A stretch of DNA of 63,869 nucleotides, filler included, from Lenisia limosa (lineage: Eukaryota; Protista; Breviatea): the NCBI GenBank assembly GCA_001655205.1. It is 8 parts of 8 records of this genome, joined end to end, with 100 filler letters (N's around TTAATTAATTAA, not from the genome) between each part and the next. Parts side by side here need not be neighbours in the genome. Positions count along the whole stretch, not along the records: positions 1 to 12,620 come from LPNZ01011347.1; 7 more parts are not named here. The stretch is one strand, 5' to 3'. Both the position numbers and the translations under genes were made by a program. The notes under the pieces are model-generated. The model was given only the letters and a program-made list of their open reading frames with translations. It ran no database searches and was not told the DNA's origin. This document shows positions 1 through 63,869 of the stretch, piece by piece. The first letter of the stretch is position 1; every line of letters begins with the position of its first letter.

Positions 1-117
1 ATAAATGTACACAATAATACCTTTCAAAACGGGTAAAATGACAAAATAATCTTGCCAAGAAATGATGAAATTACACAATAATATCTTTAAGAAAAGAAAA
101 TAATATCCCAATGATAC

Positions 118-1333
118 CTTTCAGAACGGCATCAATGTAGCGCTGCTGTGCCTCTTTGGACACCATTTCAAAAGCAGGGTCTTGGATCACAAGATCCTCA
201 ATCGACTTCGCTACGGCCATCTAAATCATTAATGTGTATCTAGATCTCAAATAATATTATATAATCAAATTGAGCTTCACTTCCGAATGGTAGTAATATG
301 TAAAAAAAAAAAAAAAACNNNNNNNNNNNNNNNNNNNNNNNNNNNNNNNNNTAAAAATACCACGTTTTTAATATATTTTCCAACTACATACACTAAAAAC
401 AATGCCCACCTATTTGTGACACAAGTGGGATGCACAAAAAATTGTTAAAGAAACACCACCTTCTCCATTCTTCATTAAACTCCTNNNNNNNNNNNNNNNN
501 NNNNNNNNNNNNNNNNNNNNNNNNNNNNNNNNNNNNNNNNNNNNNNNNNNNNNNNNNNNNNNNNNNNNNNNNNNNNNNNNNNNNNNNTGACAATAAAGAG
601 CCCTCAGACCTCTTCTGTTGAGCGGTTGCACCGCTCCTCCTTTTCTCTGCTGTTTTACATGGCGTAATCAATACAAAATGTGCGTTTGCTGGGCATAACT
701 TACAGAGGGCAGACTAAAGGGCAAAGGGTATGTGAGAGCAGGATGAAGATGAAGAGTATATTCGTATATTCGTATAATGCGTATATTCGTATATTTCTCC
801 CAGAGAGTGATTCAAGGATTAAAGCTGATATATTTGGAAATGCCAAGTGTGTTTTGAGCTGGTTTTTGATATTTTGGAAAACACTTTTAAAGTACCCGGG
901 AACACCCGGGGTCAAGGGAATGTGGATTTAAACTCCGGAGGCGATCGTAATATAATGTACAGAAAATCCCCCTCTTTCCTTCTATCCTTCTATGCATGGA
1001 TAGGCCGAGGACGGATAGACTTATTTTCAGGAGGGGGGGGGGGCNNNNNNNNNNNNNNNNNNNNNNNNNNNNNNNNNNNNNNNNNNNNNNNNNNNNNNNN
1101 NNNNNNNNNNNNNNCTATATACTTTTATTCCTCCTTTTATTTTCTTCTGCTATACAAGTAAATGAAGCCTCTATCATCGGGATAATACAGGGATTTTTTC
1201 TCTGTTCAATGTTGGTTCGTTGGTTCAATGTCTTTTTTTGAACAAAATGAGAAGGGTTCTGCTTGGACAAGGGTTAACCGACGAACTTGGGAGATCGGAA
1301 TGTGGAAGGTTCTGATTTCTCCAAGATTCCCAT
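118..1333 (-). CDS. Partial multi-exon gene of unknown function, running off the window start
   Basis: Candidate exons bounded by AG/GT: about 1333-1279 (MGILEKSEPSTFRSPKFV), about 1175-1127 (EASFTCIAEENKRRNK), about 645-606, and 231-118 (MAVAKSIEDLVIQDPAFEMVSKEAQQRYIDAVLK). Gaps prevent a complete chain. Confidence 0.35.
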
Positions 1334-1565
1334 TTCTTATTTGTTGATAAAACTGTACATGGTCTTTTTTTGAAGAGTTTATCAATTGTTTCGATAGTAT
1401 TGAGTTTTTATCTATACAGTAACCGGTTATATTTCAGGAACCCTAATATGATAAGTGATATTTGTAATCAAATCAACGTGATTGAGCTGAAAATTGTGAT
1501 TTCAAGTTAAATAATCTGAATTTTAAGAGGTTAGATGTGATGAAGATCCATTGACAGCCCTGACT

Positions 1566-4500
1566 TCAGGAGGTAAGTAGTAGCCTAGAGCAAGATAAGA
1601 AGAATACACCTTGGTCTTCACTTCAGTACGAAAAAGATCGGTAAAATATCGATAGTTTTCGACGATTTATCGAGAAATTCAGTCTTTTTTTGAACCGAAG
1701 TGAAGCCTTTATTACACCACCTACACAAAGAGCTTCTGAAAAGATACCCCCCCCCCACCTCATCCGAATCTTCAAAACCGTAGATTGCTGAAAAATGTCA
1801 GGACAGTTAGGATCTACGATTGTTTTTTTGTTAATTTCCAAATCAACACAATAAAACTGTTAATGTTAATTGAATTATTATATTGAAAACCCCCTTTATG
1901 TAATAAAACTACTCCTTCTTCCACACAAGATGTAGAAAACCAGAGAAAGGAGGGAAAATTAAGAATGATAATAACAAAAACCATCTGATTATCACTAAAA
2001 AGCCAACAATATAAACCCTCCACGATTATATATGATATGATATGATATGATATTAAAAAACAAAAAAACAAGGCAAGAGTGAGGTGAGAAGTACTACATT
2101 GCAAAATCCTCAACAAAAAAAAGGCCAGATGCAACCTATTGTTCCGCCTTCCCCCAAACAATCAGCAAGACACTTCATTTCGAGCTTGGGATGGTCCTCC
2201 ATTTCCCTGCTCTCAGTCATCTCCCCAAAGAGGGAATTATCGGTGTAACCCCCGCTAAAATGGTCATGAATGTTGATTCCAGGAGCCCAGTTGCGCCAGC
2301 TAGTCCTTCTTGTTCAAAAAAAAAAGCTAATCCGTTACACTACGGCGCATTAACTTGGGATTTTAGTGAACAAGTTGGGATCCCATTATTACATGGGAAT
2401 CCATTTTATGGAAATCTGAGAAAATTCATGGAATTCCCAAATAATCCATGGGGATCCCAAGTTGATGCGCCGTAGTGTAATGGACTTGTTTTTTTTTTGA
2501 ACATGAAATGAAGGACTAGCTTTTTTACTTGTTTTTTTTTTTTTTCTTGATTATTTATGTAATCCAGTGGCACCCCCGCAAACTAGTCAGCAGAAATCCA
2601 GAACTCGCCCTCGTCCATATCCTCCTCACGAACGAAAAGGAACTGTGGGGTAAGAATGGCGGTCCCAGTACCCTGTTCCGGTTCCCCATCAGAATGAGGT
2701 CAGAATAAGATTGAAGCATAATTAGAGCTTCACATCGGTTCGAAAAAAGACTGAATTTCTAGATAAATCCTCGAAAAATATCGATATTTTCCCGAACCGA
2801 AGTGAAACCATAGGTATAACAAGATGGACGTTAGACCTACGTCACGGAAGACTGGGCATTGGCCGAGTTGGAGGGAGTGATCCGCAACGATCGCATCCAG
2901 GACCTAGGAAAGTCAAAATACCTGATGATGCAACATTCAAGATAAATTGAAGACCCCAAGTGGTCATTCCAGAAACGTAATAATCGTATTGCTATTTACT
3001 GATTGTATAATAGCAATACTGCTGCTCACTCCCACTCCTCACCTTCTTGTTCTCTCCAAGAAACCGAGCTCCAGGAATACGGAGGGTTTTGAGCTGGGGG
3101 AGGGGGGAATGGTGAGACTATAACCCATGTAAGTCGCTTTCAGCATTTCAGATACACTGTTTTCAAATTTAGTCGATTGTATTAGGGTAGTAGCTTCATA
3201 TCACCTTTATCAAAACAAAAGTACATAAAATGAAAGACAAACAACAATTGAAAGATCATGCCCAGCCACTTTCTTAAGGTTTGTCGCTATGGATTCCAGC
3301 ATCGAAGGTTCCAGATTTTGGAACTCCTTGATCCGTGTATCTTCAGCTTCAATACGATTAAAGATATATGACTTATTGCCTAGAGGGTCAGAAAAAATGT
3401 CAACTATTCCATCCGATCAATCCAACAACTATATTTCAATCATGCATGTGCCTCACTATGAAGGGCTCAACAAGTATCCAAAGACTAGAACTTCTTTCGG
3501 TTCCGAAAAACCTGTAAAAAATCGATATTTATCAATCGAGATTCAGTCTTTTTTGGAACCGAAAGTGAAGCTCGACCAAATACCCCCACTATGAAGGGCG
3601 AGGGTCTCGACGTTGGGTGCATTGATTCCGAGGTTCTTGATATCCTATCTACATGAAAACTACTTTCATGATGATGTAACACTCGTGTGATAATTGACCG
3701 ACAAGTCTCAATGATGCTCTGATACTAGGGAAGAACCCTCGTGCTATCTTCGTTCATCATTTCGACTCAAAAGTCAGTCATATTATCAAATCACTAGTGG
3801 AAGTGGGTTAGGCATAATTATCAGTACTCCCTGCAAATATCTGAAACAAATTTCAAAATTTGAAGTGAGACATATTAATAGAAACTCTACTTAAATTTCA
3901 AATTATGTCAATATCCTCAACAATTAAGTACACGGAACCCTAATAATTTACACACTAATAGATTTTTGATAAAACACAACTCAAGTATTCCCATTCGATA
4001 GTATATACTGTCATTAGTAGCATGTAGCAAAACTAGACAACAACGATCATGTAACTAATAACATCATATCATACATCATATCTACTACTTAGAGTAAAAA
4101 TAATGTCGCATACCTCAATATTAAGGTGGTCAGCAACATCGTGGGCGTAAGTCAACCGAACTTCACGAAGCTTATCACTTGCAAGGAGAATGGGTCCCGG
4201 GGCACAGACAATTCTAGAGTGTCACACCTCAGCGCATTGACTTGGCATTCTTGTGAAAACGTTGGAATTCCCATATTTTACATTGGAATCCCATGGAATT
4301 TTATGGAAATTCGATATTTTATAGGATTCCCAAATAATATAAGGGAATCCCAAGTCGATGCGCCGCAGTGCAAGATAAGACCTGATAAATCATTCTGATA
4401 TTATCAACACCACCCTCCTTTCTTGTTTACTTACTCTGAGGGATACTTGTTGAAATGTCTACAAATGATTGCAATCATGGTGTTCATTGTGTTGAGCGAT

Positions 4501-6966
4501 TCCTAATTGGAAGTGAGTAACTAGGGCTTCCCTGCGGTCTGAAAAAGACTGTTTAAATATCGATATTTATCGAGGGTTTATCGAGATATTCGGTCTTTGT
4601 TGGGACCGTAGGGAAGCTCTTTGAGTTAACACAAAGGCGTAGGAGAGAGAAAAGCAGATTACAAAAAGTTTGCCCTCAAACTGGTGCAAATATGATTCTC
4701 CGAATGCTGTGTGCCGCCGCAAACAGTTGGTAAGTGCCTTTGACAGTGAGCTGGGCTTCCGTTTCGGTAATCAAGTACGTTTCCAGTTCTGTTGGAGGGG
4801 ATAAGCTTCAAACACTTCTGATATCACATGTAATTAGAGCTTCACTTCGATTCAAAAAAGACTGAATTTCTCGATAGATCCTCGAAAATTATCGATGTTT
4901 TACTGGTATTATTCGAACCAAAGTGAAGCCCAACATGCCATATTATAAGTTCACCTGTCTTTCAGATGCGCCATTTCCTTGGTCAATATGGCATCAGTAT
5001 TTTCTTCTGTTGTTCTAGACAAATGAGGAGGCACAAAAATGATAAACGATGAAATGAGAAGACACAACACCGCTCACGAAAGATTGATGACAAGAACAGT
5101 GCCATCTGGCATGGATGTGTCCTTTGCTGTCACCCTCCGATAAACTCCCTTTAGAACGGAGCTCTAGGGGTAGAGTGAAAGGGAACATGAAACACATTCC
5201 CTCATTTGACTAAAAAATTGTACAACAAAAAATGTGCATCATCTGTGCGGGCAATACAATCCCCTCATACCAATTATGCCTGACAAACATGCGAATAAGA
5301 ATGCCTCAACAAGACATGCACATATAATATATACAGTATACTATAATATATCATATATTATAAATATTATATCATATATATACTATATATACATATGTAT
5401 ATATATGTATATAATATATATTTATATTGTTTCTAATATTTATGTGAATATACTATGATATACTGATATAATTATATATTATATGATACAAATACATTTA
5501 GCTACACATCTTATATCGTACATCCTATTTGATATACTATATGCTATAATACATCATATACTACATTATATACTATATACTGGACTCCCCTTACGTCGAA
5601 CTCGTGGGATCCAGGGTCATTCTTTGCACAAGGGATACTACAGAGGGTAAGATAATGATCCAATAAAAACGCTGCAAAACAATTGTTCGGACCTTTCCGC
5701 CAAAAATGAAATTCAATCGTTAAAGCCTTTCATCAGTTCCCATTTATATGGCAATCATCACACAATGACCACACAATGACCCCCCCCCCCCNNNNNNNNN
5801 NNNNNNNNNNNNNNNNNNNNNNNNNNNNNNNNNNNNNNNNNNNNNNNNNNNNNNNNNNNNNNCGTCCATGCAACTGTCTTCCGAAGAATCTACATCCATA
5901 TTATAAATAGTATATATGATATACTATCCTATATGTATATCATACAGAAAAGCCCTGTAATTGGTGCTCTTTTTTCAGTAAGAAGACCAAACCCACATCC
6001 ATCAACGACAACGCATTTGAAGTTAGTTGGTGTTTCCTTGAATTTCGCCTCTTGGCTGGCTTCGGCCGAAATGGCTTCACCGTCTGAGAAGGAACCATGT
6101 CAAACTTGTGCTAGATAAAAAGGCGAAACAACAGAGACGGTTGGTTTTCTTACCCAGAGGCCGCTTCAAGCATCGACTACACGGAGTTAGTTCAACTGTT
6201 ACAGTTTTGAATAATAACGCTGGAATTGCAAACTCATCCTACTTGTGGTTGATAAAGTCCTTATAGAGAAAACGCTGTCCTCTTTGAATCCTTGTCTGGA
6301 AAATAGTTATTGTGTAATGTAATGTATTCAACTTCTGCTATTCATTTCAGAAAAACTTAAGGTGACATAAAGTGCACCAAATATTTTACCCACATCTTTG
6401 TCCAAAATTCTAAAAACCTACAAGAGCAAATTTCCGTTGAAAGATGGTATAATCTGCAGGGACATCTTTTCCAATCATATATTTCTCGAGTTTCAGCATT
6501 TCTTTTGCTTCAGCGCCATCAAAATAGGTCCCGTCATCCTGGAGTATCAACGTATATACTATGACAAGACAAAAGATAAATAAGAAGGAAAATAGAGAGA
6601 TCTTTAATGGTCCAGAGAGATAGAACCCCCCCCCCCCCNNNNNNNNNNNNNNNNNNNNNNNNNNNNNNNNNNNNNNNNNNNNNNNNNNNNNNNNNNNNNN
6701 NNNNNNNNNNNNNNNNNNNNNGTCTAGTACTTCATCTGTATGTTGGAAGATAATAGAGACACTTACATGTCAGGGGGGAGAGGAAGAACTCCTCCTTCTT
6801 TGGTTCTGGCAATGTCTTTGAGAAATCCGCCTTTATCCCCGCAACCAACAATAACATATGTAAAGTTCTTAGTCATCTTTGAACGACTCGATAGTTCAGA
6901 TGCTCTAGCATTTCTTTGGAGAGGAACGAAGGTAGGTTCTTGTGGTACTGCCTGTTGGGCTGACAT
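1566..6966 (-). CDS. Uncharacterised multi-exon protein with C-terminal LRR-like repeats; N-terminus loosely DENN-like
   Basis: ATG at 6966 (MSAQQAVPQEPTF...FTYVIVGCG). Phase-consistent exon chain from about 4215 to the TGA at 1568-1566, including NAPNVETLALH, SIATNLKKLKTLRIPG, GMTTWGLQFILN and SLQLGQCP, which resemble cysteine-containing LRR units. Upper exons are interrupted by gaps. Confidence 0.55.
1612..1711. mobile_element. hAT-type MITE family A copy
   Basis: Matches the family consensus TAGGGCTTCACTTCGG...CCGAAGTGAAGCCCTA. Flanks ATACACCT / TTACACCA. Confidence 0.8.
2338..2477. mobile_element. CACTA/EnSpm-type MITE (family C)
   Basis: TIR CACTACGGCGCAT(T/C)AACTTGGGAT at both ends; 2-bp flank TA/TA; intronic. 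Confidence 0.8.
2723..2812. mobile_element. hAT-type MITE family A copy
   Basis: Family A TIRs and TCGA-rich core; intronic. Confidence 0.8.
3486..3574. mobile_element. hAT-type MITE family A copy (diverged)
   Basis: Family A core and degenerate TIRs. Confidence 0.7.
4225..4370. mobile_element. CACTA-type MITE family C copy (diverged)
   Basis: Aligns end to end with 2338-2477; 2-bp flank CA/CA. Confidence 0.75.
4522..4621. mobile_element. hAT-type MITE family A copy (variant)
   Basis: TAGGGCTTCCCTGCGGTC...GACCGTAGGGAAGCTCT; flanks TGAGTAAC / TGAGTTAA. Confidence 0.75.
4835..4933. mobile_element. hAT-type MITE family A copy
   Basis: Family A TIRs; flanks CATGTAAT / CATGCCAT. Confidence 0.8.
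5318..5580. repeat. AT-rich (ATAT/ATATG)n low-complexity tract
   Basis: Similar intronic tracts at about 2028, 11455, 18540, 26570, 45435 and 49860. Confidence 0.8.
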
Positions 6967-7592
6967 AAGGTTAGTTTCTCTATTACACTGGATACCTGTC
7001 ATCAGAGACTACAAGAGATTTGTTTCTTTTATATCCCAACTTACTATTACTCCTTGCCCCAGTAAGAGGTTGTGGAGGAGGGTTTATGTATGAGGCAAAA
7101 AACTGCCCCAACCGGCGAAGCATTCTAAAAAGAGTCACTTCAATAAAGCATTTAAAATATGATACGGCTAATTTCGCCAACATATGAGGGCTTGCACCCT
7201 GGAAAGAGGGACGGACAAAAGGTTTTGAACACAACTCTTCGGGGCGGGCTACTGTGTGTTTTGCTTGTGGGCAATAGGGCAACGCTGTGTGCACGAAATG
7301 TTGATTGAATATAATTAAACATGGGGACGCATGAGGGGCCAGCTTTTGGTCATTATGCAACTGTCCGAACATCCGAGACCTCTTCAATCCGCTAATCCGC
7401 TAACACCCGAGATGATTTGATGAATGAAATGACGAATGATTTACAAATGTAAAAGAATAAATGCCGTTAAGACGAATGATGATGTTAACATGATTGATAT
7501 GACGTGACAGACAGGATTGGGTTTGGAAGAGAAAGAGATGACATGCATCGAGAAAGAAAAGAAAAAACAGTAGCAAAGAATAGTCCGAAAAA

Positions 7593-9793
7593 TTAATGGG
7601 CAGCCTCGATCTCGGCCATTTCGTCTTCAAAGAAGAACTTCTCCTCGCCGAAAGCGGGCTTGAGGTGGTTGAGCCAGGTAGCCTCGGGGTCGTACTTGGC
7701 AAAGAAGGGCTGGTGGGTCCACTCGTTCTTACGGCCTTGGAGGAACTTAAGCGCCATAACTTTCTCGCCGTTGATAGTAGGGGTACCGACGACGCAGACC
7801 TTTCCGGGGGTGGCGGACATGGAGGGACCACGGACCTGAAAAGGGTGAGTTCTTGAAAATGCTGAAAATCGGAAACTACAGCAAAGGTAACGATCAATCA
7901 TCTTTTCGGGATATTGCAGCTAAATGAGACGCCAGAGGTATTGACAACCATAAGACGACAAAGAAACTGCGAGATGGTTGGGCGTGGAGGAAGGAATGCC
8001 AACAATGTGCCCCCATCCTATCCGTCGGAACAAAGGAAAAGCCCGCTTACGGTACGGCCAAGTCCGGAGACCTTCTCGAGGGCGTTGACGAAGATATCGT
8101 AGACCTCAGTGAGGGGAAGCTCGAAGTAGATCTAAAGATCGTCAGATTTACTGGTGGGCGCTTTGTGTCATAAAAGAGACTGAAAAGTGAAAAATAACTG
8201 CATAAAAAGTGACAGAAATGTGGATGCCTGCCTACCTTTGGGCCGGTGTCACGCTCGACGAACATGTAGTAGGGGATCATGCCGAGAGAGAGCTGTTGCT
8301 TCCACATATCAGCCCAGATCTAAAGAGGTCAGCAAGGCTCAGAGATCACAGAAATGGTCCAATGACGCTAAGACACCCTCTTACTTCGGAGGAGGCGTTG
8401 ATGTTGCGGACGATGGGAGACTGACAACGGAGGTTGGCACCGGTCATTCTGATGCGGCGGATGGCTTCGTGGCAGATGTCGGTCTTGTACTCGTTGGGAT
8501 GGGTGTTGTGAGCCATGATGGCAAGGTGCTTGCCGGCGGCGGCAACCTCCTCGAAGAGACGGAGAGTGTCATCGGCGTCGTCGTCGGTAACAAAGCGGTA
8601 AGGCCAGTAGGTGAGAGACTTGGTGCCGATACGGATGTTCTTGATATGGGCGAGAGAGGGGTCGTGGAGGACGGGCTCGATGTAGCGGCGGNNNNNNNNN
8701 NNNNNNNNNNNNNNNNNNNNNNNNNNNNNNNNNNNNNNNNNNNNNNNNNNNNNNNNNNNNNNNNNNNNNNNNNNNNNNNNNNNNNNNNNNNNNNNNNNNN
8801 NNNNNNNNNNNNNNNNNNNNNNNNNNNNNNNNNNNNNNNCGGATGAATCAAGGGCAGTCTGAGAAGAGGTTGTTAAAGAGAAGAGAGAAGGGTCTCGGGA
8901 GTGCTAAGAGATCAAGATTTGGTCCGTCAACATTCCCGACCATAAATGGTGTAAAACAAACCTTGGGGTGCTGACGAAGGTACTCGTGGACAAGCTCGGC
9001 GTTCTTGGTGGCGAAGACAAGTCCGTCAAGACCGGAGAACTGAGCCCAACGGAAGCAGTAGGTACAGAAAGTGTGGCAGTACTGGGACTCGACGGGGAAG
9101 AGGAGAACAGTCTGCTCGTACTAGGCGGAGTAAGTAAACCTTCGAGAAACTCGGATGAAAACATAGAAATATTTCCAATATGAATTGAAAGAGCATGAAA
9201 ATAAAAAAATACCTTGTGCTGGAGACCATTGAGCTGCTTGCCGTTGACGATAACCTTGTTGAGGTGCTGTCCGGAACCAACGGGGTTCATTTGGAGGCGG
9301 ATATCAGCAACCTTCTTCTTGGTCTCCTCACCGTCCATACCATGCTAAAGGAAATCAGTAACCAGAAAAAAAAAAGTCAAATTCTAAAAAAGACTTCGGA
9401 TCAAAAACTTATCAAAACACAAATATCAGCGTTGCTTACGGCGTCAATGAGGTCAACAACTTGTGAGAGGTCACCGGCGTGGAGCATTCCTTGTTGAGGG
9501 AAAGTCAGCTGGAAGATAGGGTCGTTGGGGATGTTGTTCCAGTCGATAAGGTTATCGCAGATGTAGTTGTTGGAACGGAAAGGCATAACGTTGGCAACAC
9601 CGATGAGGGACTTCCAGTCATAATCTTTGGAGACGTTCTTCTCAGTCAAAACCTTCTCAATTTGACGCTTGCCGTAAACCTTAGGCTTCAGGGCCTCAAT
9701 AACGCGGCCATTAGCCATAAGAGGGGCAACGTGTGCAGTACTGAAACTGCGGCCAGCAACGGCCAAACCACTAAGAGCACGAGAAAGCAGCAT
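7593..9793 (-). CDS. kamA: KamA-family radical SAM enzyme (lysine 2,3-aminomutase-like) with N-terminal mitochondrial-type presequence
   Basis: Exons 9793-9440, 9344-9213, 9120-8962, gap-8385, 8319-8236, 8131-8051, 7835-7593. CxxxCxxC motif CHTFCTYC. Family motifs IPNDPIFQLTFPQQGML, GLQHKY, IRIGTKSLTYWPYRF, GMIPYYMFVERDTG, RTVRGPSMSATPGK, FFAKYDP and KPAFGEEKFFFE. The TGGD segment probably lies in the gap at 8692-8839. Confidence 0.9.
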
Positions 9794-10270
9794 CTTAAAA
9801 CAAGAGCTGAAAGAGGATAAAAAATTTGAAAAAAATTCAGTAAAGGCTGAGTTTATCTAGAATATTCGTCAATTCACGTATATTTTCTTTTTGACCTTCT
9901 GTAACACGCCTATCGTCCTCTTTTAACATATCATCTTAGATATTGTTATTAGTAAATATTTTAGCGGTTTAGTTTTCGAAAAGCGCTTGCACCATTATGT
10001 TCAATCGGTCATCCGAGATATCAAGATTAGCCGACTTCCTTATCGGGTAAGTCTTTAAAAACTGTTTTCCTGTGTCTCGAGGCCAGCTGAATCTTATACG
10101 TTGTATTCGAGTAATACCATTCCGTTGGTTGAATTAGTGATATCTTTCTAGTGATCTTATCCACCTATCCCCCTTTTCAGCACTTTACTCAACAATGAAG
10201 TGCGCTGCTCTTCAGGTATTGTGTTATTACGAATAGAAGGTTATTACGCTGTTCTTGGCTGTTGTTATGG

Positions 10271-12233
10271 ATGGCCGTAACGCCCTTTCTCGGATCTTGG
10301 CTTTTCTTAGCCTTTGTTCCCTCTGTTACCATCTCATATCCCGAGGAAATCGTCTTCTGTTCCCATCTTACACCCTAGGAAACCGGCCGAAAAACGACCA
10401 ATAAGCTCTCCAAGCACCCGACGCTGAAGGACCTCATTTTGGCTACTGATGTCAATATCTGTAGGCTCATGGAGGTGAAGTGTCCCTGATCTTTTTTACC
10501 TCCATGCAAAGGCTTCTCGATATCTAGGAGTACATATTTTATGACGGTCCGAAAAAGACCGTCAAAATATCGATATTTATCGAGGATTTATCGAGAAATT
10601 CAGTCTTTTTTGGGATTGGCCATAATGTATAATTATCTCCAAATGTAACGCTGGAGTGATGGGAGGCGGTGCTGTAGAAGCGACTGGCCTGAGCTTTGTT
10701 TGTTTTNNNNNNNNNNNNNNNNNNNNNNNNNNNNNNNNNNNNNNNNNNNNNNNNNNNNNNNNNNNNNNNNNNNNNNNNNNNNNNNNNNNNNNNNNNNNNN
10801 NNNNNNNNNNNNNNNNNNNNNNNNNNNNNNNNNNNNNNNNNNNNNNNNNNNNNNNNNNNNNNNNNNNNNNNNNNNNNNNNNNNNNNNNNNNNNNNNNNNN
10901 NNNNNNNNNNNGTAACTTTACGCCAATATTCTACATCGAATTACCCTTCGTTTTACTCCCCTTAGCTACGCAAGAGTCCTACCAGAGAGCTCGCGTGGAT
11001 TCCTTTGCCCGCCTTCAAAGATGGTGAGTAAGGCTTGCCTCAGATCCGAAAAGACCGGAAGAATATCGATAGTTTTGGGGGATTTATTGTGTAGGGCTTG
11101 CCTCAGGTCTAGTGTTTCACTTCGGTTCGACAATAACCAGGAAAATATCGATAGTTTTTGAGGATTTCTCGAGAAATGCAGTCGTCTTTTGAACCGAAGT
11201 GAAGCCCTACTTAGGTCCGAAAAAGACCTGAAGAATATCGATAGTTTTCGAGGATTTTTGGAGAAATTCAGGCTCGAAAATTATCGGAAACCTATCGAAA
11301 TATATCAATGATATCGAGAAATTCAGTCTTTTAGGGAACTTAGGGACTATTATATGTGTATAATATCATTATACAATTAGGGCTTCACTTCAAAAAGACT
11401 GAATTTCTCGATAAATCCTCGAAATCTATCGATATTTTCTAGGTCATAATATATGTACGTATAAGTATATACTATATCATATGATATATTGATATATTAC
11501 CTCCTCCCTATGATATACCCCCCCCCAGGACCAATGATGATGCCCCCGGTCTGAACGAACAAGCCTCTGACCTCCTTCAACTCATCAAACAAATCACGTG
11601 GGGTGGGGATAAATCTCTATTGCATATTGGTGAAATTTAACTTTGTAAGTTATGACTTTTGGTGCTGCATTTGACTTCTGGCAAACTTATCTTTTTTTAC
11701 CAATTTAACTTCTTTTGTGTTTTTGGGTAATTTTTGACTTTTTTTTTTGCTCAATTTAACTTTTTTTTGCTCAATTTGAAACCGCAGTGAGCGCGAAGGC
11801 GAGGTGACACNNNNNNNNNNNNNNNNNNNNNNNNNNNNNNNNNNNNNNNNNNNNNNNNNNNNNNNNNNNNNNNNNNNNNNNNNNNNNNNNNNNNNNNNNN
11901 NNNNNNNNNNNNNNNNNNNNNNNNNNNNNNNNNNNNNNNNNTGATTGTGTAATTAATGGGATACTATAATCTAATATTTCTTATAAGCTTGATGGTGTGG
12001 ACGGCTTCGGCCTTTTTTTACATCTCATACCATTTGTACAGTGACCAGGATAAGTCTTGACTGATTTGTTTTGTTATTTCCCAAGGAATATCTGTCAAGA
12101 CTTATCTCAGTCACACTATAACTCTTATTTCCCAGCTCCACGACAAGATAACGAAGGAGTACCATGCAGCAGTGAAGCGTCGCGAAAAACTCCGATACTC
12201 TGTCAAGAAGCAAGAGGACAAAATCAAGAAGGC
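10271..12233 (+). CDS. Partial helical/coiled-coil protein, possibly BAR-like
   Basis: ATG GCC|gtaacg at 10271. Exons ETGRKTTNKLSKHPTLKDLILATDVNICRLME, (A)TQESYQRARVDSFARLQRW, TNDDAPGLNEQASDLLQLIKQIT and LHDKITKEYHAAVKRREKLRYSVKKQEDKIKK with canonical splice sites. The rest is lost in gaps. Confidence 0.5.
10545..10616. mobile_element. MITE family A internal fragment
   Basis: Core ATATCGATATTTATCGAGGATTTATCGAGAAATTCAGTC without termini. Confidence 0.65.
11029..11443. mobile_element. Cluster of about five complete and partial family A MITE copies in one intron
   Basis: Repeated TIR and core segments in mixed orientation. Confidence 0.8.
12039..12117. mobile_element. Tc1/mariner-type MITE (family D)
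   Basis: TA|CAGTGACCAGGATAAGTCTTGAC...GTCAAGACTTATC; TA-flanked. Confidence 0.75.
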
Positions 12234-12620
12234 NNNNNNNNNNNNNNNNNNNNNNNNNNNNNNNNNNNNNNNNNNNNNNNNNNNNNNNNNNNNNNNNNNN
12301 NNNNNNNNNNNNNNNNNNNNNNNNNNNNNNNNNNNNNNNNNNNNNNNNNNNNNNNNNNNNNNNNNNNNNNNNNNNNNNNNNNNNNNNNNNNNNNNNNNNN
12401 NNNNNNNNNGAAGCAATAGTGTGAATCACCGATAAATCCTTGATAAAATGTCGATAGTTGTCACGTCCAACAACTACTTCACAAGTTAAAAGACGCCAAA
12501 AGACCGATAAAATATGCAAATATATATATGATATACTATATGATATATATATATATGGTCAAAACCGCGAACATGATTAAAACCGCGAACAAGCCAAAAA
12601 TCGACATAAATCGCTTCAAT

Positions 12621-12720
12621 NNNNNNNNNNNNNNNNNNNNNNNNNNNNNNNNNNNNNNNNNNNNTTAATTAATTAANNNNNNNNNNNNNNNNNNNNNNNN
12701 NNNNNNNNNNNNNNNNNNNN
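12621..12720. other. Artificial contig linker (44 N + TTAATTAATTAA + 44 N)
   Basis: The 12-mer has stops in all six frames and sits in a fixed 100-nt spacer. Confidence 0.95.
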
Positions 12721-12817
12721 TGTGGACGGGGATATCATTTAGTTGAATATAATGTAGTAGTATATCTTATGTGCATCATCATACTCTGAACCACATAGAC
12801 TATCTTCATAATTTAGG

Positions 12818-14062
12818 CCAATGGGCAAGATTGCAGTATCTCCAGCAGATCTTGAGATTGTCAAAGACTATGGACTTGCTGTAGGCAATGGGCCATGCTT
12901 GGAAAAGCAACAATTGGGCTCTCTGATAATTTCAGGGATTTTCTAAGATCTTTTCATTTAAAGATCTTTTTTCCCATGCTATATGCCCCTCTTTTTTTTA
13001 TAATGTTTCATTATTACCCCCAATGAGAACGTATGATAGTGTCCACACAGCTCTGATAATTCAGGTTGTAGATTGCAGCTGGGCAAGAATTGCTGAAATT
13101 CCATTTGCTAAAATCAGAGGGCCACATGAGCGACTCTGTAAGCGTTCCGACTCTTCCTTTTGCAATAAAAGAAGGCTGCATTTCTTGATATCGCCTCGAT
13201 AAATATCGATTGGACTATTGGTTTTTAGAACAACCGTCAGTATCGCAATCGATATTATGATTATTTTGCTATGATCAATGACAACCACAGTACCCCACCT
13301 TCTCGCTGCTAACCCAGTCAACTACGGCAAGCCCCAAAGGCTGAATTGTGCCGAGGCATTTGCTGCCTGTTTCATGATTGTGAGGGGAGCTTAATTATGA
13401 TCACTTTCAAAATACATATCATATGCATATTACATGTAATTTATTAATATTACGCCCTTTGCTAGTCTTACTATGTGTTATTAGTACTAGTGCTATATGA
13501 TATAGCATACCAAAATTGTCTAATACGAATGAATGAATCCTAGCTCTATTACACTTAAGGTTGGAATGGAAGAGGAAGCGAGAGAGGTGCTTGGAAAATT
13601 CAAATGGGGAGAAGGCTTCTTTACACTGAATAAGTGAGTCCGTTTAACAACAATTTTTGACTCTTTGACCTTTTTGAACCTTGTATTCACAGAAGATGAT
13701 TGTTCACAGTATTTACTGTGCTTTTTTACCAACTCCTTTATTTTATTATTACTTACTCCTCTCAGGAAACTGTTCAAAAGGTACAGGAAATGCGCAGACA
13801 GTACGGAAGTTGTGGAGGAGCAGAACAAATTCATGGCCGAATTGGATGAAGAAATCAGACTCAGGAAGGAGGCTAAAGGTTGGCTATCAGTGCACATTTT
13901 AGTATCCAAATTGAATCGCAATATATGTTATATTCTCATCCCCCAGATGATGATGACCTTCTCTTCGACAATCCAAACCATGTTATTGAGTCGTCAAGTG
14001 ATGAAGAGGAAGAAGAGGAAAGTGACAATGAAGAGGAGGAAGAAGAGGAAGAAGAAAGCTAG
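12818..14062 (+). CDS. TSR3: 18S rRNA aminocarboxypropyltransferase TSR3 (5' part missing upstream of the contig linker)
   Basis: Spliced motifs [15 protein letters not shown]|[43 protein letters not shown] and [14 protein letters not shown]. Acidic C-terminal tail ends in TAG at 14062. Confidence 0.92.
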
Positions 14063-14204
14063 ACCTGAGCTATGGTATTTATTGGTATTGTTTCTTTACT
14101 ATTCTTGATAGATTTTACTCAACCACAAAAATTTGATATATTGAGGGGCTTAAACGCTTAAATAGGGGAGGGGAGGGGGGGTGAAATCAGTAATCAGCAG
14201 TGTG

Positions 14205-17200
14205 CTACAAATCGTCCATCTTGCCAGTGATCTCGTCGTCCGAATACTCATCTAAAAAGGTCAAGATTGCCCTCTCAATACGGTACTCACATTACAGTAT
14301 CCCTCACCATTTTGTATGTCTTTGTTTCCAAGGCAAAATGAAACCCAATACTTCCACAGTATCAATTCTATGTATTCCCTCAACCTTCCCACATTTCTCA
14401 AGCTCGGTAGTTGACACATTTTCTTTTTCTGGACCAGATAAGTTAACGTACATGTAAGTAAGAAGCATGAAGCTTTGTATATTCTGTCTATAAGTTATCG
14501 TGAAGGGGGGGGGGTCCCTAAGAAAACAAGACAGAGAACAGCCCTGAGGAAGCCTGCTCATGATATTATATCAAAAACCCAATAAATTGAATTGGAGCAA
14601 TGATTCTCTTACTTTACACAAAACAACAACATTTCTCGTGAGTTAATTCTGATGTGTGCTAACACTGACTGATACCCCTCCCACTTTGTTCTTCTCTTTC
14701 CGCCGCACATGCCAAAGTTCCGATTGTACCTGGATCATAAGCTCGGCTTGTGTGAGAAATTACACGCGAAGTTACATCCATGTAAACACTGAGTTCTGAA
14801 TAGATGTAATTTCCTGAGATAATGATAATATGAGGTTGTGTCACACTCACCTAAATAGCCTTCATGGCGCAAAAACAAAGCATTCATTGTTTTCTGGAAG
14901 TATTAGATTCAGAAAATGTGTGAGACGGTGGAAAGGGAAAATTCATCATTGCGAAATAATCCTTTTCTTTTTCTTAATATTAAAAAAAACTTGCTAAACA
15001 CCCCTCCCCCCTCCCCACTTTCGACCAGAAATCAATACCGAAAGTGATCTTCTCCATTNNNNNNNNNNNNNNNNNNNNNNNNNNNNNNNNNNGATGGTTG
15101 TGGATGAAGTGCCCCGCAAAGCAAACCTGGGGGGAGGGGGGGTAAAAAACAGTAATTGGAGGGGAGGAGGGGTCAAAAAAATAAAAATAAAAATACATCC
15201 TTCACATCATGCTTCAACACCCCCCTTCCAACATTTTGCGCATTGCATTTCTCGGCAGCCAGGAAGGCAATCTGACTGATATTGTTGGATACCATGGTAA
15301 GCAAAGCGGCAGCAATGTCCGCCTCTCTGGGCAGTTAAAATGTGAATAACGTTTTGAGAATTGGTTCCTTAGGCAAACATTTTGAAAATGATAACCCCAA
15401 ACCATCTGATTCTAATTTAGACGAATTAAATAACTACCACTATTTACCTCCTATTTGAGATCGCTCGCGGTCTACCGTGCTCCTGTGACGGGAGAACTCC
15501 AATTTTACCGAAACTGAAGAGAACTGGTTAGAAGATCATAACACAGGTTAACTCATTGCCACTATCAGCAAGACCATTGGTGTTTCCAACAAAGAACACC
15601 CAACAACCCCTTCTTCAGTAGAGCCACCAATACTACATTTTATAGAATGGTATCTATATAAAACAGAATATTAATAATACAAACTAGTTTTTGAATATTT
15701 GCACCATGCCACGCACCTGGACGCAATGACATTTTCGTTGAGCCCAATGTCCTCAATGGCGCCGCCGTAAATATCGCCCACCAGCATGTCCACAGTGCGG
15801 TGGTCTCCTGGGAGGAGGAGTCAATGATAAAAAAGACGCTAAGCAAGGATATCGTCTGACTACCGCACACTTATATACGTCTTTCATCGGGCCTTTTTTT
15901 TTACACAAACAAGAAATGGGAATTAATACATGCCCATCCCCCCACCATTACAAGAGAGATCCAGCATTTCTTCAAAGTCAGTTACACCAGTCAGCGCTCT
16001 CATGAGCCCGGCAAAGGTACCTGATTGTTAAACTTCCTGTAAACCTCGCATCAGAAGACAAGCTTGGACATACATTCAAGGTTATCAGCCACAGTACCCC
16101 CCAACCTCCGCCGATAGCTGACCCGCCGACACGCTCGTATTGATGGGGACCGTCCACTCGAATGATGGAGACGCCGCTGCCCACAGAACAGAGAATAAAG
16201 GGGTAGGTTGTTGTCGGCTGGATTGTGAGGTGGTGGAAGACAATAGGTTGCAACGAAAAATGGCCAATGGAGGTTCTTCATTTCTGACCAGACTCCCTCT
16301 TAAAACCAGTCTCAAAAGTATATGATATTTCCATATCGATATAGACTAAAAAGCCGAGCGCTTTGCCCTCATACATCAACAGCAACTTTGCGAGCATAGC
16401 CCAGCTTGACATCCGGAGTGAACTCGAAAACCGGGTCTGAGTTGGTAAGTGCCTTGAAATTATGCATACTTATTTGCTCCTGTTATTTATTATTAATATT
16501 ATGGAGGAGTAAATAACTCATAACAAAAGTCTCCACTATGTCTCAATCTTCATGCTCACCTTCAACACAGGTAAGAAGGAAATCTACACCACAGACAAGG
16601 CTCTTCATTTCATCATGCTAAAAGGTTAAGGACCTGAATGACGGAGAGACAAAAATTCGAATTTGATCCATTGCACAGCCGCCAACTTTGATAATCGGCA
16701 TTTTGAGTGCCTCAACAATGAGGTGTTCGAACTTATGAGCCCCGCCGCCGGTGCATTCCACAGACTGCACTGAAGGGTACCAGTCCTGAACCACCACCCA
16801 TCTGGGGGGGGGGGGGNNNNNNNNNNNNNNNNNNNNNNNNNNNNNNNNNNNNNNNNNNNNNNNNNNNNNNNNNNNNNNNNNNNNNNNNNNNNNNNNNNNN
16901 NACAATAAACGGTCTCGAAAAAACAAAACTAAGAAAAATAGAACAAAAATGCTATACCAAATCCAAAAAAGTACCCCCCCCCTAATGGGGTTGAAAACAA
17001 CCAGTTGTTCACAGTAACCTCCCACCCCCACCGTAAAAGGTCACCAATGTTTCGTGTCATAAACTTGGTGAACTTCAAGTGACGGGTAAAGGGTGTTGGA
17101 CCTTTTGTGTAAGGGTATGTATTGCAAAAAACTAAAAAAAAACGTTGAAAATAAATAAACTACGCTTATAAATTATTTGAATGAACGCATGTACTCTTCG

Positions 17201-17690
17201 ATTGATCAACAACACGGCAGTTGTTAGAAATCTCTTGATATATTGATAATGATGGGTACATATGTAAATAATATCATTTCATACATATCCTATCATCATT
17301 AGAAAGAAAAAAAATTTATTTTTCCCCCCGCCAATAACCCCTCAAACCAGGCCCAGTAACGACAACTTTCGCAAGAGAACCGCCGATATCCATCCCCAGA
17401 CGGATTACTGGAGTTTCATACGAGGATCTGAATGATGAGGATAAATAAGCAAAATACAAGTCCCTCTTTCATGCTATATTATCATTCCAATTAACCACTC
17501 AAAGAGATGACAATTCCTAGATCTTTCATATTATCAACACGCCTCACTTTGTGACAATGTCCAAGACATGTTGTGTGTTATGTGTTGCAGGGGGGTGGCT
17601 GGAGGCATAAGGTAGCGGTTTCTCCCCAATAAACGGTCGTAATTCTTCTTCAAATGCCGGTCGCTCAATATTGAGCGGGGAAGAGGACAT
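14205..17690 (-). CDS. PANK: Eukaryotic type II pantothenate kinase (Fumble domain)
   Basis: ATG at 17690. Motifs GMDIGGSLAK, CTGGGAHKF, DEMKSLVCG, YPFILCSVGSGVSI, RVGGSAIGGGTF, VDMLVGDIYGG, ASSFGK, NNISQIA and FLRHEGYLG across about 13 exons. The last one or two exons and the stop position are uncertain. Confidence 0.92.
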
Positions 17691-18045
17691 TGAGGTTGAT
17701 CGGGTCGGGGAAAGAAAGCAGATTCCTCTAGTTTTCCTCTCAATTATTTAGTATTCACAATAATACTAATAAATTATGATAATTACTCAGTGCAAAATGA
17801 TTTTCCGAAAAAAAACAAAACTATTGTGCCCAAAATAAATACAGTGTAGTTTAAAAGTACCCAGAAAAACACAGAATATCACCCAATCTCCTTGAATTAC
17901 TCCAGAAATCACCAATAATTAATGCAGTTTCCATAGTTGCATTGTAGAAGCAGACTTACAAGCTGAGGTTAGCCTAATTGCACGCTTGTCGCCCCTTTCC
18001 TTTCTCACATGCCTATAAATAATTATTTAGCTCAGAACAGTAAAA

Positions 18046-20439
18046 ATGACAAGTCCTCAAAGGCATATTCCCAGCTCTCCGCTTTCGCCCTCGCCCTCTT
18101 CTCCTCCACAGGTTTGTACAGCAAGTGAGTGACATACAGCTGTTCAAGAAAGGTTCGACCATTCTTAGATTCAGATATTGTACTGTCAGCATTCCTCTCA
18201 GATCAGAGTCCTCTTGTTTTTGTTGCTCTCTGGTCCAGCAACATGATGCTCCTCCTTGTCTTCATCGTAATCCAGCAACATATGATACTCCTAATCAGGA
18301 CACCAGTTCACTTGATGGCATCATCTTCCCTTCATGTTCTTGGGATATAGTTGTTCACATAACTTCCTCGGAGTTATTCACATTGACCCTCCAAGTCAGA
18401 TACTAACCCTCCAGAACAAGAAGTTTGGCAGCCCCGCACTCAGCAGGTCCGACTCCATGACTGTAGGCAGGGGGTGGCGATTTGGCTTGTCTAAAGGGTG
18501 GTAAAAACCTCTGTAGTTGGAAATTGACCTTGTATATCGATATAGAATATAGTATATTATATGATATATAATTATATATCTATTATATATGCATATGATA
18601 TAGCTATATTAGCTATATGATATCATATAGTAATATATGATAAATCGTAAGTAGTTTGTTCATAATAATCCAGCTTTTATCACGCGCCTCCGTTTTACTC
18701 CCCCCCTCCAGGAGCTTGATGGAGAGCTGCGTGACCCCGTGACGCCTACGCGACCAGCCAATTTGCGCAGACGCGCATCTTTGGGCCACTCTGGCGCTGC
18801 AGCTATCCAAGCCCACCTAGCATCAAACAAATCTGTAGGGAATCCTGATACGCTTGCTCTGCACTTGGAGAGGGGGGGGGGGNNNNNNNNNNNNNNNNNN
18901 NNNNNNNNNNNNNNNNNNNNNNNNNNNNNNNNNNNNNNNNNNNNNNNNNNNNNNNNNNNNNNNNNTTTTTTTTGTTCTGTTGCTGATCAGGAAACTTGAA
19001 TGGTGGAGTAATAATTCAGCGTTATGAGCTTCCAAACACTCCTCACTTTCTCGTCCACTAATCCTCACTTTCTCGTCCATTAATCCTCACAGAGTCCCTC
19101 ATCATCGCCTGTTATTCCCGAAACCCCAACGAGTAAGCTATCAATAGTATCAGTAGTCGGTTTTTACCATATGCTTTGAGATACCCCCCCCCCCCCNNNN
19201 NNNNNNNNNNNNNNNNNNNNNNNNNNNNNNNNNNNNNNNNNNNNNNNNNNNNNNNNNNNNNNNNNNNNNNNNNNNNNNNNNNNNNNNNNNNNNNNNNNNN
19301 NNNNNNNNNNNNNNNNNNNNNNNNNNNNNNNNNCCCATCTGTGTTTCTACTTTTTTTTTATTCCCTCGCCCTTTTCTCCACAATTATCCATTCTCCATTT
19401 TTTTTTTTTTTTCTCTTACCCCTCAACCTCTTTCAGTCTCCGATGCTGAGATAAAGTCTCTCAACATCGCAAAGAAAGCTGTGGAGGAGTTGGTTGCAAA
19501 CTGGTTTGTGGATGGGATCGGGATACCAAACTCTGAGCAATTCCCTACATGAATGCCCGTGGAATAGGAGGTATTGATTTTCTTGTTATCCAAACATTCT
19601 TATCTTACTTTATCCCCTTAACCCCAGGGCATCCTCCTTCCTTAATAAGGTTCAAGTAGTCAAGTCCGTTACACGCGATAAGCTTTTTATTCACAGTGGG
19701 ACTAAAGCTGCATCTTTGTTTCTAATGTGTAAATTATGGATATTTATCAAAATTTTATCCAAAGAAAACTTTGATGAGACTTTCATCCTTTTGCGAAAGG
19801 CCTTTTCACCGCTTTAGCTTTCACGGTGGTCTTCAGTAAACTCACCCAAGAAACTCCAGTGGCTCCTCTGACGGCGGAATTCGAAGTGGTGGCTGAAGTA
19901 CTCAATGTGGGGGAGGGAGGCTCTTAAGTCCGAAGAAAATGTCCGATATCTTAACATTCATCAGAGGAAGAGTCATATTTTATTATTTTTTATTAATATT
20001 GTTGTTATTGCTCTGTCATATATATGCCATTTTGGGTGCAATGGATTTTTTTTTATTATTATATATCATCATATAATATATTACAGGATCGAAAAGCCCT
20101 GGCTTTTTTTTTGTTGTTTTGTTTCCGTTCCCCCTTTTTTTTTCTCCCGCTCTCCTTGGCTTTCCTCCTCAATAAAGGATTATTTCACATTTGCTATCTC
20201 ACCCCACCAGGATAAGGTTGAACTCCACTATTTCATTGACAAAGTCCGGAGAGAGTCCTCTCAAGCCTTTAGTGAAGCATGGATAATGAAGCAATTGGAT
20301 GTGGGCTCTAAACCTACTATCATGGTCACTTTAGGGAGGAGGTTAATGATACAGTTTACAACTTTACATCGTTCTCTGATCGCTTTAGGCGAAGGATCAC
20401 TGTCAGAGCCTTTTGAAGAAACTTGAAATCAAGTGCTGA
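18046..20439 (+). CDS. Protein with low-complexity N-terminus and C-terminal AKAP28/AKAP14-like domain
   Basis: Phase-consistent 3' exons give AKKAVEELVANWASSFL...FTVVFSKLTQETPVAPLTAEFEV...KVELHYFIDKVRRESSQAFSEAWIMKQLDAKDHC, TGA at 20439. The pattern resembles the AKAP28 domain (W, V.[FW]S..T...P....TA, F.E.W...i..K) from memory; not searched. Confidence 0.55.
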
Positions 20440-21140
20440 AGAAGAAAGAGGAGGGAAATTTTGTGGGTTTTTTTATTATTTTGTTTTGTTAGTGGATATG
20501 TTTCCTCTGTAGTCCCCTATTTAATTCTTCTTTGCAAGATGGTTGTTATTCAGTAAAGGATTTGGAGGAGTGTGCTAAAAAGGAATACTGAAGTGATAAA
20601 CCAAGACGGCTGACAACACTTTTGAAAAGGCATAAAGAGGCAAAAGTGTTAACAAAAAACAACCAGGATTGTTTGCGTTGCGGAACAGGTTGTAAATATA
20701 AACAAGTTTCCTATGCAGATTGAGTGCAGACGATGTTCATATACTATATGTATGTTCTTATGGTTTGGTAGTTTGGTATTTGGCCTACGGAGGTATGGTA
20801 ATTTGTTAATGGTATCCATATGATATGTATTTATTTGTTTCCAACGATTTTTAATGTATATTATTTCTCTTGTCAAAAAGGTTACCCTCGGTGGAATATT
20901 ATTTTCATAGGAATAATGAATGTCCACTCCACCTTTGAGCTAAATAACTTTGAAATAACTCAGTAAAAAGAAGTCACCAAGAAGTAAGGAAATAAGAATA
21001 AATAAAGCAAGCACGATGTCAAACTGATCGTTGGGATCGCACTTCCGAAACTGCCAAATTGGGAATACCAACAGAGAGGCGCCAGATCCCAGAAAAATCC
21101 TGACTTTTAGAAACCCAAATTAGAGCAACACAACTACACA

Positions 21141-24100
21141 ATGCAGGGCCTGTATTGGGGGTTTCAAGCGTTTCTGGGTCTATTATCCATCCTTCTTTGC
21201 TTGTGTATCAGTTACGCAAATGCATCTAGTGAGGGGTGGTTGTGATGCTTCATATGTTTGTGATGATTCCAACTTGTTCAACGCATCATTATTAGTCATT
21301 TTTGATTATTTTATGGTGAATTATGTTAACGCAAGTTTTAATTAACAGGCATAACAGGTGACACCCAAACACAGCCTCACATCATAATCCTCTCGTGGCT
21401 CGTCATTGCAATTGCATATTATTTTTTCTTGATGTCATAATATATGTAATATATGCCGTGAATAGTAATGCCCTCGACAACACAAAAACGTTTCTCATAA
21501 CTCTAGCCCATCTATGTCAGTTGGAGTCAGCCCCAGGGAGCACTGAATGTATAATATTCCCCGTGGTTACATCTGGGACTTTCGATGGGCCATTACCCTC
21601 ATATTCTCTCCCTTCTCCTGTTGTCAAAGTTGTGTTTGCCTTTGATGGAACTCCAGGCGCACTTGTGTATCTGAGTAAGGACAAATAGGAAATGAATTTG
21701 CTTATTGTCCTTGGAACTTAACATTTTAGTGGATCATAGTCTTTATGGATTCGGACAAAATGTCTATTCACGCTTCAACGACGAAGGCGAAGATTGCTAT
21801 TCGGAGTGAGTATAGATTATATGTAGCTGTATGAGCTGTACCAAATAAACAATGGTTAGTTTTTAGATACTTCACTACATTGGCAGTTTGGTGAATTTTT
21901 CTTTGTATATTAATTTATCTCTTTATAGGGGTCCGTTTGCAATAGATCTTGGTCCAGATACGGTGGCAACATTTACATTTGCACTGAGTGACCACTTGGT
22001 GGTTCTTCAAGGTTTGTTCCAGAATATCTACGAATTGTAATATGAATGAGAGTAATTTCAAACCATTTCTGACAAGTGTAGAAGATGGCAACTTGCTACT
22101 GCGGGGACTGAACGTCAATTATCAGGTTTGAAGGCAAGATCAGTTTGGCAGTGTTAATTATTTGTTAGCGGTCAGAATAGTAGGGATGTGATTCTCATAT
22201 ATGTAGTCCTTTGAGTGGAAAAGTATTGATTATTGTATCATAGTTCTACGAATTTTAGTTGCTTTACAATTTAACTTTGTAGAGAACACATCAAGTTCCC
22301 AATAAAGCTCAATTTGTCATTGAGTTATCCGACACAGTAAGTAACCGAAAAAATGAAAATATGATAACACCCTTATAATATGAACATTAATACAGTACAA
22401 TAGTTCCACGACTTTAAATTGCTTGTTAACCTTGACAAGGTGACTTCTTTGAAAGTCCACCACTCTGCGACCTTTTTAGTCACAAGTGAGTCTGGAATAA
22501 ACGATTTTGGGTTCTCTATTTGGTACAGACAATAACTTGCTTGTTTATACTATGAAATCAAATTAAACATTTGGGGTTAGACGTTAAAATACAAATGCGG
22601 GGGGGCGCTTTTATCTGATTGTCAGTGACCCGCTGTTCACTGTTCAGGTACAACCCTGCGCATCACTGGGTTACCAGGTGATGGTATTGGACTCCGTGAA
22701 ACATTTCAACCGTCTATCTTTTTGAACGTAAGGAGTTTGAAATATGCTATATTTTTTTGTGTCAAGTTGTGGTATTGTATTTACGTTTTTAACAATTAGG
22801 TCCTGACCAGTGTTCCAATACCAGGTCCTGAACGGGACTACATAGTCATCATGAGGGATGGTTCCGTTCTAACGTCGTGAGCCAGGATTGTCTAACTGAA
22901 TTATTTTGGACTGATATGAATGCATAGTACATATATATATTTTTGAATATTATCATTTATTATTTTCTAATAGCACTTAGGGAATATGAGGAGATTTATA
23001 GTAGTACCTTCAGTATCACTCAGGGAGGATATGACATCCAAAGAGAGACTATATATTTTTTGACAGGTTGGTTATTGCTCCAATTCGCATATAAAATCTT
23101 TTCATTTTGTGAGTGAATCAGAACTAAAATTTGCAAAATATATTTGTTAAACACAATAAAGATACGATACATAAAATATTGATGGATCATCAATCAAAAA
23201 CTAACCATTCAGCTAATGGAGTGGTTTTTCACTACCAAATGTCTGATGATGAAGACGAACAGACCTTCGATTTCAATGTACCTGTTGTCGATGTATGCAT
23301 TTTGATATTACTTTTTCAAATGACTGACATACCCTAAACTCAAACGTCCAGATGTGCATTCGAGACAACAACAACGTTTTCCTCACAGCTTATGGAGAAA
23401 TATATACATTTGTGACAAATGGTAATGTTCAAGACCACTACTGTTGCACTGAAGCGTTGAAGGAGGTTAGTTGTCAAGCTAGTAAACATGATTTGTTGAT
23501 AATTGGTTGATTTGAAAATTTTCTGGGTCTTAAAATTTTATTCTCCGCAGGAACAAGAGCTATACCAGAAGCTGAAGACTGGTATTGCTGATGCTGCTGG
23601 ATCAAAAAATCAAACAATTTACTTAGGTGATTATTGCTTTTATTTTGATAGTTTTGAGACATTCTGTCAGTTACATTTTAACTTTCTCAAATTTATCAAA
23701 CTTATCACAGTTAATAGTGAATAGTTTGTATGTACTTCTCACCAATTAGCTCCACTCAATGGTGTGGATATCAAGTCCATAGAGGCAATACAAACTGATA
23801 ACTTCCTAATGCCAAATCTTCAGGTTTGAATTGAAAAACAGAAGGTGCAACGTTTTATAAACTGGCACTGGATATTTGATTAACAATGCTCTATTATTAC
23901 AGGAAAACAATGTGTTGTTTTGAAATAATAACATTATTGTTCTTTGATGTTTTTTACAAGTTGATATTACTTATTCTACTGCTAATATACCTTTAGATTT
24001 CTGTTACACACACTGGAAACTTGATTTTGGATCGCCTAGTGTTTCAACTAGAGAATTATGGAAAGTTGTACTACTTCCATGCGACTGGGCAAGAGGCAGA

Positions 24101-27100
24101 CATTGTTGCGATTTGGACCAATCTTGAATTCGATGACAATCACCCAGTGAGCTAAATACGAAAATCCAACATTGATAAATACAAGTTCACCATGCTTACC
24201 TGGTTTATTTTTTTAGATTGTGGCTGTACCCATTTACGAAGGCAATATCCTTGAAATCCAAACAGCTTTTTACAAATGGAGACCTGGTGTATGGACATCT
24301 CCAAATGTGATTTATTCTCTTGGTGACCTGGTTTGCAGGTGATTTTGGATACTAATAATGTATCAATTACCTTTTTGAAATCGTGGTGGCTTGCAAGATG
24401 ACACTGTTATTAATATTTCAAGATATTGGTACATGGAGACTTTAGTTATCATAATCTCTACAGTTTCATCAACGGCATTCCTACGGTATGGGTTTTTTTG
24501 CAATCTACTATACCAAATATTGTTTTCTGTATTCTCTGGTAAAAGAAACGTGTCATGATGTATTGAGTGCTACGTGAAAGAAACGTGTCATGATGTATTG
24601 AATGCTACGTAAAAATATATTTAACACAAAGTTATAAAGCAATAGTTGGGTGAATTAATATTTATATTACCAATATTATATAGTATGATATTTTATCTCT
24701 GAGTGTGATGGCGTGGAGCTTCAGTCAGTTAACACCTATTATTGTTTATAATTATTGTCTGGCTCTGACAATAAAGCCATTGAGGTTTTGTGGAAATTTT
24801 ACAACCGTTACATTGGACCCTTCTTACCAAACCGTGTCCATGTTGAACGTGCAGCTATCGTACTATCCTGAGATACAGCACTTAATGGTTTGTTCAGTTG
24901 TTATTCCCTTTGAAATATTTCTGTACTGTTCTCACAAAAAACAGGATGAAGGGTTGAGTCATGTCTCTTTCCCAGTTGTCTATAATGTTGGTAACCAAAT
25001 CAAATTACTTGCTCCTGATTCAATTTCGATTAATGATTTTGCTGAATTCAATAACGTCCTTGTATGCTGGGTAATTCAATAACGTCCTTGCATGCTGGGT
25101 AATTCAATAACGTCCTTGCATACTGGGTAAAATAAGTATATAATCAAAGAATTTTACAGTACCGTATTGCACGTTAAATTTGAGAATATCTTTATTTGAT
25201 TATAAAAGCATAATTAACGCTCTCTTGCTAGCAGATTTTACTCCCTACAGGTTGTTATTGGGCAATATTTCATTAATAATCCATCACTACATTGTCTATT
25301 TGATGACATTCGAACCAATGCTACTTTCCGCAATAACCAAGTGAGTGGATTCAGATTATACCATTACATCGTTTTACACTTCTACCATCCCTTAAAATTT
25401 GCCACCTTTCTTATGAAATTTAATCTGGAACAACATCTAATAACATCTTACTATTTTATGTGTTGCATTGCTGAGATATACTCAATGTTATCTAGATGAT
25501 ATAATACGACATGTTGCAACATAAATATTGAAAATTTCATGAAATGAGTTTCCTCACATTATTTCATCAGAACACCGTGACGTAGAGCTAAATTATCACC
25601 TTGCCTGACAACGTGATGTAGAGCTATCACTTTCTGACATTGTAGTACGTAACATGCGACCTTCCTATTATTGAAAGGCCGTGTATTAAGACCGTCAAAG
25701 TAATAAACATCAATGAGGTTTGTATTGTACTTTCATCATAAATAATTATTCCCAAAGGACTACTCCCAAGGAAAAGATATTGAATTTGTCGGAGAGTACA
25801 CGCTCAGCTATTTAAGCGACATCTTTGAAATCACCAATGGAGGGCAACCAATATGGCCAAATCCAAAGTTACAGGTAAGGTTAACTCATTTATCCAATCA
25901 CCTTATATTTGAGGTTAACACAATACCTGATTTTTTATGTTTTTGGATTATCAGGATTTAATAGGAATCATATAAGACAATCTATAATTCTCACCCATTT
26001 AGTTGAACCTAATTTCTGAAATAGAGGAAATTGCATGTAAGAAGGCGAATGTCACCATATCTGCTCGAGTTAAACCAACTCCGAAGAGGTAAGAAAGACA
26101 AAATATCCTGCATGAATCGTATTTTTCTCATTTCAACAAGTTAAATGTGCTGCATACAGTTTACTACATTAACAACATATTAACCTGATAAACCTATTGT
26201 CAAGAGTTTCTATTAATTAAGTAGATTAAATGGCGATGTAATGTTAAGCGATTCTAATGGACAAGTTGTTTTCTCCAACCTTATTGTGAGTTTGAGAACG
26301 TTGGGAACATGAATAGGCCTCATAAAGCTTATAAACACTCCGTATTGGGAAATTGTTTCTAAAATTTCAACTAAGATATCTACCACATATTTCTACAAAT
26401 CGATATTACTACATAAAATTGAGTAATTTTATTATTGAGATTAAAACAGCCGTAATGACTTGATTCAGATTGAAGGTTATCAAGAAGTTTTATACGAAGT
26501 TACTTTCAAAGTTGAAGCCTTAGACAGTACTGAAATTGTACTGGTGCTCAGGGGTGCATTTACATATGATATTTACATATTATTTATATGTCATATTAAT
26601 TTAATATAATACTATATATATATCATATACTATATGTATTACGTGTATGATATAGATATGATATCTCTATCATATAGTTGATAAATATTGTGCTTAATAT
26701 TTCCTTATATTACGTACTTTATTCAATAATAGGTACTTGATTACCTTTTTAGACTGAGGTTACAGTTCCACCTTGTGAAGAAATCCTTCAAAACAGTATT
26801 GCAGTATGTCATCTCATTTTAATAAATCACCAAAAACATTTTACATTCCAGGTATCCACTCAAGGTCAAAAGGACTGCCATTGCTTAGAAGGTTACACAT
26901 ACGATCAATACTTATCCTTATGCATTCCGTGTGCTTTGGGTGACTTCAAAGGTACGGCTGTTATTCATTTTACAGTGTGTAGCCGAAGTTAGCTTAGATG
27001 TTTGTGGTAAATGTGGTCCACATAAGACGACCTCTGATTTGGCCTCTACTTCTGTCACTGACTGCGTCTGCGAGGAGTCGTTTACCCTAGTCCAGACGCA

Positions 27101-30100
27101 ATGCCTCTGCGAACCGGGTGAGGCTTATTTGGCTTCATGATTTTTTCGTATTTTGTTACATGAAAGATTTAATACTTCATTATTATGCCAAGCACATTTC
27201 TTCAGAATATTTTTACAACATTCTAGGACGCCAGTTCAACATAACATCGCAATGTTGCGATCTCTGCCAGAAGTACTCCACAAGTTCTGGCTTTAATCTT
27301 GGTGGGAGGCCTCGCTCACATTTGAAGTGTTTCAGATGTTTTGATATCGCAATATTTAATCTATCAATTTATCATAAAATATGGAACAATTAATTGGTAT
27401 GAATTATAACTGCATTTTCAACTTAATTCAGTACTAATAACCTAGACTTTGACGCATGTGAGTGTATTGAGGGCTACGAACTGAACCAAATTACGAATGA
27501 GTGTGACCCTTGTCCTCTTGGAACGTTCAAAGATTCGACAGATAATGTTGGTGGGGGGGGGGNNNNNNNNNNNNNNNNNNNNNNNNNNNNNNNNNNNNNN
27601 NNNNNNNNNNNNNNNNNNNNNNNNNNNNNNNNNNNNNNNNNNNNNNNNNNNCTTTGACGGTTTATATTGCATAACCTCTTAACAAACTGACTTAATACTT
27701 ATCTGAAAATAAAGGGGAAGTGCCAGAAGTGTCCGGGGAGCAGAACTACTACTGTGGGAACCGGAAGTGCGCATTTGAGTAATTGCACATGCATGGTATG
27801 TCAACGGGGTTTTAGGTAATACCATAATATAAAAACTCATTATATATTAACATATCATAGGATAGATAGAGATACAGGAATAAGTCTTGACCGATTTGAT
27901 ATAATCTCCAAATAAAAATCTGTCAAGACTTATCCTGGTAACTGTATATGATATGAAAAAATTTGAGATCTCAAAACAGTTGTATTGGAAGATTTCACTT
28001 TTTTTGATCTCCTCAGACCGGCTTTATGAAGAATGCCAATATTATGTCTGATTTAAGTTGCTACTGCCCACCTGGTGAGACTAAATTGCACAGGAAGAAA
28101 ATAATTAATGTATTGTTTTAATTATTAGCCCCTTGATTATCAAATACAGGATGGCAATACACGAGTGTTAGCCGACTGGATCAGTGTGTTCAATGTCCTA
28201 TTGGCACTTTTTCGGAGACTTACGGCCTGAATCCTTGCCAGTCATGTCACGTGAGTGGTTACTGGATGTAGTACATACAGGGACCGGAATAAGTCTTCAC
28301 CTATTTTCCTTGCGTAATCATAGAGCAAATCGGTCAAGACTAATCCCATTCACTGTATCAATATAGGTTTTCAAATTCAATAGAGATTGTTAAAATTGCA
28401 ATTTCCCCCCTTTGGCGCCACCATTTTCCACTGAATTGAAGAGCAGAAGTATAATTTCACATGTTCCAGGAAACAATGACAACAACGAGTGCTGGTATGG
28501 CTTCACAATTGGACTGTGAGTGTATTAAAGGAACTTATCTGAAGTCAGGCCTGGACAAAATGGTAGGACTGGACTTTTGCAATTTAATATTTTATAATTT
28601 TCGCGAAAAGGAAGCATTCTCTCACTAAGTGAAAGTTGTTTTCATTTTTAACATCACTAAATGTCATTATCTGATATGTATCCAATAATATATTGAAATG
28701 AAGTATGCTAGAGTTACCTCATTCCGCAGTGTGTGGCTTGCCCTGAAGGAGCGATCTGCTTGGGCGGACTCAATGCGCCAGCCAGTGCTTCGGGGTTCTA
28801 TCAGTTGGTCTTGGAAGGAGTATAATAGATTGGTTGATTGGTTTGGAAAAATGAGGCTGAAATGAATTGCAGATTATGTTGTTTATACTGGGTAATTGGA
28901 ACAATTCCAGTGCTAATGACACCAAATTGAAATATTGTCCATTCATTTCAATATTAAGTCATAACAATAAAACAGGTCTCGTGAAGTGAGTGATATTTTT
29001 ATTGCGTGCCAACCTGAAGGATCCTGTGCTGGCAACTCGGGTTGCATTGAAGGGTAGGCCAACACATTTTATGAATATATTTCATTTTAATAATTCCTCC
29101 TTTTTTTATTTCACTACTCAGTTATAGCGGATTTTTATGCAGCTCTTGCTCTGAAAACTTCTACCAATACGGATCACAATGCTCCCCTTGTTCAAATGTG
29201 TCAAAAGTTGGAAGCTTGTTATTGTTCATTATCTTCCTTTTGTCATTATGTAATATCACAAGCTGACTCACCCACTCCAAGTACATTATCATATATTATA
29301 CTAGTATATGATACATATTTCCATTCCAATTGACCCAGCTCAGCCTTAATCACGTAGTATTACCTTCTCATTGCCGTTGTGGTCTCTATCATCCTGTGTG
29401 GCTGTGTGTTTGCCTTCGCTTTCAGGCCCAACTTCTCAATGATATGGACTCCTCTCAGGATCTTGCTGTACTTCATCCAGGTAACAAGGCTATAATGAGC
29501 TTGATAACAATCGTTCTGAGTTTTCAAAATAATTTAGTTTTATTGCCACTAATTTATCCCAGGTCTTATCAATGTTTCCAAAGATACAATTCCAATGGCC
29601 CAACTCAATGAAGTCACTGTTTAACTTTCTGAGCATATTCTTTCTTAATAGTAAGCAAGTAAAAGCATCTACAAATATAACACTGATATTTGACTGAAAA
29701 TATTTAGAAATCGGTTAATATTTTCGAATTTTCGTTTTAACGACTTTCAGCGAAGTTTGCAGCGATACAGTGCTCTATTGGTGAAATCGGGTAGGATTTT
29801 TGTGGTGTAATCAGAGCATTTGAATTGCACAAGTAACTCCACACTCTTTCATAACTCCAAGGTATTTTGCCCGTTTTCGAGTCAAAGTGCTCTTCCCCTT
29901 CATGTTCTTCCTGGTACTGGCTATGATATATCTTCTGTGCAAAGTTGTATACAGATTCAAGTTTGAATACGATTCTCAAAGGTAAAGTTGATGTCTCTAT
30001 TTTAAGTAAATTTTGTGAAACCTCAAATTTATTTGATACGTTGTATTTTCGTCATGTTTCCATTGAACTAACTATTCAGACACTATTGTGTTGATAAGTC

Positions 30101-33100
30101 TTGCGGTTCCAAAACACAATCACAAATAAGAATCAATAACTGTATGAATTGTTATTGTATTACCCAAAGAATTGAAGATTGTCATATAATATGCTTCATA
30201 ATCTATGAAAAGGAATAAATGATTCATAAGCACAATGTGCGCTATCAGGAACAATCAAATCGCTGTGAATGGTTACAATTTAGTTTCTGACTTTAAGGAA
30301 GAATCTTCAGAACAAGTAGATGAGCCTTTGGTACCTGGGATTTGAATACACACTATGTAAATGCCTCAGAGAATAGCTTACGTATTGTTATACAAATTTG
30401 GATAATATTTAACATTTCAAACATCAAATAGATTATTATACTATTTGATGTTATTTTTAATGACTATCTTGCTCATCTCACAGGAAAGCCCAGCTATGAC
30501 ATCGTGTACGCCTTTAACACCCGAATTGCCATGTGGGCAAAGAACATTTGCTACACGAAAAGGCAAACTTGATTCGGTATTGCTGGAGGATATTAGCAAT
30601 TTAGTTTTAACACGATAGCCTTATTTTTATAGAGCGGACACTATCCTACATTGTTAATACTGTAGCTGAAAATAGCCATTGCCAACATTTTAAGGAGGAA
30701 ATCTGTGCTTTATTCAGCGTCTGTCAAATGTGAAAATCTGGAGTTCGTATCTCAATATGCGGTGAAGTTCTCTCAGGATTTGAGGTTTGACAGTTCATTT
30801 GAACAGAATTCACAACTCAAAATATTGGCTAATTTAATAATACAAGTTGTTAATCTACTCTTTCAGACACGCTCTGATCTATTCAATGCTTTTTGTTTCC
30901 GTTGTATTCTACATTCCATTTTCGAGCTACGTTTTCGAGTATTTCGACTGCACACTGCAACAAGACGGATCTGTTACACTTGATGCTGGTTTGTGAGAAC
31001 TGAATTGCACTTATACAATGCTTTAAATTCGAGATCATTTGGAACTGGAAATGCATAAGCATCTTGAAAGGTTTCATATCATATCAATATTATGACAATA
31101 CAACAATTCTCATTTCGACAGCTTCAAAGTACAACTGTTTCGTGGGAGAACACCTTAGTAACTTGCCGATTGCATGTCTCGCTTTCGTGGCAATAGTCAT
31201 TGGCACACCATTGGCCATATATATCAGTCTGAGCATCGCATCAAGTAAACTCAGGTCAAAGAAGTCTCTCAATAGGTTGGTAGAAATATTTCGTGGTTAT
31301 TTCTAGATTCGGATTTCTCTACACTCGATTTCTCCCCCAGTACAGTCATTGGGAGCTACTACTTCTTTTTCGGTCATTTTTATTCATTATGACTCTGACG
31401 TTTGTTGACTCGTAAGAAGGGGAGTGTTAGTTTTCACTTGGATGGTTGGCATGCATATGATATGTATTGCTATGGTATGGCTCCCTACACCTTATGATAT
31501 TTGATTTCCTTCCCTCCCTTATGATATTTGATTCCATTATACTGAAAATTTCCTCTTTACCAATATAGTTCCTTGTCGCATTTACTTCCTGATATTACAG
31601 GTACCCTTTGACGTTGACCTGTATTGTGATCCTTTTGTTTGTAACAAGGTAAACGGATTCAATTACAGGAATCTGTCCTATGTTATTCTCAAAAGCCTCC
31701 TAGAATTCATTTGATTCTTTCACCAAAAAGATAGTGCAAATCAACCATCTCATGAGTATCGAGCAGAAGCCATATGTTTTCACCATATCCCGCGTAATTG
31801 TCTGATATAATACCACATTTCACCAAGCCTCCATCCTGTTTTTGACGGACTGCAGTCTCTTTGTTCAGACCCAGTACCGCCCATACACAAGTAAGAACCT
31901 CAATAGCCTTGAAAATACCAACGTGTTCTCAATCATTCTATGCCTTGTGACAGGCTTGGTATGCGGAAATGCTCGTGAATCGAGAACAATTTTTGTATTT
32001 CAAATGTTACTGTTGTTCAACTATGATGGACAACACTCCTCATTTTTTTTAAGTGTCAGTTTTCACTTTTAGTACTTTCGCGAAGCCAAAGCGACTCACA
32101 TAATCACTGTTGTCACAATTGCGCTAATGGCACTGATTGCCGCCAATATCGCGTACACTGTTTACATTGTTATTACCAACTGGAAGAACAATCAAAAGGT
32201 TGGCTGAAGTAATATTGAACATAATTAGGACTCTGAAAAATCACAACACTTGAGTTGATAACGAAATGTCTGAAATGAAGTTCACCACTTCAAGATAAGA
32301 TATAATTTCTCAATTTGGTACATTGTCCTAAATTTTATGATGTTTCTATCATAAGGTATCACAAGAAATTGAAGGCGGANNNNNNNNNNNNNNNNNNNNN
32401 NNNNNNNNNNNNNNNNNNNNNNNNNNNNNNNNNNNNNNNNNNNNNNNNNNNNNNNATGACTTCTCCAGCCTGAGCAGTATCCTAATTCTACTTCAAACAT
32501 TTCAAATGATGTCGCTTTAAACGGTAAGACTTAAAGTTATTAAGCTTCTTGAATTGAATTAGAGTTGAGTTGTACTCTCATGTCAGAATTGTCCACAATA
32601 TACAATATTCATTACGTTCCTACCCTGTGCTTTGTTTCACGGTTTAGATGCTTCAATATTCATTGAAGGAATGTCAGCGGTAAATGGGGAAGTAAATCAA
32701 TAGATTACATTTTCATGGTACACATTATGATATGATAGAGGCTCGAGGTCCTAAACTATGTCGTTAATTCGAAGTATTGTCGTCATTCAATTTTCTTAAA
32801 TTTCCACGATGAAGTGCTGATCTTGCAAAAAAAAAATTTTTTTTTAAAGGTATATTTTCCTTTGTTTTCCTTCATAAACAAATTAAGTGTGTATATCTGA
32901 TTTGGCGACCGTAAATAATGAACGACATTAATTCGAAATAACGACATAATTTTGGACCTTGAGCATAGCAATGAGAAATAAAAAAGAAGATTATATCTGA
33001 CCGAAGCCTTCCAGACCATCACGCTTATAAGAGATTTAATTATAGCAGTCATACTCAAATCAGTATCGCTCCCATCCTCGGGCTATTTGGATTTATTAGA

Positions 33101-33578
33101 CGTAGGAGGAAGTTAGTTCGCCACAAGACCAAGTCTTCTTCACCATTGATGGTGGGATTCATTTCTTTGCCAATTTATTAGTTTTTTTTTGATTAAGCCA
33201 GATTCCTATTCATAGTCACCTGATTTTATACCCCAGAAGACACCATTACCCCTGGCAGCCAAGCACAGTCACCGGTAGCTTGTCTGGGTACGCTGAGATG
33301 GAATGCTATTTGATAATAGATGGTTCTCGATCGGCGGTCATTTGCAGCGATTCGGCCAAACAAGTTATAATGCCGATTGTTCACAAAAATGGGGGAACCC
33401 GAATTCCACCCAGGAGAACATTCATAGCCCCTCCACCCAAGAGAAACCTCTCCAGAGCTGGATATGGAAATGGAGTTATATGTCACATGCACTATACAGC
33501 AAATACCTAGTGAAACACACCTGTGGGGTCAATGAGGGCTAGTTTTCAGTCAAAAGCGGTTCTCTCTCCTCTGACCTG
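21141..33578 (+). CDS. Large surface protein: signal peptide, long ectodomain, Cys-rich ephrin-receptor-like (GCC2/GCC3) repeats, multi-pass TM region, cytoplasmic tail
   Basis: MQGLYWGFQAFLGLLSILLCLCISYANA signal peptide. Exons with CDPCPLGTFK, CVQCPIGTFS, CVACPEGAIC, CIEG|YSGFLCSSC, followed by several hydrophobic exons (e.g. RILLYFIQ, VVTIALMALIAANIAYTVYIVI). The 3' end is either 33578 or 33755. Confidence 0.75.
24542..24611 (+). repeat. 35-bp tandem duplication
   Basis: AAAGAAACGTGTCATGATGTATTGA(G/A)TGCTACGT x2. Confidence 0.9.
25045..25128 (+). repeat. 28-bp tandem triplication spanning an exon end and 5' splice site
   Basis: AATTCAATAACGTCCTTG(T/C)AT(G/A)CTGGGT x3. Confidence 0.9.
27875..27944. 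mobile_element. Tc1/mariner-type MITE family D copy
   Basis: ATAAGTCTTGAC...GTCAAGACTTATCC with TA flanks. Confidence 0.7.
28278..28355. mobile_element. Tc1/mariner-type MITE family D copy
   Basis: TA|CAGGGACCGGAATAAGTCTT...GTCAAGACTAATCCCATTCACTG|TA. Confidence 0.7.
32965..33045 (+). mobile_element. Short Helitron-like element (family E)
   Basis: ATAGCAATGAGAAATAAAAAA...GCCGAAGCC...CCATCACGCTTATAAGAGAT...TAG; no TIRs. Confidence 0.5.
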
Positions 33579-33668
33579 AACAGTCAATGGTACTGAAATA
33601 TCAACAATAAAAGCAATGCTGTCGTCAATATGGAGGTAGAACAAGGCCCACCTCGCACAGCAACACCG

Positions 33669-36458
33669 TCAACAGCATCCGGGGGTCGGCTCACGGACCA
33701 GCATACTGACCTGTCCCGCATGCTCCATTTGGATGGTCGTCTACATAGTAACTGACACAAAGGGGAAGTGGCAAAAGCTGAAGACCTCTGGTATCATGAC
33801 ACCCACGGGTTCCTGAAGCCACGGCTCTCCGTCGACTTGTACCGGGATGGGTCCGGCATTCCAAGTGATCTTCATCTGGCTGAACTGGCCGATGTGGTCA
33901 AGGTAGCGTGTTCCAGAGCGTGACATTCCTAATTGGGCAAGTCCTAAATTCCAAATTAGGAAGGTTATAATGAGTTCCATAGAACAAAAAGGCAAGTTCT
34001 GTCGCTATAAGGCCATCGTGCAAACCCTTGACAGCAAGGACTTCGAACTTGGTGTCGTCAATGAGACTGGGGCCAAGACCACGTTCCCGGTCCTTCTTTT
34101 TCAGCTGGTGGGGATTAAAGAAAATCTCAGGATATTATGGTATAGCTATGAGAAATAAAAAATAAGGTTGTATCTGGCCGAAGCTGTTTGCACCATCACG
34201 CTTATAAGAGATATTGGATTCTAGTATTGTATACGAAGATAATTCGCGATATAATATAATACATAGAGGTGGCATAAAACAAAATTACACCATCAGCTGC
34301 GCCTCAGACGACGCCCCCTCCCATCCTGCTAACTTCATCTCGAAAAAGGCCGCAAACCAACCTTCTTGCCCCAGATGTTGGCGCCGCCGCCATGGCTCGG
34401 AAGGTTGAGGATGATGATTCCCGTGCACTTTGGGAGGGGAATCTTACGGCCATCACAGGTGAGTTCGATAGTTCGGTCAAGGCGCTGCAGGGGGGTAAAT
34501 TTGGAATATGTATGAAACAAANNNNNNNNNNNNNNNNNNNNNNNNNNNNNNNNNNNNNNNNNNNNNNNNNNNNNNNNNNNNNNNNNNNNNNNNNNNNNNN
34601 NNNNNNNNNNNNNNNNNNNNNNNNNNNNNNNNNNNNNNNNNNNNNNNNNNNNNNNNNNNNNNNNNNNNNNNNNNNNNNNNNNNNNNNNNNNNNNNNNNNN
34701 NNNNNNNNNNNNNNNNNNNNNNNNNNNNNNNNNNNNNNNNNNNNNNNNNNNNNNNNNNNNNNNNNNNNNNNNNNNNNNNNNNNNNNNNNNNNNNNNNNNN
34801 NNNNGGGGATAGGAGGTGCCTACAATATTTGTCTTTGTCATAGTGGCCATGCTGAACTTGAGGTAGTGCATCTAGATTGTGAGGGTTTAGAGACCTTCTG
34901 ATGGGTATGAAAGGGCTAAGCTCTTGCCTATCCAATTGCCCTCCCACTCGGTTTCTGAACTGACTGGAAAACGCCTGTGGCTTGGACTCGCGATGGTTGT
35001 GGAATCTAGAGGGGTGAAATTGGACGACAATTTGGTTCAAATCTCCGATAAAAAATAAAATAAAATAATAATTATCAACTATCCCAAAAGCCGCTGTTTG
35101 AGCAAAGATTACCCCCCCCCCCCNNNNNNNNNNNNNNNNNNNNNNNNNNNNNNNNNNNNNNNNNNNNNNNNNNNNNNNNNNNNNNNNTATTCAATTGGTA
35201 GGGCTCCATGAAATCATTGAAAAATTAATTTCAAAATTAGAAGTTATAACACGAACCCTATTCCAGACACTTAAATTTTGTGTCATTAATTTACTCAAAA
35301 AATTATTTACACGGAGCCCTAATAATTCTTAAAAACCAACCTGAGGGCCACGGCAGCGTCCACTCCGATGCTGAAGTAATTGTTCATCAGGCAGTTGCGT
35401 GCCTCGTGGGGGGCTAAATGGGGGTAAATTGGAAAATTAATGAAACAAACAAAAAAAGCTCAAAATCAACTGCCACGATTTTAACTCTATTGACCAAAAG
35501 AGTACACTTAACATGTCCCTGAAACTTCAGCCAAGTTACCCCCCATCCCACCAGCAATATCGACAATCCATCTGTCCATCATAGCTGGCTTCACCTAGAT
35601 AATGAGTACATATTAATAAAACCAGGTTTCAAATGCAGATAGAGAGCAGAGAAACTCCAATTTTCATCTTGCACCATGGGGTAGTAATGTACATATGATA
35701 TACATCATATATATTGATAGAGAGGACAGACACCAGAATCATCTTCACTTTCGTGGCGATATTTTGATGGTTATCAAGGACTGACAGTTATTCTATGATC
35801 CTAGTTTCAATAGAGACTTTACGGCACAAATAATAATTATAATAATAATAATAAAAAAAAAACTGTGATGCGTTTGGGCGAACCTGAGAATCATGAGCAC
35901 TGAGGGAGAGTTGAACGGCCTTCTTCACCNNNNNNNNNNNNNNNNNNNNNNNNNNNNNNNNNNNNNNNNNNNNNNNNNCCCCCACCCGAGGACCTAAAGG
36001 TCAATAATAAGCACCGAAAAAGACAATATGTCCCCCCTGTTGATGTTACACAGTTTAAACTGGGCCTTTTGTTTCCCGCTTTGCACTATTATGCTTTAAT
36101 ATTGTTGTTTTGACAAAAAGCAGTAGAAGATCCAACCTGGGCTAAGTCGTTTCCGGTGCCCAGGGGGAGAGGGGCAACGCTGGGCGGGGCTGAAATGTTA
36201 AAATAGCAATAAAGTCTATTCTATAAAATGCTTCTTGCAGAACATGACATACGTAAATCATACAGTTACACAAGAATAATTGTGTGCATGTAGTTTATTA
36301 CGGATGTCTGTTCCATAGCCACTCATGATACTTGGTGATCTGAAGAGCAAGCTGTATCAAGGAAGAAAGAGACTTAAAAGATTATCCTTTCTTTGAACCT
36401 ACATGCAATGTTGAGATCTCTGATCGTATTGAGTACCCATCCGACTGTTCCATCTCCN
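33669..36458 (-). CDS. DGK: Diacylglycerol kinase (catalytic plus accessory domain); 5' end cut by a gap
   Basis: GDGTVGWVL, PLPLGTGNDLAQVLGW, MDRW, MNNYFSIGVDAAVALRFHNHRE, NLPSHGGG, FEVLAVKG, PVQVDGEPW. Further 5' exons may lie at 36558-37100. Confidence 0.93.
34139..34224 (+). mobile_element. Family E copy ending CTAG|T
   Basis: Same consensus; 3' end GGATTCTAG followed by T. Confidence 0.55.
35199..35321. mobile_element. MITE family B (TAGGGCTCC...GGAGCCCTA), probably hAT-type
   Basis: TIRs, plus internal identity (CCTATTCCAGACACTT) with 62447-62576. TSD not clear. Confidence 0.7.
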
Positions 36459-36501
36459 NNNNNNNNNNNNNNNNNNNNNNNNNNNNNNNNNNNNNNNNNN
36501 N

Positions 36502-36513
36502 TTAATTAATTAA
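36502..36513. other. Artificial contig linker
   Basis: TTAATTAATTAA between N-runs. Confidence 0.95.
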
Positions 36514-37453
36514 NNNNNNNNNNNNNNNNNNNNNNNNNNNNNNNNNNNNNNNNNNNNGTTGAACATGATGTGTCGGGTGTATCTGCGGATCAAAAACCTC
36601 TCATTGTATTTCGTCTTTTGTTATGAAACACAAAATACTCTGTGATTTTCACTATCTCAGTTTAACCACGCTGGTTTGATGACAGCAGAAGCAGTTGAAA
36701 AGTTGGAAAACAAAGAGTAAAAAGCAGATCATATTCAAATCAATGTGCAACCCCCTCNNNNNNNNNNNNNNNNNNNNNNNNNNNNNNNNNNNNNNNNNNN
36801 NNNNNNNNNNNNNNNNNNNNNNNNNNNNNNNNNNNNNNNNNNNNNNNNNNNNNNNNNNNNNNNNNNNNNNNCGGTAAGTCTGAGGAGGGAGAGGCAATAA
36901 TCAGGCTTTTGTGAGCGTTTTGACAGCAAAATATCTGGAAGCACCCTTATGAGCTTGAACAAACCTCAGGAGTCTCTCTCAAACTCAAAATGAGATAAGG
37001 GGATTTCAATACCCGAGTAAAACTTTTCTAATACAGAGTTATTGTGATGTACAGATACTTAGACTACGATCTTGACCTGAGACAGTACAGGAAGATACAA
37101 CGATACGGTTAATTCAATGGCTACTGTCCAGATTATACTTCCAAGAGATAATTAAAACATTTTCACATGATATATGAAGCTAAAACAAGATAGCCGCTTT
37201 CACTAATATCTTTCTTTCAGAGTTTACCTTCCTACATGCTTCTTCTTAGAAATAAACCAATCCACCAACATACCAATACACCAAGAGAGGCAAAAATGCT
37301 GATTTTTTGGCCCATAAAAGCAAAGTATATAGACCCCCAAATAAAACTTATAAACCGAAATCTGAAAAACAAACGTCTCTTTCACATCCTACTGTCTTGA
37401 ACTCTGTTAACAAATATAAGAAAAGTTTATTATACAGCACAGAGCCAGTGACA

Positions 37454-37501
37454 ATGGGAAAGCATGCGCAGTTCGTGATGGGACCTGCTGGAGCGGGAAA
37501 G
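37454..37501 (+). CDS. GPN3: First exon of GPN-loop GTPase 3
   Basis: MGKHAQFVMGPAGAGK followed by a GT donor; matches the GPN3 N-terminus ((Y/H)AQLVMGPAGSGKS). Later exons were not found. Confidence 0.7.
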
Positions 37502-37785
37502 GTGGGCTGATTTGTGTTATAAATGAAGATTAAATGCTGAAAAATGAAAAGATAGCAGGGATGGAGTAAAGACAAGCTGCATAAGGGACACCATGATCAA
37601 AGTATTATTGATATGACTCTCTCCTTAGAGGGGGTAGGAGAGGAGGTAATATGTCTGAACAAGATATAAAAGAAACTCAGGTGTTGCTCGGATATATCAA
37701 GTACATAGGGATGGGTTGGGTGCGAATTCCGCAGATAGGTANNNNNNNNNNNNNNNNNNNNNNNNNNNNNNNNNNNNNNNNNNNN

Positions 37786-37797
37786 TTAATTAATTAA
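37786..37797. other. Artificial contig linker
   Basis: TTAATTAATTAA between N-runs. Confidence 0.95.
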
Positions 37798-37889
37798 NNN
37801 NNNNNNNNNNNNNNNNNNNNNNNNNNNNNNNNNNNNNNNNNATCTGGTCCCCCTCCCCCCGCACCACTCACATTCGCACTTCCAAGTTC

Positions 37890-39085
37890 AATAACACCCT
37901 TGACTTGGAACATTTCTGTTGACCCAAGTGTTTCATCTACGGTATGGACTGTTGAAGACTACTTTCTTTTTCCCAGAAGATATCAAATAATGATACCATT
38001 AAATTTTTCGTTGTTTTTGTACTTTTCCCTTTGCTACCAAACTCGCTTTGTTCACTATCTCCAGGAGAAACAGGCCGTACCGCTCGATTTCTTGACGGAC
38101 AGTGGGGTAGACCTTCTTTTCCAAGTGGAAGATAGGCTGGATGACCTCCCTACTGCAAGCTGGATCGAAAGCAATGATGATTGGTGCACCGAAATATCGA
38201 ACATTTCAAACGCTTCAAGTGCTCACCAGCTTGCTTTGAAGGTGGGTTTTCTTGAAACCCCTGTTCTTTTAACTGGGAGTGCTATTATACTATTAATTAA
38301 ATACTAAATGAATACAGGTTCAAAAGTTAAATTTTCTCATAATTTCTATTGGATAATCAATAAGATGTCAAGTGAATGTTTTCATATGGCAGGTGTCAGA
38401 AATCCGCAAAATCCGTTCCCTCAAAATGGAACAGAAGCTGATGCTGATGCGTGCGCGCCACGCTCATGAAAGGGTGGGTATTGCTCTCTCTTCTGCTCAT
38501 AAATCAGGCTGAACTGTCAGCACAGCACCAAGCTAAGGAAGCAGCATTATTGGAATGGCAGGCACAAGACAACCAAAGTCTTTTCTCCAGTGGGCGGATG
38601 TGTCTTTGTTTTCATCAGTTGCCAAATCCTTGCAATCTCATAGAGTAGGACAAACTGAAGTGTCATGCCTAGCGTCGACTTTCAAAACCAAGGTGGGCCA
38701 CTGGGTATTGTGATCACTTTTTAACCACATTAGGGAAGTGGAAGCTCTCTTCCTGTTTTTAACTCCAAAAGGTTGGATACCAGAATTTCTTTTAATTTTT
38801 AACTGTTAGTACGCAATCTAGGGCTGCATTCGTCCACTCCTATTACGTCCAGCATTATTCCTCTCAAGTATGCTATTACTTACCGAAGCTTATTTCTTAG
38901 TCTGGTGTGAACCCCATGCCGCCGCCACCTCCACCTTTCGCACTTTTGGGACAATTCGGTAAAATGCTCTCACACGATTCGCTAACCCATTTTTAGATTC
39001 TCCCAATCCATTGGTACCACTTGATTTGGTGAGCAGCTAATGGTTGCTGTTTCCTTTACTGTTTAGCCCCTCCAGTCTTAGAAGG
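37890..39085 (+). CDS. Partial coiled-coil protein of unknown function
   Basis: Phase-consistent exons ...FLDGQLDDLPTASWIES...AHQLALK|VSEIRKIRSLKMEQKLMLMRARHAHER|AELSAQHQAKEAALLEWQ...; both ends unclear. Confidence 0.5.
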
Positions 39086-39127
39086 CGTTGTATTATTTGA
39101 ATCTTTCTGTGTTTTCATGCATATTTG

Positions 39128-39212
39128 ATTGTTGGAATTTTGGAATTGGAATTTTTGAATTGGAATTTTTGAATTGGAATTTTGGGGTTTGGGGTCTTTT
39201 TGTTGGAATTCT
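39128..39212. repeat. Short tandem repeat (TTGGAATT/TTTTTGAA units)
   Basis: About three copies of a 14-bp TTGGAATTTTTGAA-like unit. Confidence 0.75.
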
Positions 39213-39254
39213 GGTTCGGTCCTAAATTGACCATAACAAGGGTCATATCTCCTG

Positions 39255-39535
39255 ACGCCTCCTCTAGCCCAAAGCCGATTGGGACCGGTCAGTCCGATGT
39301 GCCCCATAAAACATTTGGATATTTATTGATAGACTCCTTTCGAACCTGTCGGGTACTACATTTGAACAACTTGCTCTGGTCTGGAAGTTCATGAAGTTGC
39401 AATTGGGGCGACTAGCGGCATCGTTTTGTTGTATGTTGTTGTCGGTTGAACTGACTACTCATCGCACGATCGGAAGGGGAAGGACGAGGGTGTTGCACTT
39501 GAAGCAAGAAGTCTTGAAAGCAAAGCATAGCATCA
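39255..39535 (-). pseudogene. Decayed RanBP2-type zinc-finger repeats
   Basis: CNFMNFQTRASC-(1-nt deletion)-FKCST at 39408-39350, TSCFKCNT at 39513-39489, and a degenerate DWTCPNC-like string at 39295-39275. Frameshifts and lost Cys/Trp codons. Confidence 0.5.
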
Positions 39536-39849
39536 CAAGATGGACAATCCTACTATCTTTGTAAAATAAAACAAATTCGACTTTCTTTGTCAAATGGAAT
39601 TATGAATGGCTGGTATTTGTTTGTATCCAATGTATATATTATATCATATGATAGAGTCCTCGGGTTGCGGGGCCTGTAAATACGCAATATTTCTTTATAA
39701 TGAGTTGATAGAGGTGGGACAAGGGACAAATTAAAGTAGCAAATAATATTGTGAGACCAAATCACATTCACCACCCGTTGTTATTTGAAATATTGAATCA
39801 ATTTTTACTTTCTCTCATGTTCATGTTTTCAGGCCGAGAGTGTGTGCTT

Positions 39850-40345
39850 TCTGCTGTTGCCTAGTCCGAAAAGGGTAGATAGATTGACAATGCATTAAAA
39901 ACATGTCATTGCCTATTTGACGAACACTTGGTGGGAGATTTTTGAGAAGCGTGGAGGTGCGCAATTAACGAGACAGACAGGCGCCTCGGATTGCTAGAGT
40001 CCTCCTCAAAGCTTCAGACATCATTCATAATTCACCAGACACATTCCTCTTGAAGTCTCCGGGAAGTGGCCCATCAAATCCATGGACATCTTCTCAAATG
40101 GGTACCCCTACCTATCCTTGATGCACACTTCCCTCACAGGAGTGGCACCAATGCATCGTGTCCGCATGCCGTGCCAAAAGAAGCGTGCTCGAATCTTCGC
40201 ATACGTCTATCTAAGCCCAAATGCCCTCCGCCTGGGTCCGTCATGTCAGTACCGTAGTACCATACATTCTCCTGTTCTGACTTCAGGATAATAGGCAATG
40301 CTCTCCATTGCCCATCGAACTTATCAACCTGAATAGACAAACCAA
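39850..40345 (-). mobile_element. Degenerate Ty3/Gypsy-type (rve) integrase fragment
   Basis: GGGHLGLDR-(1-nt deletion)-TYAKIRARFFWHGM (H2C2 zinc-binding start), then a stop, then YPFEKMSMDLMGHFPETSRG (start of integrase core). No LTRs, RT or RNase H seen. Confidence 0.72.
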
Positions 40346-41327
40346 GATACAACTATTCTACCTACCCCATACAGGTGTTTTTTGGTGTCATGGGGAGGGC
40401 TGCGGACCCGTGGCCATGAAGGTGGGTCGCCGTGAAGAAGGCTGGCCCGCATCTCCTCAGAGGCCTCTTACATTGGAGTAAGAACTTATTTTAAATCATA
40501 GTACGAATGTAGTCCATTTTGTTATAATAAATTGAAACCAGTTTGTACCCAGTGGAAAATACTGATATTTTTTTTAATGAATTTTTGAGAATAATCGTTT
40601 TTTTAATGGGTGCAAACTGGTTTCAATTTTTTTAAAAAAAAGGGCCATAGTATTGTATTGTGCTGTGAATACATATATTATATTATGATGATTGAATAAT
40701 ACTATAATATTTTGAAACAATTTGGTAAACACCGAATACATAAGTTCGTACTCTGATGAGAAAAATAAGTTCGTACTCCGATGGACTTCCGTGTCTATGT
40801 GATGCACTGAAATAGCACTTTCCACAATGGTTAACTTTCCCGGATAGTTGCCATTTATTCCTTGAATGTGGTTTTTTATTACGGTTTTTTGTTTTGTGTG
40901 TTTTTGGTAGTTTTAGGGCCATAAACAGAAAGCTTAGGGACTTATTTTGGTTTTAACCCAAGACAATATTTAAATTGGCGTTTCATCCTTTGATTAAGAT
41001 TTGAAATAACTTTCGAAAATAAAAGGAAAATAAGGTTTATGGTGATTTTTTATGGAAAACTCAAGCTGTCTGGGAGTTGTGATGTGTCCAGTTAATTTTA
41101 AATGATGTCCAGAGCTTTAAAATATCATATTATGCAAATATGATAGACTATTAGTACTATTGAGTCAATATTCTTACCCTTTTAAGTTATTTATATGGTC
41201 ACTACATATTATTGTACAAATTACATATTTCATTCATTAATATCTCCTTGCACGGGCAGCTGCCATTGCAGTTTGCTTCTTAGCCTTTTCTTCCCTAAAG
41301 TGATGAGTCTTCAGCAAATAATTCATT

Positions 41328-44300
41328 TTAAAAAGATATTAACATCCATCCATCCAACTGTTTCGATGCGCTGGCTTTCTTTTTCTCTTTAATACCATTA
41401 GTTAGTCGTGTATGCTTGTTCTGAAAGGAAAAAAAGTCACGACAAAGCTCAAAAATGATAATCCATACCTTGAGAGTTTGTAATTCCAATTCAAGGCGGT
41501 CGATTTCAGCCTGAGGGGTGAGCAATGAAACAATAGGAGCGAGACTATGCAGTATCAAGTGTTTATCCTTTTATGGACCACAGGACCATATTGGTCCAGT
41601 TTTTAACATGAGAGGTATTACCGAAAATAGAAGCCCTTTTCCGTCATTTTGAAAAAAAGGTCTAGAGATTGACTCCCCAGGAAAAATATTAACCAAACCC
41701 CAATTTCAAAACATTTTCTTTTCCTTTCAAGAACCTGTTTTTAGTCTCAAGTGTTAGGTTTTATTTGTTAGTTACATCTTTGATGGAGGAGAAGGTTTGT
41801 AGTACTCTGTTTTGAAGTTTTTCATTGTCTTCAGACGGGAAAGAGAGCTCGTAAGCTCGTAAGAGAGCGCAAGACAGAGACCAAGGGCCTCCTAGGCCAA
41901 ATACTGCCTTGCTTGGCCCAACTCCGGAGCGTATTGCCCTCCTTCGGCAAATTGAGCCTGTTGGTATGAGAGTTAAACATAAAAGAGAGCTATTGATTTG
42001 TTAAGTTCCCCTTCTCCTCCTTCTACCCTTTCTTTTAAGGCATTTTTAGTAAAAATAAATTCTCTTGACTTCCCCTTACCCTGAAAACCCATAATCCACC
42101 TCGTTCCTAAGGGTGATCTCACTGGAAGCATCACTTAATATCCTTTTGATTCATGCTCTGATAAACCTTTCAGACTTGCCTAATATGGTATGTGATTAAT
42201 TTTATAGATACTGAGTCTTCTGACGACAGTGATGTCGACTTCAATGTTGGGACAATCACCATAATAAGACCAACATCGGGTGAGGTTTCATCTTCTTCTT
42301 CTGATGATGATGATACATTGGACTGTGGGGTAGATGCGATTGACCGTGCTCCACCAACCCCGACGTTCTTTGCCCCTATCAGAGGTTCAGTTGCCACACG
42401 GTTCCGCAACAGGAAGAAGTTTGAAAAGACTTCCAGCGGAATTCACGCAACCACTTGGACAAACAAGCCCAAGAAGATTGGAGAAATTCCTTTCAGCGAT
42501 TCCAACCATGTAGGACCCTCCTGTACAACAACTTCCCCTCTTCAGGTTTGCTTTTTTTAATATTATGTGGGTTTTTTTTTTCTTTTCTTAATTTATTAGG
42601 CCTTTCACATCATGATGCCCACGGCCCTTCTCAGTAANNNNNNNNNNNNNNNNNNNNNNNNNNNNNNNNNNNNNNNNNNNNNNNNNNNNNNNNNNNNNNN
42701 NNNNNNNNNNNNNNNNNNNNNNNNNNNNNNNNNNNNNNNNNNNNNNNNNNNNNNNNNNNNNNNNNNNNNNNNNNNNNNNNNNNNNNNNNNNNNNNNNNNN
42801 NNNNNNNNNNNNNNNNNNNNNNNNNNNNNNNNNNNNNNNNNNNNNNNNNNNNNNNNNNNNNNNNNNNNNNNNNNNNNNNNNNNNNNNNNNNNNNNNNNNN
42901 NNNNNNNNNNNNNNNNNNNNNNNNNNNNNNNNNNNNNNNNNNNNNNNNNNNNNNNNATGTTCTCTATTTCGCTGCCAGGTCCGACAATCCCATAACCAAG
43001 ATCCGTCCCTTCCTCACCGCCGTCACTGCCGCCTGGCGCGGTGCTTATGACCCCCCATCTTGCCATTGATGACAAATGATTGCTACAAAGTCCAAGTACG
43101 TCACGTTCAAGGTTGGTTAAGTGTATTTTTGTTTGTATTGGTGGGGGGTGGGAGATTCTTTTTTGGAGTTACGCTTGGTTATTTTTTGTGATTCACTCCA
43201 TCAGGTCACCGGTCAGAAGAAGCCAATATCATCGGGAATCAGGGTCTACGCTATCGCAGGAGAAGGCGGTTACGTCTTTGACACCTCTTTCCACCTAGCC
43301 GACGGGGCAGCGAACACGTCCTTAAGCTCGTCAAGACCCTCACCGCTGAAGGCCACATCATTGCTCTTGACAACCTGTTTACTTCAACTACGCTCTTCAA
43401 GACCCTCAAGACTCAAGGCATCAACGTATGTGGCACGAACCGCAACGGAAGAGGCGCCCCCTACATCAAAGAAGAAGCTAGCTCATTCCTCGATAAGAAA
43501 GGTGACTACATCGAGACGTGGTCTGATGATATCCGCTGGAGCTGCTGGTTGGATGGTGGGCCCGCAACCATGATGACCACCTTTGGTGATGACATCCGCC
43601 CCACATCTGTCAAGCGTCGCGAGCCAGGCNNNNNNNNNNNNNNNNNNNNNNNNNNNNNNNNNNNNNNNNNNNNNNNNNNNNNNNNNNNNNNNNNNNNNNN
43701 NNNNNNNNNNNNNNNNNNNNNNNNNNNNNNNNNNNNNNNNNNNNNNNNNNNNNNNNNNNNNNNNNNNNNNNNNNNNNNNNNNNNNNNNNNNNNNNNNNNN
43801 NNNNNNNNNNNNNNNNNNNNNNNNNNNNNNNNNNNNNNNNNNNNNNNNNNNNNNNNNNNNNNNNNNNNNNNNNNNNNNNNNNNNNNNNNNNNNNNNNNNN
43901 NNNNNNNNNNNNNNNNNNNNNNTCAATTGACAATATTGACTATTTAGCACCACCTCCCACCGCCAAACACGGCGCTGGCAGATGTGCATTGTTCACTACC
44001 TCATCGATCAGTCCATGATCAATGCTCACATTGCGTCCTTTCCTCTGCCGGACGCCCATCTATTGAACGCAAGAGCTTCCACATGCGCGTTACCGAGGCC
44101 CTTGTCGACATGTCCCCCTTCTCAACTACCAACAGCCGTATCCCCTCACCCACGAATGTAAGAATTGGTTCCTGATGCTAAAATTGTGTGATAAACTTCA
44201 CATCATTTTGATATAATTATTATTATTTTAATTGATTTCATTTGAAATAGTATTACTTTGTCAAGCAAAGTCCCGATAAACTATCGATAATTTTCGGTAT

Positions 44301-47171
44301 TTTATCGGTCGAGTCAAAATGAACACATAAAATTTTAACGATAATGTGAATTTGTCTTTTGATTCAAATTACTTTTGTTCTGGAAAGTTGGCCACCAAGA
44401 AAATCCGCACCAATCTGTTCTGTGAGGGTTGTGGTGTTTTCCTTTGCCCTTCTTGCTCTTACAGTGTTCATTCACTAATGTTCAAGGTTTGATGTGTTTT
44501 CTGTTTATGTATTTGATGTGATTAACTTTTGAGTTTGGAAATGAATGTTTTTCTGAATGAAATTCGGCGTGTTGTTTTTTAATTTTGATTAATAATATGA
44601 GTCTTTATCGCTTCATACGANNNNNNNNNNNNNNNNNNNNNNNNNNNNNNNNNNNNNNNNNNNNNNNNNNNNNNNNNNNNNNNNNNNNNNNNNNNNNNNN
44701 NNNNNNNNNNNNNNNNNNNNNNNNNNNNNNNNNNNNNNNNNNNNNNNNNNNNNNNNNNNNNNNNNNNNNNNNNNNNNNNNNNNNNNNATGTCATGTCACT
44801 GATCTGGTGAGCTAAAACACAATTATTGAAAATACCAAGTAAAAGGTAAACTAGAGCATATGAACTATATAATTCTCATTTATAACAACATATAACTTTT
44901 TCGAAATGATATGAATACTGGTACCCCGGACCAATATGGTCCACCCCCTTGGTCCTCATAAGGATAGAATTGGAAACACCTACAGTTTGGTCATCAAAAT
45001 CTGTAAGCAAATCGGGGTGCGCGATCAGGCCTGCTTGTCTCTAAAGCCGTTATTACCAACACCTGCAAACCTGCAGAGCATTTGTTTCAGCACGAAGCCT
45101 ATCCCTCTTCTGTTTCATACTAGCAAGACTGTCTCTGAATGCATTAGTCTTCCACATACCCCACCTTTTTTCAGCGACTTCGTCTCCAAGGTCTGCAAGT
45201 TTCTTCTTAAGCTCTTGATTTTCGTTCTTAAATATTATTAGTAATAGCTACATTTATGTATATCATCTAGTATATATCATATGCATATATTAACACTACT
45301 AGTGTGCTCTTTCATATTACAGTGTAACATTTGCACGCGCGTGTAGTTGACTGTTATCAATGACTCCAACTTACCACCTCTATCCCCTTTGTCTGTGTAA
45401 ATGGTTCTAATAGCGACATAATTTAGGACCTTGAGATGATATATGATATGATATGTATAATACTATAACATATTATTATGTATGAATAATTTTTGATAGG
45501 GCATGCTGTTACATCCCTCACCAGAATAAACTGCAGTTTCTCTTTCAAGTGACTCAAAACCAAGACAGTTGTTGTGATCTTCTTTCTCAGTTTGAGTAGG
45601 TCTTCATTTCTGGAGAATAACAAACCTTTTAATCATACCGCTCTTCAATTTTTTCGTTGTAAGCTTGGTTCTCAATCTTCAGTTGCTCAAAGTCAATCAA
45701 ATGAAGTCCATCACCAAGTTCCTCCTTGTTTATTAATGACTTGACCTCATAACCATGGAAAACAAAGCACATTGGGTAATATAAAGGTGGACTACTTCCC
45801 ACTTTTTTAACCATTGTTTGTTCCAGCTTCTTCAAGGTTGCGCGAAGGGAAATGTTCTTTGTACGCACCTTCTCAAGCTCCTTCTCTTTCACCACTTCTT
45901 TGTCCTCAATTTGACGAAGAATCTAGAGGATTAGAACCATATTCTTGTATCTTTCCGAACCTTGGGGGGAAGTGGTTTGCCAGTCCTGGCATACTCACAT
46001 TTTGCCGCAATTTCCCGTCTAAAATGTAACGGGTCTCAACTAGTGCATAATAAAACCCAATTTGAAAGTATCAATCAGACATTTGAAAGTATCAATCAGA
46101 CATTTGAAAGAAGTCTGTAGAAATGCCAAATAGACAAGAGAGATTGAAACAAAATATACCAAGACAACCTTTGTTGAACGTATTTGTTCCTCAACTCATC
46201 TCGTTTAGAGATCTTTTCCGCAAGCTTGGCCTTGGGGGTAAATATAAAAACAGGGAAAACAAAAGTACAGTTTTAATAAGTTGCCCACCTTTTCAGCAAA
46301 AAGGACCTTGACATTATGTCTCTTGGTCTCTTTGATTTTTTGTCGTAGTTCCTTTGACTGAGAAATAACCAAAACACGAAATTGTCTCACCTGCCTCAGC
46401 AGATTGTGATAACGTTGTTCTGCATCTGGACCAAGTTGGTCTTGTGGATCATTCAGACCTTCAAATTCTCCCTTCTAAATGATGTTAAAAAGGGAGTTAT
46501 ATCCAATAATGCATCTTTTCCCCACTTTGCCCACTTTGTGCTTCTTTGATAGATACTCCTGGATGACCGTCTGAAATTTGAGGAGAGGAGGGTATTCAAT
46601 ACTACTGCCCGGTAACTTACCTCAAATTGTCTTTTCATAGACATGATTCGTGTCATTTCAAGATCATAAATTCTCTGCATTTCCGCCTTGACATCTTCTT
46701 CTTTCTCCGTTGCAACCTGGGGTGTTACCATGAGCTAAACGACCAAAGGGAATACTCTTTCACCCAACCTGTTCTTCAGTCGGCACTCCACCACACCACC
46801 CCGTTATTCCCCGTGGGGTTTTGGTTCCTTTTGGAACATGCAAGTCCAGGGAGTCAATAGCCTCGGCCTCAAGTAGGGCAAAGATGTCAACCTCCTGAAG
46901 GGTCAGCTTCATCTGCAATGCCTTACTGATTCATAACGGCTCTCGTCGAATTCATGATCAGACTCTTCTTCCAAGTAGTCAGAGTCACTTGGTGATTTTC
47001 CAGAACGAATGGCGGGCACGGCTGATTCAAAAGATCCCTGAGTATCAGGAAGGGACTCTCCAAAAGGAGCTAAATCGCTATCCCGTGGTTGAGCTGTGCG
47101 TAATTCGGAGTTCTGAACAATAATAATGGCGAAAGGTAAGGGAATCCAACCTGTGGCTCTGGAGAAGCCAT
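41328..47171 (-). CDS. CCDC96: Coiled-coil domain-containing protein 96 (CFAP184, DUF4201 family)
   Basis: ATG at 47171. Motifs AEQRYHNLL, ARTGKPL, EELGDGLHLIDFEQLKIENQAYNEKIEERNEDLLKLRKK, LSHLKEKLQF, AGLIAHPDLLTDFD. The last two exons (41514-41473 and 41420-41328) lie beyond a 3.4-kb intron. Confidence 0.9.
41564..44966 (+). mobile_element. piggyBac-superfamily DNA transposon nested antisense in a CCDC96 intron
   Basis: Imperfect terminal inverted repeats (TATCCTT..GGACCA..GGACCATATTGGTCC at 41564-41597 and its inverse at 44928-44966) flank a piggyBac transposase remnant. An intact TTAA TSD is not preserved. Confidence 0.8.
42209..44491 (+). pseudogene. Intron-containing piggyBac transposase, frameshifted
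   Basis: Acidic N-terminus; AID(E)QMI, KKPISSGIRVY, GHIIALDNLFTS, VCGTNR, WLDGGPATMMTT, IDNID...RRWQMCIVHYLIDQSMINA; C-terminal CEGCGVFLCPSCSYSVH. One-base deletions at about 43072, 43305 and 43944. Confidence 0.85.
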
Positions 47172-47950
47172 CCTCTTGGTTGTTTTCTGTGTGTGTAGTA
47201 ATGATTGAATTGAAAATTTCACCTAGGAGATACGAAAATTTGCTGATTGAACTTTCCCTGGACGCCGGCGGGTATATTCTCGGACAATTCTGACGGTAGG
47301 GCTTGTTATTTAACTATCTAACAGTGACTGTCACCATTATGAGTTTTTGACCTAGTGTTAATACAACCTATTTTTAATTATTTTACTGAATAAGGTGAAC
47401 TCAGCGAATAATCAGAACTCCTTGTCATGTGGCTTTATTTCGGTTGGTTCTGAAAATTAGGGGTTCCCTTTATATTTCATGAGACCCGGGACGCCCCGGG
47501 AAATTGAGTGAACTTTGAACTTTAATGCATCAATAACCTGGGGGTGTATACAACCCAGGAAACAGAAGTCTCCGATTTGCATAAGGGGAGTCCCAAACAA
47601 GTCCCAAAGAAACCACACACAAATCCTCCTTGGGGTTATATAAAACTACAATACAAAAAAAACAACAAGACGCTTCATTGCCTCATGGGCTTCGTGCTGT
47701 TTTTTTCTTTCCTCTTCCGATAGTCGTTTCCATCACCAGGGCTGAAAACTCCCGGAAATAGATGGGATCCAGGGATCTGGTTATGGTCAGGGTTCTGGGA
47801 TCTGGTTACGGATCTCGCGGCGTTTCCCCACCACTTTCGCTGCTTTTGCCAAAAATCACCCCCCTTACTCCTTTTGGCGAAACAAGAATTAATTTATATT
47901 AAAAAGGAAGAAAACAGGAAGAAAGGAGGAAAACCGCTGGAAAAACGAGA

Positions 47951-48756
47951 ATGGTAGAGGCGGAGGTAGTATTCACAGATGCTGTATCAAAGGATATCAT
48001 TCCTCATTTTATCGAGTCCCACTCTCCAGCCTATCTCCTAAGGAACTTGAGACATGAAGCCACACAACTATGTTGTCAATTTTTATTCGAAAGCCTCCGT
48101 TGACCTTCTTTCAGGCGATAACGTTGACCACAATGATGTTGGAAAGTAAGGAACCTTTGATTTCTTTGATAACTATAGCACAGTAGCGGAGATCTAGAAT
48201 ATGTTTTTTTCATGACAATTATACTTTAGGGCTTCTATTTATCTTGACATTGTTGAGCTTTTGAAGGCCCATAGTCAGAGGGGCCAACTCTNNNNNNNNN
48301 NNNNNNNNNNNNNNNNNNNNNNNNNNNNNNNNNNNTTAATTAATTAANNNNNNNNNNNNNNNNNNNNNNNNNNNNNNNNNNNNNNNNNNNNCCCCCAGGA
48401 ATTGACTTAGATGGCGGAAATACCAACCTCTGGGTGGCCTATCACAACCGAACCGGCAACGTCACCGTGTTGGGAGGGGAGGGGTATAATATGAAAAGGA
48501 TATTATTAGGGCTTCACTTCAGTTCGAAAGAACTCGATAAATCCTCTAAAACTATCGATATTTTACCGGTCTTTTTTGAACCGAAGTGAAACCCAACATA
48601 TTATATCGGGTGGGTGGAGTCATATACATGTATATATCTTCAACCGAGCCCGGTTTTGGATCTCTATAATCGTAGTTTCAAAAGAGACTTGACTGCATAT
48701 AAAAAGGTTTTTGAACTTTAACCGGTTGACCAATTTCTGGAAGAGTGTTTTTTATT

Positions 48757-48788
<32 letters not shown>

Positions 48789-51467
48789 TCTTTTTTTTTA
48801 AAAAAAGTGTTCACTTTCATCATTAATTCAGGAAATAATTAACATTTTAGAAACTAAGATCACCCCCAGATTTTGGGCCTTTTTCATAAATTTTCCAATT
48901 TTACTCCCCAGGTAATTATTAACATTTTAGAGACTCTGAGGGTGTATACACCGGCCCCGCCGGATGCTCTTTCTGCCCAAACTCCACCGTGGGATAGGGT
49001 ATCATACGTCCCGCACAACGGCTTATTGACTTGGGATTCTTGCAAAAGTTTTAATTCCCTGATTCACATGGGAATCCCATGTTAATATCGGATATCAAAA
49101 AGTAATCTATTGTCACATATTTCTCATTCTTCAGTTGAACGTCCGCAACGTTTTCCCCCTTACGGACACGGGACGCCCACAGAATGTTTCGGAAGTGGCT
49201 GCCTACCCGCTTCTTGACAGGTTCGCCAAGGACGGCGAGAAGTTGTTAGGATCAAAACTCTTCTGTCTTTTTATTATTAGTAATTATTTTTACAAACATT
49301 CCCCCGATTTTACCGTGGTAGAGCATGGGTGCAATATGGCCTTCAGGAATGTGTTGGAGTAAAGGTATGGAGGATGGAGCAATTTGTTTTCGTATTTTCC
49401 CTATTTTTGCTTTTATTATTATTACTACTATGGATACAACCTTATTTTATTTTTTTCTCATCTCTCTATAGCGTAATGGGGTCAACATATATTACATAGT
49501 ATATTCCCTTTTTCCCACTTAACGTGGACTATCTCTACTTATAATATATAGCAATGAGAAATAAAAACAATAAGGCTGATCTGGCCGAAGCCGTCCACGT
49601 CATCATGCTTATAAGAGATATTGAATCATTGTATCTGGCTGAAGCCGTCCACACCATCGCGCTAATAAGAGATATTGGATTGTAGAATAATATTGATTTA
49701 CCCAATCATTTGCCTTACAACTCTGTGTACACAGCTTTCCGCGTTCCTCCTCAGCATACATATGGTAGTACATTATTCCGATTATTTGCGATTCAAATTC
49801 ATATAGTACTAAGGATGGACAAAAAACAATACAGAGGTTTATAGAAATAATTATGTAATATGAAATAGTATTACATATGATATGATATGATATGATATGA
49901 TATGCCAGTCCACAAGTGATATGAGCGACAATTGAGCGATTTCGAATTGTAACATGGGACATACTACTTGCCATCACATTCCAGCTTATTTCATTTAGAA
50001 ATGGAATCCCTCATTCTACACCTGGGTTACCGGATCAGTCGGAACCGATATCATGCTAACTGTGGGGGGGGGGGGGGGGNNNNNNNNNNNNNNNNNNNNN
50101 NNNNNNNNNNNNNNNNNNNNNNNNNNNNNNNNNNNNNNNNNNNNNNNNNNNNNNNNNNNNNNNNNNNNNNNNNNNNNNNNNNNNNNNNNNNNNNNNNNNN
50201 NNNNNNNNNNNNNNNNNNNNNNNNNNNNNNNNNNNNNNNNNNNNNNNNNNNNNNNNNNNNNTTATATTTATGATGCAATATTAATCTCATTCCTCACACA
50301 TCCTTGAACTATTTCCTATTCACCTTCTCTCCTGCCAGACCAACCAACAGCCAAATTCCGAGTTCAGCCGTTCCACCCAAACTCTTGAAACCCCAGCCGA
50401 AGGTAATTATCGCATACTCTCCCCCATAATCCAATATCTCTTATAAGCGTGAGGGTGTGGACGGCCTCCGCCAGATATATTGCACTAGAGTACAATCAGG
50501 CTTCGAGCAATTAATTCAGAACTTTATTTTTTAACAACAGACGCAAAAAAAAACGATCGCTTTTTTGGACCAAGGGAAAGCCCTATTGATAAATTTCAGT
50601 GCTTCATTTCCCTCACCCCCAAGGTGCCCCCATTGCTTTTCTCGCAACTTCGATTACGCTCGAGCGACTTTCTAGTCACTTAAAGGTTGCTAGCCTTTTT
50701 TTGAGTTGTCTTTTTTACCCCTTTTTTTTGGATTTTTCTTCGTTTTTTTTACCCAGTGACCATCTAGGGAGTCATTTTCAGCCCCAATTCTATCATTTCT
50801 CTCGCCACTGCTGATGGAAACGTATGGGGGGGGGGCATAATTTTGTTTGTTTTTGTGTGTATTGGACTAGGTCTTCACTTCGGTTCAAAAAATACCAGTA
50901 AAATATCGACAGTTTTCGAGAGTTTATCGAGAAATTCAGTCTTTTTTTTGAACCGAAGTGATGCACTATGTGTGACGTATAATTTTTTAAAAAAAGTTAT
51001 TGACATTTTATTGTCTGACATATTCAGATCATAGCGTCATCTGAAGCCGACTTCACTGACCTTGACCCCCAACCAGCCGAGGTGGGCGAAGGAAGAGATA
51101 AATTAGCATGTTCTTAAATAGGAACTGTTGTAAGGGCGTGTTTGTTTGTTTGGAGTTTCAGATTTTTTGGTTCGTGATAAGAACCTTTACGCCAATATTC
51201 TTCATCGAAATTTCCTTCGTTTTTCAGAAGCGACTGGCCTGGGCTTTGTTTTGTTATCAACCCTCGTGTGCTGTCAGCCAGGGTTCTTTTTGTTTCATAA
51301 ATTTTCCAAATTTACTCCCTCAGACCCCATATTTTGAGGTTTCAAACCGAGCGATGCGCCAGGCCTTCCTCCACGTCTTCCACAACATCCGCGGACATAC
51401 TCACCCCATTGAGTCGACTACAGTTAATCAAACTGAGATTCTGAAGAACATCAATGAGGTTGGGGGG
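47951..51467 (+). CDS. Partial multi-exon protein with a Cache-like extracellular sensor segment
   Basis: Plus-strand exons including KWNPSFYTWVTGSVG, GAPIAFLATSITLERLSSHLK and PNSIISLATADGN|IIASS, a pattern like the end of dCache domains. Joining across the 48336 linker is assumed. Confidence 0.45.
48336..48347. other. Artificial contig linker
   Basis: TTAATTAATTAA between N-runs. Confidence 0.95.
48507..48596. mobile_element. hAT-type MITE family A copy
   Basis: TIRs; 8-bp flanks GATATTAT / CATATTAT. Confidence 0.85.
49014..49082. mobile_element. Family C left-half fragment
   Basis: CACAACGGCTTATTGACTTGGGATTC...GGGAATCCCAT. Confidence 0.55.
49532..49685 (+). mobile_element. Longest family E copy, with an internal tandem duplication
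   Basis: Starts A|TCTCTACTTATAATATATAGCAATGAG. The roughly 55-bp unit TATCTGGC..GAAGCCGTCCAC..ATAAGAGATATTG occurs twice. Confidence 0.55.
50428..50480 (-). mobile_element. Family E partial copy
   Basis: Reverse complement of the family E 3' half. Further fragments at about 11975-12020, 54968-54987, 55251-55295, 57409-57447 and 63235-63285. Confidence 0.5.
50868..50968. mobile_element. hAT-type MITE family A copy
   Basis: Family A TIRs and core. Confidence 0.8.
51175..51325 (+). repeat. Unclassified dispersed repeat family F (best-visible copy)
   Basis: GAAGCGACTGGCCTGGGCTTTGTTT...CGTGTG.TGTCAGCC...TTTCATAAATTTTCCAAATTTACTCCC. Related segments at 10650-10706 and 10911-10965, 34488-34522, 35408-35475, 48865-48913, 51488-51555, 53361-53436, 59245-59377, 61785-61898. 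Confidence 0.7.
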
Positions 51468-51682
51468 TGGGGGGTAAGTCGAGACCTCCAGGGGGTAAAA
51501 CACAGGAAATTTATGACACAAAAAAAGCCCAAATCAACTCTGACGGTTTGAAAAAAACTGGTACATTATTGATAGCTTTATATACTAAGGAATAGAATCA
51601 TACATTTTCCTTTTTAATTTTTTTTTTCCTTTTTTACCCCCCCCCCCCNNNNNNNNNNNNNNNNNNNNNNNNNNNNNNNNNN

Positions 51683-51694
51683 NNNNNNNNNNTT
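51683..51694. other. Artificial contig linker
   Basis: TTAATTAATTAA between N-runs. Confidence 0.95.
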
Positions 51695-51862
51695 AATTAA
51701 TTAANNNNNNNNNNNNNNNNNNNNNNNNNNNNNNNNNNNNNNNNNNNNTGGCACGTGGTAATAGGGTTAATGATGTAGTGCGTTAGGGTGTGGGGGTTTA
51801 AGGTAGTTATAAGTAAAATAAGCTGGAACTTCAATGGAGATAACAAAATACCAACCCATACC

Positions 51863-54800
51863 TTTAAATAGGAAAAACATAGCATCACCCTGGTCTCCGA
51901 TTTTAATGATGTTTGCGTTTATTCCGTACACCTGGGGGGGGGGGGGNNNNNNNNNNNNNNNNNNNNNNNNNNNNNNNNNNNNNNNNNNNNNNNNNNNNNN
52001 NNNNNNNNNNNNNNNNNNNNNNNNNNNNNNNNNNNNNNNNNNNNNNNNNNNNNNNNNNNNNNNNNNNNNNNNNNNNNNNNNNNNNNNNNNNNNNNNNNNN
52101 NNNNNNNNNNNNNNNNNNNNNNNNNNNNNNNNNNAACTTTCAATTTCAGCTTGGATGCAAGAGATGCAATGAAGGACTTCGGAGCACTGGCAAAGAGGGG
52201 GACTTTTTCGACCAACCTTCCTTCAACCTTGACAGTCATAATAATAATTAAACGAGTATATATGCGCGTGCCCCCCCCCCCNNNNNNNNNNNNNNNNNNN
52301 NNNNNNNNNNNNNNNNNNNNNNNNNNNNNNNNNNNNNNNNNNNNNNNNNNNNNNNNNNNNNNNNNNNNNNNNNNNNNNNNNNNNNNNNNNNNNNNNNNNN
52401 NNNNNNNNNNNNNNNNNNNNNNNNNNNNNNNNNNNNNNNNNNNNNNNNNNAAACCATAAGCGTTTTTGCAGGGCTTTTGCTATGGCGTTTCTCCGATGCA
52501 AAGCAAGATTTTTGAAGTGTCAACACAGAAAATAAGACCCACTCATTTCGGTTCGAAAAAAGACCGAATTCTCGATAAATCCTCAAAAACTAAAGATATT
52601 TTACCGAACTGAAGTGAAGCCGTACCCATATTGATAATATCCCAAAAATAGTCAAATAATACTCCAATAACAGTCCAATACCCCCCTATATTATTCCCCC
52701 TGCACCTCCTGAATAGTTTCATTGGGAATCATGAGAAGCATGGTGGATGTGTACATTCGCTCAACTTCTAGCTGCTTCACCATATTACGGAATAGTCTGC
52801 GGGGGGGGGTAAAACGAAGGAAATTTCGCTGAAAAAACAATGTATGCTATAAAAACATAACAAAAATTTAAACTGAATAAAAACTTTTCCACTTGAAATG
52901 TAAGAAGTCATCTGTTTCACGTTGAAACGTTATTTATGCCAATCCAGAAAATTGTCATGGATATCTGAACAAAAATAATTGTTGGTGGCTTCATTTAACT
53001 ACTTTTTACTAGAATTTAACCAAGATTTTGCTCTGTATGATAGTCACAACATTTGCTTTTTTGCTTCCAAAACAAATGCTTTTATTACAGTAAATAAAAA
53101 ATCACACAAGTTACGCTCTGTTTTGGCTCTATTTGTGGTTTATCCGAACCAGTTTGTGGGTTGACACCCTGCTTTAAGGAAGAAAAAAAAAAAAACAAGC
53201 AAAAAAAAAAGCAAAGAAGAAAACCAACAAAAATTGGGCCATATCCTACTTGAAATGTAAGAAGATCAGCTGAACTACGTTGAGAGCGAGCAGAAGGCCC
53301 TGAAGAAGGAGGCCGGTTTGGTTGCGACTGTGGCTTTCGTCCAAAAGTGTTTCCATCAGCTGGGGGAGGGGGGGAGTGAATTCACTCCAGCGTGTGAAAT
53401 TGGCAAATTTATGAAAATAAAATAAAAAAACGCATCAGGGGGGGGGGGGNNNNNNNNNNNNNNNNNNNNNNNNNNNNNNNNNNNNNNNNNNNNNNNNNNN
53501 NNNNNNNNNNNNNNNNNNNNNNNNNNNNNNNNNNNNNNNNNNNNNNNNNNNNNNNNNNNNNNNNCGCCTCTTCCAAAGGTGTTGAGTAGTTGGAATGACT
53601 CCATTTTGTAGGACAGGTTTTCATCTGAGGGGGAGGGAAATGAAATTACTCCTTATGTCAGGTCAAAATATTGAAAGGACTTGTGATACAAATAAATGAT
53701 TTCTATAATTGAACAAGCCAGCAGGCCGTTCCCAAAAACTTGCAAGGAAAAACATAGCAGTTCTGCGTTGTCAGTTCTGCGTTGTCAATACTATAATTCC
53801 CATCTTACCTGGGGTATCGGCAACATCTCGGCCGATTTTGATGAACCTTTCAAGGAGGNNNNNNNNNNNNNNNNNNNNNNNNNNNNNNNNNNNNNNNNNN
53901 NNTTAATTAATTAANNNNNNNNNNNNNNNNNNNNNNNNNNNNNNNNNNNNNNNNNNNNAAATAGAGATTCAGTCTGTTTTTTAGCCAAAGTGAAGCCCTA
54001 GGTAGTGGGAAGGGCATGGACCCCCTTACATCTTCATTAGGTAATGGGAAGAGCATAGAGCGCCACTTATGCAGAAGTTGGTAACTGGTGTGCGGTGTAG
54101 TGTTTCGATAATCATTGAAGCATGACCCCCAGAATCCTACATGGTAAGGGAATATATCCAAATGGAGACAATTTATCTGTTTTTAAACAAGAAAAGATTG
54201 TATTATTTTGATGAGGTAAAAGGTTTGTTGACTTGGAAGGAAATCATTCACAATTAATCACAGTGCGCTATCTCAAATAAACACATATTTTCCCGAAATT
54301 TAATACTAAGTACAACATATAAATACATTTGCTTCAAAACAGTCGATATGTCTCAGTTGATCAGATGATAACAAGCAAACCACTTTTGAATAAAGGAATC
54401 CTACCATATAGGAAATCGCAAACAAACAAAGTTCCGCCCTTACCGCAGAAAACGAAAAATACAGAGCCCTACCCACCATAGAAAACTTCGGGGTCCTCAA
54501 TTATCCATTCGGGGTGACAGAGGTCTCCATCTGGAGGAACGATAATTAATATTATTCTTGGGGAGACGAAGGAACATTCACAGACATATTGGAATTAAAA
54601 CACAAGGTATCCAAAATACCGAAGAATTAACTCTTCTATATTTTAGGATACCTTTTTAAAAAAAAAGGATAGAGTGGAGTACACATTACGAAAATGCTCA
54701 AAGGTTTACATTCTGCTAACAGTGTTAATGTTGAACTGTGTTAATGAGGAGATGGGAACATAAACGATTTTGGATAACAGGCGCAAAACAGAGTCAGGTG

Positions 54801-55955
54801 TTCACACGTACAACCTTTTCACAACCAAATTCAATGACAGTCACCACCAACATGTAACTTTCATCTGATGATAGGCCTTAATGTCTGTAATGTCTTTGTA
54901 CTAAAAAAAGTAAAACAAATCCAGACGGAGAGGTGTAAGGTTAATGATTGGGTGAAAATACTATACTATAATCCAATATCTCTTATANNNNNNNNNNNNN
55001 NNNNNNNNNNNNNNNNNNNNNNNNNNNNNNNNNNNNGCTCTGTTAAAAAGTTGGTTGAATTCAAAACGTTGATGAAGAAGAGTTGTTACAAAACTAACAA
55101 AGATTAACAATTCTGCTAATATTATCCAATTCTTGCAAAAGGTCAGCTTTTTGTGGTTTTCTTCTTTTCATTTAAATATATCCGATGATAATGTTAATAT
55201 TTCATCCCCAATGGTTGAATGAATGATATTATGAAATACACTTTTGTTACGCCGAGGCCTTCCACACAATCACGATTATAAGGAATTTTGATTCAAGTGA
55301 AAGAGTCAACAGATACTATATGTCTACTAAGGAGGTAGACAATAAACAGTGTCAATAATTGGGTCAATTAATATGACACAATAAAAAATATCATTTACAT
55401 TTGTACAAATACACAACATACTCCACTGAGCATCTGATCACAAAGTACAAACTAACTCATAGATTTCACTCAGCATTACAGCAATTACTCTTAATTGTTC
55501 AGGATAAAATAGATAGATCGTTATTCAATAGAGAGGAATCTTGATAATTGGGGTAGAGGACCGTTGGGAATAAGAACCCTGAGTAACAAGCCGAACACAT
55601 TCTGAATATATGCATGACCTACCCAGCCCACCACTTTCAACCCTGCATCAGCGCTGAGCCCCGCGCCAGCAGAGCAGAGGAAATACTACGTTCATGTCAA
55701 ACAGAATGCCACAAAAAGGGAAGAAAGATATGGGCATTTTACATCAAGAATCATAATATAATAATTAGTAAGGTAAAGAAGAGATGGCAGCCTACGTCAG
55801 ATTGCAAGAGCGCTAAAGCGGCTTGGAAATAGACATCTCCAAGGTAGGTGTCGTGATAATCGGGACCGGATTTGTTTAGTTCCTTATGCTCTTCAGAAAC
55901 AGGTGCCATTAAGGAGGCTAAAGCAGCCAAGGCATCGCTACTCTGAGAAGAGTCC
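51863..55955 (-). CDS. Membrane-associated protein with a cyclic-nucleotide-binding (cNMP) domain
   Basis: VEKVPLFASAPKSFIASLASKLKLK|VYGINANIIKIGDQGDAMFFLFKG is a cNMP-domain start. Upstream exons include LFRNMVKQLEVERMYTSTMLLMIPNE and DPEVFYG|FLYSKVVCLLSSD, on the same strand either side of the 53903 linker. Ends uncertain. Confidence 0.65.
52543..52624. mobile_element. hAT-type MITE family A copy
   Basis: Family A core; right TIR GAAGTGAAGCCGTA. Confidence 0.75.
53903..53914. other. Artificial contig linker
   Basis: TTAATTAATTAA between N-runs. Confidence 0.95.
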
Positions 55956-57493
55956 ATGATGCCAGAACAGCTATTTGAACTCTGCGTCTTAGAATAGTTA
56001 TACTTATTCATAAATCACTAAAAACAGCATCTTTGGTGGGGATCTGTAAAATATGGCAACTGATTCTGTTTATAATCCTAACTTGATGTCTAGTTAACTA
56101 TTTGTAAATCTGCCTTTACCATATAAATATAAAGCAAATACTTAAATAAATAAGGTCGATAAAGAGAGAAAAATCATCAGACAAAAAAATGGTTATTGCA
56201 TCAAGATCGCCACCGCAATTATCATTTCAGTCATAACTTAGCTAAGATTGCTCTTTTTTTTCAATCTGCTGTTAGGTTGCTCTTTTTTAGCAACTTTTTA
56301 GTTGTTGGTGTGTTGGTGTGTTGGTGAACATCGGATTCTCTTTTTATATTTTGAATTTTTGCATTGGATGATTGTGTCCTCCTGGAATATCTGGAACATT
56401 GATAATCTGTAATTTCTGGAACATTGATAAAACAAGCATTCAATCGACTCAAACTGGCTAAAACATGGAATGGTATTCAAAAAAAGTCAGTTTTGAATAC
56501 CGGTAATTTGAAAAAATCTGGTTTATTCCATTCCAGATTCCAGATTTCTCCAAATATCTTAATTGTCAAATAAAAAATTGGTTCTTTCTTGATATTTGGC
56601 ATCGAAGGTAAATGTACTTGAAAAATATAATAATCAAAAAGTGACGCAAAAATAATAATTCAACTTATTGTTAGATGCTATCAAATGAACTTATTGTTCT
56701 AGATGTTATGTTATGGATGTTGCCAAATAATTAAAAAACTTCATAATATACACCCATTCTCATAACAATAGATGAACAACTGTTGGCTTGCGCAGTTTTC
56801 TTTTTGACTAAATTCGACTAGAAGGCGCAGTCTTACATTTGAAGAATCTGGAGTATAATGTTTTCTGAATTTTGAAAGGGGTTTTATAATTGAGTAATCA
56901 ATTCACAAGCATTAATAGAAAAAGAAATTAGGAATTTGCTTTCAAACTTATTGCAGTTTTTTTTTGTTTCCCACATACGATTTTATTGCTTCTATGTGAC
57001 TCTTTGATCTGACATGTTTCAACATAGTCAAAGGCTTTGTTGTAGATTTTCCCTCCCATGAAGGACCTACACAAGTAATACGGCTTCTCTCAAAAATTCG
57101 AAAGAATATTTGATCTGGTTTCAACAAGAATATGACGCCTCATTACGCTTGTGTAGGTAGTGGCTGAATTGACTGAAGCGAAATCGGATATATTTTTATA
57201 ACAATGTCGATATTACTCTATTACTCTCTTTCTGAATAAAACACGTATGAAGCAATAATGATGTTGATAGATCGTAGGCATATCACAGAATTATTATGGG
57301 CCTACATATAATACATGAAGCTTCAAATGCTGGCGGGGTTTCGTCTTTAGAATTTAATATTTCTTTGAGGATCTAAAATAAATCACATGACAATCTATAA
57401 CCAAGGCGGTCTATATATAGCAATGAGAAATAAAAAATAAGGCGGTATTAAATGCAATCTTCTCCTTTTGTCCAACCTGTAACCGTTGTTTAT

Positions 57494-60400
57494 CTGTCAG
57501 TGTTACTTCGGCCTTCATATCCGGGGTATTCCTTATCACTTGGCACGGCCGGTATTCGCTATCCGAACAGGATTCCTCCGAGTCATCCTGCCCTCCTTGG
57601 GGTTTCTCTAAAAATGTGGTCAGAGAATTTTAGGAAAATTACATCAAAGAATGTAACAATGTCCGAAGAATCACGCATATCTCAGAATTGTTCATACAAC
57701 TCTTTATAAATGTAGACTTGGTGAAAAATAGAAAAACTGCATACCATTTCCGGGGCTGTGGCATTCTATGGAATTTTCTTCTGCCAGTTTAATGATCGGT
57801 TCAATACTGGGGGGAAGGACGATTATCCCCATATTTTTCCATTCCTGAATTGAAGGTTCTTTCATTGATACAAATGGGATTCCCTATCGTGTCAATTTTA
57901 ATATTCAATTATTGCACAAGTGAGAAGGAAGAGACAGACTTCTGTATGGATGGATAATATCTGGTAAAAAAGTTACAAGGAAGGTATTAGAAAATATCAT
58001 GATGTTTTTAATGGAGATGTGGAGTAAATTTCAATCACATATATTGGATATTGTAATAGTGTCCATCCACAATCAGAAGAGATCTCGTGGATCTAGCGTC
58101 CTTTTGCCCAAGAAGAAACAGTGTCCTTGGTCCTTGTCTTTTTTTTTTTGCCCTCTTTTTAGCTAATACATACTTATTTTGAATATATAGGGATAATTCA
58201 ATAGACTTCTTGGAATAGCCCGACTTTGACAGAGTATTAATCTTTTCCGCTGTTCCGCAGATGTAAGCTGCTGCCCGCTAGCCCGTAATTTGAAGATGTT
58301 ATAATAAACTCCATGAAATAAAAGAAGCAACCGGTTAGTCGCTCTTTAGCTGGCGGTTACAGCATGTTTGAGATGGAAGGTGAGAGTTGGATGAGTGTAC
58401 GGATAATCTTAATTGGACATTTCCGAATACTCTTTACACGAATACTCTTTTGGTACATCATCTTTAATAAGGAAAGATAGCCCTGATTGCACCAAATATT
58501 TATGATGTTCAAAGGACTTTTTAAAAAGGTGGCAAGATCCTGTTGGCGCTACCCGCGGATCACATGGACAGATATCCGTTATTTTTGATGAAGAATAACC
58601 TCCCGTTTCTTCTGTCATCTGAGAATAATATTATTTGTGGTGATCCCTGTTCTCTCTCTGTGGTGTTTATATGTGTAACTCTTTAATATTCATGAGCATT
58701 GACTCATATTAGCATCTTACTGCTCAGATTTGGTCTCTGTCGGTATCATCGCGACCGTTATTCTTATTTCAACTTCTGTTGGAATTGCCCTGGTTGGGGG
58801 TGGGGGTGTAGTTTTACCATGGTTCCCACAAATAAAAAACGTAAAGATAAACCCTGAAAATAGAATTTATTATTCTGGTCCTTTGCAGCCGCAACGAAGT
58901 CATTTGAAATGTTTTGTTTTTGAATAAATCAAGTACGTTCACAATGCTATTCTGTCTAAAGATACAAAGGTCTCAATTTACCTTCCCCTTTGCTCCCGTA
59001 TTTTTATTTCATCCATTGCTACATCATATACCACCCTGTCTGGTTCAGGGGAAGATGGCTCCGAATATTAATAATATTTCCGCGTTCTGCCAGACTGTAC
59101 ACTTCTTATATTCCGCTTTTCTCTGGTTAACGTTTTGTTGTGCAGAAAGGCTTGTTTCTCTTAAAGAATTATTTGTTCCTGTTTCTGATTAATGCATCAC
59201 ACTTATCATTTATAACTTTTTATGTGTTTTTTTTTTGTCCAAATTTCGTACGTTGGAGTGATGGGCAGAAGCGACTGACCTTGGCTTTGTTTGTTTTGTT
59301 GAATACACGTGTGTTGTCAGCCAACTTGGGCACTTTTTTTTTTCATAATTTCCCCATTTTACTCACCCCCCCCCCCCNNNNNNNNNNNNNNNNNNNNNNN
59401 NNNNNNNNNNNNNNNNNNNNNNNNNNNNNNNNNNNNNNNNNNNNNNNNNNNNNNNNNNNNNNNNNNNNNNNNNNNNNNNNGCACTCATAGCGGTCGGATA
59501 TTTCGCGGTTTGTTGGGTGGGGGCTTCGGTGTTGTCTGATCACTTATTTCAGTCATACGAAATGAGATTAAAATTCCCTCTGATATGTACATATGATATA
59601 TAATATGAAGACTATCGATACGTTCTGTTTTTTGGCCCTTGTTGAGGATTAAGATGAGTGAGATATAGCAGGTTGAGTTCATTTGGATATACCAGCATTC
59701 CATTAACTGCTCTAGTACGACTGCTCAACCTTCTCACTTGTCTTGTTTTTGATAGGCTACTCCGGTTTGTTTGGGGGGGTCTGAATCAATTGATGTAATA
59801 TCATACTTTCTGCAGATTTTTTTTTGTGAAATTCCGTGCTGATTTGGTCTTTTCTCAATATGCCATTTCATTGTAAGAGTTAATTTCCTTTGCTCATCTT
59901 GTAATTTCGAGAGTTCACCCAATTAGGTAGTCTTGGCATACTCATAGCCGCCGTATGCATTGGAGATATGGAAGATGAAGTACCGTCTGATGACGAGTGG
60001 GTGGGGGTAACCCCATGATCCTCTACAGACCCCAAATATTCCTCACATTCGCAGGTCTTTACCGGAGTCGCCGCGTGGTCGCCTCCCAATTCGGCCGCGG
60101 GTGTTTCTTGAAGGTGGGAGTGGATGCTGTTACAATGAAGGAATGTAGTTACAACTTTTTATCCAAGTCTGTCTGCTTTTTTAACTATTTTTATTAGTTT
60201 ACCTTTTTTGCTGCATATGACAGCACCAAATGGTATCTGATAGATGCGGAGATTAAAATGGGGATGGGGGGGGGACTGAGATTGTATTTAGTGTAATGTC
60301 TTTCCTTTTTATTATGCTTGATTTGGAGTTAAACGTTTAGGAAAAGAAATCGATGAACCTCCCAAACCGGGTAAGTAACCGTTTTTTTCAAGGCAACTGT

Positions 60401-61900
60401 TGAAGAAACGAACCTACCCTTTCCCCATTGTCCTGTTTCTGTTTTCTCGGTTTCAGTAAATGAAATCAGTCTCTCCCCGCGCCCTCCATTCCAGTTCATT
60501 TTTCAGCTGTTTCATTAGACATTCCCGAGGGTGTGGAAGAGGAAGATGAGACCCATTCTCTCTTTTGCCCGATTTGTATGATGTTCTTTTCCAGTGAGCT
60601 CTGGCCTTTGAGCCTCAATACTCATTTTTTCAGAAATACCCGATAATAAGAAATATCGCCTCCCCCCCCCCCCCNNNNNNNNNNNNNNNNNNNNNNNNNN
60701 NNNNNNNNNNNNNNNNNNNNNNNNNNNNNNNNNNNNNNNNNNNNNNNNNNNNNNNNNNNNNNNNNNNNGAGTTGTAAGGCTGCAAATGATTGGGTGCAAT
60801 ATCATATTATAATCCAATATATTATCGTATTAGCGTGATGGTGTGTACGGCTTTGGTCAGATAAAACCTTTTTTTTTATTTCTCATCACAAAATGATATT
60901 TCATTAACTTGATCTAATGATCTTGGTTGTCGGCTGCACAACTCACATATTACAAGGCTCACATGAATATCTGAAACAGACTGAGGGAATTACACATCAG
61001 CTCTCACCCCATCATATCTGTTATTCTCCCATCTTACCCCTTAAACACCCCACCCTTCAGATGTTGCAAAGACAAACTGCTGCGCTCAAGACGTTTGTCT
61101 TGAGTGTGCTGAGAGCTATCTAAGTGGTGGGTAGAGGGACTGCGGACATAAGGATTGTGATAATAGAATCTAGGATGATAAATGCTCCAGATCACCCATT
61201 ACTTTTGTCTGAAAGTGTCATACGATGTTTGGTTGCCTTTTGCAGAAGTTGATAGTTTTTTAAAACGATCAAGACAATAACCCTTCTTGGTACTTAGGGC
61301 TTCACTTCTGTTCGAAAAACACCTTTAAAACATCGATAGTTTTCGAGGATTTATCAAGAAATCTGTCTTTTTTCGAACGGAAGTGAAGCCCTATTGGTAC
61401 TTCACGTTTCTTATCACAGTTATTGCGTACCTGGTTAGTAGGATATCTCCCAGTCCCCATTCCTGAATTGAAGGTTTCAACCAAGACACCCCTCCCTTCT
61501 ACCACCATCAATACTGACCCTCTCTAGGACACAGCTGCACCCTTCTCCCGAGGCTTGGTGGATTCCATATTGACGGCGCTGCAGACTGTCTGTTTTGCCA
61601 AACTGCGGGTATGCTGGTGCTTAGTTTGGGGGGTGGGGTGAAAGTCCTGACCCTAAAGTAGTGCATGATCAAGTAATTTACAAATCTTAAATAGCACATC
61701 AATAGTATGACAGAGATCTAAAGTCGGAGATACCCGATTGTTTCAACACAAAGACCAGCGGGTTTGATGAACTCCACATGCCCCCGTTTTGGTCTGGGCT
61801 TTGTTTTTTCAACCCTCGTGTGTCAAATCTTCAAACGGCAGAGTTGTATTATATTTCTTCCTTCTTTCATTAATTGTCCAATTTGCCCCCCCCCCCTACG
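57494..61900 (+). CDS. One or two genes: hydrophobic (TM-like) exons followed by an acidic region and a RING-like Cys motif
   Basis: Exons DLVSVGIIATVILISTSVGIAL, GSLGILIAAVCIG, GKEIDEPPKP|gtaagt, DIPEGVEEEDETHSLFCPI(C) and DVAKTNCCAQDVCLECAESYL. Introns are T-rich on the plus strand. The chain was not closed. Confidence 0.4.
59245..59377 (+). repeat. Repeat family F copy ending in a C-run
   Basis: Aligns with 51228-51325 and 10650-10706. Confidence 0.7.
60808..60890 (-). mobile_element. Family E copy
   Basis: AATCCAATAT...GCGTGATGGTGTGTACGGCTTTGGTCAGATA...TTTTATTTCTCAT. Confidence 0.5.
61295..61393. mobile_element. hAT-type MITE family A copy with perfect 8-bp TSD
   Basis: TTGGTACT on both sides of TAGGGCTTCAC...GTGAAGCCCTA. 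Confidence 0.9.
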
Positions 61901-61954
61901 CCGCCGGAGTNNNNNNNNNNNNNNNNNNNNNNNNNNNNNNNNNNNNNNNNNNNN

Positions 61955-61966
61955 TTAATTAATTAA
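61955..61966. other. Artificial contig linker
   Basis: TTAATTAATTAA between N-runs. Confidence 0.95.
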
Positions 61967-62015
61967 NNNNNNNNNNNNNNNNNNNNNNNNNNNNNNNNNN
62001 NNNNNNNNNNGTATA

Positions 62016-62092
62016 CAGTGACCGGGATAAGTCTTGACCGATCTGTTCTATGATTTCCCAAGGAAAATCTGTCAAGACTTATCCCGGTCATG
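62016..62092. mobile_element. Tc1/mariner-type MITE family D copy (best preserved)
   Basis: About 23-bp TIR CAGTGACCGGGATAAGTCTTGAC; TA on both sides. Confidence 0.85.
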
Positions 62093-62180
62093 TAGGGGGT
62101 GGGAAGAGAAGCATGTGGAGGTGAGGGGTACCTCGGATTTTTGTTTTCCTAATTAAAAAAAGAGTATTTACCCCAAAGAG

Positions 62181-63869
62181 GATTTTCATTTCTGTAGTGG
62201 ACGATCATCATTCCGTCGCGCAATTGATGAGCGAGTTCCTCCAAATGCTCAACTTCAATGGTACATGGGGGGGGGGGGNNNNNNNNNNNNNNNNNNNNNN
62301 NNNNNNNNNNNNNNNNNNNNNNNNNNNNNNNNNNNNNNNNNNNNNNNNNNNNNNNNNNNNNNNNNNNNNNNNNNNNNNNNNNNNNNNNNNNNNNNTCTTC
62401 GATAAACATCGATATTTTACCGGTACATACATGTATCTCTAATTATTAGGGCTCCACAATTAATTGAAAAAGGAATTTCTGAAGTCGGACATATTATAAT
62501 GAGAACCGTATTCCAGACACTTCAATTTCTAATTTTGTCAATTAATTTCCTCAAAAATTAATTACACGGAGCCCTACAATTATTTCAAATGGAACCTGGG
62601 GCCTCATTTACTCTCTCATCATCTAGAGCCCTCCCCCTCCACCCGTACCCCTGTCCACGCCGGGTTCCCCACACTCCTACACGAAACAGTCGTATTGCCA
62701 AGACGACGTTCATCAAGTTGGGGGGGGGGGGGAGGNNNNNNNNNNNNNNNNNNNNNNNNNNNNNNNNNNNNNNNNNNNNNNNNNNNNNNNNNNNNNNNNN
62801 NNNNNNNNNNNNNNNNNNNNNNNNNNNNNAGTCATATACGGCTAGGGCTTCACTTCGGTTCGAAAAAAGACTGAAAAAATAATCTCGATAAATCCTCGAA
62901 AACTATCGATATTTTACCGGTATTTTCGAACCGAAATTGAAGCTCTTGATACAAGTGTATTTTAGATTAAAATTGATCTTGTTACGTACTGCCCACAGCA
63001 TCGATGATTTGTCACCTTGTTCCTCATTATCATCAGTGTTGAATGAGGATGATTTGTAATAGTGTTACTTACTGCCTACAGCATCATTATCAGTGGCGGA
63101 AACAGCTGTTGATGTTGACCCCTCCAAACAGTCTCTTTGGATCGTATGCGGGATGCTCTTTCTGAGACCTTATTCTCAATATTTTTATGTGGAAATATGA
63201 AATAAACCGTTTTCTGATGGTTAGTTTATATTCAATAATCCAACCCGTGTCTCATGATGGTGTGGAAGGCTTCTTCCTTTTTTTGCAGTAAAGTCTCTAT
63301 TGAAACTAGGAGCATAAGGATCCGGCAGTTGAAACATCCTTTTTTTTTGACAAAAGAAATAATAATAAAAAAATACTTAGGGATACCATAAACAAATTAC
63401 CGACTCGAAACAACCAATATCAGTGCTATACAGCCATTTTGCCCCCCCCCCCTTTACCAAATAGGACGCGGGAGACAGCCAGGCCACCCTAGATGAAATC
63501 GCCTCAGCCTTCGAACAAACCATCAACAAGCCTGAGGAGCAGGAGGAAGAAGTGCTTGAGGTTGGCTCTTTATGGGCCCTCTCTTCTCCGTAAAAAAACT
63601 GGGGTGATATCGATAGTTGTAGTATTTATCGTTAAATTTGGTTATGCGGGCTGTTTTACTTTTTAGTTCCATCACATCTTATTAGGGCTTCACTTAGGTT
63701 CGAAAAAGACCGGTAAAATATCGAGAGTTTTCGAGGATATCTCGAGAAATTTAGTCTTTCTTCGACCGAAGTGAAGCCTTACATCTTATTCTCTCTCCCC
63801 CCCCCCTCCCTAGCTCCATCCCTCCCACCTCTCAATGGTTCTCTCTTTTGTTTATTAATTCAAAGATGG
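62181..63869 (+). CDS. Partial exons of unknown function, continuing past the window end
   Basis: Exons VDDHHSVAQLMSEFLQMLNFN (62181-62260) and DAGDSQATLDEIASAFEQTINKPEEQEEEVLE (63465-63560) with canonical splice sites. Confidence 0.4.
62447..62576. mobile_element. MITE family B copy
   Basis: TAGGGCTCC...CACGGAGCCCTA; similar to 35199-35321. Confidence 0.7.
62843..62947. mobile_element. hAT-type MITE family A copy
   Basis: Near-consensus left TIR and core. Confidence 0.8.
63683..63781. mobile_element. hAT-type MITE family A copy with perfect 8-bp TSD
   Basis: CATCTTAT on both sides. Confidence 0.9.

Follow-up and report, generated by a model that had tools for sequence, protein, structure and literature searches.

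A spliced KamA-like gene and its transcript

The window analysed is a stretch of 63,869 nucleotides of Lenisia limosa DNA (assembly GCA_001655205.1), in which eight parts of eight records are joined by filler letters; the piece considered here belongs to record LPNZ01011347.1. The minus strand of this piece carries a KamA-like gene, reading from ATG at 9793 to TAA (7593..9793), which consists of seven exons, phase 0 throughout, and six introns. ATG 9793 is the earliest in-frame start downstream of a stop, and the intron borders are GT..AG wherever they are visible, the acceptor of intron 3 being inside an assembly gap. A 1416-nt poly(A) RNA-seq contig (X2) matches the exons with zero mismatches, and its exactly six joints are the six introns, so that the “at least six introns” of the first-pass annotation can be set at six, each of them base-exact in poly(A) RNA. 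The KamA-like gene is nuclear and genuine, and its transcript is spliced. No other gene was found in the analysed piece, and an Rfam scan of it gave no match.

Exon 1 (9440..9793, 118 aa) encodes a presequence-like N-terminus and then the N-terminal domain of the family (KVYGKRQIEK...MPFRSNNY...LIDW...DPIFQLTFPQ). It is separated by intron 1 (9345..9439, 95 nt, GT..AG, phase 0; RNA joint 9344/9440) from exon 2 (9213..9344, 44 aa), which is followed by intron 2 (9121..9212, 92 nt; joint 9120/9213) and by exon 3 (8962..9120, 53 aa) with the radical-SAM cluster motif. The visible part of exon 4 (8385..8691; 102 aa from 8690 to 8385, plus one base) reads RRYIEPV...IRIGTK...YWPYRF...MAHNTHP...RCQSP...NINASSE. 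Downstream of it are intron 4 (8320..8384, 65 nt), exon 5 (8236..8319, 28 aa, IPYYMFVERDTGPK), intron 5 (8132..8235, 104 nt), exon 6 (8051..8131, 27 aa) and intron 6 (7836..8050, 215 nt), these three introns being placed by RNA. Exon 7 (7593..7835, 80 aa and TAA) contains VRGPSMSATPGK with the candidate PLP Lys and then the family-specific C-terminal beta domain.

The assembly gap (8692..8839) hides the 3′ end of intron 3, which is about 149 nt in total, as well as 56 nt at the start of exon 4. Its true length is 83 nt, as read from a DNA contig (X1), versus 148 in the assembly, and the RNA contig has 54 additional letters between 8691 and 8960. Together with an ambiguous GT and c8691, these letters make 57 nt, i.e., 19 codons in frame, while the homologues have exactly 19 residues in this slot, indel-free (192-210 in P0043, with the TGGDP motif). 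The agreement between the in-frame insert and the homologue slot gives a coding sequence of 1416 nt and 471 aa, including 56 nt within the gap. The hidden start of exon 4 is presumed to code V..TGGDP..M. Codon use of the gene is C-rich at third positions (C3 52%, GC3 72%).

A distinct subfamily of KamA relatives

Exon 4 as a query matched 375 representative proteins, with identity reaching about 60% in the best of them, and the seven exons are colinear with full-length members of this subfamily at 53–61% identity. Its bacterial part covers at least 600 GTDB species of Bacteroidota, Ignavibacteriota, Chloroflexota, Pseudomonadota and others, and the ESM Atlas feature search with exon 1 returned solely “lysine 2,3-aminomutase related” bacterial clusters. 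The homologue searches thus agree with the first-pass expectation of a mostly bacterial family with some eukaryotes. Pfam scans exon by exon gave no match. Per-exon phmmer searches of PDB returned only PPR and sirtuin, which we rejected as spurious.

Full-length subfamily members score 96–144 bits (E 1e-27 to 1e-42) against TIGR00238 (KamA), below its curated cut-off of 199.2 bits, and single L. limosa exons score 17–25 bits. Judging from these scores, homology to TIGR00238 is clear, yet the subfamily stands outside the curated membership of the model. Against the more specific models, six subfamily members reached 73–119 bits for KamA/AblA (TIGR03820, cut-off 525.4) and 63–105 bits for EpmB (TIGR03821, cut-off 369.3); the corresponding values are 65–90 bits for glutamate 2,3-aminomutase (TIGR04368, cut-off 650) and 62–98 bits for arginine 2,3-aminomutase (TIGR04468, cut-off 600). 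Sequence searches of PDB with subfamily members matched 2A5H alone, the lysine 2,3-aminomutase (LAM) structure (E 2.7e-18 with a single sequence, 9e-31 with a profile). A LAM-like fold was seen on a proxy for the L. limosa protein, the AF2 model of the eukaryote member P0494 (pLDDT 88), for which the best Foldseek match is also 2A5H (E 2.6e-18, TM 0.66–0.68), the following hits being at 1e-5. By these comparisons, the subfamily is a large, mostly bacterial and distinct group of functionally uncharacterised KamA relatives; no paper on it, on what its bacterial members do, or on KamA-like enzymes of eukaryotes or organelles came up in the literature searched.

Several residues expected for radical-SAM chemistry are visible in the L. 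limosa protein. CHTFCTYC (9055..9078), the CxxxCxxC [4Fe-4S] motif, which is 99–100% conserved across the subfamily, is followed by FRW, the Arg of which aligns with LAM Arg134. The Lys of SATPGK (codon 7802-7800), 98% conserved in the subfamily, is placed 16 residues past the conserved SG glycine, which is the spacing found in EpmB. In LAM, the active-site Lys has this spacing too. Owing to this spacing, equal to that of EpmB, and to its invariance, this Lys is a candidate PLP site. The GGD(P) SAM-binding motif is 99–100% conserved in the subfamily; in the L. limosa gene its slot is the 19 gap-hidden codons, of which the RNA contig fixes the length and frame, not the letters. Across the columns at least 93% conserved among 472 members, the L. 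limosa protein matches 103 of 106, a count that excludes eight columns not covered by its exons, seven of them gap-hidden. The cluster motif, the SATPGK Lys and the homology bear out the first-pass identification of a KamA-superfamily radical-SAM protein with a putative PLP Lys.

The assignment of this protein to lysine chemistry fared differently. In LAM, Asp293 and Asp330 hold the epsilon-ammonium group of lysine. The 2A5H alignment has Asp at the first of these positions; the second acidic residue of LAM is Asp330. EpmB carries Asp at the first position and Glu at the second. In the L. limosa protein, an Arg (codon 8253-8251, exon 5, in ERDTG) occupies the position of LAM Asp293 and of the matching EpmB Asp, and a Ser (GPSMS) occupies the second; their frequencies in the subfamily are 95–100% for Arg and 91–92% for Ser. 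This replacement of the acidic pair makes lysine unlikely as a substrate. The enzyme would probably act on a compound other than lysine, and an anionic or neutral side chain is more likely. In addition, the residue aligned with LAM Cys268, a Zn ligand, is not conserved in the subfamily.

The first-pass annotation had proposed a laterally acquired enzyme with beta-amino-acid or lysine-fermentation chemistry in a mitochondrion or mitochondrion-related organelle. Read in this way, the gene would encode a lysine 2,3-aminomutase, gained by lateral transfer, which forms beta-lysine or starts lysine fermentation in the mitochondrion-related organelle of an anaerobic protist. The KamA-superfamily homology and LAM fold, the conserved Arg (at the Arg134 position) and Lys, the presequence-like N-terminus and the database label “lysine 2,3-aminomutase” of the relatives are all consistent with this reading. 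We nevertheless regard it as very improbable, considering the replaced acidic pair, the Cys268 position, the scores far under the cut-offs of the lysine, EpmB, arginine and glutamate models (63–119 bits versus 369–525 for AblA, KamA and EpmB) and the aerobic life of the named eukaryote relatives. The bacterial gene neighbourhoods point in the same direction: kamDE, kdd, kce, kal, ablB and epmA/efp were all lacking among the neighbours in 87 bacterial loci. The only recurrent functional neighbour there is a class I aminotransferase (PF00155), located 3′ of the gene in some loci, and no universal partner occurred in the neighbourhoods examined. Genes for MreD-like/PBP2/RodA, ParA, AcpH, Crp and PfkB were considered as partners and set aside as lineage-specific synteny.

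The eukaryote clade and the predicted mitochondrial location

For the phylogenetic analysis, exon rows were kept separate, so that the four longest (E1, E3, E4 and E7) have no columns in common. All four are grouped with the eukaryotes by a 95/95 split, and again by a split with SH-aLRT 98 in another tree, while in single-exon placements five of the seven exons (E1, E3, E4, E5 and E7) are within an all-eukaryote clade with support 0.99. The clade comprises Acropora corals, ascomycete and basidiomycete fungi (Moesziomyces, Venustampulla), a Picozoa-containing group and other protists. A signature of E149, an aromatic residue at 152 and Y159 is shared by the L. limosa protein and 22 of the 24 eukaryote rows versus 1 of the 445 bacterial rows, and Ala at 308, also present in L. 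limosa, occurs in 29% of eukaryote versus 4% of bacterial rows. In the tree with the 95/95 split, the fungi and Acropora form an opisthokont-like subclade (96/78), which would speak for old vertical inheritance accompanied by losses. P0033 was dropped from the eukaryote candidates, since it groups with Chloroflexota.

The trees and signature residues indicate that the gene belongs to one eukaryote clade and is not a lineage-specific transfer. The private lateral acquisition suggested at first pass is therefore not retained, the exons grouping with Acropora, Moesziomyces, Venustampulla and the Picozoa-containing cluster. That annotation had also named membership in a widespread, vertically inherited eukaryote clade as an outcome that would speak against its reading; what the trees gave is the grouping into a eukaryote clade, not its vertical descent.

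One can also suppose a separate, more recent transfer from a bacterial donor similar to P0360, with the eukaryote grouping as an artefact of short exon rows. The L. limosa protein is 60.7% identical to the bacterial P0371 and 60.1% to P0360 (best bacterial), equal to or above its 47–57% identity to the eukaryote members; it has a basal position of loose branching order beside P0360, which is probably bacterial and shares the same split, and in the first tree E7 was outside the eukaryote clade. No intron position is common to the L. limosa and Venustampulla genes, and the L. limosa protein, which as read ends in EIEAAH, is without the SSG[QV] tail found at the C-terminus of almost every eukaryote relative, no downstream exon for SSGQ having been found. 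However, such a transfer would hardly explain why four column-disjoint exon rows enter the same clade in two trees, with five of seven doing so in single-row placements, or why L. limosa has the E149/aromatic 152/Y159 signature missing from P0360 and from 444 of 445 bacterial rows, together with Ala 308. We therefore consider a recent transfer improbable and hold to membership in the eukaryote clade.

The N-terminus of the protein (MLLSRALSGLAVAGRSFSTAH) has zero acidic residues among the first 32 and a net charge of +2 in the first 25, and is rich in Ser, Ala and Leu, which matches its description at first pass; its composition bears out the presequence-like look. Residues 1-17 (9743..9793, MLLSRALSGLAVAGRSF) are a candidate presequence for mitochondrial import and contain a site of R-3 type (R-x-F|S), RSF|S. 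Most members of the eukaryote clade have presequence-like N-termini as well, longer than that of L. limosa, and residues 1-50 are disordered in the AF2 model of P0494. Five clade members (P0312, P0401, P0403, P0418 and P0440) are fusions in which the KamA-like part stands downstream of a mitochondrial-type 2Fe-2S ferredoxin. The best PDB matches of these ferredoxins are Etp1, FDX2, Yah1 and adrenodoxin (E 1e-16 to 1e-22), and each is preceded by a presequence-like leader.

The location of the KamA-like protein is probably mitochondrial, as far as can be predicted from N-termini and fusions. A cytosolic or otherwise non-mitochondrial enzyme, with a variable family leader as its N-terminus, seems unlikely to us. 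Such a leader would accord with the short match to the presequence motif, with the length of the extension ahead of PFRxNxY (70 residues in L. limosa; among bacterial members the median is 51 and the 95th percentile 70) and with the acid-free, positively charged start of about 7% of bacterial members, but it would account poorly for the combination of an acid-free stretch of 32 residues, positive net charge and R-x-F|S site, for the longer leaders of most eukaryote relatives, and for the five fusions to leader-bearing ferredoxins. Since the named clade members are aerobes, and some relatives are joined to mitochondrial-type ferredoxin, the presequence-like N-termini suggest a protein of mitochondria in eukaryotes with an ordinary aerobic life rather than lysine fermentation in an anaerobic organelle. 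Neither the mitochondrion-related setting nor the fermentation pathway of the first-pass annotation is indicated by these data, and its specific proposal that a protist organelle ferments lysine should be given up.

The proposed enzyme and its known relatives

As the best explanation, which we favour with moderate confidence, this intron-bearing nuclear gene encodes a PLP/SAM-dependent [4Fe-4S] enzyme of LAM fold from the eukaryote clade of an uncharacterised subfamily, which would be located in mitochondria and probably use a substrate other than lysine. Gene structure, transcription, the assignment to family and clade, and the conserved cluster, Arg and Lys residues are results of the analysis; the location, the electron donor, the type of reaction and the class of substrate are predictions. 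After import into the mitochondrial matrix, the presequence would be cut off near residue 17, and the cluster may be reduced by mitochondrial ferredoxin. Cleavage of SAM would then yield the 5′-deoxyadenosyl radical, and the amino group of a PLP-bound alpha-amino acid would migrate in a 1,2 (2,3) shift, unless a related rearrangement by radical chemistry takes place instead. A more detailed proposal, that of an unstudied and patchily distributed eukaryote enzyme representing a mitochondrial, ferredoxin-reduced radical-SAM/PLP 2,3-aminomutase for a non-lysine, perhaps acidic, substrate, is tentative, and we lean somewhat against it.

To our knowledge, only a handful of radical-SAM enzymes occur in mitochondria, and we know of none described there that is a PLP-dependent aminomutase; no paper on such a mitochondrial enzyme came up in the literature searched. 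The L. limosa gene and its coral, fungal and protist relatives point to one in ordinary aerobic eukaryotes, in some of them ferredoxin-fused. If the tentative proposal is true, fungi, corals and several protist lineages have in their mitochondria an unrecognised step of beta-amino-acid formation or amino-acid rearrangement. The subfamily includes thousands of bacterial proteins, and for all of it the automatically assigned name “lysine 2,3-aminomutase” is probably mistaken. Once the substrate is identified, this widely used annotation would be set right, and a new metabolite could come to light.

Among the known systems, LAM of Clostridium subterminale (KamA, 2A5H) is the sole solved relative by sequence, and as a fold match for P0494 it is well ahead of all others. 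It shares with the subfamily CxxxCxxC, the Arg at the Arg134 position and a Lys at the expected PLP site, 16 residues past SG. However, identity is about 18%; Asp293, Asp330 and Cys268 are not kept, and the TIGR03820 score is far under the cut-off. The subfamily also has a beta-rich C-terminal domain (FFAKYD...PAFG...FFFE tail) and an extra N-terminal domain. Escherichia coli EpmB (YjeK), the aminomutase of EF-P beta-lysylation, has a homologous core (hhalign probability 99.7, E 2e-25) and the same SG–Lys spacing, but it carries the acidic pair and adjoins efp, whereas the subfamily proteins have Arg and Ser, lack efp/epmA neighbours and are about 120 aa longer.

The bacterial proteins listed as “KamA family radical SAM protein” or “lysine 2,3-aminomutase-related protein” (about 455 aa) are in the same subfamily, with 53–61% identity and the same motifs; they are without introns, presequence and ferredoxin fusion, and some are followed by the class I aminotransferase. 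The database name of these bacterial proteins derives from Aquifex aq_1632. The closest counterparts by clade, signature residues and presequence-like N-termini are the Acropora “putative L-lysine 2,3-aminomutase aq_1632” (XP_067024708 and others), Moesziomyces GAC72245, Venustampulla BP5553_06791 and the five ferredoxin-fused proteins. The L. limosa protein differs from the eukaryote members in being shorter (471 versus 482–661 aa), in its 47–57% identity to them, and in having neither the SSG[QV] tail nor a ferredoxin domain. Mitochondrial radical-SAM enzymes such as lipoyl synthase and biotin synthase belong to other families, catalyse other reactions and use no PLP; like the proposed enzyme they are of [4Fe-4S]/SAM type, and despite their sensitivity to oxygen they function in the aerobic mitochondrial matrix, where they depend on the mitochondrial ferredoxin system.

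Structure, transcription and surroundings of the KamA-like gene

The gene that the first-pass annotation had placed at 7593-9793 lies on the minus strand and was confirmed by exon translation and by RNA. Reverse-complement reading and translation of candidate exons gave E1 (9793-9440), E2 (9344-9213), E3 (9120-8962), the visible part of E4 (8690-8385), E5 (8319-8236), E6 (8131-8051), and E7 (7835-7593), all on the minus strand. Each of the seven exons is phase 0, every visible intron boundary is GT..AG, and the introns are 65-215 nt long, with GC below that of the exons. A 1416-nt contig from a poly(A) RNA library has zero mismatches to the exons and exactly the six modelled joints; this establishes a genuine, transcribed gene whose splicing follows the model, and the introns proposed earlier are upheld. 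This contig starts 11 nt upstream of ATG 9793, the first in-frame start downstream of a stop, and ends at 7604, 9 nt before TAA (window 7593-7604). The 3' UTR is covered by no RNA contig and has no splice donor; the C-terminal SSG[QV] tail of the eukaryote relatives is absent from the window ORF, and no such exon occurs within 1.6 kb downstream.

At the assembly gap in intron 3 and exon 4, the RNA contig has 54 letters between 8691 and 8960, which together with an ambiguous GT (fitting either side of the junction) and c8691 make 57 nt, i.e., 19 in-frame codons. Exactly 19 residues separate the E3 end from the E4 start in homologues, and residues 192-210 of the homologue P0043, containing TGGDP, fill this slot. 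The sequence on either side of the gap joins up without a break in the reading frame. According to a DNA contig from the same public study as the RNA, the true gap size is 83 nt, not 148, so that intron 3 is about 149 nt long.

No other convincing protein-coding gene was found in the 12.6-kb piece (1-7500, 9850-12,620), and the flanks have 25-42% GC versus about 50% in the KamA-like gene. A dispersed repeat, about 50-100 nt long with the core AAAATATCGATAGTTTTCGAGGATTTATCGAGAAATTCAGTCTTTTT and resembling a MITE or SINE, flanks the gene in 10 or more copies that run in both directions (1611-1714, 2718-2795, 4528-4625, 4853-4933, 10538-10636, 11040-11316, 11392-11447). Positions 2420-2480 and 4313-4373 form a second repeat pair, and most assembly gaps of the piece adjoin C12 or G11 homopolymer runs.

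Family membership and position among eukaryote homologues

Single-exon searches gave weak but colinear matches to the NCBIfam KamA models and to no others, with nothing real in Pfam and PDB; exhaustive phmmer with exon 4 gave 375 representatives, the best about 60% identical. At 53-61% identity, the seven exons all align in order with full-length homologues (about 455 aa) whose sources call them "KamA family radical SAM protein" or "lysine 2,3-aminomutase". These homologues match TIGR00238 (E 1e-27 to 1e-42, 96-144 bits, under the cut-off of 199) and fall far under the equivalog models of EpmB (the E. coli EF-P beta-lysylation aminomutase) and of the 2,3-aminomutases acting on lysine, arginine, and glutamate. 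The bacterial-type KamA-like character first proposed is upheld. The gene thus adds a member to a family that databases annotate but that has not been studied; its proteins form over 8000 clusters when grouped at 90% identity and occur in at least 600 GTDB species from many phyla. The window protein looks functional. It keeps 103 of 106 columns with 93% or higher conservation, a count omitting 8 columns that the window does not cover, 7 of these hidden in the gap.

The eukaryote members include the basidiomycete Moesziomyces, the ascomycete Venustampulla, four Acropora species (in RefSeq records at chromosome scale), a cluster that includes a Picozoa entry from EukProt, and several transcript-like contigs. 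With each window exon as a separate row in the reference alignments, all four informative rows of a 71-row tree (E1, E3, E4, and E7) fell inside a clade with support 98 that contains 18 eukaryote-type rows together with one fungal row and the probably bacterial P0360; in a 48-row tree, the corresponding split, with these window exon rows on the eukaryote side, was supported 95/95. One-at-a-time placement put E1, E3, E4, E5, and E7 inside the all-eukaryote clade (support 0.99) and the short E2 and E6 outside it; E7 was outside the eukaryote clade in an earlier, smaller tree. E149, an aromatic residue at 152, and Y159 occur in the window and in 22 of 24 eukaryote rows versus 1 of 445 bacterial rows, and P0360 lacks this signature. 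The grouping and the signature residues argue against the private lateral transfer suggested initially. A separate transfer into the window's lineage from a close donor is the less likely reading; it keeps some probability because the window is basal in the clade, where the branching order is unsettled, and some bacteria match it, in raw identity, as closely as eukaryotes do.

Within the eukaryote clade to which the exons were assigned, fungi, Acropora, and the protein P0494 form a subclade (support 96/78), a hint of ancient descent followed by losses. The Venustampulla echinocandica orthologue (L089) has three short introns, between LID and WSN (phase 2), FFPME and GQFCH (phase 0), and IPYY and MFVERD (phase 2), none in a position shared with the six introns of the window gene, all phase 0.

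Probable organellar location

Residues 1-32 of the window protein include no acidic residue, and its N-terminus is rich in Arg, Ser, Ala, and Leu, with RSF|S, although this leader exceeds the bacterial median by only about 19 residues. Most eukaryote members have presequence-like leaders, and the first 50 residues are disordered in the AlphaFold model of P0494. Five relatives (P0312, P0401, P0403, P0418, and P0440, 600-661 aa) are natural fusions in which a mitochondrial-type [2Fe-2S] ferredoxin is inserted between the leader and the KamA-like enzyme; its closest solved relatives are the mitochondrial Etp1, FDX2, Yah1, and adrenodoxin. Such fusions are a Rosetta-stone hint of the electron donor. 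The relatives lend stronger support to a mitochondrial location than the window's own leader does. Thus, the organellar part of the earlier reading is plausible, given the acid-free leader, the relatives' leaders, and the ferredoxin fusions, but its anaerobic, fermentative setting is not: the named hosts of clade members are aerobes, and nothing indicates an anaerobic organelle or fermentation. The wider interest is moderate and concerns an uncharacterised, probably mitochondrial aminomutase-like enzyme common to fungi, corals, and protists.

Substrate and comparison with lysine 2,3-aminomutase

Among the neighbours in 87 bacterial loci, no lysine-fermentation, AblB, or EF-P partners were found. 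The sole substrate clue from these neighbourhoods is a class I aminotransferase (class I/II family, PF00155, around 430 aa, without an NCBIfam equivalog) whose gene comes immediately after the KamA-like gene, or diverges from it, in about 8 of the 87 loci, from at least 3 phyla; these loci include L007, L008, L009, L011, L026, L049, and L065. In some Bacteroidota (L016, L024, and L079), a divergent Crp/FNR-type regulator lies upstream, a possible sign of control by redox state or anaerobiosis.

The only solved relative is lysine 2,3-aminomutase of Clostridium subterminale (LAM, PDB 2A5H), by far the best fold match of the P0494 model (pLDDT 88, pTM 0.86). The phmmer and profile alignments to 2A5H and an hhalign alignment to E. 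coli EpmB all pair the Asp of LAM "YQCD" or of EpmB "HVLD" with the Arg of the family's "FVERDTG". A Lys stands 16 residues after the conserved SG both in EpmB and in the window's subfamily, a spacing that also holds in LAM; 7 residues before this Lys, EpmB has Glu and LAM has Asp, whereas the subfamily has Ser. Among 472 members, conservation of the Arg and the Ser is 91-100%. Since the two acidic residues, which reportedly bind the epsilon-ammonium group of lysine in the LAM structure, are replaced here, lysine is unlikely to be the substrate, and the lysine chemistry assumed earlier, for proteins scoring so far below the lysine equivalogs, is disfavoured. In place of the LAM and EpmB Asp, the Arg suggests a substrate with an anionic or neutral side chain.
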